64,000 nt of DNA, taken from NCBI GenBank assembly GCA_012798115.1, contig JAAZNV010000006.1, positions 19,232 through 83,231 on the forward strand. Direction: 5' to 3'. This DNA comes from a candidate division WWE3 bacterium. Lineage in GTDB: Bacteria > Patescibacteriota > WWE3 > UBA101185 > UBA10185. The notes under the pieces were generated by a model. It worked only from the letters and a program-made list of their open reading frames with translations. It made no database searches and had not been told where the DNA came from. Shown here piece by piece: positions 1 to 64,000 of the stretch (within the stretch, counting starts at the first letter, position 1; the number at the start of each line of letters is the position of its first letter). A program made the translations under genes and the position numbers.

Positions 1-1203
1 TTGAAGAGGTTGTCTGAAATCTAAAGACAAAATTATTACTCCTGCTAATATTTGGGCCCAGAGAACAAGATAATAAACATTTCCAATATTCTTTTCACTA
101 AGTTTATTTGAAGTTAAAATTACATTTTCTGAGATGATTCTACTTGTAGCGTCAAACACACCAAGCTGTGTTCCAAATAATGTTAATGCAACAACAATCA
201 TAAATATAGTACTTATGATAGGGAGTGACATTTGGCCTATCTTTGAACTCTCAATTATTAAGAACTCAATGTCTTGCTTGTTTCCAACTTGACCATAAAT
301 TGTTGTAAATGCTAAAAGTCCAAGTGTTAGTATTGTTATTGTTCCTGTTAACCAAAATATCAAAGCATGCTCTTTATTTATTGTCCTCCACCACTCTTTA
401 AATGTTTTTATACTTTCTTTTGTTATTTCAAATTTACTTCCAGTAATACTTGTATCCTCATTGCTCTTTTCATGAAGCAATCCTTTTATCTTTCCTGTGT
501 ATTTTCCCATTCCATATCCTTTTTCTCTTATATAACTTGATTGGGCTAAGTTTAGGTTTCCTCCAGCTCCTGCATAAGCTAGTGCACCTAAAAATGATGC
601 AATTGGTATTCCTACTGGTAAAAACCAATAGTTTTCTCCTATTCCAATAGATCCTTTTGCTAGAGCTGCCCAATGTTCTGCTTTGGCTAAGTAAAATGTT
701 AAAAAAACTAGAAAAGATACTCCAAATATAGTTACCCATTTTTGAAAATGTTCCACTGTTTTGTATAGTGTAGAACCAAAAGAAAGAATTAATCCTACTA
801 GAATTAAAAGTACTATAGAAAGTACGTGTACATTTTGAAGCCCAAATAAATTACCAATAATAGTTGCAGAAGCACTAGCTGTTCCTGGCCATATCCATGG
901 TATAAATGTAGATAGAATAAACCATATTGGTAATCTCTTAAGCTTTCTGGCAAAACCAATAAATACACTTTCTCCTCTAGCTAATGCATATCTTTCTATT
1001 TCCATGTTCATGAAGAATTGAAAGGTTATTCCTAGTATAGCTCCCCATATGATCCCCATTCCAAATTTGGATATCAGATTTGGCCATAAGATAAGCTCTC
1101 CAGTACCTAAACCAAGTCCTAGAATGATAAAGCTAGGTCCTACTAATTTGGAGAAGGGAAGTGGCTTAGGAAGCTCTTTTGTTTCAAGAGGTTTTAATAT
1201 CAT
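1..1203 (-). CDS. Polytopic membrane transporter, partial (N-terminus at 1203, C-terminus beyond the left window edge).
   Basis: Reverse-strand ATG at 1201-1203 opens a continuous hydrophobic multi-TM translation (MILKPLETKELPKPLPFSKLVGPSFIILGLGLGTGELILWP...). It is absent from the ORF track because no stop lies in the window. Family not recognised. Confidence 0.45.
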   Translation of the reverse strand, partial: MILKPLETKELPKPLPFSKLVGPSFIILGLGLGTGELILWPNLISKFGMGIIWGAILGITFQFFMNMEIERYALARGESVFIGFARKLKRLPIWFILSTFIPWIWPGTASASATIIGNLFGLQNVHVLSIVLLILVGLILSFGSTLYKTVEHFQKWVTIFGVSFLVFLTFYLAKAEHWAALAKGSIGIGENYWFLPVGIPIASFLGALAYAGAGGNLNLAQSSYIREKGYGMGKYTGKIKGLLHEKSNEDTSITGSKFEITKESIKTFKEWWRTINKEHALIFWLTGTITILTLGLLAFTTIYGQVGNKQDIEFLIIESSKIGQMSLPIISTIFMIVVALTLFGTQLGVFDATSRIISENVILTSNKLSEKNIGNVYYLVLWAQILAGVIILSLDFRQPLQ

Positions 1204-1281
1204 GCATTAATGTTATCAGCTAAATAATGTTGAAGGAAGATAAGAAACGGCGGCTTTTGTTCATCAAAAACCGCCTGGCTG

Positions 1282-1614
1282 CTACTTTAGTGGTATGTTG
1301 AAGAGCTTTGCTACAAACTTTTGTGTTGGTGTTAGATTTTTAGCTTTTTGTTTAAGTTCTATCTCAACGTTGTTTTCTTTTCCCCATGTTTTTAATATTT
1401 GTATTCTCTTTTCCTTCTGTAGCTTTTCTAGGAAGTTCATAATTGTGTTATTTTGGTTGTCATAGAATTCTATCTCTGCGTTCGGATGCGTACAGTCGTT
1501 GAATTTAATCTCTGTACCAATGCTTCCTGCTAGATTCAATAATCTTTCTTCTGGAAGAATTTCAAAATCTTCTAAGAAGATCTTAAGCAATACTTTTCTC
1601 CACTTTTGAATCAT
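1282..1614 (-). CDS. Hypothetical protein (110 aa).
   Basis: ORF with coding-like composition; no recognisable motif. Confidence 0.35.
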   Translation of the reverse strand: MIQKWRKVLLKIFLEDFEILPEERLLNLAGSIGTEIKFNDCTHPNAEIEFYDNQNNTIMNFLEKLQKEKRIQILKTWGKENNVEIELKQKAKNLTPTQKFVAKLFNIPLK

Positions 1615-1690
1615 TTCTCCTCCTCCTTACTTATTTGCTTGAATCATATACTATATTAACTTGACTTTCAAAAAGTGATATTATTTATGC

Positions 1691-1861
1691 ATGGAACCTC
1701 AAGAGGTGCAGCAACAAACCACCGTAGAGCCGGTAGTAGAAGATAAGAAAGTTGAAGCTGAAAAAGCTCCTGTTGCCGTAAATTGGAAGAAACCTCTAAC
1801 CTCCATAGTCATAATTGGAGCGTTAGCTTTAGGTTTGATGCTATTAGTAAAGTACTTATAG
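1691..1861 (+). CDS. Small C-terminally membrane-anchored protein (56 aa), below the ORF-track cutoff.
   Basis: Translation MEPQEVQQQTTVEPVVEDKKVEAEKAPVAVNWKKPLTSIVIIGALALGLMLLVKYL has an acidic N-terminus and one TM helix. It overlaps the antisense ORF 1699-1905, which looks spurious. Confidence 0.25.
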   Translation: MEPQEVQQQTTVEPVVEDKKVEAEKAPVAVNWKKPLTSIVIIGALALGLMLLVKYL

Positions 1862-2497
1862 CTTTTTCCAAAAAGACACACAGTAGATTTTTCTGTCTTT
1901 TCCAAAGCGCAATCTTTTTGCCCATGTTGTTTCTGTATCCCTTAAATCTTTTTTGCTTAGCTTCTTGTAGTCGTCAAGGGTAAATCCGTAAGATTCAAAT
2001 GATGGAATAATGGTTTTTATTACTAACTCTTCTTCCATTGGAGGTAAGTTTAGTCTTTTTGATTCAGATGGTTCAAGTTCAGGGGTATATCCAAACGTAG
2101 TTATTAATTTCCCATCTTTTTTAAGTAAATTAAATATTTTCAATACAAAGTCTTTTTTTGGCTTGACAATGCTTTCTAATAATGTCCCCCATGGGAGGGT
2201 AATATATATCTTGTCTACACTGTTGTTAGCAATGATCGGCATTTGCTCCATAGAACCAACGATAAAAAGAACGTTATTTACTTTCCTCCTTAATGCTTTT
2301 TTTGAATAAACTCTTAGTTGTTTCTCTGATGGATCTACTCCTATGTACAAAACATTACAGTTGATCAACCCATTTTTATATACAAACCTTCCGTCACCAG
2401 TTCCAATATCAACTACTACTGATGAGTATGTAGAAATTATTTTATTTAGTTCTTCATTGGTTAATTCCTTTTGTTTGTTCCCAACAACCAATCGCAT
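1856..2497 (-). CDS. Class I SAM-dependent methyltransferase (possibly an rRNA/tRNA methyltransferase).
   Basis: Glycine-rich motif I, VVDIGTGDGRF, is typical of the Rossmann-fold MTase SAM pocket. Confidence 0.55.
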   Translation of the reverse strand: MRLVVGNKQKELTNEELNKIISTYSSVVVDIGTGDGRFVYKNGLINCNVLYIGVDPSEKQLRVYSKKALRRKVNNVLFIVGSMEQMPIIANNSVDKIYITLPWGTLLESIVKPKKDFVLKIFNLLKKDGKLITTFGYTPELEPSESKRLNLPPMEEELVIKTIIPSFESYGFTLDDYKKLSKKDLRDTETTWAKRLRFGKDRKIYCVSFWKKL

Positions 2498-2640
2498 AGC
2501 GCAATAATATCATACAAGATATCTTGATTAATTTGCTTTTTATGTCAAAATATCTTCATTATGCCAAGACACAAGAAAAGAAATCTTAGACAAATGAACA
2601 AAAAGATAAAAAGAACCAAGAAGAAAATGCACAGAGTTTG

Positions 2641-3354
2641 TTAATTTCCTCCAAATCTTCTTTCTCTCTGCGAGAAATTCTTAACTGCTTCTTCCAGCTG
2701 TTTTACCCCAAAATCTGGGAAGTATGTGTCTGTGAAGTAAAGTTCTGCATAAGCACATTGCCAGGACATAAAACCACTTAGCCTCTTTTCTCCTCCTGTT
2801 CTAATAATCAAGTCTATTTGTGGTAATGAAGCTGTATCCAAGTTCTTTTCTATATTTTCTTGTGTAATTTCCTCTTTGTCTTCTTTCATCTTTTTCATTA
2901 CTCTTAGCAATTCATCATGTCCACCATAGTCAACTCCTATTGCTACTGTAAAATCATTAAAACCCTTAGTAGATTCTTCCACATCTTCAAGGGTTTTTCT
3001 TGTTTCTTCAGGAATTCTATCTTTTCTTCCAAGGTGAATAAACTTTGTTTTCTTTTCTTGGCATTTCTTTTTATACCTTTCAGCAAGCCCCCCAATTAAA
3101 GAAAAAAGATATTTTACTTCTTCTTTAGATCTCTTCCAATTTTCAGTAGAAAAGGCCCATCCTGTGAAGCATAAAATTCCAAGTTCCTTTGCTCTTTCTG
3201 CTAGTTTCTCAAAATTATCTGCTCCTCTTCTATGTCCTTCTAAAGATGGCAACCCTTTTTCCTTAGCCCATCTTCTGTTTCCATCCATTATTATAGCTAC
3301 ATGTTTTGGGACAGATAATATATTTTGAGTATCTTGTGACATAGACAGAGACAA
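2641..3354 (-). CDS. uppS: Undecaprenyl pyrophosphate synthase (isoprenyl transferase).
   Basis: HVAIIMDGNRRWA signature, downstream RTGGEKRLSGF and C-terminal ERRFGG. Confidence 0.9.
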   Translation of the reverse strand: MSLSMSQDTQNILSVPKHVAIIMDGNRRWAKEKGLPSLEGHRRGADNFEKLAERAKELGILCFTGWAFSTENWKRSKEEVKYLFSLIGGLAERYKKKCQEKKTKFIHLGRKDRIPEETRKTLEDVEESTKGFNDFTVAIGVDYGGHDELLRVMKKMKEDKEEITQENIEKNLDTASLPQIDLIIRTGGEKRLSGFMSWQCAYAELYFTDTYFPDFGVKQLEEAVKNFSQRERRFGGN

Positions 3355-3384
3355 TTATATCAAATAAAGGCTGTTAAGATTATA

Positions 3385-3948
3385 TTAGTTATGGAATTCT
3401 GATGCAGATAACCACTCAGGGGTTGGAAGGTTTTTGTAGTTTTTATTTGGAATAAACGTAGCATTTTCATTCCTATTTACCAGAAAATACCCCATCCCTC
3501 CAAGTTTTTCTATTTGACTGTAATCTTGAGGGGGATGCCCATCCTTCCAATCATCAAGTGTAATTAAGGGCTCAGTACCAATGTTAGACCATGAGTGACC
3601 CCACTCCACTGATATTTCTATTTCATCTCCTGGCATAAGCTCTACAAAGCATATCCTTTCAATGTTTTCTGGACTCCAGTCATCATCAACAAACTTTCTT
3701 TTTTGCATTAGTAGAATGCCTTGACCACAAAGAAGCTTATATCTTTCTATAGAGTTGCTACTTGTGTGATAATGCCCGAAAGTTTTAGGAAATTCTTCTC
3801 CAAAACTTCTAGGAGATATTACAGTCATGTTTTCCCATTTCTTGGAGACATTAGAAAATACCCAGTACACAGGACTAGATCCAGAAACATTTTTATCCAA
3901 TAACACAGGGGACATTTCACTTAAGGTACGTGTAGACTTGAGCAGCAT
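3385..3948 (-). CDS. Cupin-type sugar-phosphate isomerase, most like archaeal-type cupin glucose-6-phosphate isomerase.
   Basis: TFGHYHTS...E metal-binding cupin motif (GHxH...E); about 187 aa. Confidence 0.45.
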   Translation of the reverse strand: MLLKSTRTLSEMSPVLLDKNVSGSSPVYWVFSNVSKKWENMTVISPRSFGEEFPKTFGHYHTSSNSIERYKLLCGQGILLMQKRKFVDDDWSPENIERICFVELMPGDEIEISVEWGHSWSNIGTEPLITLDDWKDGHPPQDYSQIEKLGGMGYFLVNRNENATFIPNKNYKNLPTPEWLSASEFHN

Positions 3949-3999
3949 ATTTAAAGTATATAATTTTTATTAAACTTTAAAAGCCACAAACTAACATTA

Positions 4000-4722
4000 C
4001 TAATACTTAACAAGTATGTTTATCTTTGCATCTTTTCTAATTGAATCAAGCCAAGTTTGAAATTCAGTGCTAATCTTTTGTTGAACAAGCTGTTGTTTAA
4101 CTAATGTTTTAACATCTTCCATGTTTGTTCCTTCTGGAAGAGATGCTTTATTATCATCAATATACTTTTGGACTTCCTCGTCAGTTACTGTAGCTTTGTC
4201 AGCTAATATCCTTTCTATCAACTTCTGCAGTTCAATATTCTCAATTAGTTCATCTCTTGTCATTCCTTGTGAGGCTAATATCTCTTCAAGAGTTTGATTT
4301 TGTCCTTTTAAACTTTCTTCTATGTTTGTCATTTCATCATTAATTTCTTCTTTAGTTATTTTTATTCCTTTCTTCTTACCTTCTTGCCTTATTAATTCTT
4401 CTGTAATTATAGAATTTAACGTTGTAAGACCTTGATTCTTCTCTAATCTTCTTACTACCATCGACCTTGATATTGGTTTTCCATTGATAGTTGCTGCTAT
4501 GAAGTAACTTTTCAAGAAAAGACCAAATAGGAAAGCTATGAGTATAGCAATAACTCCTATAGAAAGAAGCTTGTTTTCCTTAAACCATTTTCTTAGATCA
4601 ATTTTCTTAAAGAAGGTTTTAATTTTGTTACACATATTGCATTTGGGTAGTTTATTATCGGATTTTTTGAAAAATCCTTTGATTTTATTTAATATTTTCT
4701 TCATTGGCAAAGTATAACACAA
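4000..4722 (-). CDS. Membrane-anchored SurA-N-terminal-domain chaperone-like protein (PrsA/SurA-like, no obvious PPIase domain).
   Basis: N-terminal TM helix then helical domain ...INGKPISRSMVVRRLEKNQG..., like SurA_N/PpiD N-domains. Start is ambiguous (Met at 4722 or 4704). Confidence 0.5.
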   Translation of the reverse strand: MCYTLPMKKILNKIKGFFKKSDNKLPKCNMCNKIKTFFKKIDLRKWFKENKLLSIGVIAILIAFLFGLFLKSYFIAATINGKPISRSMVVRRLEKNQGLTTLNSIITEELIRQEGKKKGIKITKEEINDEMTNIEESLKGQNQTLEEILASQGMTRDELIENIELQKLIERILADKATVTDEEVQKYIDDNKASLPEGTNMEDVKTLVKQQLVQQKISTEFQTWLDSIRKDAKINILVKY

Positions 4723-4769
4723 ATATTGTGTTTATCTTATCTACTGGTTTAATTGAGTATAATATAGCC

Positions 4770-5300
4770 ATGGTTTTGAGTGTAAATGACATAGATACTA
4801 TATCTCTATTGCTTAGTGAAGGCAAAATCGGTGTTTTACCTACGGATACAATCTATGGTATCCATTGTTTGGAAAACAGGAAGGATCTTATAGATAAGAT
4901 TAGTTGTATAAAAGGGAGGGAAAAATCTATACCCATGATAACAATGATCTGTAGCAATAAAGATTTAATGAACTTTGGAGTAAAGCTGGGAGAATTTGAA
5001 GATAAGATAATTTCTGAGTATTGGCCTGGACCAAATACTCTAATTTTTGATTTAGAACATAACGTCACGAAATCGTTTAGATTGCCGAATAATCATTTCT
5101 TGTTGTCTGTAATAAAGAAGAGTGGCTCATTAGTTTCAACTAGTGCAAATCCACATGGTATGTCTCCTTCCACGAATATTAATCAAGCAATAAGATACTT
5201 TGGGAAAAAAGTAGATTTTTATGTTGATGGCGGAGAGTTAGATAATCCACCGTCCAGCATCTATAAATTATCAAATAATAAGTTAGTAAAGATTAGATAA
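4770..5300 (+). CDS. tsaC: L-threonylcarbamoyladenylate synthase (TsaC/YrdC family).
   Basis: GVLPTDTIYGI and STSANPHG motifs. The start is set at the internal ATG 4770 to avoid the head-on overlap the track ORF (4704) has with the neighbour. Confidence 0.8.
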   Translation: MVLSVNDIDTISLLLSEGKIGVLPTDTIYGIHCLENRKDLIDKISCIKGREKSIPMITMICSNKDLMNFGVKLGEFEDKIISEYWPGPNTLIFDLEHNVTKSFRLPNNHFLLSVIKKSGSLVSTSANPHGMSPSTNINQAIRYFGKKVDFYVDGGELDNPPSSIYKLSNNKLVKIR

Positions 5301-5343
5301 TATTGGTTTGACAATAAATACTTATTGGAGATAGTATTGAGCC

Positions 5344-6117
5344 ATGAGCACTGATACTTTGTTGAATAGCTTTGGGGAAAAGAATAAGGAAGACGTCAGA
5401 AGTTGTTTGCTTAAGCTGCTTCCACATGTCAATATAAATAACTTAATACTGTGTGGTGGCCTTGCTGTAAGGTATCATCTTAGGAGGAGTAACAAGACTT
5501 TTGATTACGGCAGGGAGTTTAATGACTTAGATTTTCTCCTGAAGGATGTAGGTGATTTAAAATCCTCCATCTGCAAAGATTTGATTGTGTATCATTACCA
5601 TGATTACACAAATAAAAAGAAAGAACATGCAGATGATTTTTTCGTGGCTCTTGTTGATAGATCTTCTAAGGTAAAATTAGACATATTTAGTTATGTTCCT
5701 TATACGCCTTTTGACGTTGAGGAAGTCGAGTTTGAGAACGTGAAAATAAAGATTAGGAATCCTGAAGACCAGTTAGCTACTCAGATTCTTGAAAGTGCTG
5801 TTGTTCTTGAAGGTGGAACTATTAATCCAAAGTGGATTGAGAATATCGAGATGTTACTAACGATATCAGATTCTGATAAGGCTAATAAATACTTTCATAG
5901 TAAACATTACTATAATGGAAGAGAAGAAAATCCTTTTACTGAAAATGTGTTGGATGTATACGAAAGAATAAAGAATAAAATAAAAGTTAATCCGGAGGTT
6001 CTTGCAACTAAATCCACCAAAAGAACCCCATACAAGTGTGAGTTATGTGAGAATAAAAATGGATTTACTGTTTCTCCTATGGAAAATGTGTATAAAGTAC
6101 TTGGATATACGGAATAA
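5344..6117 (+). CDS. Hypothetical protein, possibly nucleotidyltransferase-like with a C-terminal CxxC.
   Basis: LILCGGLAV...FNDLDFLL (GG...DxD-like) and YKCELCENKNG; weak. Confidence 0.35.
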   Translation: MSTDTLLNSFGEKNKEDVRSCLLKLLPHVNINNLILCGGLAVRYHLRRSNKTFDYGREFNDLDFLLKDVGDLKSSICKDLIVYHYHDYTNKKKEHADDFFVALVDRSSKVKLDIFSYVPYTPFDVEEVEFENVKIKIRNPEDQLATQILESAVVLEGGTINPKWIENIEMLLTISDSDKANKYFHSKHYYNGREENPFTENVLDVYERIKNKIKVNPEVLATKSTKRTPYKCELCENKNGFTVSPMENVYKVLGYTE

Positions 6118-6152
6118 GAAAGAGTCATCAATATCACATCATTTTTGTTTGA

Positions 6153-7715
6153 ATGTCATATAATTATTTCATGAGCAAAACTGTTAAGGTTTTAAGTGTG
6201 CTAATCTTTATAGCTTTGTATTTAGGAACTAGGCTTCCAAGGGCTGGAACGACCATAGTTAATACAGATGAAGTGTATTGGCATGACAGATCAGAAAGAT
6301 TTCTTAATGCGCTTGCTTCTAAGAAGTATGTTGATACATTTCAAAAATATCATCCTGGAGTCCCCCTCATGTGGGAAATATCTCTAACTGCACAGTTATT
6401 AAGCATGAAGGATCATAAGGCTACTATTGAGATATTTAATGATTTTGAGTATCTTCATACAAACACTCAACTTCTCTTGATCATTTGGTTTTTATTTTTA
6501 TCTATTCTTTTAATGATATTTTTGAATAAGGCAATCAATAACTGGTGGTTATCATTACTTTTTGTGGTTATTCTTAGTCTAGAGCCATTTTATATTGGCA
6601 ACTCAAGATTAATCCATCATGATGCTCAAATATCCTTGTGTGTAATTATTGCTATTGTTTTTACTTATTTAACTTCAAAAAAGCAAAATATTTTTTATAT
6701 CTTCTTAGCTTCATTCTTCTTAGCAATAGGAGCTTTAAGTAAAACATTATTTGTTGGAGCTTTCTTGTTCTGTTTATTTGCTGGAGCGCTAATTACATTC
6801 CTTAATCAAGGTTTAAAAAAGATGTTAGTTTATATTTCTTGTATTTCTCTTGGTTTCATATTTTTTTATACAGTCCTTTTTCCTGCCATATGGGTTGCTC
6901 CTGTTGAAACTTTAAACAAGATATTTATGCAAAGTTATCAAGTAGGGGAGGAAGAAGGACACACTCAAATATTCTTTGGAAGAGAAACTAGAACTCCTGG
7001 GTTTTGGTTTTATCCTATTCTCTTGGTCTTAAAGACATCTCCATTCATGATTTTAGGGATAGTCATTTATATTGTTGATGTTCTTGCTTCCTTGTTTAAA
7101 AAGATAAAAGATAGAAAGTTTTGTGGTGTAAAAGATATCTCTTATATATCTTTTGCTGGTATCTTCTACTTGGGGTACTTTTGTGTAATTATGTTCTTTA
7201 GCAAAAAAGTAGATAGGTATGTTGTTCCTATTTACCCTTATCTTGCTCTAATGGCAACTTATGGGTGGTATAAGTTAGTTAAGAAGAAGAAGTTTGTTGT
7301 CTTTCCTGTGGCACTTTTCTTAACTACAGTTGTTTATCAGCTATTTACTCTCTTTCCACATTACTTAATGTATGTGAATCCCTTAGTGGGAGATGCCAAA
7401 AAAGCTAACGAAATTATTGGGCAAAAACTCTTTGGTATTGGAGTATTTGATTTAAGACAAAAGATAATTGATAGATATGGGGATAGTATGAGCATTGGTA
7501 GCAGTGACTTTGGTCCTTTGAAATCAATCTATCCAAAAGGAGTTGTTTATAACGTTCTTGTTGAACATCCTAATAGTTTTAAAGTTATGATTTTAGGTCC
7601 TAATAAAGAACTTCCGGAGTCCATACGAAAAGATCCAAATATTAAGTTTAAGCAGGTTGATTCTGTTTATATTAATGGTCTAGAGTTTTGGCGGATTTAT
7701 CAAAGGAATTACTAA
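6153..7715 (+). CDS. GT-C family glycosyltransferase (ArnT/PMT-like, lipid-carrier dependent), about 12 TM.
   Basis: N-terminal GTRLPRAGTTIVNTDEVYWHDRSERF..YHPGVPLMW resembles GT39/GT83 loop-1 motifs; polytopic. Confidence 0.55.
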   Translation: MSYNYFMSKTVKVLSVLIFIALYLGTRLPRAGTTIVNTDEVYWHDRSERFLNALASKKYVDTFQKYHPGVPLMWEISLTAQLLSMKDHKATIEIFNDFEYLHTNTQLLLIIWFLFLSILLMIFLNKAINNWWLSLLFVVILSLEPFYIGNSRLIHHDAQISLCVIIAIVFTYLTSKKQNIFYIFLASFFLAIGALSKTLFVGAFLFCLFAGALITFLNQGLKKMLVYISCISLGFIFFYTVLFPAIWVAPVETLNKIFMQSYQVGEEEGHTQIFFGRETRTPGFWFYPILLVLKTSPFMILGIVIYIVDVLASLFKKIKDRKFCGVKDISYISFAGIFYLGYFCVIMFFSKKVDRYVVPIYPYLALMATYGWYKLVKKKKFVVFPVALFLTTVVYQLFTLFPHYLMYVNPLVGDAKKANEIIGQKLFGIGVFDLRQKIIDRYGDSMSIGSSDFGPLKSIYPKGVVYNVLVEHPNSFKVMILGPNKELPESIRKDPNIKFKQVDSVYINGLEFWRIYQRNY

Positions 7716-7733
7716 GTGGAGTATTAAATCACA

Positions 7734-7973
7734 TTACTTTTGTGTATCTGGTCTTTGTATAGGCTTATCTCCATTAAACAATCTCTGTTGCGGAGAAATC
7801 ATCTTTCTTTGCTGGAAGTTTCTCCTAGTAGATTCTTGTTCATAATATCTCCCTAAATAAAATCCTATTAAAGATGCTATTAGAAAAGTAGATACTACTA
7901 TTAACATAGTTTGTTGTTTGATATTTTTATCTCCTTTAATTGAATCTATTATTTTGTTAAATAGTTTATTCAT
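7734..7973 (-). CDS. Small membrane protein (79 aa) at the 3' end of the efflux operon.
   Basis: Single TM (LIVVSTFLIASLIGFYLG); overlaps the permease stop. Confidence 0.35.
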   Translation of the reverse strand: MNKLFNKIIDSIKGDKNIKQQTMLIVVSTFLIASLIGFYLGRYYEQESTRRNFQQRKMISPQQRLFNGDKPIQRPDTQK

Positions 7974-9189
7974 ATCTTAATGCTTCAATAGGTTGTAGCT
8001 TTGAAGCCTTATATGCTGGATACCAACCAAATATGATTCCAATCAAGCATGAAACTACAACAGACAACACTATTGATTGATATGATATTGCTGTTGGCAA
8101 GGACATTGCCTTTGTTATGATGGTAGATGCACCAACTCCAATAAGCACCCCAAGCATCCCTCCTGTAATTGTTAGAACTACAGCTTCGGTAAGGAACTGT
8201 GTTATTATGGTCCTGCTCTTTGCACCTAGAGACATTCTCAGCCCTATCTCCATAGTTCTTTCAGTTACTGTTACAAGCATAATATTCATGATTCCTATTC
8301 CTCCCACAATAAGAGAAATAGCTGCTATTCCTGTGAGAAGTGTTGTGAAAGTACTAGTTACTTCAGTTGCCGTCTCGAGAATGTCTGCTTGAGATGAGAC
8401 TGTAAAATCTGCGTCCGAAGGAGTAGCTTTATTATGAAGTTCTAGCAAGAGAAATCCCAATTGATTTTGTGCTGCTTCCATAAGATCATCATTCTTAGCA
8501 GTTACATAAATAGTACTAATGTAATCAACCCCAAATAGTACTTTTTGAGCAGTTTGAAGAGGAACGTATGCAATATCATCAGAATTTCCAACTCCAGAAC
8601 TTCCTTTTGATTTAGTAACACCTACTACAGTGAAAGAAGTACCATTTATTCTAATACTCTTACCGATTGGATTCACATTTGTACCAAATAAATCTTCCAC
8701 GACCGTTGGTCCAAGCACTACAACTTTTTCCATATTTTGATTTTGTTGTTCTGTAATAGGAGAACCTACTGTCAAGGTAATGTTTCTACTATCAAAATAT
8801 TCACCTGTTACACCAGATACTTGTATGTTTGTGTTATTTCTTCCATATACAAGCTGAGTTCTTGAACTGTACTCTGCAGCTACTTTTTGTATTGTGTTTA
8901 TTCTTTGAGATGCCTCTATAGCTTTGGCGTCAGAGTATTTTAATGTTGTATTTCCTGAAGCCGATCCACGTAAGAAGCCACTTCTTTGGGCACCTGGTCT
9001 AACAATTAATAGATTTGACCCTAGTGATTGAATTCTGTTTTTAACACTCTGTTGACTTGCTTGACCGAGTGTCATAAGGGTGATTACTGATCCAATACCT
9101 ATAATAATTCCTAGAGCAGATAGTGCTGTCCTCATACCGTTTGTTTTTAGTACTGATATACTTTCTTCAAATATTTCAATTAATCTCAT
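7966..9189 (-). CDS. ABC transporter permease, MacB/FtsX family.
   Basis: N-terminal TM, large periplasmic domain, C-terminal FtsX-like four-TM bundle; overlaps the ATPase gene. Confidence 0.85.
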   Translation of the reverse strand: MRLIEIFEESISVLKTNGMRTALSALGIIIGIGSVITLMTLGQASQQSVKNRIQSLGSNLLIVRPGAQRSGFLRGSASGNTTLKYSDAKAIEASQRINTIQKVAAEYSSRTQLVYGRNNTNIQVSGVTGEYFDSRNITLTVGSPITEQQNQNMEKVVVLGPTVVEDLFGTNVNPIGKSIRINGTSFTVVGVTKSKGSSGVGNSDDIAYVPLQTAQKVLFGVDYISTIYVTAKNDDLMEAAQNQLGFLLLELHNKATPSDADFTVSSQADILETATEVTSTFTTLLTGIAAISLIVGGIGIMNIMLVTVTERTMEIGLRMSLGAKSRTIITQFLTEAVVLTITGGMLGVLIGVGASTIITKAMSLPTAISYQSIVLSVVVSCLIGIIFGWYPAYKASKLQPIEALRYE

Positions 9190-9863
9190 ATATTTTTTTG
9201 ATCGCTAACTATACGACCATCTACCAAAGTTAATACGCGCCTTGCCTTTTTTGCTATATCATCATTGTGTGTGATTATGATAACAGTGTGTCCGTTTTTA
9301 TTTAATTCCTCAAAAAGTGAAATAATTTCATTACTTTGATTAGTTGGTAAGTTACCAGTAGGTTCATCGGCTAATATTATTGCTGGTTCCATTGTCAAAG
9401 CTCTAGCAATAGCAACACGTTGCTTTTGTCCCCCCGATAGTTGGTTAGGAACGCTTCTAAGTTTGTCTTCCAACCCTACAACTTTCAACATCTTTTCAGC
9501 TTTTTTAATCCGTTCTTTTTTTGGTATTCCTCCATATGCCATAGGTAACATGACATTCTTTAGAGAAGACATACGAGGGAGTAGGTTATAAGATTGAAAC
9601 ACAAAACCAATTTCTTTGTTTCTTATTTCTGCTAACTCATCTTTTTTCATATTTTCAACATTCTTTCCATTCAGGATATATTCACCGGAAGTGGGTTTAT
9701 CAAGTGCTCCTAAGATATGCATTAAAGTAGATTTACCAGATCCGGAAGGTCCAATAATAGCTACAAATTCTCCTTTTTCAACCTTGAAGGAAACATCCAC
9801 TAAAGCTTGTGTTTCAACCCCTCCGTTAGAATATGTTTTTGACAATTTCTTTACTTCAATCAT
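9186..9863 (-). CDS. ABC transporter ATP-binding protein (MacB/LolD-like).
   Basis: Walker [10 protein letters not shown], signature [15 protein letters not shown], Walker [11 protein letters not shown]. Confidence 0.9.
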
Positions 9864-9884
9864 AGACTTGAGCCTTAGTTTGAA

Positions 9885-11117
9885 TTACATTCCAGGTCCA
9901 CCCATCATCATTCCACCACCCCTATCATTTGAGGAATTCTTTGATGATGATGTAAAGCCTTCTGTAGGAAGTGTGCTTAGTATTACTACATCATTTTCGT
10001 TTAACCCTTCTAATATTTCTGTATTGGAATCATCAGATATTCCTACTTTTACTGTTGCTTTCTTTTGACCTGCCCCTTCTGGAACCAAAACGTATTTTGT
10101 ATCTCCTGCAGTATTGATAGCACTTGTAGGAACATAAAGTGTATTGTCATGACTTTCAATAATAATGTCTGCAGTCACACTCATGTTAGGAAGCACCTTG
10201 TCATTGTCTGAATCAAACTTTACTATTACTGGGTAGTTAGACACTCCACTTGATTGTGTTCCAATCTTATCTATTCCAGTTACTGTTCCTTCAAATGTTT
10301 GATCGGATATACTGCTTAAAGTAAGTTTTGCTTTTTGGCCAACCTTAATATTATTTATATCCACTTCTGTTACATTTAAAGAAGCTGTTGGAGTCCCTTC
10401 TTGTTTGATTGAAGCTACCGTTTCAACAGATCTATCTGAGGTAACTGAATTTTCTATCTTAGTTCCTTCAGTTGCTACTATATTTGCTATTACTCCATTT
10501 GCTGGGGCAGTAATAGTTGATGAATAAGCTTGATATTCTGAATAAGCACTTTCTAGTGCTATTTCTGCTTGTTTAATAGAAGACTTTTGTATTTCGTAAG
10601 CATTTTTTGCTTGAAGGTATTCGTTTTCTGCATATTTGTATGAAAGCCTTTCATCATGATCTTGGTAGCTATTTGTTTCTTTCTCGTCTTCGAAAGCTTC
10701 TTCTTTTTGAAGCATTGCAGTTTCTAAACCATAAAGACTATTTTTAGCTGATTCTAGACTGTTTTTTGCTCTTAGATATGAAGAGTAAGCATCTGCTAAA
10801 CTTCTTTCTCCTTCCGAGTCTAAAGTAACTTCCATTATTTTTTGTCCTTTAACTACTTTTTCACCTTCAGTAACGTAAACCTTTTTAACAATACCATTAA
10901 CGCTTGTTGTTATAGCAAGATAATTTGCTGCTTGTATTGTCCCAGTTGTTGAGACATAAGAAGTAATCGTACCTCTTTTAACAGTTGAAGTGAGTTGTTG
11001 TTGTGTTCCTGCTTCCTTACTCCCTAGTATTTTTTGTCCTACTATAATTATCGTTGGTATAAGTACTATAGCTAACACTATCCATTTATATTTTAGCAAT
11101 AAGCTTTTGATTTTCAT
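9885..11117 (-). CDS. Periplasmic adaptor / membrane fusion protein (HlyD/MacA family) with a Gly/Met-rich C-terminal tail.
   Basis: N-terminal TM, coiled-coil segment, beta-barrel/lipoyl-like regions; tail ...DRGGGMMMGGPGM. Confidence 0.75.
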   Translation of the reverse strand: MKIKSLLLKYKWIVLAIVLIPTIIIVGQKILGSKEAGTQQQLTSTVKRGTITSYVSTTGTIQAANYLAITTSVNGIVKKVYVTEGEKVVKGQKIMEVTLDSEGERSLADAYSSYLRAKNSLESAKNSLYGLETAMLQKEEAFEDEKETNSYQDHDERLSYKYAENEYLQAKNAYEIQKSSIKQAEIALESAYSEYQAYSSTITAPANGVIANIVATEGTKIENSVTSDRSVETVASIKQEGTPTASLNVTEVDINNIKVGQKAKLTLSSISDQTFEGTVTGIDKIGTQSSGVSNYPVIVKFDSDNDKVLPNMSVTADIIIESHDNTLYVPTSAINTAGDTKYVLVPEGAGQKKATVKVGISDDSNTEILEGLNENDVVILSTLPTEGFTSSSKNSSNDRGGGMMMGGPGM

Positions 11118-11183
11118 GCATTAAATTATAACCATAAATACTGGGAAATTTCTGAGAGTTTTTACATTAACACCAAAAGGTGA

Positions 11184-12227
11184 TTAACAAGCAATAGGTA
11201 GCTTTACTAGAAATGAGGATCCTTTATTCGGTCTACTTTTTACACTTATAGAACCACTGTGCAAATTAACTATTTCCTTAGCTATTGATAAACCTAAACC
11301 ATAACCTTCAAAAGATTTTCTTGTTCTAGAATTATCTGCTTTATAAAAACGATCAAATACAAATGGAATATCTTTTTCTGATATACCAATACCATTATCT
11401 TTTACTTCTATTTCAAGGTTTTTATCTTCTTTGTTTATATTTATTTCAGCTAACCCTTCTTTCCTGTTAAATTTTATTGCATTATCAAGGAGGATAGTAA
11501 TTAGCTCCTTAATAGCATTCTTATCTGCATGAACTAGCAATTCATCTTGGGAAGAATTTACTTTTATGGTTACTCCTTGTTTTATAGCCTTTTGTTTCAT
11601 ACTCTCATGAACCTTATTTACAACTTCTGTTATGTTGAAGTCCTCAATACTGTTCTTATTTTCATAGTTCTGATAACGGCTAGCTTTTAAAAGGTCATTA
11701 GTAAGAGTTGTTAAAGAGTCAATATCTTCAATTACACTGCTTACAATTTCAGAACTTTCTAGTGTATTAAACTTTTTACACTTTTGACCAACTTCCAATT
11801 GAGCTTTCATTGATGTTAAAGGTGTTTTTAGTTCATGAGCAGCATCGGCAATAAACTTCTTTTGTTTTTCTAGCATCTTTTCTATTGGCTCTAGTGTAAC
11901 TCCTGCAAGAAAGTAGCTAATACTTCCAGAAATTATTAATATTGCAATGTTTACAACAAACAATAACGTGATGGTATTTGTTTTTACATTTTTTATCATT
12001 TCAATTCTTGCTGGGTTTTGAATATTGTTGGGTAGGGGTAACATTTTCTCAAATCTTTGTTCTATTCCTCTTTCATAATTTCCAAGTGCTCTTTCTGTTG
12101 ATTTAACAACACCAGAATATACAACTATGCTAAAAGAAACGGTAATACACATTATGATAAGAAGATACCAAGTTGTTAATCTAATTCTTGCTGACTTTAG
12201 CATTTTGCTCCTCAAGTTTATAGCCAA
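11184..12227 (-). CDS. Sensor histidine kinase.
   Basis: Two TM helices, H-box AAHELKTPLTSM, and C-terminal ATPase motifs (N, G1, G2 boxes: DNAIKF, DNGIGI, GYGLGLSI). Confidence 0.8.
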   Translation of the reverse strand: MAINLRSKMLKSARIRLTTWYLLIIMCITVSFSIVVYSGVVKSTERALGNYERGIEQRFEKMLPLPNNIQNPARIEMIKNVKTNTITLLFVVNIAILIISGSISYFLAGVTLEPIEKMLEKQKKFIADAAHELKTPLTSMKAQLEVGQKCKKFNTLESSEIVSSVIEDIDSLTTLTNDLLKASRYQNYENKNSIEDFNITEVVNKVHESMKQKAIKQGVTIKVNSSQDELLVHADKNAIKELITILLDNAIKFNRKEGLAEININKEDKNLEIEVKDNGIGISEKDIPFVFDRFYKADNSRTRKSFEGYGLGLSIAKEIVNLHSGSISVKSRPNKGSSFLVKLPIAC

Positions 12228-12879
12228 ATCCCCAAAGAGTTCTTAATAAAGGCTTCATATTCTTAAAGGATTTATCAATCTTATTTCTTAGGTATCCAAT
12301 ATAAACTTCAACTGTGTTTGGCAGGATGTCTGCATCATAGTTCCATACGTGTTCTATTATGTCTTCTTTTGCAATTACCTTATTTTTATTTCTCATTAAG
12401 TACTCTAATAGTGCAAATTCTTTTTTTGATAAGTTAATGTTTTTATTGCCACGTGATACTGTAAAGTTTCTTGTGTTCATTTTTAAATTTTCACATGTTA
12501 ATTCATCTGGTGTGAAGGTGGATGAGCGTCTTAAGAGAGATCTGATCCTTGCAAGGAGCTCGTCAAAAGAAAAAGGTTTTGCCAGGTAATCATCTGCACC
12601 TATGTTTAGTCCTGCTATTTTATCTTCCACTTCACTTTTAGCTGTAAGCATTAAAATCAATGTATGTTTGTTTTCTTCTCTTAATTTCTTGCATATCTCC
12701 ATACCATCCATGCCTGGGAGCATTAGGTCCAAAATGACCAAGTCATAATCTGTAGTGGAAGCTAAGTCATATCCATAAGTGCCTGTTTCAGCAATATCAA
12801 TAGCAAAGCCTTCAAACTCAAGACCTTCTTTTAAAGCATTTGATATTTTTTTGTCATCTTCTACAACAAGTATTCTCAT
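12181..12879 (-). CDS. OmpR-family response regulator.
   Basis: MRILVVEDD receiver, DLMLPGMDG, C-terminal winged helix (LRTLWGFGYKL). Overlaps the kinase gene by a few codons. Confidence 0.9.
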   Translation of the reverse strand: MRILVVEDDKKISNALKEGLEFEGFAIDIAETGTYGYDLASTTDYDLVILDLMLPGMDGMEICKKLREENKHTLILMLTAKSEVEDKIAGLNIGADDYLAKPFSFDELLARIRSLLRRSSTFTPDELTCENLKMNTRNFTVSRGNKNINLSKKEFALLEYLMRNKNKVIAKEDIIEHVWNYDADILPNTVEVYIGYLRNKIDKSFKNMKPLLRTLWGFGYKLEEQNAKVSKN

Positions 12880-12974
12880 ATGTTAGTATGTTAGTTTTAA
12901 TAACTAACTTTATTATAGTCTAATGAACAGAGTACTAGCATTCAGAAGGAGTCCCTGCCCAGACTCTTTCTTTG

Positions 12975-13385
12975 TTAGTTACTAGAATTGTTTGTTTCCT
13001 CTGACCTTGGGGATCCCATTTCTGGTATGCCCATTGCTGTTCTTAAGTCAGCTACAGAAACTCCTAAAGTAGTAGCAGCATTTTCAAGATTCAGCTGTTC
13101 CCCAGCCTTAACTGTTAGTACTTCTTTTACTTTATCTTCTGTTAAGTTTAATTTTTGTGCTATTAATGCGTAGTCAATATTGTTTGGATCGAATCCTTTT
13201 CCTTGTGGTGCTCCTTCAGGTGGAGTTTTGTCCCCTCCTTTAAATTGTGCGTTTTCACCTTGTTTATTTCCAGTTCCAGGATTAGTTGAATTTCCTTTTC
13301 TGCAGATTAAGAGTGAAACACAAATAACTATTGCAATTGTGATAACAGCATACATAATTTGGGTTTTATTTTTTTGATCTTTCAT
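12975..13385 (-). CDS. Small membrane-anchored secreted protein (136 aa) at the head of the two-component system and efflux operon.
   Basis: N-terminal TM, low-complexity G/P/N-rich linker, short C-terminal helical domain. Confidence 0.4.
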   Translation of the reverse strand: MKDQKNKTQIMYAVITIAIVICVSLLICRKGNSTNPGTGNKQGENAQFKGGDKTPPEGAPQGKGFDPNNIDYALIAQKLNLTEDKVKEVLTVKAGEQLNLENAATTLGVSVADLRTAMGIPEMGSPRSEETNNSSN

Positions 13386-13715
13386 CCTTGTCCACCTCCT
13401 TAAAAAAAGTTCAAGTATTAATAGTTAGTAGAGTAGTAAAAAATGCTGAGAAAGTGCTTAAGCTTTTCTTTATACTTTTAATCTATAAATTCTTTTTCTT
13501 CCTATACCATGGAGAAGGTTAATATATTTTCTAAACTCACAGCCAATACCTTCCCAATTCTATATACACATTACAAAATTTATATCTAGGTACTATTAGA
13601 AAGATATATATATATTAGCTAGATATCTTGATAGAGAACAAAAAGATAATTTACTTTGTAAGTAGCTCTTCTCTAGATTTTTGATCAGGTACATGGGTAG
13701 TTATTGGAACTTTCA

Positions 13716-14231
13716 TCAGCAAGAAAGTATAAGATTTGAAGTTAATATAGCTGGTGCATTCTTTTTATATATTAAATCTTTTCCACCTCCTAGATTGTAC
13801 AGATCTTCCCTTCCAGCTATTTTGTACCTATGCTTAAGAAGAAAGAACTTGATGGCATAATTAACAGATTTGGCATCGCAAAGTATAATTTTTGATTTAA
13901 ACTCCTTTGAGCCTTCTATCTCTGTGTTTCTCAGTAAGAAGCTAGCCAAGTATCTACCTCTAAATTCTGGTCTAACAGTTAGGTTTTTAATTTCAAGAGC
14001 ATCTGAATACGTTTTATGTTTTTGGTAAATAGATACTCCAACAATATTCCCTGAAGATATGGCGATTAATGCTCTTTTACTTTCTTTATGAAGTTCTTTG
14101 TAAGATTTATCAGCCCAATCAAGAAAATCTGGGTAATCTGTATTAGGGATCCATAACCTAGGTCCAAGAATAAAGTTTACAATTTCATCCAGTTTAGAGG
14201 CTGGATACTCATTTGTAAATCTATAATCCAT
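13716..14231 (-). CDS. GNAT-like acetyltransferase (tentative).
   Basis: LEIKNLTVRPEFRGRYLASFLL resembles the GNAT motif A Q/RxxGxG/A-like segment; otherwise unrecognised. Confidence 0.4.
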   Translation of the reverse strand: MDYRFTNEYPASKLDEIVNFILGPRLWIPNTDYPDFLDWADKSYKELHKESKRALIAISSGNIVGVSIYQKHKTYSDALEIKNLTVRPEFRGRYLASFLLRNTEIEGSKEFKSKIILCDAKSVNYAIKFFLLKHRYKIAGREDLYNLGGGKDLIYKKNAPAILTSNLILSC

Positions 14232-14297
14232 AATTAGAAATTATTTTAGCATAAGATATTTAAGATTGATTTATGTTGCTACAAAGACAAGATAATT

Positions 14298-14340
14298 GGC
14301 TGAGCATGCTGGTCAGGAGCGTCTGCGTCTACTTTCCCAG
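14298..14340. repeat. Intergenic repeat copy R1 (GGCTGAGCATGCTGGTCAGG...CTACTTTCCCAG).
   Basis: Shares the GGCTRAGCATGYYGGT core with the copies at 14954 and 15572, and the CTA-TT-CCCAG 3' end with R3. Confidence 0.55.
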
Positions 14341-14910
14341 GTCAGGATAATTTACATCAAATCCTTTTAAATACTCCCCATGAAAAGAACTTTTTATATC
14401 TTCATACTTAATATCTTTGTAATTTTTAAAACTGCCAGAATAATATAAATACAATATTTGCATGAAGAAGCTATGGGTAACACAAAGCATATTATTGTAG
14501 CTGAGACCTTTTAGATATTTATCTAGCTCCTTTATTCTTTCCCAGGTATCTTTTAGAGTACTAAGTTCGGTGCCATCGATGAATCTATTAATTCGTTCCC
14601 CTGGTAAATCTGGATTCCAGGCACATTCCTCTAAAAGTTCACATGTCTCTATTTTTATGTTGAGATTGAATACTTTTTTAACCTCGTTGGCGCTTTCTAA
14701 AGTGCGTTTTGAGGGACTACTTATGATCACATCAAATTGCTTGTATGCATCTAGGTCTAATTCGTTTGTAATGTAGTTTTTAACGTCACTATTTATAGAT
14801 GGATCAATAAGTCCTTTGGATAGGTTTACATATTGCTCATGATCTGTGTTTTCTTTGGAATCAAACGGGTATGCTAATCTGTAATGTCTGATAAATGTAA
14901 CCACTTTCAC
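14329..14910 (-). CDS. Histidine phosphatase superfamily protein (phosphoglycerate mutase-like), tentative.
   Basis: N-terminal VTFIRHYRL (RHG-like) and C-terminal CVTHSFF segment. Confidence 0.45.
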   Translation of the reverse strand: MKVVTFIRHYRLAYPFDSKENTDHEQYVNLSKGLIDPSINSDVKNYITNELDLDAYKQFDVIISSPSKRTLESANEVKKVFNLNIKIETCELLEECAWNPDLPGERINRFIDGTELSTLKDTWERIKELDKYLKGLSYNNMLCVTHSFFMQILYLYYSGSFKNYKDIKYEDIKSSFHGEYLKGFDVNYPDLGK

Positions 14911-14953
14911 ACACGAATTATATTATCCCGTGAGCCCTTTCTCAAGGTTACAT

Positions 14954-14993
14954 GGCTAAGCATGTCGGTTTAGAACGCATGGGACTATTACAC
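14954..14993. repeat. Intergenic repeat copy R2 (GGCTAAGCATGTCGGTTTAGAACGCATGGG...).
   Basis: Aligns to R3 over about 35 nt, with the upstream GTGAGCCCTTTCT / GTGTGCCCATTCT also shared. Confidence 0.55.
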
Positions 14994-15067
14994 AAGAATC
15001 AGATTAATTTTAATGTTTTTCTGTATGCGAGCTTGACATTACATTAAATTATGTGTAGATTGAGGCA

Positions 15068-15427
15068 ATGAATGATGAAGGCTTAAAACAAGAACCAGAT
15101 TTAACCGAAGTCGTGAAAGATCTCTTGGATGCAGGCCATCGGGATGAGGTCGTTTCTGCCATCACCCAATTATATAACCAGTCTGAAGCAGGTATGATAC
15201 CTGGTGACTTTGACTCACTTGTAAGAACAAACCTAGAGAAGGTTGAAAAATCATTAGCTGACAACCCTGATGTAGATCTAAAAGATGAATTTACTGGATT
15301 TGTGGAGGATCTTACACGAGTAGCTGGTATGAACTCTTATCATGGTATAACACCCCCGTCCCATATTATGCAAGAAGCCATTGTGGATATGTTAAAAAAC
15401 ATGGATAAAGGAGAGGTTGTGAGTTAG
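15068..15427 (+). CDS. Acidic hypothetical protein (119 aa), flanked by repeat copies R2 and R3.
   Basis: ORF with locally higher GC than its neighbours; no motif recognised. Confidence 0.4.
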   Translation: MNDEGLKQEPDLTEVVKDLLDAGHRDEVVSAITQLYNQSEAGMIPGDFDSLVRTNLEKVEKSLADNPDVDLKDEFTGFVEDLTRVAGMNSYHGITPPSHIMQEAIVDMLKNMDKGEVVS

Positions 15428-15571
15428 TTTTCATCTGTCTTTACGCCTGTTTACGTGTATTATTTTCCATGTGTCATCGCTCTAATCATAGGTAGTTTAG
15501 GTTCGATCAAGGAGTATCTACTAGCCTTGAAAGAGTATTTGAGGCTTCGTGATCACTTGTGTGCCCATTCT

Positions 15572-15624
15572 GGCTGAGCATGTCGGTCTAACACCCATTT
15601 CATTCTCTAGGCTCTAATTCCCAG
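15572..15624. repeat. Intergenic repeat copy R3 (GGCTGAGCATGTCGGTCTAACACCC...CTAATTCCCAG).
   Basis: Third copy of the family; overlaps the last codons of the convergent gene. Confidence 0.55.
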
Positions 15625-16063
15625 ATAATTGAGCATACTTGTCTAGAGCCCTTAATCGTTTTAGTTCTTTTCTCACTTTACTTTTGAGAGTTTGGTATCT
15701 TTCAAGAATTTTATACTCACAAGCACTCTTTGAATTTAGAATCTCATCTTTTGTTTTATACTCATATATATTAAATTTTGTAGGTTTTTTAAACTGACAT
15801 CTGCTGAAATCTTGATTCGTTCCATCTGGAAGTACATTCCAAACATGAAAGTTATTTTTATCGTAAGCTAGTTTCCCCCCAAATAAGTCATACACAATTA
15901 AAGCAGTGGGTACACATTGTCCCAAGGCTTTGTCAACTCTAGTCCATTTATTAGCTAAATTGGGAAATACTGTATTGTTTGACCATGTGTCTTTAAATAT
16001 AGATTCGAGCTCATCAAATTGTTCTTTAGAAAGAAGATTTGAGTTTTGATATAAGTTCAACAT
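15614..16063 (-). CDS. Hypothetical protein (149 aa), co-operonic with the UDG-like gene.
   Basis: 7-nt overlap with the upstream ORF; no motif recognised. Confidence 0.4.
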   Translation of the reverse strand: MLNLYQNSNLLSKEQFDELESIFKDTWSNNTVFPNLANKWTRVDKALGQCVPTALIVYDLFGGKLAYDKNNFHVWNVLPDGTNQDFSRCQFKKPTKFNIYEYKTKDEILNSKSACEYKILERYQTLKSKVRKELKRLRALDKYAQLSGN

Positions 16064-16617
16064 AAGAGGTCTCTCAGTTGCTTAGCTAATTTATTAAATA
16101 TTTCTATGTTTTTCTGATGATTATATGGCCCAATTGGTGAGGGATGATATATAGGAAGGAATTGATACATACTTTCGGACAGAGATGCCTCAGTAATGAC
16201 TCCTATTTCCAAGTTTAAGTTGGAATTTTTATTGAATATTTCCAAAGTTTTTACGCCTAATAAAATAATAAATCTGATATTATTTGCTTTTAGTTGTTTT
16301 AGGAAGATAGGCCAACACTTAGATCCACAAACATCCAGTTGCTTCCGTTTTTTATCTACATAGCATTTGACCAATTCTGTAAATGAACAGTCATCAATGT
16401 TTAGTTGATAGGGTTCGAATAATTTATTTAAATTTTTACCAGTGGGCAAAAGCTTTCCGTTTATCGTATAGAATGCTTTACCAGATTTTCTCCAACCATT
16501 AGGTGCAGGAGATTCCCCAACTAAGAGAATATGCTTTCCTCTGGTGTTACCTAACTTGAAAAACTTTGTTATTGGGTAAGTGTCCGTATTTTCACAGTAA
16601 TGTTCTTGTTCATCCAT
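16057..16617 (-). CDS. Uracil-DNA glycosylase superfamily protein (family 4/5-like), tentative.
   Basis: LLVGESPAPNGW (GE[GS]PG-like motif A) and IYHPSPIGPYN (HPSP motif B), with several Cys. Confidence 0.5.
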   Translation of the reverse strand: MDEQEHYCENTDTYPITKFFKLGNTRGKHILLVGESPAPNGWRKSGKAFYTINGKLLPTGKNLNKLFEPYQLNIDDCSFTELVKCYVDKKRKQLDVCGSKCWPIFLKQLKANNIRFIILLGVKTLEIFNKNSNLNLEIGVITEASLSESMYQFLPIYHPSPIGPYNHQKNIEIFNKLAKQLRDLLC

Positions 16618-16709
16618 ACGCCAATTATATATGATTATATATTATGGAACTTATAGTGGCTGATTGATTTAATAACAATCCTATCCATATGAGTACTCTC
16701 CGGGCTACT

Positions 16710-16783
16710 TGGCTGGGGGACAGGGACTTGAACCCCAATTATTGCATCCAGAGTGCAACGTCCTACCATTAGACGATCCCCCA
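16710..16783 (-). tRNA. tRNA-Gln (anticodon CUG).
   Basis: Manual cloverleaf: U1-A72 acceptor stem (as in bacterial tRNA-Gln), D arm TCGTCTAATGGTAGGAC, anticodon loop CTCTGGA, T arm with TTCAAGT loop, encoded CCA. Confidence 0.8.
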
Positions 16784-16833
16784 ACGTTTATTTGATTTTA
16801 CCATTTATACACTATTGCTGATAAAATATTTAT

Positions 16834-17040
16834 ATGGATAAAAAGATAAAGAAAATAAAAATAAATGAAGATATATGTATTGGTTGTGGAGCTTGTGGAA
16901 TAACTGCCCCAGAAGCTTTTGGTTATGATAATGAAAGAGCTAAAGCAACCGTTAAAGAAGGAGCAGAAGATACAGATAATGAAAAGATAAAAGAAGCTGT
17001 AAGAAGATGTCCTGTACAAGCTATAAGTATTGAAGAGTAG
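16834..17040 (+). CDS. Small 4Fe-4S ferredoxin.
   Basis: CIGCGACGITAPEAF ... RRCPVQAI (CxxCxxC...CP single-cluster ferredoxin pattern), 68 aa. Confidence 0.75.
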   Translation: MDKKIKKIKINEDICIGCGACGITAPEAFGYDNERAKATVKEGAEDTDNEKIKEAVRRCPVQAISIEE

Positions 17041-17162
17041 ATTGGTTGTTTAGTGTATAACCTCAAAGAATAAAGAAAATAAGAAGGGGTAACATTTATT
17101 AAAAGCTACAAGCAAGTCGCGTTCAACAGAAAGCCACCTAAGTTGATAGATGGCTTTTGTGG

Positions 17163-17624
17163 TTAAAGTAAAAATAAACCTTCGGTGAATTTTTTGGCTA
17201 TTCTCAAGAGTTCATTTATCATTGGGCCTTTTAAACAATCAATTGAAATGACTTTATAAATCCATTGCTCTATGGATAAGCTTTCTCGTCCTCTTTCAGC
17301 TGGCGTCTCCCAATTTCTAAAGATGTATTTGATATGCTCTGCATTAGCACGGACGAAGATGTCCCCTTTCTCTATTTCAACACGATGAGAGAAAGGTCCA
17401 TGAGAACTTATTGTGGAAAATGCAAACACTGTGAGAAGTTCAATTCCTTCAAAGCTTTTAACGTCCTTTAAAAAAGCAATGGGTTTGCTCGGCGTGATTA
17501 ATTCCCACCTAGTATCGGCCCCATCCTTCTTAAGGTATAAATGTCCAGCCTCTAGAGACACAACTTCTTCTTCCATTTTTAACTCCTTTTTATTTAGAAT
17601 GTTGCTATTTAACAAAATAACCAT
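17163..17624 (-). CDS. Hypothetical protein (start possibly the internal MEEEVV at about 17576).
   Basis: ORF only; no motif recognised. Confidence 0.35.
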   Translation of the reverse strand: MVILLNSNILNKKELKMEEEVVSLEAGHLYLKKDGADTRWELITPSKPIAFLKDVKSFEGIELLTVFAFSTISSHGPFSHRVEIEKGDIFVRANAEHIKYIFRNWETPAERGRESLSIEQWIYKVISIDCLKGPMINELLRIAKKFTEGLFLL

Positions 17625-17703
17625 ACATAAGTCAAATGGTGTTTAAAATTACAGTATTTGTGTACTTTGTTAGTTATGTAGTTTAGGATACAATTTACTT
17701 ACT

Positions 17704-18276
17704 ATGATTCCAGCACAACATAAAGAACAAAGAGTAGCCATATTTGTAGATGTACAAAATATGTACTACTCTGCTAAAAATTTATATGGAGCTAAAGTTG
17801 ACTTTGGGAGAGTTCTTGCATCAGGAGTAGCCGGGAGAAAATTAGTAAGGGCATTTGCTTATGTGATCAAAGCAGATGTTGGTGCAGAAAAAGATTTCTT
17901 TGGAGCACTGCAAAAAATAGGTTATGAAGTAAAAGAAAAAGATCTTCAAATATTCTTTGGAGGAGCAAAAAAAGGAGATTGGGATGTAGGTTTGTGTATG
18001 GATGCAGTAAGGATGGTACCAAAGATAGATGTGATGATACTTGTTTCGGGAGATGGAGACTATACAGATCTTCTTGAATATGCAAGAAGTCAAGGAGTAA
18101 GGACAGAAGTAATTGCATTTGGAAAAACTGGATCTAGTAGACTTTTCTCTGAAGCAGATTTTGTAGTAGACATGGATGAATCTCCAGAGAAATTCTTAAT
18201 TGGAAAGATAGGAAAGCAAAAGTTTTCAATTCTTAGGGAATTTAACAAGAATGAAAGTGAAAACAAAGCTAGGTGA
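17704..18276 (+). CDS. NYN/LabA-like domain protein (predicted RNA nuclease fold).
   Basis: VAIFVDVQNMYY ... ILVSGDGDYTDLL pattern of NYN/LabA domains. Confidence 0.7.
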   Translation: MIPAQHKEQRVAIFVDVQNMYYSAKNLYGAKVDFGRVLASGVAGRKLVRAFAYVIKADVGAEKDFFGALQKIGYEVKEKDLQIFFGGAKKGDWDVGLCMDAVRMVPKIDVMILVSGDGDYTDLLEYARSQGVRTEVIAFGKTGSSRLFSEADFVVDMDESPEKFLIGKIGKQKFSILREFNKNESENKAR

Positions 18277-20050
18277 TTTTTATTCTAGAATCTGCCTAAA
18301 GTTAAAATTAAATAAGATTAACTTTAAAAATATTAATCCATCAAAGATAAGAAATATAGTTCTTGCTTTTTATACTATTCTCTTATTATCAACAATTTAC
18401 CATCTTGTTTATGCAAGGAGAGTAATCCCTGGGGTAAAGATTGCTGGAGTAAAAATTGGAGGAATGACTTTTGATCAAGCTAAAAAGCATCTTGAAGAAA
18501 AAGATAAGGAAACAACTAAAGATTTAAAACTTAAATATGATGAGAAAGAATTCTTGATAAGAGCAGAAGATATTGGACTTGTTTATGATTGGGATGCTTC
18601 TGTAAGCAGGGCTTTTGAGGTTGGAAGAAATGGAAACATAATTACTGATACAAAAGAAAAAATTGCAGGGTTAATGAAAAACTTAGTGGTTCCAGCCTCA
18701 TACGATTACGACGATGATTCTTTAGGTATAAAACTTTCTATAATAAGGGGAGAAGTAAATAAAGAAGCAAAACAATCTAGAGTTATCTTATCTGATGAAA
18801 ATTTGGTTGTTTCTGCTTCGGAGAAAGGAAGAAAGATAATTGAAGACGATCTATATTCTGCAGTTATTGGGTCTTTTGATAACTTGGATTTTAGTAATAA
18901 AAATGTTCCTATTAAAACTGTCAATCCTCAAATTGTAGAAAAAGATGTAAATAACTTACTTAATGAAATAGAAAAGATAGTATCTAAAGATTTAGTTTTG
19001 AAGTATGGAGATAAAACATGGACTTTAAATCAAGAACAACTCCTTGATTTAATTTCCCTTGAAAAAGATGAGAATAAAGTAAAAGTTTCTTTAAACAACG
19101 CTAAATTTGAGGCTTTGATAGAAAATATTGGCGGGGAAGTTAATGAATTACCAAGAGGTCAAGTTACCTCGTCAAATGAGAAACAAGTGTTGGAGTTTAA
19201 GATAATAAAGGAAGGAAAAGAGTTGGATGTTTCTAAATTTACTAATGATTTTAAGGCTTCTATGTTTGGAGAAAGAGTTGTTGTTAATATTCCAATGAGT
19301 AAAGTGGAAGGTCCTACAGATAAGGAAAAGTATGGGATTTATGCTCTTCTTGGGGAAGGAGTTTCTCATTATGCTGGATCTATCCCTGGAAGAATACATA
19401 ATTTAACATTGGCAGCAGAAAGAACAAATGGTGTTCTTGTTGCCCCTGGTGCTACCTACTCGATGAATAATTCCGTTGGACCAATTGATGCAGTACATGG
19501 TTTTCAAATGGCATATATAATAAAGGAAGGAAGAACTGTACTTGGAGAAGGAGGTGGTGTGTGTCAAACATCTACCACTCTTTTTAGAGCAGTCTTGAAT
19601 GCGGGTTTACCTGTTGTTGCAAGGTATCCACATGCGTATAGAGTAGGGTATTATGAGCAAGACATGCCTGCTGGTTTTGATGCAGCTGTGTTTCAACCAT
19701 CTTGGGATTTTAAGTTTAAAAATAATACTTCAGCATATATCTTGGTGCAAACCTCATGGGATGTTGATGAGAATAGTCTCACGTTTAAGTTGTATGGAAC
19801 ACCGGATGGAAGGACTGTTGAAATAACAAGTCCTGTGATTACTAATCAATCTCCTCCTCCTGAGCCTTTGTATCAAGATGACCCTACTCTTCCAGTAGGA
19901 CAGATCGTCCAAGTAGAACATCCTGCATGGGGAGCTGATGTTTCTTTTTCAAGAACTGTTAAAAAAGGGGATCAAATAATGTTCACAGATATTTTTAATA
20001 GTAGATTTCAACCTTGGAGAGCAATTTACTTAAGAGGAACTAAAAAGTAA
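18251..20050 (+). CDS. VanW family protein (membrane-anchored, with N-terminal peptidoglycan-binding-like domains).
   Basis: VanW core ...LAAERTNGVLVAPGATYSMN...GEGGGVCQTSTTLFRAVLNAGLPVVARYPHAY...; N-terminal TM. Confidence 0.8.
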   Translation: MKVKTKLGDFYSRICLKLKLNKINFKNINPSKIRNIVLAFYTILLLSTIYHLVYARRVIPGVKIAGVKIGGMTFDQAKKHLEEKDKETTKDLKLKYDEKEFLIRAEDIGLVYDWDASVSRAFEVGRNGNIITDTKEKIAGLMKNLVVPASYDYDDDSLGIKLSIIRGEVNKEAKQSRVILSDENLVVSASEKGRKIIEDDLYSAVIGSFDNLDFSNKNVPIKTVNPQIVEKDVNNLLNEIEKIVSKDLVLKYGDKTWTLNQEQLLDLISLEKDENKVKVSLNNAKFEALIENIGGEVNELPRGQVTSSNEKQVLEFKIIKEGKELDVSKFTNDFKASMFGERVVVNIPMSKVEGPTDKEKYGIYALLGEGVSHYAGSIPGRIHNLTLAAERTNGVLVAPGATYSMNNSVGPIDAVHGFQMAYIIKEGRTVLGEGGGVCQTSTTLFRAVLNAGLPVVARYPHAYRVGYYEQDMPAGFDAAVFQPSWDFKFKNNTSAYILVQTSWDVDENSLTFKLYGTPDGRTVEITSPVITNQSPPPEPLYQDDPTLPVGQIVQVEHPAWGADVSFSRTVKKGDQIMFTDIFNSRFQPWRAIYLRGTKK

Positions 20051-20473
20051 TCATTTAACTATTGTTTCTATACTTACTATTGTACCCTTGTCGTTTCCTT
20101 CTGGCGTTATCACTATGGTTATTACTTCCTTTTCTTTTTGGTAAGTTACAGTGCTTGTGTTTTCTAGAATCTTTTCGTTCACTATTTTCCATGCCTTACC
20201 ACTGTATATGTTTCTATAAAACTCTTGTATTTCTTCTTGAGTTTTATACGTTCTAAATGTTGTTTGTTTTGATTTTGGGGTTTGGTAGAAACCAATCTTT
20301 ACTGCATCAGAAGGATAAGGTACATCGTCTGTATTTATTGAAGATATTCCTTTTACTTCTTCTATTTTTCTTAATATTTTAGGTTGATATTTTTGGAAAT
20401 TAATATAACTAAGTGAAAATAAAATTAGTAAAGGTATTAGTATTAAAGTTGTTCTTTTAGAGTTTGTAGTCAC
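20051..20473 (-). CDS. Small secreted or membrane-anchored hypothetical protein (140 aa).
   Basis: N-terminal signal/TM (LILIPLLILFSLSYINF); no motif recognised. Confidence 0.4.
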   Translation of the reverse strand: MTTNSKRTTLILIPLLILFSLSYINFQKYQPKILRKIEEVKGISSINTDDVPYPSDAVKIGFYQTPKSKQTTFRTYKTQEEIQEFYRNIYSGKAWKIVNEKILENTSTVTYQKEKEVITIVITPEGNDKGTIVSIETIVK

Positions 20474-20540
20474 TAAGTAAATTATAGTGTACTTTCCATT
20501 ATGATCAAAATGAGTTTTTTGGTAGAATGTGTTGTACTAG

Positions 20541-20615
20541 GGCCCCATCGTCTAATGGTTAGGACGTCAGGTTCTCAGCCTGTAAATCCGGGTTCGACTC
20601 CCGGTGGGGTCACCA
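20541..20615 (+). tRNA. tRNA-Glu (anticodon CUC).
   Basis: Manual cloverleaf: acceptor GGCCCCA/TGGGGTC, D arm TCGTCTAATGGTTAGGAC, anticodon loop TTCTCAG, T arm CCGGG-TTCGACT-CCCGG, encoded CCA. Confidence 0.8.
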
Positions 20616-20705
20616 CTCATGCCCTGTAGTATTTGACCTCCTCATAATATTATAATATAATAAGGCTATTAATCCGTTCAAATATTGAAAGGAAGGAGCT
20701 TAAAA

Positions 20706-21047
20706 ATGGCAGATTTATATGTTGGTTTAGGGGGGATCCTCGGAGCAATCTTGCTTGCTGCACTGGCCGTTCGCCAGCTTGGTGATTTCAACTACGACCA
20801 CCCGGAGATGAAGAAAGGTGAAGTTTTTATCACCAATGCTGATGCGGAAGACCTGCACCATGTGGGGTGGAAAACCAAACGATGTGGGAAGAAAGCATAT
20901 GATGCCCATGGCAGGTGCATTTCGGAATCTTATTGGCAAGGATCATTCCCTGTATTTGTTCAGAAATCCGAGATGATTCAAGCTGGTTTTAGGATTTTCC
21001 AGATTCGCTTTCTCTGCATTCAGATTCTTGACTCCCACAAAAGATAA
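20706..21047 (+). CDS. Small membrane protein with a His/Cys-rich soluble domain, in a GC-elevated islet 3' of tRNA-Glu.
   Basis: Strong RBS (GGAAGGAG, 7 nt upstream of ATG 20706), N-terminal TM (LYVGLGGILGAILLAALAV), DLHHVGWKTKRCGKKAYDAHGRC, and a terminator directly downstream. Confidence 0.4.
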   Translation: MADLYVGLGGILGAILLAALAVRQLGDFNYDHPEMKKGEVFITNADAEDLHHVGWKTKRCGKKAYDAHGRCISESYWQGSFPVFVQKSEMIQAGFRIFQIRFLCIQILDSHKR

Positions 21048-21056
21048 CCATTGAAA

Positions 21057-21091
21057 AACTTCTCTTGTTAAAAGCAACGAGAAGTTTTTTA
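21057..21091 (+). terminator. Rho-independent terminator (stem ACTTCTC..GAGAAGT, then TTTTTT).
   Basis: Hairpin plus U-tract seen directly in the sequence, immediately after the 20706-21047 ORF. Confidence 0.5.
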
Positions 21092-21298
21092 TTCCTCAAA
21101 GTAATCAAGTGAATTACCTGAGATTTCTAGTAAATGTACTGTAGTATCATGTGCCAACTTCTAAACATTGATGTAATTTCCGACAGGCGATCCCAAACTG
21201 GTTCTTGTGGGGGCTACCAATTGGTATTCATCAGGTGAGGATTATAATTTAGCGAGTTTCACATTGTTGATATTTTTTAATGATTATACAATGACTAT

Positions 21299-21850
21299 AT
21301 GCAAGCAATAGAATTACTAGGGGAAACTCAAAAATCTTTCGAGGCACAATTATCCCCCGAGAAACAAGAGAATATAAGGGCTATAACAGCTCATGAAGGT
21401 GCTCATGCTTTTGTTTCCCTAAAATTAGGTATCCCACTTATGAAGATCGAAATGAGTATAGAAAACGATAAGCAGGCAGGGAGAATTGTTTGGAATGACT
21501 TGAAAGGTATTACAACTGAGATGAGGGGAATTTCGTATGCAGCTGGATTAGCAGGTGAATTGGTCGTATTGGGCGAGGATTATGTAAGGAACAATGGTTT
21601 CAAAGGAGTAAGAACTGATTCTAAAAGACTTAACCAGCTTGGTTACATATCACAAGAAGATAAGGCAAGGTTACTAACAGAAGCCTTAGATGTTCTTATT
21701 AGTAACAAGGATGATTTTGAGAAATTTCGCGCCACCTTAGAGAGAGAATTAATAAAAGCCTCAAGAAAAGGCACTGATAGAATACTTTTAGACAGGGATA
21801 GATTAACAGAATTAGGAATACAAAAACCAGAGAAAGAGGCACTACATTAA
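21299..21850 (+). CDS. Standalone FtsH-like M41 zinc-metallopeptidase domain protein (no AAA ATPase).
   Basis: ITAHEGAHAF (HExxH) followed by ISYAAGLAGELVVLGEDY, which parallels the FtsH protease-domain TAYHEAGHA ... LGGRAAEE..FG; only 183 aa. Confidence 0.55.
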   Translation: MQAIELLGETQKSFEAQLSPEKQENIRAITAHEGAHAFVSLKLGIPLMKIEMSIENDKQAGRIVWNDLKGITTEMRGISYAAGLAGELVVLGEDYVRNNGFKGVRTDSKRLNQLGYISQEDKARLLTEALDVLISNKDDFEKFRATLERELIKASRKGTDRILLDRDRLTELGIQKPEKEALH

Positions 21851-21941
21851 ATGCAAAATTCCTGTATTAGGAAAAACAGTTGTTAAACCTTTCACAATTG
21901 TAAGAAATTTGTAAATCTTGAAGTTTGAAGTAAACCAATTG

Positions 21942-23264
21942 TTATTGATCGGAAACAACGTACTTAAAACTTTTTAATATCTCATCCACTTTCTTCTCAA
22001 AAGATACTCCTGACATATTCTTAATAGAAATCACAAGAACGATATTACGTGAAGATCCTGGGGATATATTTACGTAAATTAAATCTTCTCCTCTCCAGGA
22101 ATATCCCTTTAACATCAATCCATTTTTATCCCCAACTTTCAAAGATTTTTCTTCAAGTTTTGGAGCTTCTCCTTTAACTACAATATAATCATCAACTAAA
22201 GTTTTCTTTTGAACTTCCATGTATGTATTAAAATCTTCATCATATGATTTATCTACAAAAATACCAATACCATCAAAATTATTCTTATCTATAAAGGTAG
22301 AAGTATCTCCAAGAACTACTATCTTTTCTGCATTCTTGGAAGCTGGGTTTGAAATTTCACAACATTCCAAGCTAAATTTTGGATGTTCAAATTGAAAACC
22401 ATAAGGTGTACTTATAAATGTTTCTAGGGGACCCCTATCTGTTTTATCTAGATAAAATTTTAAAGAACTTAAAATATCTTCTGTTTCTGCTTTATACACT
22501 TGTTTATAACCAATATCTCCTTTAACAACTTGAGCAAATTCATAATTTAAAGTTCCTTTAACTATGTAAGTTAATTTATAATCAGAGCCGCAATTAGTAA
22601 CTTCAAATGTTCTTCCTTCAATTCCGTCTATTGTTGTTTCATTAATGTCTGATAATGTTGCTGTTTGCGGACATTTTATAGTAAAGGCATCCTTTTTAAC
22701 TTGAACAATCTCATCCAATTCCCTTTGAGTAGTAATAAACGTAGAAACTTTAAAAATATAACCTTCCTTTAAATTATCTTCTGTAACACTTGCTGATGTA
22801 TCTGAAGATGGTTGCTTCTCATAAATTATCTCAAGCTTCTTTATTTGGCCATCTCCTTCTGCAGATTCTAGAAGCTTTGCTTTATCTAAATATTCAAGAG
22901 AAATAGATAAGCTATCGCTGTTATGTTGTATCTTTTTTTCAACTTGAATATCTTCTACTTTTATTTTTTTATCTTCTTCCTCTATTGTTTGAACAATAGG
23001 TTTGTTCTTTATATAACTTCTTTTATAAAAATTAACAACTATCGGAACAAGTGTTAAGAGAAGTATGGATATAATAAGAACTGTTAAAATAAACTTAAAT
23101 CTTTTCTTTTTCTTTTTTATTTCCATTTCTTTCTTTTCAATATCAATCACAGATTCAACATTTGATTTAGTATTAGGAATACTATTCAAAATAGTATCTT
23201 CTTCTTGTTGTAAAGGGATTTCTTGAGATGTTTGTTTGGAGTTAGTTATTTGTTCTTCTGGCAT
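21942..23264 (-). CDS. Membrane-anchored hypothetical protein with a large extracytoplasmic domain (440 aa).
   Basis: Charged N-terminus, KKKKKRFKFILTVLIISILLLTLVPIVV TM, then no recognisable motifs. Confidence 0.45.
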   Translation of the reverse strand: MPEEQITNSKQTSQEIPLQQEEDTILNSIPNTKSNVESVIDIEKKEMEIKKKKKRFKFILTVLIISILLLTLVPIVVNFYKRSYIKNKPIVQTIEEEDKKIKVEDIQVEKKIQHNSDSLSISLEYLDKAKLLESAEGDGQIKKLEIIYEKQPSSDTSASVTEDNLKEGYIFKVSTFITTQRELDEIVQVKKDAFTIKCPQTATLSDINETTIDGIEGRTFEVTNCGSDYKLTYIVKGTLNYEFAQVVKGDIGYKQVYKAETEDILSSLKFYLDKTDRGPLETFISTPYGFQFEHPKFSLECCEISNPASKNAEKIVVLGDTSTFIDKNNFDGIGIFVDKSYDEDFNTYMEVQKKTLVDDYIVVKGEAPKLEEKSLKVGDKNGLMLKGYSWRGEDLIYVNISPGSSRNIVLVISIKNMSGVSFEKKVDEILKSFKYVVSDQ

Positions 23265-23280
23265 ACACTAATAATAACAT

Positions 23281-23880
23281 CTAAAGGCCTAGAAGATCAG
23301 ACGCGTTCTGCATTGCAAGAAGAGACACTCGAATAAATTCTTCTGGCTTTATTCCTAGCTTTTCTTCACATTGAGTTATTTGATTTCTATCAACAGCTTT
23401 TGCAAATTCTTTTTGCTTAAACTTTTTTAGTATTGATTCTAAAGTTACATCAGATAGTTTTTTGTTTGGCATCACAAGAGCTATTGCAACTATAAATCCT
23501 GTAAGTTCATCGCAACATTCTAAAGTCCACTCAAGAATACTTTCTGGTGATTTTAAGTTAGTAAGTTTATTGTTGTGTGATTTTATTGTGTTAATTATTT
23601 CTTCTGGGACTTCATACTCCTTTAACCACTTTAAAGTTTCTAAAGTATGTTTACTTGGATCTTGGTTTGTTAACTCCCAATCTGCATCATGGAGTATTCC
23701 TGTTATTTCCCATTGTTCTTTACTTAAATTTCCTATGTTTATTCCTTTTTCCTTGTAGTAGTCATAAAAAGCAGATAATACTTTTCCTACAGCATAACAA
23801 TGCTTTCTTAAGTTTTTGTTCTGCATATGTTCATGAAGAAGATCTAATGCAGATTCTAAGGTTAATATCTCCTTGTTCAT
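23281..23880 (-). CDS. HD-domain phosphohydrolase.
   Basis: H...HD pattern (RKHCYAVGKV ... ILHDADW). Confidence 0.6.
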   Translation of the reverse strand: MNKEILTLESALDLLHEHMQNKNLRKHCYAVGKVLSAFYDYYKEKGINIGNLSKEQWEITGILHDADWELTNQDPSKHTLETLKWLKEYEVPEEIINTIKSHNNKLTNLKSPESILEWTLECCDELTGFIVAIALVMPNKKLSDVTLESILKKFKQKEFAKAVDRNQITQCEEKLGIKPEEFIRVSLLAMQNASDLLGL

Positions 23881-23886
23881 ATTTAA

Positions 23887-25383
23887 CTACGATCTAGGTT
23901 TTAACGTTGGAAATGCAACAACATCTTTTATTGCCCAGGTGTCTGTTAAGAACATAACAAGTCTGTCTATCCCAAATCCTATACCTCCAAGAGGAGGGCA
24001 TCCGTATTCTAATGCTTCAATAAATTCTTCATCCAAAGGCATTGCTTCTGCATCTCCTTCTTTCATGTTCTTTTGTTCTTTCTCAAATCTTTCTCTTTGT
24101 TCAAGTCCAGAAACAATTTCACTCCATCCATCAAATATTTCAATTCCTCCAATGTAGCCTTCAAACCTTTCCGTTCTTCCTGGTTTGCTCCTGTGAAATT
24201 TAGCAAGTGGACTTACTGAAGCAGGGTAGTCTATTACCCATGTAGGATTTGATAGCTTAGGAGTAATCTCTTTGTCATAGAGGTTAAAAAGAGCTTTGTT
24301 CTTGTCCCATGCTCCTCTTGTCTTTACTCCATGCTCTTCACAAAGTTTTTTAACTTCATCATCTGTAACTTTACCCCATTCAATCCCAAGGTATTGTTTA
24401 ACAACGTCCTCAATGGTTATTCTTTCCCATTTCTTTCCAATATCAATTTCTTTTCCTTTAACTTTTACTATACTTTTACCTGTAATTTCCTTTACTAAAT
24501 ACTTGATTAATTCTTCTGCTAAATCCATTACTTTATGATAATCAGCATATGCTTCATACCATTCAAGCATGGTAAATTCTGGGAAATGTGAGTGGTCTAT
24601 ACCTTCGTTTCTAAAGTTCTTTGCAATCTCAAATACCTTTTCATATCCCCCAACTATTAATCTTTTTAAATAAAGTTCTGGAGCTACTCTTAAGTAAAAA
24701 TCACAGTCTAAAGCATTAAAGTGAGTACTAAATGGTTTTGCGTTAGTGCCACCATATAAAGGTTGTAACACAGGGGTTTCTACTTCTTCAAATCCCTTAC
24801 TCCATAAAAACTTTCTAATATTTTGTGTGATTTTCCATCTGGCATCAATTACTTTTTTAACTTCATCATTTGTTAAAAAGTCTATATATCTTTTTCTATA
24901 TCTTTCTTCAATATCCTTGAAACCTTCCCATTTATCAGGCAATGGTCTTAAAGCTTTTGAAAGAATTCTAATTGATTTTACTTCAATAGAAATTTGTCCT
25001 GTTTTTGTTTTAGTAACTTTTCCATTTGCTTCTACAAAATCTCCTGTATCAAGCAAATTTAAATCATTAAATCCAATTTCACTATCTTTGTATTCTGGAG
25101 TAGGAAAATTTTCTTCTTTAATATAAAGCTGAATTTTTCCTGATGCGTCTTTTAAGTCTATAAAGTACAGCTTATTGTGAGATCGTATTGATGTGATTCT
25201 TCCTGAAACAACAACGTCCTCACCTTCTAGGTCATTGAACTTTTCTATAACTTCATTGTTTGTTTTTGTTCTGTGAGATTCTGCAGGATAAGGATTAACG
25301 CCAAGCTCAATAAGCTTATTTAATTTACTTATTCTAATATTTCTATATTCTTTGAGAGTTGCCATTATACTCAATTCAACCAC
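23887..25383 (-). CDS. lysS: Lysyl-tRNA synthetase, class II.
   Basis: N-terminal OB anticodon-binding domain, class II motifs (FRNEGID, GGIGFGIDRLVM). Confidence 0.92.
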   Translation of the reverse strand: MVELSIMATLKEYRNIRISKLNKLIELGVNPYPAESHRTKTNNEVIEKFNDLEGEDVVVSGRITSIRSHNKLYFIDLKDASGKIQLYIKEENFPTPEYKDSEIGFNDLNLLDTGDFVEANGKVTKTKTGQISIEVKSIRILSKALRPLPDKWEGFKDIEERYRKRYIDFLTNDEVKKVIDARWKITQNIRKFLWSKGFEEVETPVLQPLYGGTNAKPFSTHFNALDCDFYLRVAPELYLKRLIVGGYEKVFEIAKNFRNEGIDHSHFPEFTMLEWYEAYADYHKVMDLAEELIKYLVKEITGKSIVKVKGKEIDIGKKWERITIEDVVKQYLGIEWGKVTDDEVKKLCEEHGVKTRGAWDKNKALFNLYDKEITPKLSNPTWVIDYPASVSPLAKFHRSKPGRTERFEGYIGGIEIFDGWSEIVSGLEQRERFEKEQKNMKEGDAEAMPLDEEFIEALEYGCPPLGGIGFGIDRLVMFLTDTWAIKDVVAFPTLKPRS

Positions 25384-25392
25384 GAAATGGCA

Positions 25393-25863
25393 TTAATATT
25401 CAATCTTTACTACTGTGTATATTAATTTTCCAACAGGAGCTTCCACTTCTATCTTATCTCCAACTCTTTTGCCAACAAGTGCTGAGCCAAGAGGAGATTC
25501 ATTAGAAACTTTCTTTGCAATGGGATCTGCTTCAGGTGCTCCAACAATATGAAATGTATCATCAACACTATCTATGTGTACAGTTACCTTACAACCAACA
25601 TCTATATAATCTTTTTTAACTGATTCAGTAACTTTTGCATTTTTAATAATATCCTCCAATTCAGTAATTCTACCTTCCACATAAGCTTGTTCTTGCTTTG
25701 CTGAATCATATTCAGAATTTTCAGAAATATCTCCCATTTCTCGAGCTTCTTGAATTCTCTTTGCTATTTCTGGTCTTTTAACTTCAGTAAGTTCCTTAAG
25801 TTCCTTCTTTAAGTTATCAAGACCTTCTTGTGTCATTAATAAGTTGTTATTTGTTTTATCCAT
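25393..25863 (-). CDS. greA: Transcription elongation factor GreA.
   Basis: Coiled-coil N-terminus (LKKELKELTEVKRPEIAKRIQEAREMGDISENSEYD) and FKBP-like C-terminal domain. Confidence 0.9.
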   Translation of the reverse strand: MDKTNNNLLMTQEGLDNLKKELKELTEVKRPEIAKRIQEAREMGDISENSEYDSAKQEQAYVEGRITELEDIIKNAKVTESVKKDYIDVGCKVTVHIDSVDDTFHIVGAPEADPIAKKVSNESPLGSALVGKRVGDKIEVEAPVGKLIYTVVKIEY

Positions 25864-26059
25864 ATTATTTTCTTAGAGCTCTTAAACACAAAGATTTATA
25901 TTCTATAGGTGTTTGGGGCTCTAAAACTAAAAATTCCCCAGAATATCTTCGGGGACTTCACACAGACAAAGGTATTTTTATCATATATAACGTTTGGTGT
26001 CAAATTATATAAATTAAAACAAATGTTGTTGTTGCAATAAAAGTTAGTAAGATGTTTTA

Positions 26060-26617
26060 TTATTTTCTTAGTTTATTTATGTTTTCTATGCTAATCCATG
26101 CGCTAGATATGCCAAATCCTGTTTTATCTATTTCAAATGGTTCTACTGATTTGGGATTAGATAAAAACACTAATATGCAGTAGTGTTTATTTGAACAACT
26201 CTTTATCCATTCTTCGTATTTATCTTCTTTAAATCCAATTTCTTTTCCATAAAGTTTTAGAATTTCTAATATTTTACTTGGAGTAAGATTGTCAAACTGG
26301 ATAACATTACTAACTTTAGCTTTTGCAGTTACTTTTTCTCCACTGTCCTTAAACCACACTGTTTCTCCTTTTCTGATTTTGTTCCAAGGAGATATTTTAT
26401 TTACATACCATCTTGATTCTATTGTTTTTTCTCCAGACAAAATCATCTCTATGAACTTTTTCTTCTTATTCATTATTGCTAAATGATTCATGTTATTGTC
26501 CCATCCCTTATCTATCTCAAAATCTACCACAAAACCAAATTTATTCGAAATGACAATCTTGGTAATTCCATATACTCTATGGGATTCAGAAATAACATCG
26601 GGGGTAATGAAATACAT
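26060..26617 (-). CDS. ASCH-domain protein (start may be the internal Met near 26473-26491).
   Basis: FIEMILSGEKTIESR...GETVWFK resembles the ASCH beta-barrel signature. Confidence 0.5.
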   Translation of the reverse strand: MYFITPDVISESHRVYGITKIVISNKFGFVVDFEIDKGWDNNMNHLAIMNKKKKFIEMILSGEKTIESRWYVNKISPWNKIRKGETVWFKDSGEKVTAKAKVSNVIQFDNLTPSKILEILKLYGKEIGFKEDKYEEWIKSCSNKHYCILVFLSNPKSVEPFEIDKTGFGISSAWISIENINKLRK

Positions 26618-26757
26618 GAGATATGCTTTATCTTGTGGTGAAGACGAAAATAAAAGTACAAAGTATATTGCTTTATATCTACTATTTGTTGATAGTAGAA
26701 TAGTTATGGGTTTAGGAATTTGACATTTTCGATGAAAGAATGTACAAATACCTCATT

Positions 26758-26783
26758 CCCAGCTGCCGCTGGGTGTTTTGTTT
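26758..26783 (+). terminator. Terminator-like hairpin CCCAGC-tgcc-GCTGGG followed by TGTTTTGTTT, in the leader of the giant surface-protein gene.
   Basis: Seen in the sequence. Confidence 0.35.
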
Positions 26784-26838
26784 ATGAAAATGCCTGTTAG
26801 TGTAGCTAATTTAATAGGTTTATTTATTTAACTTCGGT

Positions 26839-26866
26839 GCCACAGTTTTCCTGTGGCTTTTTATAA
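26839..26866 (+). terminator. Second terminator-like hairpin GCCACAG-ttttc-CTGTGGC followed by TTTTT, ending 5 nt before ATG 26871.
   Basis: Seen in the sequence; argues the real start is ATG 26871 rather than the track GTG at 26853. Confidence 0.35.
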
Positions 26867-26870
26867 ATTT

Positions 26871-29800
26871 ATGAAAAAAATAAAAATAAAGATCCACAGT
26901 GAAAAACTGTTTTCGTATGTTGCTATGTTTTCTATGGTTGCAAATGTGTTATCTCCATTTGCAGCTGTGCTTCCTTCCACTGCTTATGCAGAAGGTTCTT
27001 CTACTACAGAAACTACTCAGCAAGTAGAGGAAGAATCTAAAGAAGAAGTTAAACCTGAGGAAGAAGCCCCTGCAGAAGAACCAGAAGGAACGGTAGAACA
27101 AATAGAAGAGCAGAGTACTGAAAAAGAAAGCACCGAAGAAACCCAAGAACCTGTACAAGAAGAAACTGCTGAGCCAAAAGTTTCAGTAGAGTCTTCAAAT
27201 GAAATACCAGAAGGTAAATTTACAATAGATTCAGTAGAGAGTCCTATAACAGAACCTGAAGTCGTAGAAGTTATAACTCCTGCTGAACCGGTAGTTGAAG
27301 AACCAGCAATGGTAGAAGAACAGACAGGAGATATACTTCCTGATGGAGTCTCTGACTACAGACCAGAGATAGAGATTGAAGAAGGTGAAGCTACAGAGGT
27401 TCAGGAAGTTGTAGATCCTGTTTCAACAGAAACTAGTAGTACAGAGCCGGAAGTAGTTATTACAGAGCCTAGTGAAACTGAACCAGCAGTAACTGTTGAA
27501 CCAATTACTCCAACTGAAACTGGAGAAACTCCTAAAGAAGTAATTAAAGAATATGAGACGTTAGCAGATGGAGCAGAAGTAAAAGATAGTACAAAAGAAG
27601 ATTGGGATATTGATGGGGAAAAAGCTGAAACGAGGGAAGTAGTTAAACTTGGTATTAAATATATTTTCCCTATAGATAGTGAGGATAATGAAGTTAGTGT
27701 TACATTTACTAAACTTCCAAAATTAAGTGAAGATAAATCTACTTTAATAATAGAAAGAGTAAAAGTATCAGATCTTGATTTACCTGAAGATTTTAAAACT
27801 GATGCAGAATATGCATTTGATATTACTACTCCAGATATGAATGATGGAGAATTTGAATATAATTTAACTCTTCCTAAACCTGAAGGTGTGGACGCAGAAG
27901 TTGCATATATAGAAAAATCAATAAATGAGGCTAAAGATGAAGTTAAGAGTGAAGATGTAAAAAAGGTTGAAGAAGATAAAATTGATCAGGACGGCGGAAG
28001 CATAAAAGTAGAAAGTTTAGATCACTTGACCTTATTTATTCCTCTTGGTGGTGTAGTTCTTAGTGTATCTGGTAGTTTTGATGGCGCAACACAGGTTACT
28101 GTGGAACCTGGGACTGCTATTGAAGTTGATATTACAGTAGAGCGTAGTGATGGTTGGGATTGGTGGAGTAATGATGTTGAAAATGATTGGAAAGCTACTT
28201 CTTGGAAAATAAATGATGGCTCTTGGAATTGTGAGAATCACAGTGATCATACATGGGGTAATGGGACAGACACAGGTTCCTTCAATATTACAGCTCCTCT
28301 GGCAGAAGGTACGTACGACGTCAGTTTCAGGGCACATAGAAGTAATTCATGCGAAGACACTGGTGTTAGTAATACATTTACGTTAACAAATGGAATTAAG
28401 GTTGAAAGTTACTCTGCTCCAAGTCCAACACTTCATTATAATGTTAACGATGATTATGTTTTAACATCTGTTTCAGGAGTCTGGACAGATGTAAATGGTG
28501 GTAGTGAAGTAACTGGCGAGGGAACTAATGAAGTTAGGTGGGGACGTAGCGCAGAATATGGCAAGAAGAGTGGATTAAGATTTGATGGCAGTGATCAACA
28601 AAGTTTTAATGAAGGAAGTAGTTTTTATCTTGGAGCATTAACGCACTTTAACTGGCCAATTACCAATGCTTCACGTGGAGCCACTCTTAAGATCACTTTG
28701 CATTTTTCTAAACCTGGTATAAGTCCAGATCCAGATTTTAGTTATGACTTTAATATAGAAGAAACTTCTAACAGCTATGGTCATTGTCTTTCTTGGCAGC
28801 AAAGTTCAACTCCTTGTGATGACAAGATAACATTTCCATCTAGTTATGGTGAAAAGAGTTTTACAATAGGAGATAAACTTTATACTCTAAAAATATTAGG
28901 ATTTGTTAACTCCTATCCAGGAGGTTCTCCTGTTTCTCAGTTTATTACAGAAGAACAAAAGAATAACACAGCTTATTTAGTTGGTACCCTTTCATCTGTT
29001 CTTGTTCCTGCTCCTCAAATAACCCTAGTTGAGAAAGCAATTAATGGTAATGATGCTGATTCGTCTCCTGGAGATAGCTTATATGTTGGAGATGCAGTAA
29101 CATTTACCTATCAAGTTCAAAATACAGGTAATGTTGATTTAACTAATATAGTTATTCATGATAACGACTCAAGTTTATCTGTTACTTGTCCTTCTACGTC
29201 TTTAACTTCTGGGTCTTCTATGACCTGTACAGCAACAAGTACCGTTAAGCTAGGGAATTATCACAATACTGCTTATGTAACAGCAAAGCATGGTTCTCAG
29301 TCTTTAAGGAGTAGTGATGAAGAAGGATATTATGTTGGTGTAAATAGAATAATTTGTGGCGATGGTATAAAAGATGTTTCGGAAGCATGTGATAACGGTC
29401 CTGATAATGGAGATGTTTGTACGGCTCCTTATGATGGGGATTGTAATTATTGTGGTGTAAGTTGTGAGATTATAACAGTGAGAGGGCCCTACTGTGGAGA
29501 TGGAACTAAGAATGGGTCGTCAGAACAGTGTGATGGTCTAGACTTGGGTAATCTACCATCTTCAGATTTTTCTTGTACTAAAAAATGTGAACTTAATTTA
29601 ATTCAAGATAAAGTAACTATTTGTCATGCTGACGCTTCTGGACATAAACCATATACCATCAATAAGCCAAATAAATCTGCTGATGTAAATGGACACGATG
29701 GGCATAATGGACCTATTTGGTTCCTAGGTATAACAGGCGATTGGGGAGATATAATTCCTCCATTTTATTACGTTGGGGGTTATTACGTCGGAAAAAACTG

Positions 29801-32800
29801 GACGCCTGAAGGTGAAGCAATTTGGAGGAACGGTTGTGATGTTCCACCATACTGTGGTGATGGGGTTATAAATCAGCCTACAGAACAATGTGATGATGCT
29901 AACTCTGTAAATAATGATGGGTGTAGTGCCACGTGCCAGCTTGAAACTGGAACAATTACAATTATTAAGGATGCACAACCTGATGATAGTCAAACATTTA
30001 ACTTTACATATGAGAGTAATCCTTATGCTATCGGTAATTTCAGCTTAACAGATAATGGAGGTGGCAATGAAAAGATAAGTTTTGCGTCTATTCCAATAGG
30101 GTCATACTCTTGGACTGAGGATCTAGTTACAGATTGGCGCTTGGATAGCATTGCATGTGATGATAGCAATAGCGTTGGGGACTTATCAGCAAGAAGAGTT
30201 GATGTTGTGTTAGATGCTAATGAACATGTAACTTGCATCTTTACTAATGTGTTGAAGACTGGGACAATCTCAGGAGTCAAATTTGAAGACATAAACGGCA
30301 ATCGTGTCCAGGACAGTAATGAACATGGACTATCTGGTTGGACAATATATATTGATAGCAATAAGAATAATCAATTGGATGCTGGTGAACCTACTCAGGT
30401 TACTGATGTAAATGGAAACTTTGTTTTCAATGGCTTAACTCCTGGAAAATACTGGGTGAAGGAAATTAATCAAACTGGTTGGAGTCAAACAGTGCCAGCA
30501 GGGCTATACCAGGAAGTTGATCTGAAAGCTGATGAAAATGAGTCTATATATTTTGGAAATCAAAGGAATCCAGTAACTATAAATGCATATAAAGTAGTTT
30601 GTGATAATGAGTCTTACTTACCAAATTATGGTATTGGTGGACCAGACATTACTTCTACAACAGCACAAGATTGGGTAAGTAACAGCAATGGACATTGTAA
30701 GCTTGAACCTAACTGGAAGTTCCAGTGGAGTTTTGATGGTGTAGATAATCCTGGAGATAATATAACCAGTGAAGCAGGAACAGGTTGGAATACTTTTGGT
30801 CCAACTGATGGTGATGGTTTTGCACAAGTTAAGATCTATCAGCTTGATACGCCTAAGCTTTGGTTTAGAGAAGTACTTCAAGATGGTTATATTCCATTTA
30901 CATATGGAGCACACCCCGATAATTCAGATAATGTAAGTGCTGAGTTTTACTGCAATGATGATGTTTTTAACTACGATAACTGGGAATGGATAGATAACCC
31001 GCAATACGGAAATACTTACTACTGTGTTGCATGGAACACACTAAAGAAGGGATCTTTAGAAGTAACAAAGACTGTAAACTGGACAGAAATTATTCCTGAT
31101 GTGTCAAAGACTTTTGAAGTATGTATAACAGGTCCTTCTTACACATCTGGAAACTGCAAGACGATAGATTATGATGGTGGAACTTTAACGTGGAATGATT
31201 TATTGCTGGGTGATTACACAATAACAGAATCTGATCTTGGTGCACATTGGTCAGTTGTTGGTTCTGGATCTGTAGTTTCAGTATCTGATTCCTCTACGAC
31301 ACATCAAATAACTAATACATACATCCCATACTGTGGCGATGGAGTTAAGAATGGAGCAGAGCAATGTGATGGGAGAAGTGGAGTTAATGAAGATATGGAG
31401 TTTTGTACTAGCCAGTGTAAGCTAGTTCCAGTTTACGATGGTAATCATGAGTGTCCAAAAGGAACAATTGAAAAATATATTACCGGAATTACTTTAGGTA
31501 GCCAAAGTAGTTCTTTGCAAACACTTAATTTATCAGGTGGGAGATCTTATCTTCTAAAAGCTTTTGGAACTTACCAATATGGTAGTGGTTCTACAAGAAA
31601 AGCTGACCCAGCTTATGGATCTGAGGATAATTTTGCTACCTGGAGACCTGATATAGGAATTTGGGGTGTAAACAACAGAGGTGTTACTTCAATTCTAGGA
31701 AATCTAGGACGTGGGATGGGTGTAATTGAATGGGATAACGATAAAAATATTGATGAAGATCACATTTATGAAAAGTTAATTAAGCCTGAAAGTGACTTGG
31801 AAGCAAAGTTTGTTATTAGCGACTGGTACAGCAATTGGTATGGAAACAGCTGTGATAATCAAGGTTGTATGACTGATAATAATGGCTCGTTGAATGTAGA
31901 TTTGTATGAATGTGTTGAACCAAGTTCAATTCAAGGAAAGAAATTCAAAGATGTTAATGGCAATGGGATAAGAGACAGTGGTGATACGTACCTTGATGGT
32001 TGGACAGTAAATCTGTATCAACAAAAAGAAGGGTGGAGTTTAGTAAAAAGCATGATAACAGGCAATGATTTAACTGAAGCTGGATCAGTAGATCAAGGTC
32101 AATACAGATTTGTTAATCTTCTTCCTGGAAAGTATTTAGTTTGTGAGGAACTTAAGTCTGGTTGGGTGCAAACAGCACCAGTTGAAGGGACTTCTTATAA
32201 CGGTACTACTTGTTACGAAATAGACCTAGCAGCTGGAAAAAGTGAGGTTGGAAAAGTGTTTGGTAACTTTGAATTAGGAAAAGTTCAAGGTATGAAGTTT
32301 AATGATCTAGATGGGGATGGAAACTCACATGAAACTGGTGAAGAATATTTAAATGGTTGGACAATTAGATTATATAAAGATTGGGCAGAACCAGTTGAAG
32401 TTATAACTTCAAATACAGGAACTTTAGGGCAATATAAATTCGAGAATTTAAAGCCAGGAACTTATCAGGTTTGTGAGGTTTTACAACAAGGATGGGTACA
32501 GACATGGCCAAGTGCTGGGGATATTCCAGTTGGAGACAATGGAGTTACACACCCCAACTATGGAACTGCTGTTATTAATTCATCTAGTGCTTTAGATGAG
32601 GGTGCAAATTGCTGGCAAACAGTAGTTTCCGCATCGGGTCAATTCAATCAGCTGTTAAGGTTTGGGAACTCAAATCTTGGATCAATTCATGGTATGAAGT
32701 ATATAGATACTTCTGGTGATGGGAACTTTGATAGCGGAACCGATTGGGGTGCTTCTGGTTGGACAATAAATTTGTATAAACTAGTTAATAGCACGTATGT

Positions 32801-34994
32801 TCTTGCAAGTTCGGTATCAACTGATTCAAATGGATATTATTCATTTGCAAATCTCGAGCAAGGAACATACAAGTTGGAAGAAGTTCAACAATCTGGTTAT
32901 CAAATTATAAATCCATCTGCAGGAATTTATGAAGGAATTATTTTAAATCCTGGAGATAATTTAACGAATTATAACTTTGGTAATTTCCAGAACGGGAGTG
33001 TGTACGGTTGCAAGTACAACGACTTAGACGGTGATGGTGTTAGAAATAGAGAAATTGAACCTCAAATGGCAGGTGTAACAATGAACTTATATGATTCTTC
33101 ATGGAATTTAGTAGCATCAACAGCTACATCTGAAGGCTCTGGATATGGTAATAATTACTCGTTTAGTAATCTTCTTGGAAAGGGTACTTATTACGTTTGT
33201 GAAGTAATGTGGAAAGGTTGGGCACAAACTGAACCTAACGCGGAAAATGGTGTACTAAATGTATCACCAAATGCAGAAAATGAAGGTTCTTACTGCAGAA
33301 AGATAGAAAATAACTACTCTGGTGGTGGTTATGCAAGTCAAAGGTTTGGTAATGTTTTTGTAAATCCAAAACTTCAAATCTCAAAGAGTAATGATGCATC
33401 TTCTGCAAAGAAGATTGGAGATATTGTTACATTTACCATAAAGGTAAAAGTATTAGACTTCAAGCTTGATAATGTAACAGTTCTAGATCTTCTTCCAAAA
33501 GGATTCATATTCCAAGATGAGGATTGGGGAGTAACCTCCAGCAACCCATTGTTTAGTTTCACAGGAGATCCTCATTATGCCTCTCCTGGGACATGGAAGT
33601 TAGGGAGTCTACAGAAAGATGAAGAAGTTACTATTACATATGAGGCTAAAGTTGGATCAGATGTAGACCCTGGTGTTTATAAAGATTTGGCTTGGACTTC
33701 TGGGGATGATATTTTAGGTAGTAATGTCTTAGGCTTGGCTCAAGATGGTAAGGTAAATGATTATTTTGTAGGTACAGAAGTTGAAGTAACAAAGGACAAG
33801 GATTCTACTAAAGATACAGTTGATGTGAAAGAAACAGAAGAAGAGGAAGAGAAAGAAGAAGTGTTGGGTGCTTCTGATGTAAGATTACCTGCTACAGGAG
33901 CTAGCACAGCTATACTAGATGTAGTTTTAATAGCTGGTTTAGTGGGAGCCTTACTTATGATAATTGGAGGTATAGGAAAAATGTTAAAAGCTAAAAAGAA
34001 AAAGGATAAAAACTCAAGACTTAAAAAAGCGTTGTTAACAATGCTTATGTTAAGTTTTAGTTTGATACTTACTAGTAAAGTGTATGCAGAGTCAGACTCT
34101 AAACTAGTTGCTAGAATAGAAGATCCTAAATCTCCTGCTATATCATCGTTCAGCTTAAGCTTTGTTGTTCTTGATGCAAATGAAACACCAAGAAGTATTG
34201 AAGCTCAATGCTGGAAGAAAGGCCCGCTTGATTTAGACTTTGTTAAGTTTGCAGATCCTAGCGTTGATGGTGTGGGTGGAAACACAAATAATTGTTTGGT
34301 TGATAATTCAGTATTAACAAAATCAGGGACATATGTGTTTAAAGTTAAGGTTAAGGCTGATAGCGGTGATTGGCAAGATTCAATAAACACAGCCGCTGTT
34401 GTGTTTGATAATGATGGACCTGATAAACCGAAATATATAGAAAAAGATAAGAAGTCTGATTGCAAATATGAGATAACGCTAAAAACAGCAGATGATGATC
34501 AAACATCTTATATAGAAGTGTATAAAGATGATGATAAAGAAATGAATCTTCATTCTGGTAACTTGATTAAGACTAAGACAATAGGACCTGATGAAAAATA
34601 TGAATTTACGTATGAAGTTTATAGCAGTGATTGTGCAAAAACATGGTATTTTGCTGTAATTGCATTTGATGATTCTGGTAATGCATCGGATCCTAGAGCT
34701 GAAGAAGTAGTTACAAAGGTTACAGTAACAAAAACTACTAAAACGGAAGAAGTGCTTGGGGCGCTTGAAGTTCCTGGTGGAGCAAACCTTTCGCAGGAAG
34801 GTGAAGGAGCAAACAAGGAAGTACCTACTAAGACTAGTGAAGAATCAAAAGGTGCAGTTCTTGGAGAAAAAACTCAAGAACAAGGATTTGTGCTAAGGGT
34901 AGTTAAGTCTTTATGGTTTTGGTTAATAATTGTTCTTCTTGTGTATATCATTGTACGTGTTGTTAAAAAGAAACAAAATAAAAAGAAAAGGTAA
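26871..34994 (+). CDS. Giant modular cell-surface protein (about 2707 aa) with an internal LPATG sorting signal and an in-frame C-terminal module.
   Basis: Signal peptide, acidic E/T/P-rich spacer, at least three CGDG...CDDGN Myxococcus-type Cys-rich repeats, five SdrD-B/Cna-B-like repeats (GxKFxDxNGNG...GWTIxLY...PGxYxVxE), a DUF11-like repeat, then LPATG, TM and KAKKKKDK tail. Confidence 0.85.
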   Translation: MKKIKIKIHSEKLFSYVAMFSMVANVLSPFAAVLPSTAYAEGSSTTETTQQVEEESKEEVKPEEEAPAEEPEGTVEQIEEQSTEKESTEETQEPVQEETAEPKVSVESSNEIPEGKFTIDSVESPITEPEVVEVITPAEPVVEEPAMVEEQTGDILPDGVSDYRPEIEIEEGEATEVQEVVDPVSTETSSTEPEVVITEPSETEPAVTVEPITPTETGETPKEVIKEYETLADGAEVKDSTKEDWDIDGEKAETREVVKLGIKYIFPIDSEDNEVSVTFTKLPKLSEDKSTLIIERVKVSDLDLPEDFKTDAEYAFDITTPDMNDGEFEYNLTLPKPEGVDAEVAYIEKSINEAKDEVKSEDVKKVEEDKIDQDGGSIKVESLDHLTLFIPLGGVVLSVSGSFDGATQVTVEPGTAIEVDITVERSDGWDWWSNDVENDWKATSWKINDGSWNCENHSDHTWGNGTDTGSFNITAPLAEGTYDVSFRAHRSNSCEDTGVSNTFTLTNGIKVESYSAPSPTLHYNVNDDYVLTSVSGVWTDVNGGSEVTGEGTNEVRWGRSAEYGKKSGLRFDGSDQQSFNEGSSFYLGALTHFNWPITNASRGATLKITLHFSKPGISPDPDFSYDFNIEETSNSYGHCLSWQQSSTPCDDKITFPSSYGEKSFTIGDKLYTLKILGFVNSYPGGSPVSQFITEEQKNNTAYLVGTLSSVLVPAPQITLVEKAINGNDADSSPGDSLYVGDAVTFTYQVQNTGNVDLTNIVIHDNDSSLSVTCPSTSLTSGSSMTCTATSTVKLGNYHNTAYVTAKHGSQSLRSSDEEGYYVGVNRIICGDGIKDVSEACDNGPDNGDVCTAPYDGDCNYCGVSCEIITVRGPYCGDGTKNGSSEQCDGLDLGNLPSSDFSCTKKCELNLIQDKVTICHADASGHKPYTINKPNKSADVNGHDGHNGPIWFLGITGDWGDIIPPFYYVGGYYVGKNWTPEGEAIWRNGCDVPPYCGDGVINQPTEQCDDANSVNNDGCSATCQLETGTITIIKDAQPDDSQTFNFTYESNPYAIGNFSLTDNGGGNEKISFASIPIGSYSWTEDLVTDWRLDSIACDDSNSVGDLSARRVDVVLDANEHVTCIFTNVLKTGTISGVKFEDINGNRVQDSNEHGLSGWTIYIDSNKNNQLDAGEPTQVTDVNGNFVFNGLTPGKYWVKEINQTGWSQTVPAGLYQEVDLKADENESIYFGNQRNPVTINAYKVVCDNESYLPNYGIGGPDITSTTAQDWVSNSNGHCKLEPNWKFQWSFDGVDNPGDNITSEAGTGWNTFGPTDGDGFAQVKIYQLDTPKLWFREVLQDGYIPFTYGAHPDNSDNVSAEFYCNDDVFNYDNWEWIDNPQYGNTYYCVAWNTLKKGSLEVTKTVNWTEIIPDVSKTFEVCITGPSYTSGNCKTIDYDGGTLTWNDLLLGDYTITESDLGAHWSVVGSGSVVSVSDSSTTHQITNTYIPYCGDGVKNGAEQCDGRSGVNEDMEFCTSQCKLVPVYDGNHECPKGTIEKYITGITLGSQSSSLQTLNLSGGRSYLLKAFGTYQYGSGSTRKADPAYGSEDNFATWRPDIGIWGVNNRGVTSILGNLGRGMGVIEWDNDKNIDEDHIYEKLIKPESDLEAKFVISDWYSNWYGNSCDNQGCMTDNNGSLNVDLYECVEPSSIQGKKFKDVNGNGIRDSGDTYLDGWTVNLYQQKEGWSLVKSMITGNDLTEAGSVDQGQYRFVNLLPGKYLVCEELKSGWVQTAPVEGTSYNGTTCYEIDLAAGKSEVGKVFGNFELGKVQGMKFNDLDGDGNSHETGEEYLNGWTIRLYKDWAEPVEVITSNTGTLGQYKFENLKPGTYQVCEVLQQGWVQTWPSAGDIPVGDNGVTHPNYGTAVINSSSALDEGANCWQTVVSASGQFNQLLRFGNSNLGSIHGMKYIDTSGDGNFDSGTDWGASGWTINLYKLVNSTYVLASSVSTDSNGYYSFANLEQGTYKLEEVQQSGYQIINPSAGIYEGIILNPGDNLTNYNFGNFQNGSVYGCKYNDLDGDGVRNREIEPQMAGVTMNLYDSSWNLVASTATSEGSGYGNNYSFSNLLGKGTYYVCEVMWKGWAQTEPNAENGVLNVSPNAENEGSYCRKIENNYSGGGYASQRFGNVFVNPKLQISKSNDASSAKKIGDIVTFTIKVKVLDFKLDNVTVLDLLPKGFIFQDEDWGVTSSNPLFSFTGDPHYASPGTWKLGSLQKDEEVTITYEAKVGSDVDPGVYKDLAWTSGDDILGSNVLGLAQDGKVNDYFVGTEVEVTKDKDSTKDTVDVKETEEEEEKEEVLGASDVRLPATGASTAILDVVLIAGLVGALLMIIGGIGKMLKAKKKKDKNSRLKKALLTMLMLSFSLILTSKVYAESDSKLVARIEDPKSPAISSFSLSFVVLDANETPRSIEAQCWKKGPLDLDFVKFADPSVDGVGGNTNNCLVDNSVLTKSGTYVFKVKVKADSGDWQDSINTAAVVFDNDGPDKPKYIEKDKKSDCKYEITLKTADDDQTSYIEVYKDDDKEMNLHSGNLIKTKTIGPDEKYEFTYEVYSSDCAKTWYFAVIAFDDSGNASDPRAEEVVTKVTVTKTTKTEEVLGALEVPGGANLSQEGEGANKEVPTKTSEESKGAVLGEKTQEQGFVLRVVKSLWFWLIIVLLVYIIVRVVKKKQNKKKR
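30258..33240 (+). repeat. Region encoding five divergent SdrD-B-like (Cna-B type) beta-sandwich repeats, interleaved with other domains, inside the giant CDS.
   Basis: Repeating protein pattern (I/V)xG(V/M)K(F/Y)xDxNG(N/D)G...GL(S/D)GWT(I/V)xLY...GxYxFxNLxPGxYxVxE...GWxQTxP, seen five times. Confidence 0.6.
33885..33899 (+). other. LPATG sortase recognition motif codons (followed by a hydrophobic segment 33900-33980 and a basic tail), internal to the giant ORF.
   Basis: TTA CCT GCT ACA GGA read directly; downstream ASTAILDVVLIAGLVGALLMIIGGIG then KMLKAKKKKDK. Confidence 0.75.
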
Positions 34995-35628
34995 CTTAGA
35001 TCTGCTAGATACTTTAATTAGACTAGGGCTATTTTTAATAGCCCTAGCTTTGTTACTATTTGTTGTTATCTTTTGTCCTGTAGTTATTAAAGAAATAGAG
35101 TATAGATTATCAAAACCTAGTGAAAATATGGTTGTTCTAGCCCCTAAGAGCAGTTCTACAGGGGTTGCTAATGAGGGTAAAGAAATAGTACCAGTAGATA
35201 AGGATTTTAGTATTGTAGTGCCAAAAATCAAAGCAAACTCTAAGGTAATTCCTGATGTAGATCCTTATGACTCTAAAATATACCAAAAGGAATTAACTAA
35301 GGGAGTTGCTCATGCCAAAGGCAGTGTTTACCCTGGACAAGTAGGCAACTCTTTTTACTTTGCTCATTCTTCAGACAATTTTTATAATGCAAATAGATAT
35401 AATTCAGTTTTTTATCTCTTAAATAAATTGGAAGAAGGAGATTTGTTTTATTTTTCTTATAAAGAAGAATTATTCAAGTATAAGGTTGTTCAAACAAAGA
35501 TCGTTGAATCAGAATCAATCAATTACTTAAGTGGAAAAACAAATAGAAAACTAGCAACACTCATGACCTGTTGGCCAGCAGGTACTACACTTAAAAGATT
35601 GGTTGTGGTGGGAGAGCTAGTAGAATAA
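34930..35628 (+). CDS. Sortase (class A/E-like transpeptidase).
   Basis: N-terminal membrane anchor, catalytic His region (YFAHSSDNF), Cys motif (LATLMTCWPAG), conserved Arg (TLKRLVVVG). It overlaps the last 65 nt of the LPXTG substrate gene in another frame. Confidence 0.75.
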   Translation: MFFLCISLYVLLKRNKIKRKGNLDLLDTLIRLGLFLIALALLLFVVIFCPVVIKEIEYRLSKPSENMVVLAPKSSSTGVANEGKEIVPVDKDFSIVVPKIKANSKVIPDVDPYDSKIYQKELTKGVAHAKGSVYPGQVGNSFYFAHSSDNFYNANRYNSVFYLLNKLEEGDLFYFSYKEELFKYKVVQTKIVESESINYLSGKTNRKLATLMTCWPAGTTLKRLVVVGELVE

Positions 35629-35673
35629 CACCTTTTTCTAGATTCAATTTTCTTTGTAGTTTATAATATCTAC

Positions 35674-36924
35674 ATGTCCAAAGTCTCAAATATTAGCTCA
35701 GACTCTTTTTTGCAAGATTCCATTGATTCAAACAGCTTAGACAATATGAACTTACAACCTCTTCAAGAGAGTACTTCTCAAGTAACAACTTTATATCCGG
35801 AGAAGAATATTATGAATGGAAAAGGAAATAAAAAAGCTTTAAGAATAATTAAAATAATATTTGCATTATTTCTTGTCTTGTTTGTTGCTTGGTTGATTCT
35901 TTCTAAGACGAGCAGTGGCAATATTGTGAGTCCATTTTCTAATAATTCAACTGTAAATAAAGAAACTAAAGTAATGTGTGATTTAACTGGAGAATACTTT
36001 ACTGAAGATCAAGCTGCTTACTGGAAAGATCAAAGACCTTTTGGAGTGATGATAAATAATCATGTTGATGCTAGACCTCAGTCTGGTTTAGTTTATGCAG
36101 ACTTGGTTTATGAGATAGTTGCTGAAGGAGGAATTACAAGGTTCTTAGCTTTCTTTCTTTCTAATACCCCAGAGAAAATTGGTCCTGTAAGAAGCACTCG
36201 TGAGTATTATCTTGTTTTGGTAAAAGAACTTAGTGATGCAATGATTATGCATATTGGATATTCCCCACAAGCTCTTATTGCAATAGATACGTGGCCAGTT
36301 AGAAGTTTATTTAGAGGTGGTTGTGAGTCTTTGCCTGGGTGTGAGTGGAGAGATAATCCAAGAAATGTAGCTTACGAGCATACTGCATTTGTTAATGGTG
36401 TAAAACTAAGAGAGCTTGGTGCAAGCTTAGGATGGGAAGGAAAGGGGGATATTAGACTTTGGAAGTTCAAGGATTCTGCTGATAAATATTCTCAAAGGCC
36501 AAGTGCAAGTAAAGTATCAATTGATTTTTGGACTAAAGGAGATTATTCAAGCATATTTACTTATAATCAGCAAAATAATTCTTATCTTAAATACACTGGT
36601 TATGATTCTAGTGACCAACCAATTCCAACTGTAGATCAAGAAACAAATGTACAAGTAGAAGTTAAAAATCTAATTGTCCAATTTGCAACGGAAACATCCA
36701 TAGATGGGGATGAAAAAGGAAGATTAGAGTATCAGCTTGTTGGGAGTGGAAAGGCCTTAGTATTTGTTGATGGAAAGGTAATTAATGCTACTTGGAATAA
36801 GTCAGGAAGAGATGATAGAACCATATTTTACGATACAGATGGAAATGAGGTAGAATTTAATAGAGGAAAATTTTGGATAGCAATAGTACCTGACAGGAAC
36901 GTTGATCAGGTAGTCTATAATTAA
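35674..36924 (+). CDS. DUF3048 (YerB-like) domain lipoprotein or membrane-anchored protein.
   Basis: DQRPFGVMINNHVDARPQSGLVYADLVYEIVAEGGITRFLAFF matches the DUF3048 N-terminal region. Confidence 0.6.
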   Translation: MSKVSNISSDSFLQDSIDSNSLDNMNLQPLQESTSQVTTLYPEKNIMNGKGNKKALRIIKIIFALFLVLFVAWLILSKTSSGNIVSPFSNNSTVNKETKVMCDLTGEYFTEDQAAYWKDQRPFGVMINNHVDARPQSGLVYADLVYEIVAEGGITRFLAFFLSNTPEKIGPVRSTREYYLVLVKELSDAMIMHIGYSPQALIAIDTWPVRSLFRGGCESLPGCEWRDNPRNVAYEHTAFVNGVKLRELGASLGWEGKGDIRLWKFKDSADKYSQRPSASKVSIDFWTKGDYSSIFTYNQQNNSYLKYTGYDSSDQPIPTVDQETNVQVEVKNLIVQFATETSIDGDEKGRLEYQLVGSGKALVFVDGKVINATWNKSGRDDRTIFYDTDGNEVEFNRGKFWIAIVPDRNVDQVVYN

Positions 36925-36943
36925 TCTGCCCCAAGGAATAAAT

Positions 36944-37531
36944 ATGTTAAATAAAATATTTGTGTCTGAAGTGAGAGTTAATATATTAAAATTGCTTCTT
37001 CTTAATCCAAAAAGGAGTTATCACGTAAGAGCTATTGTTAGACATGTTGGTGCAGAAATAAATGCAGTAAGAAGGGAGCTTGAAAATCTTTGTGAAATTG
37101 GTCTTGTTACCAAAAGACAAAGCTCTAATAGAATCTTCCATCAGATAAACACAAACCACCCTTTTTATTCCGACCTTCTTTCTCTCGTAGCTAAGGAGGA
37201 TGGCATAGGTGCTGCTATTGTTAAAAAGGCAAAATACATAGGAAGTATTGACTATGCAGTTTTATCTCTTGCTTTTTTGAGAGGTAGAAAATCTACAGCC
37301 TTAGATGTTGATTTATTTATAGTTGGAAATATTGATATTAAAGTTCTTGAAAGCATTGTAAGGGAAGAAGAAGATAAGACAGGAAGAGAAATAAATTATT
37401 CTGTGATGGATATGGATGAGTTTATGAACAGAAAAAGAACAAACGATCCTTTTATATATAGGGTTCTCACTCAAAGCAGGACAATGCTGATTGGTGATGA
37501 TGAGAAGTTTTGTGCAGTAATAAATGCTTAA
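36944..37531 (+). CDS. Winged-helix transcriptional regulator-like protein.
   Basis: N-terminal wHTH-like (VRVNILKLLLLNPKRSYHVRAIVRHVGAEINAVRRELENLCEIGLV). Confidence 0.4.
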   Translation: MLNKIFVSEVRVNILKLLLLNPKRSYHVRAIVRHVGAEINAVRRELENLCEIGLVTKRQSSNRIFHQINTNHPFYSDLLSLVAKEDGIGAAIVKKAKYIGSIDYAVLSLAFLRGRKSTALDVDLFIVGNIDIKVLESIVREEEDKTGREINYSVMDMDEFMNRKRTNDPFIYRVLTQSRTMLIGDDEKFCAVINA

Positions 37532-38864
37532 AAATGATTACTTTAAAGCAGTTTTAATTTCTTTTCTTTTTTCTTTATCTGTTCTTGTTGTTCTCCCTAA
37601 AATCCCAGTGTTTGTTAATAGTAAGCTGTATAAAGTAGACTCGTATGTTGGAGGATATCAAATTAAGATAGGATCGTTAAATCTTGATTTATCAAGATTT
37701 AGGAGTGGTGTAGATGTTCAAGGCGGGGATAAAATAATATTGAAAGTTGAAGACTTTGAACAACAAGATAAAGGTAAATACTTATCTTCTTTAGTTGAGG
37801 TGGTTATAAGAAGACTTCTTTTAGCTGGGTACTCTGATTTTAGCGTGGGGATAGAAAATGCAAATAACGGGGAAGTCTATATTCTTGTTCCAGAATTTTT
37901 AGATTCTTCTAAAATTAGTAGTTTAGTAAGTGGAAGTGGGGATATAGAAATTAAAAAGTTAAAGGATCCAAATAAATGGAGTGCTGAAGTAGCTTCTGAA
38001 TTAATTTCAGAACCTTCCGAATGGGTATCTACTGGTTTAACTAGACAAGATATTGAAGATTTAAGGTTAATAAGAAACACATCTGGACAGGATCAAATTC
38101 AGCTTATATTCACTCCCGAAGGAAAAGATAAGTTTAAAGAATTTCTTAAGGATATTTTAAATAAACCTTTTAGTATCAATGTAAACGGTTCGCCCCAACC
38201 TATTGCTGCACCAGTAGTGTCACAAAGCTTAGTTGACCAACCAAATTTAGATCCAGTTATTACAGGTGGGTTTGAAACAAATACTGTTAAAGATTATATA
38301 GTTCAAATGAAAAATCCAATCTTATCACATTTAAATGTTTCTGTTAATAAGGGTGTAAAAGCACAACTAGGAGATAACTTTTTAAATAAGTGTATCTTAT
38401 CAGTTCTTATTGGAATTTTAGTTTCATTTGTTTTTTTTACCTTAAAGTTCAAAAGTTATGGTGTAATAGGAAGTGTTTCTTTAATGCTGTCTTTAATACT
38501 TTTTTGTGCACTCTTTAAAGTTTTTTCTTTAGTAATTAATGTTTTTAGCATAGTTTCTTTTGTCATTTTTTATACTGTACTACTTGAATTTACTAATTTA
38601 GTTTTGTTAAATATCTCGTCTTCAAGTTCATCAAGTAAACCTAGAAATTTAGCTGTACGACAAGCTTTTAGTGTAAATATTGAGAGTTTGAAACTAATTT
38701 TAGTTTCTTTCCTTTCTTTTGCTTTTGTATTTTCTTTTTATGTTCACGACAATACTAAATATTTCTTATCAACTTTAGTACTTGGAGCCTTAGTTATAGT
38801 TTTTCATTATTTTTATTTATTAAAAACTTTTATTGAGTTATTTGGAGGAGAAGATGAAAAGTAG
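37524..38864 (+). CDS. SecD-like protein-export membrane protein (divergent).
   Basis: RSGVDVQGGDKIILKV resembles the SecD GLDLRGG periplasmic motif; C-terminal polytopic region with an odd SSSSSS run. Confidence 0.4.
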   Translation: MLKNDYFKAVLISFLFSLSVLVVLPKIPVFVNSKLYKVDSYVGGYQIKIGSLNLDLSRFRSGVDVQGGDKIILKVEDFEQQDKGKYLSSLVEVVIRRLLLAGYSDFSVGIENANNGEVYILVPEFLDSSKISSLVSGSGDIEIKKLKDPNKWSAEVASELISEPSEWVSTGLTRQDIEDLRLIRNTSGQDQIQLIFTPEGKDKFKEFLKDILNKPFSINVNGSPQPIAAPVVSQSLVDQPNLDPVITGGFETNTVKDYIVQMKNPILSHLNVSVNKGVKAQLGDNFLNKCILSVLIGILVSFVFFTLKFKSYGVIGSVSLMLSLILFCALFKVFSLVINVFSIVSFVIFYTVLLEFTNLVLLNISSSSSSSKPRNLAVRQAFSVNIESLKLILVSFLSFAFVFSFYVHDNTKYFLSTLVLGALVIVFHYFYLLKTFIELFGGEDEK

Positions 38865-39411
38865 TTACTTAGCTGATTTTATTTTTGATAAAGAAGTTTT
38901 ATCTTTTACTATTTTTTCTTTGGTACTTGTACTTGTTTATTGTTACCTATTGTTTAATAAATATTCTTTTAAATTTTTCATTAAAATATTTCTATCTGCT
39001 TCCTTAGCTTTTATATCTAGTCTTGTCTTATTACGTTTTTCCTTTGCTTTTGTATCTTTGCTTTCTAGAGGAGTCGACAATCAATTTGTTATTGCTTCTG
39101 CTATGTTTTTCTTTCTTTATTCCACTACCATGATTTCTAGATACTTAATACATTTGAAAAATGCTTTGCCAAAGGGAAAAAGAACCACTTCTTTAAGTGA
39201 TATCTTAAGTGATGTTAAAAAAGAAAAAAGGTTTGAGTTGATGTATTCGTCCTCCTTTTTACTTATGCTCTCGTTATCAATTATTTTCTTTAGTAATGGA
39301 AGAATAAATACTCTTGTTATTCTTTTGTTAGTATCAAGTATTTTATCTTTGATATCTTGTCTTTTTATTCTTCCTTGTTTTTTAAGATTATTTGAAAAAG
39401 TATTTAAGTAA
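38833..39411 (+). CDS. Polytopic membrane protein, possibly a degenerate SecF-like partner.
   Basis: Hydrophobic and low-complexity; placed by position only. Confidence 0.3.
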   Translation: MSYLEEKMKSSYLADFIFDKEVLSFTIFSLVLVLVYCYLLFNKYSFKFFIKIFLSASLAFISSLVLLRFSFAFVSLLSRGVDNQFVIASAMFFFLYSTTMISRYLIHLKNALPKGKRTTSLSDILSDVKKEKRFELMYSSSFLLMLSLSIIFFSNGRINTLVILLLVSSILSLISCLFILPCFLRLFEKVFK

Positions 39412-39444
39412 AAATATATTGCAAAATATTGATAATATACTGTT

Positions 39445-41073
39445 ATGTTTAACTGGAATGTTCTTGGAAAATATGATCCTGGAAAAGATGTTATTGAAAC
39501 TATTCTTAAGAATAGAGGAATAAAAAATGTAAAAGAATTCCTTTCCAATAAGACTTTAAATGAGTGTTTTGATCAAATGCCTAAAGACTTTAAAAAGTCT
39601 TTAAATGAAGCAAAGGATATTGTTGATACTGCAATAAAAAAGGATATTCCTATTGTTGTCTTTGGTGACTACGACTCAGATGGAATAAACGCTACAGCTA
39701 TTCTTTATAATTTCTTTAAAGATGAAAAAGGTTATGAGAATATTCATTACTTTATTCCTAATAGATTTGAACATAGTTATGGAATAACTATTAGTGCAAT
39801 AGACGATATTTTAAGAAAATTTAAGAAGGAAAAAGAGATGTTGTTTATCACAGTAGATGTAGGCATTACTGCTTATAAAGAAATTGAGTATATTAAAAGC
39901 TTAGGTCATAAGGTGATTCTTACTGATCATCACCAAAGGCCTGATAAAATTCCTAATGCAGACTGTGTATTATGGTCAGATCAAATATGTGGTGCTGTAA
40001 TATCATGGATTTTAAGTAAAGCCTTGGGATCCAAGAATAAGCAAAGTCTTGCAAATGCTGCCCTTGCAACAATTACAGACCTTCAAACCCTTGTAGGATT
40101 TAATAGAGTAGTTGTTAAATATGGTCTTAGTATTTTAAATAACAATCCACCTCTTGGTTTAAAAAAACTCCTTAGTATATCTGGAAAAGAAGAAGGAGAA
40201 ATAACAACATATGAATTAGGATGGGTTCTTGGACCTAGATTAAATGCTTCAGGAAGATTAGAAACTGCAGAAGATTCAATTAGGTTATTAATTGAAAAAG
40301 ATGAAAAGGTGTTAAGTGAATTAGCATTAAAGTTAAATACGAAAAATATTCAAAGGCAGGAAAAAACGTTAGAGATGTATGAAATAGCATCGGAGTTTAA
40401 AGATAATAATTTACCAAAGATAATTTTCTCCGTGGATAAGAAGTATCATGAAGGTATTATTGGCTTAGTTGCAGCAAAACTAACTCAAAAATACTACAGA
40501 CCTTCTATTGTTATATGCTTGATGGATAAATATGGGAAGGGATCTGTAAGGTCTGTTCCTGGAGTAAATATTATTGAAATACTTAGGAAATATGAAGACT
40601 TATTCATTGATCTTGGTGGTCATCCAATGGCTGCTGGTTTTACTATTGATAAAGAAAACATTGATAAGTTTAAGAAGAAAATAGAAAAGTATGCAGAAGA
40701 AAACATTAATGAAAAAGATTTAATTCCATCAATAAATATAGATTTAAATATTCCTGCTAACTTAATAAGTGAGAAATTAGTAAATTTGATTGATAGCTTA
40801 AAGCCGTTTGGACTTGGAAATGATCAACCTGTGTTTTTAACTCAAAACTTGGGAGTGGTTTCTTGTGATATGATAGGCAAGAATCAACAACACTTAAAGT
40901 TAAGTTTATATGATGGAAAGAAATACTACAAAGCTGTGTACTTTGATGGAGCTAAAAGTTGTAAAGGTTTAAATATTGGGTCAAAGATTGATTTAGTTTA
41001 TACATTGAAGAAAAATGAGTACAATGGTAATAGAAATATTGATTTGATAGTAAAGGATTTTAGAAAGGTTTAA
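39445..41073 (+). CDS. recJ: Single-stranded-DNA-specific exonuclease RecJ.
   Basis: DHH motifs (VVFGDYDSDGINATAIL, TDHH), DHHA1-like region, C-terminal OB. Confidence 0.9.
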   Translation: MFNWNVLGKYDPGKDVIETILKNRGIKNVKEFLSNKTLNECFDQMPKDFKKSLNEAKDIVDTAIKKDIPIVVFGDYDSDGINATAILYNFFKDEKGYENIHYFIPNRFEHSYGITISAIDDILRKFKKEKEMLFITVDVGITAYKEIEYIKSLGHKVILTDHHQRPDKIPNADCVLWSDQICGAVISWILSKALGSKNKQSLANAALATITDLQTLVGFNRVVVKYGLSILNNNPPLGLKKLLSISGKEEGEITTYELGWVLGPRLNASGRLETAEDSIRLLIEKDEKVLSELALKLNTKNIQRQEKTLEMYEIASEFKDNNLPKIIFSVDKKYHEGIIGLVAAKLTQKYYRPSIVICLMDKYGKGSVRSVPGVNIIEILRKYEDLFIDLGGHPMAAGFTIDKENIDKFKKKIEKYAEENINEKDLIPSINIDLNIPANLISEKLVNLIDSLKPFGLGNDQPVFLTQNLGVVSCDMIGKNQQHLKLSLYDGKKYYKAVYFDGAKSCKGLNIGSKIDLVYTLKKNEYNGNRNIDLIVKDFRKV

Positions 41074-41082
41074 CTTAGTTAT

Positions 41083-42375
41083 ATGGAAAGAACTTATATT
41101 AAGGATTTAAAAGATCAAGTTGGTAAGCAGGTTAAGGTCTATGGTTTTGTACAAACTATTAGAAAGCAAGGTGGAATAGTATTTTTAATTATTAGAGATG
41201 TTACTGGAATAGTACAAGCGGTTGTTTTAAAAGGAGATCTTCTTGTTTTTGAAGAGGTTTCAGACCTTTCTCTTGAGTCTGTTGTTGAGTTAGAAGGCTT
41301 AATTAAAGAAGAAAAACAAGCCCCAAGTGGGTTTGAAATGAAGGTAGATAAAATTAAAGTCTTATCTAAGGCAGAACCAGAACTTCCAATTCCAGTTGTT
41401 GAAGAAAAAGGTGGAAATGAAACTGATGTTACCAAGAGACTTGACTGGAGGTGGCTTGATTTAAGAAAAGAAAAAAACCTTTTAATTTTTAAGGTTTGGA
41501 CAGAGTTGGAAAAGGGTTTTAGAAAGTATTTTAGTGATAATGATTATGTTCAGATATACACTCCATCTTTCATGGGTACTTCTAGTGAGACAGGAGCTGA
41601 TGTTTTTGAAGTTAAATATTTCAATACAGTAGCATATCTTTCACAATCTCCTCAGTTTTATAAACAAATGGGGATGGCGTGTGGATTTGAGAAGGTTTTT
41701 GTTGTAGGGCCGGTATTTAGAGCAGAGCCATCATTTACTACAAGGCATACCACAGAATTTACTGGATGGGATTTTGAAATTTCATATGTTAATTCACATG
41801 AAGATGTTATGTCTGAGGAAGAGAAAATGTTAGTTGAGGGATTTAAGAATCTTAAAGAAAATCTTAGTTTGGACATTGAAGTTCCTTCTATTCCTTTCCC
41901 AAGAATTACTATGGAAGAAGCAAAAAAGAAATTAAATATGGCAGGAGTAAAAAGTGACAAAAAATACGATTTAGCTGGAGAAGAGGAAGTAGCTTTAGGA
42001 GAAATAATCAAAAAAGAGTTTAATCATGATTTTGTGTTTGTTACAGATTGGCCTATTGAAGGAAGACCTTTTTACCATATGAGATATGAGGAGAATCCTT
42101 CTATCACAAAGAGTTACGACCTTTTATATAAAGGTCTTGAGATAACAACAGGGAGTCAGAGAGAACACAGATACGATGTATTAAGAAAACAAGCTGAAGA
42201 AAAAGGAATGGATACTGCACCATTACAGGATTATTTAAATTTCTTTAGATATGGTTGCCCCCCACATGGTGGTGCTGGGATAGGACCTGGAAGAATGATA
42301 ATGAAAATATTAAATATTCCAAGTCTTAAGGAAGTTACATACCTTCCAAGAGATGTTAAGAGGTTAAGACCTTAA
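41083..42375 (+). CDS. aspS: Class IIb aspartyl-tRNA synthetase, archaeal/eukaryotic type (possibly non-discriminating; AsnRS not excluded by eye).
   Basis: N-terminal OB, SQSPQFYKQM, FRAEPS..RHTTEF, GCPPHGGAGIGPGRMIM; about 430 aa, like type-2 AspRS. Confidence 0.75.
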   Translation: MERTYIKDLKDQVGKQVKVYGFVQTIRKQGGIVFLIIRDVTGIVQAVVLKGDLLVFEEVSDLSLESVVELEGLIKEEKQAPSGFEMKVDKIKVLSKAEPELPIPVVEEKGGNETDVTKRLDWRWLDLRKEKNLLIFKVWTELEKGFRKYFSDNDYVQIYTPSFMGTSSETGADVFEVKYFNTVAYLSQSPQFYKQMGMACGFEKVFVVGPVFRAEPSFTTRHTTEFTGWDFEISYVNSHEDVMSEEEKMLVEGFKNLKENLSLDIEVPSIPFPRITMEEAKKKLNMAGVKSDKKYDLAGEEEVALGEIIKKEFNHDFVFVTDWPIEGRPFYHMRYEENPSITKSYDLLYKGLEITTGSQREHRYDVLRKQAEEKGMDTAPLQDYLNFFRYGCPPHGGAGIGPGRMIMKILNIPSLKEVTYLPRDVKRLRP

Positions 42376-42389
42376 GGAGTATAAATAAA

Positions 42390-43412
42390 ATGACCCTTTC
42401 CTTCCCAAGAAAAGTTATTCTTTACTTAGTTGAAGTTGGTATAAGAGTCCTTTGGGTCATTGATAAGATTACAAACTTTAGCTTAAGGGATTTGTTGTCT
42501 TTTCTAAAGGTATTTTTTGCTTCAGTTATAAGTCTTATCTTTGTATTATTTCTTGTTTATTCTTATCGTTTTGACTATTTAAAGATGGTTGCAGAAGGAT
42601 TATTTTTAAGCAATGATCCTATATCTAATAGTGCCTTTATTTCTTCTCCTATAGTCGTTAGAAAAATACCTGAACCTCAAATATCTGCAAAGTCGGCTTT
42701 AGCTGTTGATAGAAAAACAAACAAAGTGCTATTTGAAAAAGAGCCTTCTTTGAAAGTTCTTCCTGCTTCGACAGTTAAGCTAATGACTGCTGCTGTTTCT
42801 TTGGACGTTTATAAACTTGATGAAGAAGTAGAAGTTTCAAGATATTGTTCCAGCATAGAAGGAACAAAAGCAATGCTTCCTGAAGGCAAAGTTTTTAAGG
42901 TTTCTGATTTGATTAGTGTAATGCTTGTAGGTTCAGCTGGTGATGCTGCTTGTACACTTGCAACGTTTAAAATATCAGAAAAGGATTTTGTTGGTTTAAT
43001 GAACAAAAAAGCTAAGGAAATTGGTATGGAATTGACTAAGTTTTCAAATCCTGTAGGTTTGGAGAATATAAATGGGGGACATTATTCCACAGCTTGGGAT
43101 TTATATAAACTTGCTAAGTATGCTACATCCATTTCTTTTATTAAAGATGTTGTTGGGAAAAATAATTATATTATTTCATCTGTAGATAACTCATTTTCTA
43201 CTACTTTAATGAATACAAATAAGCTTTTGTGGGAAGTTCCAGGAACTATTGGTGTAAAAACAGGTACTACAGAAAATGCTGGAGAAGTTTTAGTTTATGA
43301 ATATAAGGATGGTATTGAGGATGTAATCATTGTTGTAATGGGAAGTAAAGATAGATTTGGAGACACTAAATTAATTCTTAACTGGATAAACAATAGTTAT
43401 TCTTGGAATTAA
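42390..43412 (+). CDS. D-alanyl-D-alanine carboxypeptidase (peptidase S11, PBP5-like).
   Basis: SxxK active site ASTVKLMT, N-terminal TM, SGN-like region (GSAGDAA). Confidence 0.8.
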   Translation: MTLSFPRKVILYLVEVGIRVLWVIDKITNFSLRDLLSFLKVFFASVISLIFVLFLVYSYRFDYLKMVAEGLFLSNDPISNSAFISSPIVVRKIPEPQISAKSALAVDRKTNKVLFEKEPSLKVLPASTVKLMTAAVSLDVYKLDEEVEVSRYCSSIEGTKAMLPEGKVFKVSDLISVMLVGSAGDAACTLATFKISEKDFVGLMNKKAKEIGMELTKFSNPVGLENINGGHYSTAWDLYKLAKYATSISFIKDVVGKNNYIISSVDNSFSTTLMNTNKLLWEVPGTIGVKTGTTENAGEVLVYEYKDGIEDVIIVVMGSKDRFGDTKLILNWINNSYSWN

Positions 43413-43430
43413 GTTTTAGCAAGATTGTAT

Positions 43431-44570
43431 TTATTGACTTGGCGGAGTTGTTTGTTTTGTATACTGACCAGCCACAGCAGGGAAATAAATAGCAATATCT
43501 CCTCCAGAAGCTCCTCTGGTTGTGTATGTTCCACTAAAGACATATATAGGCTGCATATACTTTTGATAGTTTGGAGTTTCATAATAAGCAAGAAATATAT
43601 TATCTATTAATATTCTTTCTATATTAACTGGTGTATTTGTGTCAAAAGGATTTGCTTCCTTTGGGGTTACCATCGTTATCACACCTCTTCCTCCTTTTAC
43701 TGCATCCCATGCTTCTTTTGGAGATATTATTGGATATGTTGCATTTGAAGGTGTAACTATTTCCCAGTAATATGCTTCAATCATAGGATGATTCATTGGG
43801 TATTTTCCTTGAGACTTGTCTCTAACAATACATCTTAGCAGCCCCTTTGAAGGATCAGGCCCAAGTATTTGATATGAATTTATTGATCTGTAAAAATCAA
43901 CTAAGGCTACTTGAGCTTCTCTAATGTCTGTTGTTTCGTATAGTTTATTACCAAGATAACTGCCTAGTTTTACAGCTTGAGTTCCTTCAGTATATAAAGA
44001 ATCTTCAAACCTAAATATTGATGTAAACAATGCCTTTGCTGCTTCTATGGCCGTTTGTTGATTTATAGATCCAGGTGAGAAATCTATGTTTCTGCCGTTT
44101 AAATTTGTACTTAACTCCAGCTTCCTTGTTTCTATTTCTATTGTTAGTAAACTTCCTGTACTAGAGTTTCTCCATTTATATATATCTCCTTTTAAATCAG
44201 ATATTAGGTCTTTTTCTGTAAATCCTAACGTGTTGGCATCTGCAATTGCATTTTTTCCTGCAAGATATGAATACTGTTGAGGTTTAAATTTATAGACAAT
44301 CATTTTATCTGGAAAGTTAGTAGGAAGTCTTCCATCTTTTGTGTTTAGTACATATTCTGGTGTATTTTGCCCTATTGGCTTTTCAACAAACTCTAGTGGA
44401 TCTAATAGACCAAAGGATATATTAGCAGGTTCTTTCTTTGAGAATATAGCCTTAATTAAGCTTGCTGATCCTGGTGCTATTACTAATATGATTAAGTAGT
44501 AAGATACAAAAAATATTAATAAGTACTTACCAAACTTTTTGATAATATTAGAAATGTTGGTTAAGTTCAT
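43431..44570 (-). CDS. Membrane-anchored hypothetical protein (379 aa).
   Basis: N-terminal TM (LLIFFVSYYLIILVIAPG); no motif recognised. Confidence 0.4.
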   Translation of the reverse strand: MNLTNISNIIKKFGKYLLIFFVSYYLIILVIAPGSASLIKAIFSKKEPANISFGLLDPLEFVEKPIGQNTPEYVLNTKDGRLPTNFPDKMIVYKFKPQQYSYLAGKNAIADANTLGFTEKDLISDLKGDIYKWRNSSTGSLLTIEIETRKLELSTNLNGRNIDFSPGSINQQTAIEAAKALFTSIFRFEDSLYTEGTQAVKLGSYLGNKLYETTDIREAQVALVDFYRSINSYQILGPDPSKGLLRCIVRDKSQGKYPMNHPMIEAYYWEIVTPSNATYPIISPKEAWDAVKGGRGVITMVTPKEANPFDTNTPVNIERILIDNIFLAYYETPNYQKYMQPIYVFSGTYTTRGASGGDIAIYFPAVAGQYTKQTTPPSQ

Positions 44571-44613
44571 TGCTTATATATTATAACAATACTTTTCATG
44601 TTAGAATCCTGTT

Positions 44614-46074
44614 ATGAAGATTCGTACAAGGCTTGCTCCTAGCCCGACTGGAGAAATTCATGTAGGAACCATGAGAACTTTGCTTTATGACTATGCTTTA
44701 GCAAAGCAAACAAGTGGCGAATTAATATTAAGAATTGAAGATACAGATAGAGAAAGGTATGTAGAAGGAGCTGAAGAAAGAGCTTTGAAAGTCATAGAAG
44801 ATTATGGACTTTCTTGGGATGAAGGTCCTAAAGTTGGTGGTCCTCAAGAGCCTTACTTTCAATCACAAAGATTAGATATTTATAAGAAATATGCTATAGA
44901 GCTTGTAGAAAAAGGCTTTGCTTATTATTGTTTTTGTACTCAAGAAAGATTGGAGAAGTTAAGAGAAGAGCAAAGAAAAGAAAAATTAGCTGTAACTAAG
45001 TATGATAAGCATTGTTTAAGCTTAACTAAAGAAGAAGTAGAAAAAAACCTTAAAGAAGGCATTCCTTATGTAATTAGACTTAAAGTTCCTAGTAACGAAG
45101 AAATTGAAGTAGAAGATTTAGTTTTAGGGAAGTTAACATTTCCTTCAAATGATATAGACGATCAAGTTTTAATGAAGTCTGATGGCTTTCCTACATATCA
45201 CTTAGCGGTTGTTGTAGATGATCATTTAATGAATATTACTCATATTTTAAGAGGAAGAGAATGGCTACCTTCTACTCCTAAACACGTGTTGTTGTATAAA
45301 GCTTTTGGCTGGAGACCTCCTAAATTTGTTCATTTACCCTTGTTAAGGGAAGTTAACAGCACAAAGAAGTTATCTAAAAGAACAGGATCTGTTAATGCTG
45401 CAGATTTTCTTAAAGATGGTTATCTTCCTGAGGCTTTATTGAATTTCATGATGTTTTTAGGTTGGAATCCTGGAACAGAAAAAGAAATATATTCCTTAGA
45501 AGAATTTGTTAAAGACTTTTCTATTGGAAAAATACAAACGTCGGAAATGGCAGCTTTTGATAGACAAAAATTGTTATGGTTTAACGGTATGTATATCAGG
45601 AATATGAGCACAGAAGAATTATGGAATAAAGTAGTTTTATGGCATGAAAGGTATTTAGAAAAGATGGATTTTGGTAAGTATAAAAAAGAATTTTCCTTGA
45701 AAGTTTTGGATTTAGTTAAAGAAAGAATGAAAACCTTAGCAGAATTTAACGACCTTACTTCTTACTTTTATTTTAAGCCTTTTGTTGATAAAAGTAAGTT
45801 CATTGAATTTTCTGTAAGTTTAGATAAAGCAAAGGAAATAATTAAGAATTATCTTGATTTATATAGAAATATTCCTAGTGAAGAGTGGACTAAAGATAAT
45901 TTAGATAAGTTATCACATGAGTATTTAAGCAAATATAATTACAAACCTAAAGAAGCATTTATGACGTTAAGATATGCAACTTGTGGAGTAAGTTTCACGC
46001 CTCCATTGTTTGATGTCTTTAATCTAATAGGTAAAGAAGAAACTACTAGTAGGTTAGAAGATTCCTTAAGATAG
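44614..46074 (+). CDS. gltX: Glutamyl-tRNA synthetase.
   Basis: RLAPSPTGEIHVGT (HIGH-like) and KLSKR (KMSKS) class I motifs. Confidence 0.9.
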   Translation: MKIRTRLAPSPTGEIHVGTMRTLLYDYALAKQTSGELILRIEDTDRERYVEGAEERALKVIEDYGLSWDEGPKVGGPQEPYFQSQRLDIYKKYAIELVEKGFAYYCFCTQERLEKLREEQRKEKLAVTKYDKHCLSLTKEEVEKNLKEGIPYVIRLKVPSNEEIEVEDLVLGKLTFPSNDIDDQVLMKSDGFPTYHLAVVVDDHLMNITHILRGREWLPSTPKHVLLYKAFGWRPPKFVHLPLLREVNSTKKLSKRTGSVNAADFLKDGYLPEALLNFMMFLGWNPGTEKEIYSLEEFVKDFSIGKIQTSEMAAFDRQKLLWFNGMYIRNMSTEELWNKVVLWHERYLEKMDFGKYKKEFSLKVLDLVKERMKTLAEFNDLTSYFYFKPFVDKSKFIEFSVSLDKAKEIIKNYLDLYRNIPSEEWTKDNLDKLSHEYLSKYNYKPKEAFMTLRYATCGVSFTPPLFDVFNLIGKEETTSRLEDSLR

Positions 46075-46193
46075 TTTTATATTCTTCCTCTATTTAAAAT
46101 AGAAAAGATCATTTGCTAAATGTCTTTATATTGGTAAAATTTAAGTAACAAATTTAAGTAAAGATTCTTAAGAATCCTAAAAGGAGGACTCCA

Positions 46194-47285
46194 ATGACTG
46201 TAAAAGTTGCATCAAAAGTAAAAGAAAAAACACCTGCTCAACAAGGTAAAGATTTGGCCTTGAAGACCGCAATAGATCAAATAGAAAAGAGCTTTGGAAA
46301 GGGTTCAATTATGAAGCTTGGGGAAAATGTTGGAGAAAGATCTGTACCTGTTATTCCTACTGGTTCTATTGCTTTAGATATTGCACTTGGAGTTGGAGGA
46401 GTTCCAAGAGGTAGAATTATTGAAATCTTTGGACCGGAATCTTCAGGAAAAACGACGTTAGTTCAACACATAATTGCAGAGACTCAAAAGCTTGGTGGAA
46501 CTGCTGCTCTTATTGATGCTGAAAATGCTTTTGATCCTAACTATGCAGAGAAAACTGGAGTAGATGTTGAAAATCTTTTAGTGTCTCAACCTGATACTGG
46601 GGAGCAAGCTTTGGAGATTGCAGAAACTTTAATTAGGTCTAATGCAGTAGATCTGGTTGCAATTGATTCTGTTGCAGCACTTGTGCCAAGAGCAGAAATT
46701 GAAGGTGATATTGGAGAAAGCCATGTTGCTATGCAAGCAAGACTTATGAGCCAAGCTTTAAGAAGATTAAGTGGTGCAATAAGTAGATCAAAGTGTACTG
46801 TGATTTTTACTAACCAACTAAGAATGATGATTGGAGTCATGTTTGGAAACCCTGAAACTACCTCAGGAGGAAAAGCTTTAAGATATTATGCTTCAGTGAG
46901 AATAGATCTTAGAAAGATTGAATCATTAAAAAAGGGTGATGAATTTTTTGGAATAAGAGTAAAAGCTAAAGTTGTTAAGAACAAAGTAGCACCTCCATTT
47001 AGGTCAGCTGAGTTTGATGTTTTGTTCAATGAGGGAATAAGTAAGGAAGGAAATTTGCTTGATGTTGGAGTTGATCTTGGAGTTGTTAAGAAAAGTGGGG
47101 CATGGCTTGAGTTCAATGGAGAAAAAATAGGACAAGGTAAAGATGCTGCAAGGCAGTTTATTAGAGAAAATCCTAAAGTGGGCGGGGATATAGAAAAAGC
47201 TATTAGGTCTGCTATGAAACAAAAAGGAGGGGTGCCTTTAAACATTGGATCTGACGAAGAAGAAAAAGTACCTACAGAAGAATAA
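46194..47285 (+). CDS. recA: Recombinase RecA.
   Basis: GPESSGKTT Walker A, canonical RecA core, no intein (363 aa). Confidence 0.95.
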
Positions 47286-47294
47286 AATTAAGGC

Positions 47295-47798
47295 ATGGAA
47301 GAAAAAAAACTTAATGAAGCATATGAAAAAACATACTTCAAGATGCTTAACTTTGTATCGTATAGGTTAAGAAGTGAAAAGGAAGTATTGGATAGGCTTG
47401 AAAAATACTTGTCAAAATTCTCTTTACCAAAAGATTCAAGTGATAGTGTTAAATCCAAAGTTTTATCCAAACTTGAAGACGATGGGTATTTAAACGATGT
47501 GAAGTTTGCTTCTTCTTATGTTAAGGGTTTGATATTTTCTAATAAACCAGTAAGTAACATGAAAATTTTTCAGTTCTTGTTGAAAAGAGGAGTTTCTAAG
47601 GAAGTTATTATGAATGTTTTGAGTAGTGACTTACCGTCTGATTTCCTTCTAAAAAATGCTCTTAAAGAAGGAGAAAAGAAGAAAAATTCTTTAAGAGATG
47701 TTAATCCATATACATTAAAAAGAAAGCTTTTAGATTACTTATACAAAAAAGGTTATCCTTCAGAAGTCATTCATTCTGTGATTGACAGTTTGTTGTAG
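47295..47798 (+). CDS. recX: RecX-like regulatory protein.
   Basis: Directly downstream of recA; helical-repeat composition typical of RecX. Confidence 0.6.
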   Translation: MEEKKLNEAYEKTYFKMLNFVSYRLRSEKEVLDRLEKYLSKFSLPKDSSDSVKSKVLSKLEDDGYLNDVKFASSYVKGLIFSNKPVSNMKIFQFLLKRGVSKEVIMNVLSSDLPSDFLLKNALKEGEKKKNSLRDVNPYTLKRKLLDYLYKKGYPSEVIHSVIDSLL

Positions 47799-47983
47799 TT
47801 GCAATAAAATCAACTCACGGAATTTGCTATGAAGAAATATTTTGCAATTACATTAAAACCGGAGAATTGTTCCTTTAATACCAAGGCGGATCGGATGTAA
47901 TTACTCAATTTCATGCAAATCCAAAGTATTTAAAACCTTAATATTTGAGGTTGATTTTATGTTTAATATGGAGGTAAAAACTT

Positions 47984-49540
47984 ATGGAATTAATAGAAAT
48001 AGCCTTTGTTGGCGTTATTGTTTTGTTAGGTGGACTAGGTGCTTATGTCATAGTTTCTAGAAAAAAGCCCACATCTAAAGAAAAGTCTAACAGTGTATCT
48101 AACTCATTAAATGAGTTAAACCCTGCTGTTGAGAAAGATTCTCAAGTTATTGAAGCTAAAGCTAAAGCTAGAGAAATAATTGTTGAAGCAAAGTCTTTGG
48201 CTTTAAACATTCAATCCAAAGCTCAAGAACAAGCAAGACAGATAAAAGAAGAAGCCATTGAATCAGAAAGAAAAGCAAATATTCTTAAAGCTCAAGTTGA
48301 TGCTAGAGCTAAGGAGCTTGAAAGCAAGGCAAAAAGCCTTGCATCAATAAAAGAAGTATTAGAAAAGAAGCAAGATGAAATTGAAAACTTTCATAGGAAA
48401 AAGCAAGAAGAGCTAGAAAAGATATCAATGCTTTCAAAAGAAGAAGCTAAAGAATTGTTGTTAAAAAGCTTAGATAAAGATTTAGCAGAAGAAAAAGGTA
48501 AAAGAATAAAAGAAAAAGAAGAAGAAATTAGAAAAGAATCTCATGAAATGGCAAAACAAATACTTATGGAAGCCTTAGAGTTTGGTTCTACAGATATTGT
48601 TATTGAACATTCTACGTCTAAAGTTAAACTTCCTGATGAAGAATTAAAAGGAAGAATAATTGGAAAAGAAGGAAGAAATATCAGAACCTTTGAAGAATTA
48701 ACTGGAGTTGATTTGGATCTGGACTCATCACCCGGGGATATTATTGTTTCTTGCTTTGATTCTGTAAGAAGAGCTGTAGCTACAGCTGCACTTGAAAGGC
48801 TTGTTGCAGATGGAAGAATACAACCTGCAAGGATAGAAGAAATTGTTGAACAAACTCAAAAAGAAATGGATAACATCATGTATAAAGCAGGAGATAGTCT
48901 TTGTCATAAAATTGGTTTGTATAATGTCTCAAAAGAACTTATTCAAACTCTTGGAAGGTTTAAGTATAGATTTTCTTATGGTCAAAATATGCTTGAGCAT
49001 ACAATGGAAACTGCAAGGATTGGTGTTTATATTGCTGAAGAGTTAGGAGCTGATGTAGATACTGTAAAAATGGCTTGTGTGTTTCATGATATAGGTAAAG
49101 TTTTAACTGATAAGGATGGTTCACATGTTGAGCTTGGGGTTGAGTATTTAAATAAGTTTAAAGTTCCAAGTGAAGTTGTTAAATGTATAGCAGAACATCA
49201 TGATGATAAATTTAGTTCCATTGAGTCAGCTATTGTTGCTCTTGCAGATCATGTAAGTGGAGCAAGACCTGGATCAAGAGGTGAAGATTACGAATCTTAT
49301 ATCAAAAGACTTAAAGATTTAGAAGATGCTGCATTATCTCAAGATGGTGTAGAAAAAGCTTATGCAGTATCTGCTGGGAGAGAATTGAGGGTTTTTGTTA
49401 AGCCTGAAAAAGTAGATGATTACTCAACAGCTCTATTAGCAAAAGAAATTGCTAGGAAGATAGAGCTTGAACAAAACTACCCAGGTGTAGTAAAAGTAAT
49501 AGTAATAAGAGAAACTAGAGTTTCTGAGACTGCTAAGTAA
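47984..49540 (+). CDS. rny: Ribonuclease Y.
   Basis: N-terminal TM, long coiled coil, KH domain (IIGKEGRNIRTFE), HD domain (HTMETARIG...FHDIGK). Confidence 0.9.
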   Translation: MELIEIAFVGVIVLLGGLGAYVIVSRKKPTSKEKSNSVSNSLNELNPAVEKDSQVIEAKAKAREIIVEAKSLALNIQSKAQEQARQIKEEAIESERKANILKAQVDARAKELESKAKSLASIKEVLEKKQDEIENFHRKKQEELEKISMLSKEEAKELLLKSLDKDLAEEKGKRIKEKEEEIRKESHEMAKQILMEALEFGSTDIVIEHSTSKVKLPDEELKGRIIGKEGRNIRTFEELTGVDLDLDSSPGDIIVSCFDSVRRAVATAALERLVADGRIQPARIEEIVEQTQKEMDNIMYKAGDSLCHKIGLYNVSKELIQTLGRFKYRFSYGQNMLEHTMETARIGVYIAEELGADVDTVKMACVFHDIGKVLTDKDGSHVELGVEYLNKFKVPSEVVKCIAEHHDDKFSSIESAIVALADHVSGARPGSRGEDYESYIKRLKDLEDAALSQDGVEKAYAVSAGRELRVFVKPEKVDDYSTALLAKEIARKIELEQNYPGVVKVIVIRETRVSETAK

Positions 49541-49583
49541 ACAAGTATACTAATGGTATTAATTTAAACTAGGAGGTGCATAT

Positions 49584-49793
49584 ATGTACTATGTGTTGGT
49601 AACTATATTAGGCCTTCTTATATTTGTTTTGTTTCTTAAAGCTTTAGGATCAGTTTTGAAAAGTATATTTACTATGCTTTTTGTCGTTGCAGGTATATCT
49701 GCTATTGTCATTATGGTTAAGTCTTTGACTAATCCTGTTACTGTTTTTGGGGTATATAAAGTAGATAATTTAGTAATTACAAAAATTAAGTAA
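49584..49793 (+). CDS. Small two-TM membrane protein (69 aa).
   Basis: Good RBS (AGGAGG) and hydrophobic translation. Confidence 0.45.
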   Translation: MYYVLVTILGLLIFVLFLKALGSVLKSIFTMLFVVAGISAIVIMVKSLTNPVTVFGVYKVDNLVITKIK

Positions 49794-49808
49794 AAGGTAA
49801 AGCTTGTT

Positions 49809-50588
49809 ATGAAAATATTATTTGTAGGAGAAATAGTTGCAAAACCTGGAAGAGAAATAGTATCTAAGTTCTTACCGGGGATTATTAAGACTAATAAAGT
49901 TGATCTTGTGTTTGCAAATGCTGAAAATTTGTCTGGAGGCAGGGGGGTTACTGAAGAAAAGTTAGATCAAATGAAACTTGTAGGAGTTGATTATTTTACA
50001 AGTGGAGAGCATATATTTTGGGAAAAAGGAACAGAAGATATTATTGATAAACTCCCAATACTAAGGCCAGCTAATTACCCGTTGGGCACTCCTGGTGAAG
50101 GTTATAAGATTATTGATGCAGGGGAGAATGGTCAAGTACTTTTAATTAATCTTATGGGAGTTACTTCCTATAGTGGAAAGAATGCATTCTTAGATAATCC
50201 TTTTGCAAAGGTAGATGAAATTCTAGAAGAAACAAAAGACCAAGAATTTGTTGCAAAGATTGTTGATTTTCATGCTGAAGCAACTAGTGAAAAGTATTCC
50301 CTAGGGTTTTATTTAGATGGAAGGGTTGATGCAGTTGTTGGTACTCATACTCATGTTCCAACTTGTGATAACTATGTTTTACCTAAAGGAACTTTGTATG
50401 TAACTGATGTTGGAATGTGTGGTGCAGTAGATTCTTCATTGGGTGTTAAGGCCGATATTACAATAAAAATGTTTAAAACCGCGATGAATCAACGTTTTGA
50501 GTGGGAAAGTGCTGGTAGAAAGGCTTTTCGCAGTGTATTATTAGATCTAGAGGCAAAATCAATCGTTAGGATTGATAATATGATATAA
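49809..50588 (+). CDS. ymdB: YmdB-like metallophosphoesterase (TIGR00282 family).
   Basis: MKILFVGEIVAKPGRE ... ANAENLSGGRG; the rny-ymdB order is conserved as in Bacillus. Confidence 0.85.
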   Translation: MKILFVGEIVAKPGREIVSKFLPGIIKTNKVDLVFANAENLSGGRGVTEEKLDQMKLVGVDYFTSGEHIFWEKGTEDIIDKLPILRPANYPLGTPGEGYKIIDAGENGQVLLINLMGVTSYSGKNAFLDNPFAKVDEILEETKDQEFVAKIVDFHAEATSEKYSLGFYLDGRVDAVVGTHTHVPTCDNYVLPKGTLYVTDVGMCGAVDSSLGVKADITIKMFKTAMNQRFEWESAGRKAFRSVLLDLEAKSIVRIDNMI

Positions 50589-50628
50589 ATAAGTTGCCTA
50601 CCTGGGCAGCAATTTCTTTTGAGAGGGG

Positions 50629-50913
50629 GTGTTATTAAAAATGGTAAAAACAGATTTAATTGCTAAAGTTGCAGACATGGCTGGAATGACTAAAGTTGAT
50701 GCAAATAAAGCTATTGATGCAATTGCAGAATCAATTCAAGCTTCTCTTGCAAAAGGTGAGAAAGTAACTTGGACAGGATTTGGTACATTTGAAGTGAGAA
50801 ACAGAGCAGCAAGAATGGGAAGAAATCCTCAAACTGGAGCACCCCTTCATATTCCAGCAAGCAAGACTCCTGCATTCAAGTCAGGAAAGAGTTTGAAGGA
50901 TGCTGTAAAGTAA
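50629..50913 (+). CDS. hup: HU family DNA-binding protein.
   Basis: [11 protein letters not shown]...[21 protein letters not shown]... Confidence 0.9.
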
Positions 50914-50927
50914 GAGATTTGAGAATT

Positions 50928-50941
50928 GTACAATATTGTAC
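50928..50941. promoter_or_regulatory. Perfect 14-bp palindrome GTACAATATTGTAC between hup and the J-domain gene (candidate operator).
   Basis: Seen in the sequence; no known regulator assigned. Confidence 0.25.
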
Positions 50942-50947
50942 GATATA

Positions 50948-50982
50948 GATCCTCGGGTGATACCGGGGATCTTTGTATTTTC
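50948..50982 (+). terminator. Rho-independent terminator after hup (GATCCTCGG-gtgata-CCGGGGATC then TTTGTATTTT).
   Basis: Seen in the sequence. Confidence 0.6.
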
Positions 50983-51017
50983 CACTTCTTGTTTACAAGT
51001 GCTAAAATATCTTTCGT

Positions 51018-51926
51018 ATGGCAACAACAAAAGATTATTATGAAATACTTGGTGTTCAAAGAAATGCTTCGTCTGAAGATATAAAGAAAGCATATAGGAA
51101 ATTAGCTAGGGAGCATCATCCTGATATGGTCAAGGAAAGTGATAAAGCTGCAGCTGAAAAAAGATTTAAAGAAATAAATGAAGCATATCAAGTTTTAAGT
51201 GATCCTCAGAAGAGAAAAATGTATGATCAGTTTGGTCAAACTGGTGAAGGTTTTGCTGGGGCACAAGGTGGTCAATGGGGTCCTTTTACTTATACTTATT
51301 CAAGTTCAGGTGATAATCCTTTCAGTAGTTCTGATTTTGATCCTTTTGATATATTTGAAGATTTCTTTGGATTTAGAGGATTTTCATCTAGAAGACCAAA
51401 AAGAGGAAAGAATCTTTATTATGAGATGAGGATTGAATTTAAAGATGCTGTATTTGGTGTAGAGAGAGATATAAATGTTGAAAGTGGAAAGGTAAAGGTA
51501 AAAATACCTGCAGGTATGAGGGATGGCATGGAAGTTAAGTTTTCTGGAAAAGGAATGCCAGGGCCAGATGGAGCACCGTCTGGAGATTTATACATAACAG
51601 TAAGATTAAGAGATGTTCCTAATTTTGTGATTATGGGAGATGATGTCTTGGTTTCAAAAGAAATTGATATGGTTGAAGCAGCATTGGGTATTGTTGTTGA
51701 TGTTCCAGTTGTTGATTTATCTGATAAAGATGGTGTTGGAAAAACAAAATTAAAGATCCCAGGAGGGACACAATATGGATCTAGGTTTTTAATAAGGAAT
51801 AAAGGAATGCCTAAGCTTCATGGAAGAGGACAAGGTAATGTTATTGTTCAAGTTTTAGTTAAAATACCTCAAAGATTAAATAGGAAGCAAAGAGATTTAT
51901 TAGAAAAGTTGTTAGAAGAAAGATAG
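51018..51926 (+). CDS. J-domain co-chaperone, class B DnaJ/CbpA-like (no zinc-finger CxxCxGxG repeats).
   Basis: DYYEILGV...HPD J domain, G/F-rich linker, C-terminal substrate-binding domains; no Cys-rich repeats. Confidence 0.8.
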
Positions 51927-51968
51927 TTTAGCTAGAGAAGATATCTAAAGTTAAGCTATGTTTTGTTA

Positions 51969-52787
51969 TTATTTCTTCCATCCACACTTGCTAATGGTTT
52001 CTATACACCCACATGTGTAGCCAAGGTTAGATGGGAAGTTTTCAACGATATCACATGTAGTTATGGCATCTTCATACTTTTCTGGTTCATTTGTACACAT
52101 TCCATGTCCACCTCCACAACCTTCTCCTGCCCAAATGCATTCTGAGTCGGTTGTACAAGTTCCTTCAGAGTATTCAATAGTATAAGCTGGAAGTTCTGTG
52201 TCTTCTGGTTTGTACCATTTTGCACTTCTTGTTCCTTCACCGGAATGAATCCAATTATCTGGAGTTCCAGGTTTCTTTTGATCAAGACTTCCCCAATACC
52301 ACCCTTGTGTTAGTTCTTGTTCAGTTATGTTTGATGTAGTGTCTTCAACTTCTTGTGATGCTTGTGATCTAAAGTATTCCCATTCTTCGTATTCTTCTTC
52401 ATTAATTTTGCATACTCCATATTGGTCCCCTGTTTCTTCATTTGTTTTTATTTCAATTGTTCCACCCATGCATACGCAAAAAGAAGATGCAGGGTTGGTC
52501 ATGCATACTTGACCTTCTTCACATTCAACGTTTGTAACTTGATCATAACATTCTTCAATTTTTAATATGTCAGAGGTTGTGGAATCATATACCATTTCAG
52601 GTGTATACCAATTGTTGTTTTGTTCTTTGGTTGTTTTGTATTCAAGATATGCATACGATAAAACAATTATTGTTATAGAAGTGATGAGGCTAATTTTTAA
52701 CCACTTAGGTATGTTTTTTAAAGGTGTAAGGAAATGTTTTTGTAGTTTTGTTTTTATTTGTTTATCTTGTTTAAGTCTTTCTTCCAT
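51969..52787 (-). CDS. Membrane-anchored Cys-rich secreted protein with a DUF333-like (putative hemolysin) module plus a C-terminal Cys-rich domain.
   Basis: ...NPASSFCVCMGGTIEIKTNEETGDQYGVCKINEEEYEEWEYFR resembles DUF333; C-terminal CTTDSECIWAGEGCGGGHGMC...CGCIETISKCGWKK. Confidence 0.45.
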   Translation of the reverse strand: MEERLKQDKQIKTKLQKHFLTPLKNIPKWLKISLITSITIIVLSYAYLEYKTTKEQNNNWYTPEMVYDSTTSDILKIEECYDQVTNVECEEGQVCMTNPASSFCVCMGGTIEIKTNEETGDQYGVCKINEEEYEEWEYFRSQASQEVEDTTSNITEQELTQGWYWGSLDQKKPGTPDNWIHSGEGTRSAKWYKPEDTELPAYTIEYSEGTCTTDSECIWAGEGCGGGHGMCTNEPEKYEDAITTCDIVENFPSNLGYTCGCIETISKCGWKK

Positions 52788-52859
52788 ATAAGTACATGGT
52801 AGTGTATCTATTGTTAATGGTCAAATAAGTTAAGAGTTAATGTAGTACTTGATTGGAAT

Positions 52860-53252
52860 TTATTGTTTGCAGTCTTGAGGACAGTTGCAATGATCTTCAT
52901 ATTGTGTATCACAAATGTTGTTTCCACATGGACTACAAATGTAGTTAAGTGTTCCTATGTTTTTACCACATATGTTTGAGTTTTCTATGTTTATGGTTTG
53001 TTTTCTTTCAATTTTTTTAAGTTCTAGGCAACAATCTTTTGTTTTTATGTTGGGATTTACTTTCCCAGTAGTCATATCTAAGTTACTAATGGGAGATTCT
53101 CCAGCTTTTGCACAATGTTCTTGAGTTGGTTGATCTTTTCTTAAATTGTTGCTGTAATAAATGTTAATAATTCCAAATGTTATTGAGATAATACAAGCTA
53201 TTGCAAGAATTATTCTTAAGATAGAAGATGTATCCCATTTGTTAGATTTCAT
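52860..53252 (-). CDS. Small membrane-anchored Cys-rich protein (130 aa).
   Basis: TM then ...DCCLELKK...NICGKNIGTLNYICSPCGNNICDTQYEDHCNCPQDCKQ. Confidence 0.45.
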   Translation of the reverse strand: MKSNKWDTSSILRIILAIACIISITFGIINIYYSNNLRKDQPTQEHCAKAGESPISNLDMTTGKVNPNIKTKDCCLELKKIERKQTINIENSNICGKNIGTLNYICSPCGNNICDTQYEDHCNCPQDCKQ

Positions 53253-53351
53253 AGTTTAATCATAACAAACATGGTTCTTTAAGACTAATTTAAAGTAGAT
53301 AAGATAAAAAGAAAACCCAGATTTGCTTTTAGCATTTCTGGGTTTTAGTTT

Positions 53352-54167
53352 TTATTCTGTTTCTTCCATCCACAACTGCATACAGGAAACTTCACCATTT
53401 TTATTTACGCCATATCCATACTCATCACCATTAGGTAGTGTGTAGACAACGCACTGTTCTTCGTTGAATGCTTTAGCATCTATGTGAGTAAAACCATTGT
53501 CTTGCTCCATACAGTAATCCCCTTGATAGTTTCCTGTTACTCCCCCAATGTTTGTTAGAGAAACTGTTGAGTCTGGGTAGATACTAATGCCTATTTTGGG
53601 ATCGGGCTCAATGTGTAATAAACCTTGGTTGAGTTGGTTTATGTCTGCTGTCGATGAATACATAAGGAAGCTATTTGTTGTTGGTGAAAACATAAGGGTG
53701 TAGGCTGTATCGTAGCTTGGCGGGTCTTTATAGAGATCTATGTATAATATGGCTCCTTCTGTCATGGTTATTTTTGCACCGTTTATGGAAAAATATACCA
53801 ATCCATCTATTACTTGAGGGTTGGTAATCTCCATTGTTACTCCCATTTTATTGATCTTCCAAGATGAATCATCGTGTGTGACATGACGAGATATTATTGT
53901 TCCACCCTGCACATTGTAGCCATACCAATCATAATAACCAACGTTTTCAAACTTTGGTATCCTCTCGCAATTCTCAAAATCTTCTGCCTTCTTTGGCGTT
54001 GGTGTGATAGTTGGTGTTATCTCTGGAACAGTTGTTGGTGTAGTTGAAACTTGGACTTCTACTTCTGGAGTGATGACATTGGTATTTGCAGACTCTTCTT
54101 GTTTTTGACTGCACGAGGTAGCAATGACAAGAAGAAGTACTGCCAGTAAAATTGTTTTCTTTTTCAT
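53352..54167 (-). CDS. Lipoprotein with a Thr/Pro-rich linker.
   Basis: Lipobox LLLVIATSC|S, TP-rich spacer, then a globular domain. Confidence 0.55.
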   Translation of the reverse strand: MKKKTILLAVLLLVIATSCSQKQEESANTNVITPEVEVQVSTTPTTVPEITPTITPTPKKAEDFENCERIPKFENVGYYDWYGYNVQGGTIISRHVTHDDSSWKINKMGVTMEITNPQVIDGLVYFSINGAKITMTEGAILYIDLYKDPPSYDTAYTLMFSPTTNSFLMYSSTADINQLNQGLLHIEPDPKIGISIYPDSTVSLTNIGGVTGNYQGDYCMEQDNGFTHIDAKAFNEEQCVVYTLPNGDEYGYGVNKNGEVSCMQLWMEETE

Positions 54168-54477
54168 TTTTTCCTCGTTTTGTTTTAGTTTTCAAAGTTC
54201 AGCCTATTTAAAGCTGTGCTTGAATTATACAACCCTTTATTTTCCACGTCAATACTATAGGTAACATTGAGTTTAACAGCTCGACAACAACTTTCCCTTG
54301 CAAACACAAAGAGCAGATGTCAAACTGAAATTATCTTACAAGTTTCAGAAAGAACATCGGCTATGTCTTATGCTAGCAATCCCACATTAGGAAGACAAGA
54401 AGATTAGCCGTGAACGGTGTACTTAGATAAAGGAGACTTTATGAAAGGTATATTTTACTATTCTTTACTTACGTAGA

Positions 54478-55455
54478 TTAATTAAGAATCTTTAATAAGT
54501 TCTTGCTAGTATCAATCTCAGCCTCTCCACCTAAGGGTATAGTAAATAAAGGATCAGTATGTCCAAAATCTAAGTTATAAATAATAGGTATGTTTACATC
54601 TTTAAATACATCTTTGTAGACTTCTTCTTCCGGATCTTTTTCAGAGAATCCTGTTTGGGACATGAACCTACCTATGCAAATACCTTTTAGGCTGTTTAAG
54701 TCGGTTATTTGTGATAAATGTGTAAAAAATCTATGCACCATTTGAGTATCTGTACTTTCATCTTCTTCAATAAATAAAACTTTCTTTTTCATATCTGGAA
54801 AGTATCTAGTTCCTGCAAGTACAAGTAGAGTTTGAAGGTTTGAAGCTAGTATCTGTCCTTTTGCTTTTCCTTGTTTGAATATTTTTCTACCTGGATTTTC
54901 TTTCTTTACTCTTTTCGTAGGGTCTGGATTTAAGAAATAGAGATCATCAGCGTACTGGCTAGAATCTTCAATAATAATCTCTGGCTCATGATCAATAACA
55001 GTTTTTTTAAAATAGTCATAAGAGTACCCAAAAGGTTCTGGTTTATCAAATGTAATTCCTGCAGGTCCCATATAGGTTTTAATTTGTGAAAGTTTATTTA
55101 CTGCAAGTAACAACGCAGACGTATCCGAAAACCCAATTATAGGTTTTGCATACTTCTTAAATAGTTCATAGTTAAGATAGGGTAGTAATTGATTTGTGTT
55201 TGCTCCGCCCCAGTAAGCCATAAGAATATCAATATTGGGGTCTGATACCATGGCATGTAAGTCATTAACTCTTTCCTCCACCGACCCTGCACTATGATAA
55301 GTTCTCTTTCTTAAAGAGACACTCTCAGTTATCTTCAAACCTTTAGATTTTAAGTAAGAAAAGTCGTTTTCCTTTTTATCTCTTCCTAAAGGGCTGGAAG
55401 TTGCAAATATTCCTATGGTTAGTGTTTTATCCATGCTACTCATTATATCATTCAC
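54478..55455 (-). CDS. LD-carboxypeptidase (peptidase S66, LdcA/MccF-like).
   Basis: Nucleophile motif GFSDTSALLLAV and overall S66 organisation. Confidence 0.8.
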   Translation of the reverse strand: MNDIMSSMDKTLTIGIFATSSPLGRDKKENDFSYLKSKGLKITESVSLRKRTYHSAGSVEERVNDLHAMVSDPNIDILMAYWGGANTNQLLPYLNYELFKKYAKPIIGFSDTSALLLAVNKLSQIKTYMGPAGITFDKPEPFGYSYDYFKKTVIDHEPEIIIEDSSQYADDLYFLNPDPTKRVKKENPGRKIFKQGKAKGQILASNLQTLLVLAGTRYFPDMKKKVLFIEEDESTDTQMVHRFFTHLSQITDLNSLKGICIGRFMSQTGFSEKDPEEEVYKDVFKDVNIPIIYNLDFGHTDPLFTIPLGGEAEIDTSKNLLKILN

Positions 55456-56216
55456 TAAATTTTAGTCTTTGTACAATATCCATTTTTAGCAATATTATTG
55501 AAGATAGAACTACGTATTGCTATCATAAGATTATGGATCTGCCTATTGATTCTTTACAAGATAAGGAGTTAAGCTCAGAAGTGAATAATAAATCTTCCTC
55601 TAAGAAAACCTTAATTATTCTGTTTACCTTTTTGTCTTTAGTGCTCGTATTATTTGGTATTCTCTATGGTGTTAATACGGGTGTCTTTAATTCTATACTT
55701 AAGATAAAAACTGATGAGAATAAAGAAGATTTAAGTGTAATAAAAAATACTGTTGATGGCAAAGACACAGCTTTTGGAAGTTTAGTCAATAAAAGTGAGG
55801 TTCTAACTCAAGAAATATCAGCAAATGATTTTCTAACTTTTAAGGAAAAGATGCTTTCTGGGATAAGCGATGAACTTTGGAATTGGAAGGATGATTTTGC
55901 TCACGTCAATGTTTACGAGATGAATAAAGGGGAAGGTATTATTTATGTGGGTTTTTTGATTCCTGGTGATAGTAGATTTAGTGGAAGTGATAATATCAAA
56001 GAACATTCTGCTGTTAAGGTGTCTTGTTTAGATGAATTTACACTTGTTGTTGATCCATCAAGCTTAGAAGTTACCAAAACTGGGGTAAATTTATTTGATA
56101 ATCTTATACCTGGAAAGGACTCACTTCTTTTTAAATGTTCCGATGAAAAGTGTAGAGAAACAAGAAAGGAGTGTCTCATATTAAAAGATGCAAATACAAA
56201 TACCAATACTGAGTAA
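55401..56216 (+). CDS. Membrane-anchored hypothetical protein (likely start is the internal MDLPID near 55533).
   Basis: TM ([21 protein letters not shown]) then a Cys-containing domain. Confidence 0.4.
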
Positions 56217-58386
56217 CTTTCGTATTAAATATGTGCTATATGCTATAGCTCTTCTTTTTGTTATTTGTTTTCCTTTAAAACACTCTTTTGCTTGTAGCAC
56301 TTGCCCATCTGGGTGGAAAGATGGTGGAGATGTTTGTTACACAGGTGAGGGGTGTCCCTCTTGGGTGTGTAGATGGTGGGGGTGTGTGAATTGGAAGTGT
56401 GGTAGGTGTAAATATGCTGCTGGTGGTTGTGAGGCTTGGACTGGAGGCGTTTGTACAAAATGGTGTTGGAGGAACTACTCCCCTTATGGATACTACTGTT
56501 GTGGTCCTCGTACGCCACGAGAGTGTATAAGATGGGCTGAGGATTGTACTAAGTGTGGTTCTGATTGTGTTGCTAATGGGTGGATAACAGGTAATTGTGA
56601 GGGGAGTTGCTTCCTATGTCCTTGTACTCCAGTAAATGGAGGATGGTCAGCATGGAGTACATGTTCTAAAACATGTGGAGGAGGAACTCAAACAAGAACA
56701 TGTACTAATCCTTCTCCATCATGTGGAGGATCATCATGTTCTGGAGCATCATCTCAAGCTTGTAATACTCAAGCATGTGATGTTTTACCAATTGGTGCTC
56801 ATGATTCTTCAAATTGTAGTTGTTCTGGTCAAGTTACAGCAAGTGGATGGGCTTGTGATCAAAACAACTGGTCATCTGATTTAAATATAGACTTCTATAG
56901 AGATGGAACATCATCAACAGGAATATTTATTGGTTCAACCATTGCAAGCAGTTCAAGACCAGACTTAGGAAGTGGCTGTGGTGGAGATATAAACCATGGA
57001 TTTAAATTTACATCATCTTCTCAACCTACTGGATCTCATTCAATTTATGCTTATGCTACAGATGTACCTCTTGGCACCAAAAGCTTGCTTGCAAACTCTC
57101 CAAAGTCAATTACTTGTGGATTAACATACACACTAAAGATAAACATTAAAGATGCTTCAAATGGTTGCAGCAGTCTTGGAGAAGGAATTGAAGGAGCAAA
57201 AGTTTATGTATATAAATCAATTGGAGGAATAGCAGGAGATCCAATTACTGGCTCTCCAGCTACATCCAACTCAAATGGAGTTGCAACATTTGAAAATGTT
57301 TCAGTTTTGGATAAAAGCTTTATCATTTCAGTATCCAAGTCAACAGGAGGATCAAACCCAATATATTACCAGCTAACTTGTCCAACACTTTCACTATACA
57401 AGATAACTTTTGATCCTTCTCCTACTGCTTGTTCTACTCAAACTATTAATCTTGGAATAAAACAAATTAAGAAAGATCCATGGTTAACAGTAATAGATGG
57501 AGATATCTTTTCATCAAATGTATCTGTTGTTGTTCCTCAAGGAGAAGGATCAGGTGATTTTTCCTTATCTCTTGTTAATTCAAAAGACAAAGTAACTGGA
57601 GGATATATATTTACCAAAGGATATATATCAACAAATGACAACTCTTTGTATGAGCCCAGTCTTGGAGGAAAAATCTTTGATATATCTCAAAGATCAAGCT
57701 TAAATCATGATGATATATCTTTAATGAACCTATCAAAAAGAAGCTTTTCTCCTCCAACTCATGATATGGTTGTAGAAACATCAAGCATATCATCATTTGA
57801 AGCTGGAAAGGTATACAAGATATCAGTTTTGGATTTTAACAATAAAATCTCATCTTCTCCAGTTGTCTATACAGTATCTTCATCATCTGAAGAAGAGTTA
57901 TCTTCAAAAGGAGTATCAACTGCAATACTATACATAACAAGTGATAATAATGATACTGATATAGTCTTTAAAAACTCATATACATCATCAAACAACAACT
58001 CAAGGTTAATAATAGTTACAGATTTAAATGTTGTAGTATCATCAAATGTTGGGTTTTCTAACATATCAACATACACCATAAACTCTTTACCATTAATTCA
58101 AGCTGCAATAATATCTTCAAAAGATATATCTTTTGAATCCAAAGGTACTTCTCCTGCATCAGATATTCCTATCATGGTAACAGGACCTTTGATTACCTCA
58201 TCAAATATATTACGAGGAAGAAACATTGGGTCATTAAATGGGTATTATCCTTCCTTAGCAGTATCTTTTTATCCTAAATATCTTTATGATATTGCAGTTA
58301 TAGAAAGATACATGTCAAAGACATATGATATAAGATCATATACAGGAATATCTTCTTATGATCTTCAATTTGATTATCAACCTTAG
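56188..58386 (+). CDS. Secreted Cys-rich protein with a thrombospondin type-1-like repeat and a long Ser/Thr-rich C-terminal region.
   Basis: Signal peptide, then about 28 Cys in 190 aa, including [21 protein letters not shown], which matches the TSP1 consensus WSxWSxCSxTCGxGxxxRxRxC. Confidence 0.6.
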
Positions 58387-58523
58387 GTCTTAAGCCAACG
58401 CTTATTTGACCTCCTTATCTCTATGCTATAATATCAATAGTTGTAAGAATACAATTGAAGTAGTAAAGTAATAAAGTTGTTACAAGTGGGAAAACCCACT
58501 TTTTTTAATAAAAGGAGCATAAA

Positions 58524-59696
58524 ATGGCAATATCGGAATTTAATGCAGCAATAAGTCAAGTTGCAGCTGAAAAAGGAATAACTGTAGAAAGTGTTCTTGA
58601 ATCAGTTAAATCTGCATTAGCTACAGCTTATAAAAAAGACAGAAGAGAAGCTGGAGAAAAGGTGGAGCTAGAAGAAATAGTTGTAGACCTTAACCCAGAT
58701 ACTGGAGAAGTAAAAATATTAAAAGATGGTATGGATGTAACCCCTTCTGGATTTGGAAGAATAGCTGCACAAACTGCAAAACAAGTAATGGTCCAAAAGA
58801 TAAGAGAAACAGAAAAAGATGTTGTAACATCTGAATTCAAAGAAAAAATTGGTCAAATCATGTCTGGCATAGTATTTAGAATAGACAGAGGAACTGTAAC
58901 TCTTGATATGGGAAAAAATAGAAGCCAAGGAGTAATGCCAAAAAGTGAACAAGTACCTACAGAAGCTTATAGAATAAACCAAAGATTAAAGGTATTAGTA
59001 AAAGACATACAAGACACTACAAGAGGAACAGAAATTATTGTTAGTAGATCAGATCCTAAATTTGTAATTGAACTATTTAAACAAGAAGTTCCAGAAATAG
59101 CATCAGGTGTAGTAGTAATTGAAGCCATTGCTAGAGAAGCAGGATCAAGAACTAAAATGGCAGTATCTTCAAGTGATGAAAAGATTGATCCAGTAGGAAG
59201 TTGTGTTGGACAAAAAGGAGTAAGAGTTCAATCAATAATATCTGAGTTATTTGGAGAAAAGATAGATATTGTTCCTTATTCAAATATTACAGAAAAGTTT
59301 ATTGCTGCAAGCTTATCTCCTGCAAAAGTTACTGAAGTAGAATTGAATAAAGAAGAAAACAGAGCAATAGTGACTGTACCTGAAGACCAACAAAGTTTAG
59401 CAATTGGAAAAGAAGGTCAAAACGCAAGACTTGCAAACAAATTAACTAAATGGAAGATAGACATTAAAGGAATAGCTGGAGTATTCTCAAGTGAAGATGT
59501 AGAACAAGGTCTTGTTGGAGCAACTCCTGAAAAGGTGGTTGGGTTTTGGGATGAAGAAATCAAAAAAGCTAATGAAGCAGAAGAAGCTAAAAGGCAAGAG
59601 AAGAAAAATATAGAAGAAGCAGTTAAATCTTCTGATAACAAGGAATCTGTTGAGCAGAAAGAACAAGAGCAAACTGAAGAAAAAGTTGAAGAATGA
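58524..59696 (+). CDS. nusA: Transcription termination/antitermination factor NusA.
   Basis: N-terminal domain, S1, two KH (GSCVGQKGVRVQSII), acidic tail. Confidence 0.9.
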   Translation: MAISEFNAAISQVAAEKGITVESVLESVKSALATAYKKDRREAGEKVELEEIVVDLNPDTGEVKILKDGMDVTPSGFGRIAAQTAKQVMVQKIRETEKDVVTSEFKEKIGQIMSGIVFRIDRGTVTLDMGKNRSQGVMPKSEQVPTEAYRINQRLKVLVKDIQDTTRGTEIIVSRSDPKFVIELFKQEVPEIASGVVVIEAIAREAGSRTKMAVSSSDEKIDPVGSCVGQKGVRVQSIISELFGEKIDIVPYSNITEKFIAASLSPAKVTEVELNKEENRAIVTVPEDQQSLAIGKEGQNARLANKLTKWKIDIKGIAGVFSSEDVEQGLVGATPEKVVGFWDEEIKKANEAEEAKRQEKKNIEEAVKSSDNKESVEQKEQEQTEEKVEE

Positions 59697-59754
59697 AAAT
59701 GAAGTGCAGCTTACTTAACTTAAAAGTTAATAACTTTAAGAAGTTACTTAAAAT

Positions 59755-61248
59755 ATGGTCAATGAAAACAAAAGCAAAATTGAACAAAATATTAGAGCTC
59801 CAATTGTTACCGTTATGGGGCATGTTGACCATGGTAAAACCAGTATCCTTGATGCATTAAGAAAAACACACGTCCAAGAAAATGAATATGGTGGAATAAC
59901 TCAGCACATAGGTGCTTATCAAATATCCAAAGGCAATAAAAAAATTACATTCATTGACACCCCTGGTCATGCTGCGTTTGCTCAAATGAGAGCAAGAGGT
60001 GGAAAAGCAGCTGATATTGTTGTCCTAGTTGTTGCTGCAGATGAAGGGGTAAAGCCTCAAACAAAAGAAGCAATATCTCATATTAAAGCTGCTAACGTTC
60101 CTTTAATTGTTGCAATAAACAAAATGGATAAACCTGGAGCTGATCCAAGAAAAGTTAAGCAAGAACTAGCTCAAGAAAGCATATTAGTTGAAGATTGGGG
60201 AGGAAGTGAGTTATGTGTAGAATTATCTGCAAAAACGGGAGAAGGGTTAGACAAACTTTTAGATGCAATTCTCCTTTTGGCAGAAATGAATAACTTAAAA
60301 GGTGACCCTAAAGGAGAATTGGAAGCAATAATTATTGAATCAAGACTTGATAGAAAAAAAGGTGTTGTTGTTTCTTGCATAGTTAGAAATGGAACTTTAA
60401 GAGTGGGGGACAAGATAACAGCTAGTGGCTATAACGCAAAGGTTAGGTCAATGGTTGATGCAAATGGTAAGAATGTTAAGGAAGCCTTTCCTTCTGATCC
60501 TGTTGAGATACTTGGGTTTAGTAACGTTCCTCATGTTGGGGATTTAATCCTAACCGAAGGAAGTGAATTAGCTATATTATCACAAGATGAAGATAAAGTG
60601 GAAGTTGTTGGTAAAGATGCAAAAAGAATGATTTCTATCATTCTAAAAGCAGATACTCAAGGAACACTAGAAGCAGTAAAAAGCAGCCTTGCTGATCTTG
60701 TTACTACATCTTCTGCAGAAACAACATATGCTTTAAAATTTCTTCATTCTGGAACAGGAGATATAACAGAATCAGATGTAATGCTTGCCCAAAGTGGAAA
60801 AGGGGTTGTTATTGGGTTTGATGTTAGAATACCTTCTTCTGTAGAAGATTTAGCAGAGGCATCTGAAGTAATAGTTAAAACATACAAGACTATCTATGAT
60901 CTTATTGATGATGCAGCAAAACTTCTTGAAGGAACTGCAATTACAGAAACTTCAAAGATAAAAGGAAGAGCTAAAGTATTAAAGTTATTTAAACTTGAAT
61001 CTGGAGACATTATTGCAGGTTGTAAAGTATTAGCAGGAGCTTTAAAAGTTAAAGCTAGAGTTGCAATTTATGATAAAAATCCTGCAGATTTAAAGAAGGA
61101 AGATGAACCTTTGTTTTATGGTTCTATTAAAAAGCTTAAGAAAGGAAAAGATGATATTGATGTAGCTGGGAAAGATAATGAATGTGGAGTTCTTCTTAAA
61201 CCTCAATATGAAGAAATAGCTGAAGAGATGTATTTGGAGGTTCTTTAA
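59755..61248 (+). CDS. infB: Translation initiation factor IF-2 (short form lacking N-terminal extensions).
   Basis: G domain GHVDHGKTSILDAL, DTPGH, NKMD; C-terminal beta-barrels. Confidence 0.92.
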   Translation: MVNENKSKIEQNIRAPIVTVMGHVDHGKTSILDALRKTHVQENEYGGITQHIGAYQISKGNKKITFIDTPGHAAFAQMRARGGKAADIVVLVVAADEGVKPQTKEAISHIKAANVPLIVAINKMDKPGADPRKVKQELAQESILVEDWGGSELCVELSAKTGEGLDKLLDAILLLAEMNNLKGDPKGELEAIIIESRLDRKKGVVVSCIVRNGTLRVGDKITASGYNAKVRSMVDANGKNVKEAFPSDPVEILGFSNVPHVGDLILTEGSELAILSQDEDKVEVVGKDAKRMISIILKADTQGTLEAVKSSLADLVTTSSAETTYALKFLHSGTGDITESDVMLAQSGKGVVIGFDVRIPSSVEDLAEASEVIVKTYKTIYDLIDDAAKLLEGTAITETSKIKGRAKVLKLFKLESGDIIAGCKVLAGALKVKARVAIYDKNPADLKKEDEPLFYGSIKKLKKGKDDIDVAGKDNECGVLLKPQYEEIAEEMYLEVL

Positions 61249-61290
61249 TTTTAAAGGCCCTATCAATTATTGTTTTGATAAGGCCTCCAA

Positions 61291-62583
61291 TTAGTTAAAG
61301 TCTTTTCTGTTGTAGAAAACATCTCCTTTCTCGTCTACATTCCAAACTCCTTGTGCCCATTCTCCAGTGTAGGGATTGTATGTGCAGTTAGGAAAGGGTG
61401 CAGATTTAAACCCTATTTTCTCTCCGCAACTGCTGTATGATAAAGCTCTGCAATCATCACAGCAGTAACGATACTCACAGTCTTTACACACCAGTACGTC
61501 GTCCTTTGTATTTTTCCAGATGCTTTGAACGTTACTCTGGTTTACTAGATCACTTAGTCTAGATTCTCTACTGTTACCTAACACAATACTTCTCGAAAAG
61601 ATACACGGTAAGTAATCTCCGAATTCTGTTATAGTGATCTTTCCTTTGAGACACGAGTTGAAGGATCTAGATTTGCATATTGACTGTAGATCTGCGTAAA
61701 AGTTTGGTTTTGTTACTAATCCGTACTTTAGGTAGTACTCTAAGTCAGGTACTGTATCAATATCAGATCCCCGACCGGAAGGTCTGACCAGATCTACTTT
61801 TCCGTCTTTGATCCCTAAACCCTTTCTAAATTCTATAGTTTCTTCGATGGTATGTTGGTTTATTTTGGTTACCACTATTTCTGCCCTGACACTTACACCG
61901 AGATCCAAAAGCAATTTAATATTTTCTACAGTTCTCTTAAAACTTCCTGGTGTTCTTGTCACGGCATCATGTATCTCCTCTTTGTTTGAGTATAAAGTGG
62001 TTGCAATACTTAAACCCAATTTCTTAATGCATTGTATTTCAAGTGGTTTTACCAATGTGAGATTAGTAAAAAGCTCAACAAATTTCCAACCAACTTGCAG
62101 AGCGTACTCGGACAAATCTAGAACTGAGTGTCCAAATTTGTCTTTGTACTCGAAGGGTTCCCCACCTATAAACTGACACTTTCTGCATCCAAGAGAAAAT
62201 CCCTCTTCAATCAAACTTTTCCAGTCCAAATGTGTGAGAGTTTCTCTAGTTTCGCTATGGATGTCTTCTTTTGGAGGTCTTGAGTTAGAGTAACAGTGGA
62301 TGCACTGCAAGTTACATTTTTTAGTACAGATCTCAAACCACACAAAATCCAATTTAGCCACGCCTCTATCTTTCGGTATTGTACTGTCCACATATCTGTC
62401 AGTTACTTCGGCCAATCCTAATTTCTGTAAATCCTTCCAATAGTTGTCTTCTTTCTGACCATTCTGGATAATACTGACCGCGGATTTATTAATAGAGTAA
62501 ACTTTTTTGGAATTTGTATCTAGTATTGCCCCTCTTAATGCTCCTGTTACAAGGTACACCCCTGGTGAAAGCTTGTAGGCCAT
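61291..62583 (-). CDS. Radical SAM/SPASM-domain peptide-modifying enzyme with an N-terminal PqqD-like RRE (RiPP maturase candidate).
   Basis: CNLQCIHC (Cx3Cx2C) about 90 aa from the N-terminus; C-terminal Cys cluster CKDCEYRYCCDDCRALSYSSCG...C (SPASM/twitch-like); N-terminal AILDTNSKKVYSINKSAVSIIQNG...LQKLGL resembles PqqD/RRE. Confidence 0.8.
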   Translation of the reverse strand: MAYKLSPGVYLVTGALRGAILDTNSKKVYSINKSAVSIIQNGQKEDNYWKDLQKLGLAEVTDRYVDSTIPKDRGVAKLDFVWFEICTKKCNLQCIHCYSNSRPPKEDIHSETRETLTHLDWKSLIEEGFSLGCRKCQFIGGEPFEYKDKFGHSVLDLSEYALQVGWKFVELFTNLTLVKPLEIQCIKKLGLSIATTLYSNKEEIHDAVTRTPGSFKRTVENIKLLLDLGVSVRAEIVVTKINQHTIEETIEFRKGLGIKDGKVDLVRPSGRGSDIDTVPDLEYYLKYGLVTKPNFYADLQSICKSRSFNSCLKGKITITEFGDYLPCIFSRSIVLGNSRESRLSDLVNQSNVQSIWKNTKDDVLVCKDCEYRYCCDDCRALSYSSCGEKIGFKSAPFPNCTYNPYTGEWAQGVWNVDEKGDVFYNRKDFN

Positions 62584-62635
62584 TATTATATTATCTCCTT
62601 TCTCTAGTTTATTGGTGAGTATACTACACTACCTT

Positions 62636-63394
62636 TTAATATTTTTCATCTTCATCTTTATTGTACTGCGGATATTTTTCTTGCATTATTTTAAGGAATT
62701 GGTATATGTCTATTTGTTTACCGATTAGGTAGTTGTTCCAGTCCTCCAAAATATCTTTCTCCACTTTTTGTAAATGTTTATGTCCAACAGATTCTTTATT
62801 ACACTTAAAGTAGTACCCAGTTTTATTTAATCTTAACCTCATTTCATTATCTGAAATTAATTCTATTATTGCGTGTTCCAATACAGAATATTTAAATAAA
62901 GAATGAAGAAATTCATGAACTAAATAAACTAGGCTATAGTTTTTCCAGTGTTCGTACTGTCCCCAAAAAATTTTGTTGTGAGAATTTTTACCTATATGTA
63001 ATAATGAGCCAAATATAAACACATCAAAATTATTATTTGGTATAGGTATTCTTAGAATATTCTGCATCTCCTTATGTATGAGATCTTTGTTTGTTTTCCA
63101 TTGTTTCTCTAACCACTCTTTATGCTCTGATGCATTTTTTAACAAAGTAGAGAACTGCTTTGATTCAAGCCCATCTTGCAATATTCCTACAATATCCTCA
63201 TTTGCCTGATTTAGAATATTCTTAACATTATCGTTAAGTAATAATTCTTGATAGTTCCCCTGTAGTAATTGATACCCCATTTGGTACTTTTTCCACAGTG
63301 AATTTTGTAAGTCCACCCACCCTTCAATATCTGGATTTTGCATTAGCCCTGTAATAAATAGTATTTCTTTTGAGATTTTAAAATGTAGTTCCAT
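62636..63394 (-). CDS. HExxH-motif protein (putative zinc metallopeptidase or scaffold) between the precursor and the radical SAM gene.
   Basis: LVYLVHEFLHSLF then ...VLEHAIIE; no other family recognised. Confidence 0.5.
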   Translation of the reverse strand: MELHFKISKEILFITGLMQNPDIEGWVDLQNSLWKKYQMGYQLLQGNYQELLLNDNVKNILNQANEDIVGILQDGLESKQFSTLLKNASEHKEWLEKQWKTNKDLIHKEMQNILRIPIPNNNFDVFIFGSLLHIGKNSHNKIFWGQYEHWKNYSLVYLVHEFLHSLFKYSVLEHAIIELISDNEMRLRLNKTGYYFKCNKESVGHKHLQKVEKDILEDWNNYLIGKQIDIYQFLKIMQEKYPQYNKDEDEKY

Positions 63395-63424
63395 ATATGT
63401 TTTATTCTAAAATACTTATCTAAA

Positions 63425-63463
63425 TAAAAAAAGCGGACGGAATTTCTTTCGATAACTCCGTCC
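63425..63463 (-). terminator. Intrinsic terminator or attenuator hairpin (GGACGGA-loop-TCCGTCC then U7 on the minus strand) 7 nt after the precursor stop.
   Basis: Inverted repeat 63435-63441 / 63457-63463 and A7 run 63425-63432 on the plus strand, seen directly. Confidence 0.55.
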
Positions 63464-63469
63464 TTGAAG

Positions 63470-63628
63470 CTATTGTTTTGGTGCACATTGTGGTATGCAG
63501 TTAGGACTACACCCATTACCTACGTCTGGGCTGCATCTGGAAGTAGTTTTATTTACTTCAGATACGTCAGTCACAAGAAGAATTTCAGGTTTTTCTTCTT
63601 TAGTACTTGGTTTTTTAGCAGTATCCAT
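63470..63628 (-). CDS. Candidate RiPP precursor peptide (52 aa) with a Cys-rich C-terminal core.
   Basis: MDTAKKPSTKEEKPEILLVTDVSEVNKTTS|RCSPDVGNGCSPNCIPQCAPKQ, with four C-x-P-x units. ATG 63628 has RBS GAGAAAGGAG 8 nt upstream. The track ORF extends to GTG 63703, but the predicted promoter lies inside that extension. Confidence 0.55.
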   Translation of the reverse strand: MDTAKKPSTKEEKPEILLVTDVSEVNKTTSRCSPDVGNGCSPNCIPQCAPKQ

Positions 63629-63657
63629 AGCACGTGCTCCTTTCTCTAATAATGCTA

Positions 63658-63685
63658 ATATTACACTGCTTGAAACAACTGTCAA
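63658..63685 (-). promoter_or_regulatory. Sigma70-like promoter for the precursor operon (TTGACA, 16-nt spacer, TAATAT on the minus strand).
   Basis: -35 at 63680-63685 and -10 at 63658-63663 (minus strand), read directly. Confidence 0.4.
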
Positions 63686-63798
63686 TTTGAGCGCTGTTGA
63701 CACTATAAGTCAAATATTGTACAATACCCATGATTCTGATACCATACTAAGTTCCTAACTTAATTATCCTGCTTTTAAATAAATATTATGAATGGTGA

Positions 63799-64000
63799 AA
63801 TAGATAAAACAAATCAAATAATAGAACTGTTAAAAGAAGCAAATAACATTGCAGTAGTACCTTCTAAAGTAGCTGGTGTTGATGCATTTGCTGCTGGAGT
63901 AGGGCTATACTTCATGCTTAAAGATTTAAATAAAAACGTTACCGTTGTTTATCCGGGGGCTAAGCCAGAAGAATTTACTGATTTAACAGATGTAAACATT
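63799..64000 (+). CDS. NrnA/DHH-family phosphoesterase-like protein, N-terminal fragment (continues past the window edge).
   Basis: MNGEIDKTNQIIELLKEANNIAVVPSKVAGVDAFAAGVGLYFMLKDL resembles the NrnA N-terminus (xHxxPDGDAxGS..AL), with PDGD replaced by VAGVD. Confidence 0.35.

Follow-up and report, generated by a model that had tools for sequence, protein, structure and literature searches.

A three-gene radical SAM/SPASM cassette with a Cys-x-Pro precursor peptide in a WWE3 bacterium: a candidate RiPP system from an undescribed family

Whether three adjacent minus-strand genes of a candidate division WWE3 bacterium encode a RiPP system, and which chemistry its enzyme would perform, is the question raised by the stretch of 64,000 nucleotides analysed here (the window). 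Reports on Patescibacteria/CPR (e.g. PMC11613949) usually find few biosynthetic clusters or none. An initial annotation had proposed a compact cassette made up of a promoter-like site, a ribosome-binding site (RBS), a precursor, a hairpin, an HExxH protein and a radical SAM (rSAM) enzyme, and every one of these elements was found. Judged from its genes, with a predicted leader-and-core precursor beside a modifying enzyme, the locus is very probably a real RiPP-type precursor-and-maturase system. The features are as follows.

63658 to 63685, minus strand: sigma-70-like promoter (-35 TTGACA at 63685-63680, 16-nt spacer, -10 TAATAT at 63663-63658, TG before the -10)
63637 to 63642, minus strand: Shine-Dalgarno AAGGAG, 8 nt before the precursor ATG, read from the sequence
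63470 to 63628, minus strand: precursor peptide gene, 52 aa (ATG at 63628, stop ending at 63470), with homologues beside rSAM genes
63422 to 63463, minus strand: stem-loop and T-run (stem 63463-63435, T-run 63432-63426), between the precursor and enzyme genes
62636 to 63394, minus strand: HExxH protein, 252 aa (HEFLH at residues 160-164, nt 62903-62917; E184 at nt 62843-62845)
61291 to 62583, minus strand: predicted radical SAM/SPASM peptide maturase, 430 aa, with an AAGGAG RBS of its own
62398 to 62583, minus strand: predicted N-terminal RRE-like leader-binding domain, about residues 1-62 (four strands, two helices, one short strand)
62293 to 62316, minus strand: CX3CX2C radical-SAM motif (C90, C94, C97), invariant in 22 homologues
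61384 to 61653, minus strand: SPASM auxiliary-cluster region (C311-x10-G-x4-C327 ... C366-x2-C369-x5-C375-x2-C378 ... C400)

Of the proposed flanks, infB stands, and nusA lies there too. The label 'nrnA-like' on the other side is only weakly backed: the orthologue of that gene in a relative at 59% identity (L085) matches DHH at E 1e-4, under the cut-off. The GC fraction is 0.30-0.385 in the cassette and 0.30-0.37 in the flanks, and cassette GC gives no sign of recent foreign origin.

The 52-residue product of the small gene reads MDTAKKPSTKEEKPEILLVTDVSEVNKTTSRCSPDVGNGCSPNCIPQCAPKQ. Its leader contains EKPEILLVT and its core, RCSPDVGNGCSPNCIPQCAPKQ, holds four Cys-x-Pro units; the four cysteines claimed for the last 22 residues are indeed there, each inside a C-x-P triplet. 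This ORF is the sole segment with at least three CxP within 40 aa in any frame of the window. As had been proposed, the core fits neither SCIFF, for which there was no match, nor the FxSxx-COOH motif, the C-terminus being ...CAPKQ. At position 63703, first taken as the end of the cluster, a longer reading of the same frame starts with GTG and gives 77 aa. That GTG sits upstream of the promoter-like site, and the L085 precursor begins at an ATG equivalent to the 52-aa start. In public data the precursor has been called solely as the unnamed 77-aa ORF. Searches of Pfam and NCBIfam gave no family match, and a precursor profile run against 5.8 billion proteins matched only peptides that are unnamed or 'hypothetical'. 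The shortness of the ORF, and its missing as a 52-aa product from NCBI-style calls, could suggest a chance frame, with the rSAM and HExxH genes acting on another target. Comparative data appear to have effectively refuted this already, and we regard it as extremely improbable: L085 has identical synteny, keeps the leader and the C-terminal GCSPNC(I/A)PQCAPK in a near-identical C-terminus, and differs by third-position, synonymous codon changes, which is the coding conservation sought; co-localisation of CxP segments with rSAM genes is, moreover, near-exclusive.

Expression signals lie on both sides of the precursor gene. The sigma-70-like promoter claimed upstream is present as TTGACA-16-TAATAT, a 10/12 match to consensus, and both its -35 and its TG-extended -10 keep their position in L085; such matches are nevertheless not enriched in the window as a whole (14 found against 10.7 expected in shuffles). 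Downstream, the reported hairpin plus U-tract was located by folding (dG -17.9 kcal/mol, z -3.4), although a simple terminator scan did not flag it, and no Rfam family was matched in 60500-64000. Strong hairpins occur at the equivalent place in two further loci (L001 and L006). The element is probably a leaky intrinsic terminator or a transcript-stabilising structure between precursor and enzyme genes.

Comparative evidence comes from the spread of the cassette. Most homologues of the rSAM enzyme (30-59% identity) belong to Patescibacteria; Chloroflexota, Latescibacterota, Deltaproteobacteria, Clostridia and archaea also contribute some. Cassette carriers include WWE3, Woesebacteria, Roizmanbacteria, Amesbacteria, Levyibacteriota, Dojkabacteria and others, and a distant member occurs in a cultured bacterium, Clostridium sp. 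LS (NZ_AUUU01000125; L072). Beside nearly every one of these rSAM genes lies a small ORF whose leader resembles EPxIxLVT and whose core has 2-19 Cys-x-Pro units. Defining a CxP-dense segment as at least four CxP per 40 aa, a six-frame search of 724 kb recovered 58 segments, 57 of them within 1.2 kb of the rSAM gene and on its strand; the 58th, also on the rSAM strand, is 1.3 kb distant and separated from the rSAM gene by the HExxH gene. Such a segment lies within 1.2 kb on the same strand at 53 of 84 loci with an rSAM homologue, and loci under the threshold retain the same leader with two or three Cys. In 66 distinct precursors, 418 of 456 cysteines fall in C-x-P. The spacing of these units is variable and they can stand back to back (e.g. 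L060, L063). Of the 66, 32 carry a strict leader motif, which ends a median of nine residues before the first Cys. Position +3 after Cys is D, N, T or S at only about half of sites, and no conserved acceptor residue was found in the precursors.

The enzyme itself carries the two iron-sulphur signatures that had been claimed. PF04055 matches at 4e-15 (56.8 bits, gathering cut-off 29.5) and PF13186 at 1.9e-6 (28.5 bits, cut-off 21.5); TIGR04085, at 27.0 bits, just reaches its cut-off of 27, and all seven cysteines (7/7) of the SPASM motif are invariant among homologues. On these motifs and profiles the protein belongs to the radical SAM superfamily and its SPASM subfamily. The closest full-length HMM and structure matches are the RRE-bearing peptide maturases StsB, AlbA, SkfB, SuiB and CteB, among which StsB, AlbA, SkfB and CteB form thioethers. 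None of the curated NCBIfam cut-offs was reached by the window enzyme or by eight distant homologues, and a domain-wise NCBIfam scan returned only TIGR04193, under its cut-off, and the generic SPASM model. As for the PqqD-like RRE, the predicted fold supports it as a candidate, but detection by sequence does not: a Pfam scan of 22 homologues gave no PqqD or RRE at E up to 1, and a profile of the N-terminal domain found no match among PDB sequences, so that the assignment comes from the predicted fold. The rSAM/SPASM RiPP reading is supported and sharpened by these results. Three observations were to speak against it, and none was made: the nearest matches are peptide maturases rather than a non-RiPP clade of sulfatase maturases or cofactor-pathway enzymes, homologues stand beside a small Cys-rich ORF almost always rather than never, and the small ORF is conserved as coding.

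Between precursor and maturase lies the expected 252-aa HExxH protein, its motif being HEFLH. The predicted fold is gluzincin/thermolysin-like, and E184 lies 20 residues past the second His, as in thermolysin; motif helix, downstream Glu and modelled fold together would make it a gluzincin zinc metallopeptidase. We lean towards the candidate role of leader peptidase. It is unlikely that the protein is instead an Fe(II)/alpha-ketoglutarate oxygenase that, like ChlH, BpmH and PflC, would hydroxylate the modified peptide or cleave it oxidatively. No NCBIfam model matched it at E up to 1, TIGR04267 included, and homologues without any rSAM neighbour occur at two loci (L087, L089). The precursor is flanked by either of two HExxH families in 37 of 80 non-redundant loci. 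These families are unrelated in sequence (hhalign probability 2%). Pfam or PDB sequence relatives were not found for the second, in which only single members match zincin-like models (E about 0.05). That two unrelated HExxH proteins fill this place would represent a clear non-orthologous replacement of an accessory enzyme.

The gene content, the domain architecture, the conserved cassette and motifs, and the predicted folds are established; upon them a working scheme can be proposed. (i) The hairpin after the precursor gene would hold precursor mRNA in excess of enzyme mRNA. (ii) The hydrophobic EPEILLVT strand of the leader would dock on the RRE-like domain at the N-terminus of the rSAM enzyme. 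(iii) The enzyme would act on each Cys-x-Pro of the core (four here, 2-19 elsewhere), the triplet being a self-contained site. (iv) The substrate thiolate would bind an open site on auxiliary cluster I, and a radical thioether would be formed from the Cys sulphur to a carbon within the triplet or immediately following it, as by sactipeptide and ranthipeptide synthases. (v) The cytoplasmic, gluzincin-fold HExxH zinc peptidase would then remove or trim the leader. On balance we favour this picture of a working three-gene RiPP system, with leader-RRE docking, Cys-x-Pro thioether chemistry and HExxH trimming, belonging to a large undescribed family. Thioether chemistry at Cys-x-Pro, taken singly, is our leading guess and a tentative one. 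In the CteB structure, a seven-Cys SPASM domain leaves an open iron for the substrate thiolate. The seven-Cys SPASM found here is compatible with substrate-thiolate binding of that kind.

The main rival to the thioether keeps the same cassette and has the enzyme oxidise each C-x-P Cys to C-alpha-formylglycine (or a thioaldehyde or dehydro intermediate), as anaerobic sulfatase-maturing enzymes (anSME) do, giving a poly-aldehyde product. Several observations make this improbable. Arg stands at +4 in 18 of 403 sites and shows no enrichment there, which weakens a sulfatase-type reading. The anSME model is outside the best 25 NCBIfam matches of the full protein, and with the SPASM region as query it did not appear at E up to 10. 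The SPASM domain of anSME has eight ligating Cys, whereas most members of the present family have seven: 59 of 74 clade members carry just the seven canonical residues, and in the other 15 the extra SPASM-region Cys are inconsistently placed. An eighth, upstream Cys is not conserved in the family. We know of no RRE or leader system in anSME.

A second rival concerns the product. The cassette could mature a Cys/Pro-rich structural, cell-surface or metal-binding polypeptide, in the manner of QhpD-QhpC or HxsA, with the 52-aa peptide as a minimal version. Substrates outside Patescibacteria lend themselves to this, being 120-190 aa long with extra domains: that of Deltaproteobacteria has a twin-arginine-like N-terminus and a PG_binding_1 domain (1e-13), and those of archaea and other groups are 120-170 aa with a C-terminal helical tail. 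The cassette in the window contains no transporter or immunity gene and is kept in many reduced genomes. Larger multi-domain substrates also mean that the picture of a small secreted natural product may not fit the whole family. Classical RiPP logic nevertheless prevails in Patescibacteria, where substrates of 39-99 aa have a clear leader-and-core layout, the enzyme bears a predicted RRE and the partner is protease-like, and ABC exporters adjoin nine loci. The structural-polypeptide role is judged unlikely. The fusion of relatives in other phyla to export signals and peptidoglycan-binding domains suggests that the modified Cys-x-Pro block can be reused as a structural or functional module.

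Under the preferred reading as a RiPP system, a bolder proposal can be entertained. There may be a new RiPP class that recognises Cys-x-Pro as its unit and performs undescribed radical-SAM chemistry: either a three-residue Cys-to-Pro or Cys-to-x thioether ring made up to 19 times, or serial formylglycine. We consider this a speculative possibility, with the chances somewhat against it. New peptide chemistry has come repeatedly from radical-SAM RiPP families. In the literature available without subscription, neither a CxP-repeat rSAM family nor the present cassette in Patescibacteria is described, and 'Cys-X-Pro' appeared in sulfatase papers only. The cassette recurs in dozens of genomes; the resources searched gave no name, family model or publication for it. 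If the proposal is true, no other peptide-modification system of Patescibacteria/CPR would be as widespread, and the cassette could be relevant to their cell-surface or episymbiotic biology. Its retention across WWE3, Woesebacteria, Roizmanbacteria and others, in small genomes generally regarded as nearly devoid of clusters, makes it likely that the cassette matters to that biology. The family offers a sharp three-residue target motif, a compact cassette testable by co-expression and hundreds of natural substrate variants.

How the cassette stands among known systems can be stated enzyme by enzyme. For the enzyme clade, and likewise for precursor and HExxH partner, Pfam, NCBIfam, the PDB and the searchable papers offer no coverage. 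With the sactipeptide and ranthipeptide maturases (AlbA, SkfB, StsB, CteB/SCIFF, PapB) it shares the combination of an RRE (here predicted) with radical SAM and SPASM domains and a Cys-rich core behind a leader, but HMM scores of 71-76 bits fall far below family cut-offs of 625-850: AlbA (NF012164) gives 71.5 bits against 850 and StsB (NF045574) 76 against 625. PapB (NF047865) appears for one distant homologue only (L053; 74 bits, cut-off 340). The SCIFF/ranthipeptide models TIGR03973 and TIGR03974 are absent from the best 25 NCBIfam matches, and the precursor matches neither. In contrast to the donor-acceptor layout of SCIFF, CX3D and hairpin precursors, the present one is built of autonomous C-x-P triplets, in which the Pro is invariant and no acceptor is conserved. 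From anSME (C/S-x-P/A-x-R), with which there is no HMM relationship past the superfamily, it differs in lacking Arg at +4 and in pairing a predicted RRE with a leader-bearing, multi-site peptide instead of a sulfatase.

Grasp-with-spasm (TIGR04193) is the best model for the SPASM domain and C-terminal extension, yet its 93 bits, over the last 146 aa, are under the cut-off of 175; just the C-terminal third aligns, and the window contains no ATP-grasp neighbour. The CXXX-repeat system (TIGR04115/TIGR04117) likewise uses tandem Cys repeats as rSAM targets. Deltaproteobacterial members of the present family read CSPTCTPTCTPS..., in CXXX register, and one precursor matches TIGR04117 weakly (E 0.1). 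The unit here, however, is C-x-P at variable spacing with no fixed CXXX period, and membership was rejected, TIGR04115 being absent for nine clade enzymes and from domain-wise scans. Triceptide/FxsB systems (TIGR04269, TIGR04267/IPR026337; ChlB-ChlH) also combine an rSAM/SPASM enzyme with an HExxH protein, there an alpha-ketoglutarate hydroxylase, and a three-residue unit. The proposed FxsB-type affinity did not hold: TIGR04267 gave no match, FxsB is outside the best 25 NCBIfam matches and the precursor ends in ...CAPKQ. The HExxH protein here is separate and more like M1/thermolysin peptidases, and the unit has no aromatic residue. Although it is a stand-alone 252-aa core with neither M1 N- or C-terminal domains nor detectable sequence similarity, a functional parallel would be the M1-family leader peptidases of class III lanthipeptides (AplP type), in which a gluzincin fold trims the RiPP leader.

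Every element of the peptide cassette is on the minus strand, flanked by infB and a short DHH-like gene, and the elements are tightly packed with short spacers.

59755-61248, plus strand: infB, cassette flank
62583-61291, minus strand: radical SAM/SPASM (rSAM) protein, 430 aa, with its own AAGGAG
63394-62636, minus strand: HEFLH-bearing protein, 252 aa
between the precursor and HExxH genes, minus strand: hairpin with a 10-bp outer stem, then a T-run (dG -17.9 kcal/mol, z -3.4)
63628-63470, minus strand: precursor ORF, 52 aa, MDTAKKPSTKEEKPEILLVTDVSEVNKTTSRCSPDVGNGCSPNCIPQCAPKQ
ahead of the precursor ORF, minus strand: AAGGAG ribosome-binding site (RBS)
63685-63658, minus strand: promoter-like site TTGACA-16-TAATAT
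63788 (start), plus strand: short DHH-like gene, other cassette flank

The initial annotation had listed a promoter, RBS, 52-aa ORF, hairpin, HExxH protein and rSAM enzyme, and all are present. The end it set at 63703 is in frame with the precursor but belongs to the GTG of a longer reading. Because the promoter-like site is downstream of this GTG, the ATG is the start to use; the precursor of the closest relative, locus L085 (59% identity), begins at the equivalent ATG. Of the flanking genes it named, infB stands, and nusA is confirmed too, whereas 'nrnA-like' finds weak support in a DHH match (E 1e-4) on the L085 orthologue. In the public record, the contig is assigned to a candidate division WWE3 bacterium and the enzymes are labelled 'radical SAM protein' and 'hypothetical protein'. 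Just upstream of nusA, a plus-strand ORF of 732 aa (56188-58386) is hydrophobic at its N-terminus, after which comes a region of roughly 200 aa very rich in Cys, Trp and Gly. By eye this region resembles a thrombospondin type-1 repeat; the ORF matched nothing in Pfam at E up to 0.001. A giant plus-strand ORF (26853-34994) encodes 2713 aa.

Gene order is common to the window and L085, where infB is again one neighbour and the opposite flank consists of the DHH-like gene, rpsO and pnp. The cassette sits antisense at the identical spot inside a conserved nusA-infB...DHH-like-rpsO-pnp housekeeping array (window 58524-64000; L085 1-5529). The L085 precursor ends in GCSPNCAPQCAPK, and many differences between the two precursors fall at third codon positions. 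Other lineages place the cassette elsewhere: in L001, for instance, it adjoins type IV pilus genes and a two-component system, and in L004 secA and an ABC transporter. L001 and L006 likewise have hairpins 3' of their precursor genes.

Homologues of the rSAM enzyme form at least 326 clusters, the best 120 all above 410 bits. The 84 loci sampled around such homologues come mostly from Patescibacteria (WWE3, Woese-, Roizman-, Ames-, Curtiss-, Levyi- and Dojkabacteria) and, at 30-40% identity, also from Chloroflexota, Latescibacterota, Deltaproteobacteria, Clostridia, Bathyarchaeia and Methanothrix. At nearly every locus a small ORF with a leader and a Cys-x-Pro (CxP) core adjoins the rSAM gene on the same strand. 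Across 724 kb in six frames, 58 stop-to-stop segments held at least four CxP per 40 aa. Of these, 57 are on the strand of the rSAM gene and no more than 1.2 kb from it; the last is 1.3 kb away, with an HExxH gene intervening. The precursor is the sole such segment in the 64-kb window. It is a real precursor that defines a family; Pfam and NCBIfam gave no match to it, and its public database entries are all either unnamed or 'hypothetical' proteins. One distant member (L072, NZ_AUUU01000125, 3827-5299; rSAM 31% identical, precursor MDFELIEINNISSSTECFPDFFDDCNPTSDEDCMPNGYPDPEIGSYLK) is from Clostridium sp. LS, presumably a cultured isolate, as the record carries no MAG label, and could provide an experimental handle.

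The leader motif resembles 'E-P-x-I-x-L-V-T/S'. Of the 456 Cys in 66 distinct precursors, 418 belong to a C-x-P unit, and each peptide carries 2-19 units (median 6). Cys-Cys spacing is variable, with modes of 4 and 6, and triplets are sometimes back to back (CQPCSPCNP... in locus L060). Relative to the Cys, position +1 is nearly free, +3 is D, N, T or S at about half of sites, and -1 is often Pro.

The window rSAM enzyme scores above cut-off for both PF04055 and PF13186. Invariant among 22 homologues are C90-x3-C94-x2-C97, the GGEP SAM motif and seven SPASM cysteines (C311-x10-G-x4-C327, C366-x2-C369-x5-C375-x2-C378 and C400). Neither this enzyme nor eight distant clade members reached any NCBIfam curated cut-off. 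At full length the HMMs that align best are those of StsB and AlbA, both sactipeptide maturases, and the SPASM region with the C-terminal tail is nearest the 'grasp-with-spasm' maturase TIGR04193 (93 bits, cut-off 175). The structures nearest the AlphaFold model (pLDDT 82) are RRE-bearing RiPP maturases, with Foldseek matches to SkfB, SuiB and CteB over 396-464 aligned columns. An extra cysteine, C304 (nt 61672-61674), stands eight residues ahead of the first SPASM Cys. It is conserved only in the window subclade (window, L085, L001, L006), most of the family being without it, and may alter ligation of auxiliary cluster I.

Neither Pfam nor NCBIfam has a family for the HExxH protein; a profile search among 1.8 billion representatives gave 447 relatives, almost all of them domain-free and about 250 aa long. 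The FxsB-type comparison drawn initially finds no support, as the protein does not match IPR026337/TIGR04267, domains now known as Fe/alpha-KG hydroxylases (PMC12636437). Among 80 non-redundant loci, this HExxH family 1 occurs in 15. In 22, namely L004 (3069-3911, minus strand), L002 (5692-6537, minus strand) and 20 others, the place beside the CxP precursor is taken by a second family (HEFGH, about 280 aa), and many of the precursors there have a Pro-rich C-terminal end such as ...PPKPPGPN. The two families show no sequence relationship beyond the motif (hhalign probability 2%). Both accompany like precursors, which fits an accessory role fillable by different proteins. Family 1 is not exclusive to the cassette, since homologues of 48-59% identity (L087 3001-3753, L088, L089 3001-3789) have no nearby rSAM gene and instead sit near VIT1-like, thioredoxin and sortase genes or an alpha/beta hydrolase. 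Other recurrent neighbours are ABC exporters (9/80), GAF/HisKA histidine kinases (6/80) and a second rSAM/SPASM gene (5/80), with examples at L001 1327-2757, L034 1672-3933, L062 6563-7987 and L047 5640-7448.

What is conserved together is a peptide gene with leader and core, an rSAM/SPASM enzyme with an RRE-like domain and a partner of protease fold; the following mechanism is proposed. (i) The hairpin would hold precursor mRNA in excess over enzyme mRNA. (ii) The leader strand 'EPEILLVT' would bind the RRE-like domain of the rSAM enzyme. (iii) The enzyme would then act on every Cys-x-Pro, each triplet probably being a self-contained site, since triplets would function whatever their spacing, adjoining ones included. 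The Cys itself would be changed, or joined to a carbon of x, Pro or the residue just after. (iv) The HExxH protein, a predicted peptidase, would remove the leader after modification. No export route was seen in the window.

A thioether at Cys-x-Pro is the favoured chemistry, because the nearest alignable enzymes are thioether synthases, because 59 of 74 family members carry the seven canonical SPASM Cys and no more, and because D, N, T or S at +3 are ranthipeptide-type acceptors. The seven SPASM Cys in the CteB structure leave an open iron for the substrate thiolate, and D/N/T/S are typical acceptors in ranthipeptides. The main rival is anSME-like oxidation of Cys to formylglycine: the anSME motif begins C-x-P, and to our knowledge anSME is the sole characterised rSAM/SPASM enzyme of which this is true. 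The triplets, however, lack the Arg at +4, which shows no enrichment; an RRE-like domain and a leader are present, and there is no specific HMM similarity to anSME. Structure comparison does not separate thioether from formylglycine.

On a rival reading, the modified block may be no less a structural or surface module than a free peptide. Deltaproteobacterial substrates (L043 5248-5790; L083) are 172-189 aa long and run from a twin-arginine-like N-terminus through a CxPx repeat block to a PG_binding_1 domain (1e-13) at the C-terminus, the build of HxsA in the His-Xaa-Ser rSAM system. Archaea and some other distant members have substrates of 120-170 aa upstream of the rSAM gene (L042, L052, L053, L058, L059, L061), in which a long charged heptad-like helix follows the CxP block (...LDKLTAEVEELKKKVGR). 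The PG_binding_1 domains and the archaeal and bacterial helical tails are the grounds for this rival reading.

The RiPP interpretation of the initial annotation is supported, with corrections to its end coordinate, nrnA-like label and FxsB comparison. Function as a RiPP-type Cys-x-Pro peptide maturation cassette is assigned with high confidence, a grade that does not include the chemistry. No description of the cassette was found in the openly readable full-text literature, and an earlier one may exist; 'Cys-X-Pro' occurs there in sulfatase papers only. One survey reported its Patescibacteria MAGs to be without any BGCs (PMC11613949). Comparison with SCIFF, PapB, AlbA, StsB, FxsB, CXXX-repeat, anSME and grasp-with-spasm systems placed the cassette in none of them. 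Its radical SAM/SPASM RiPP logic is known, being like that of sacti- or ranthipeptide systems; the target motif, the enzyme clade and the accessory proteins are new here.
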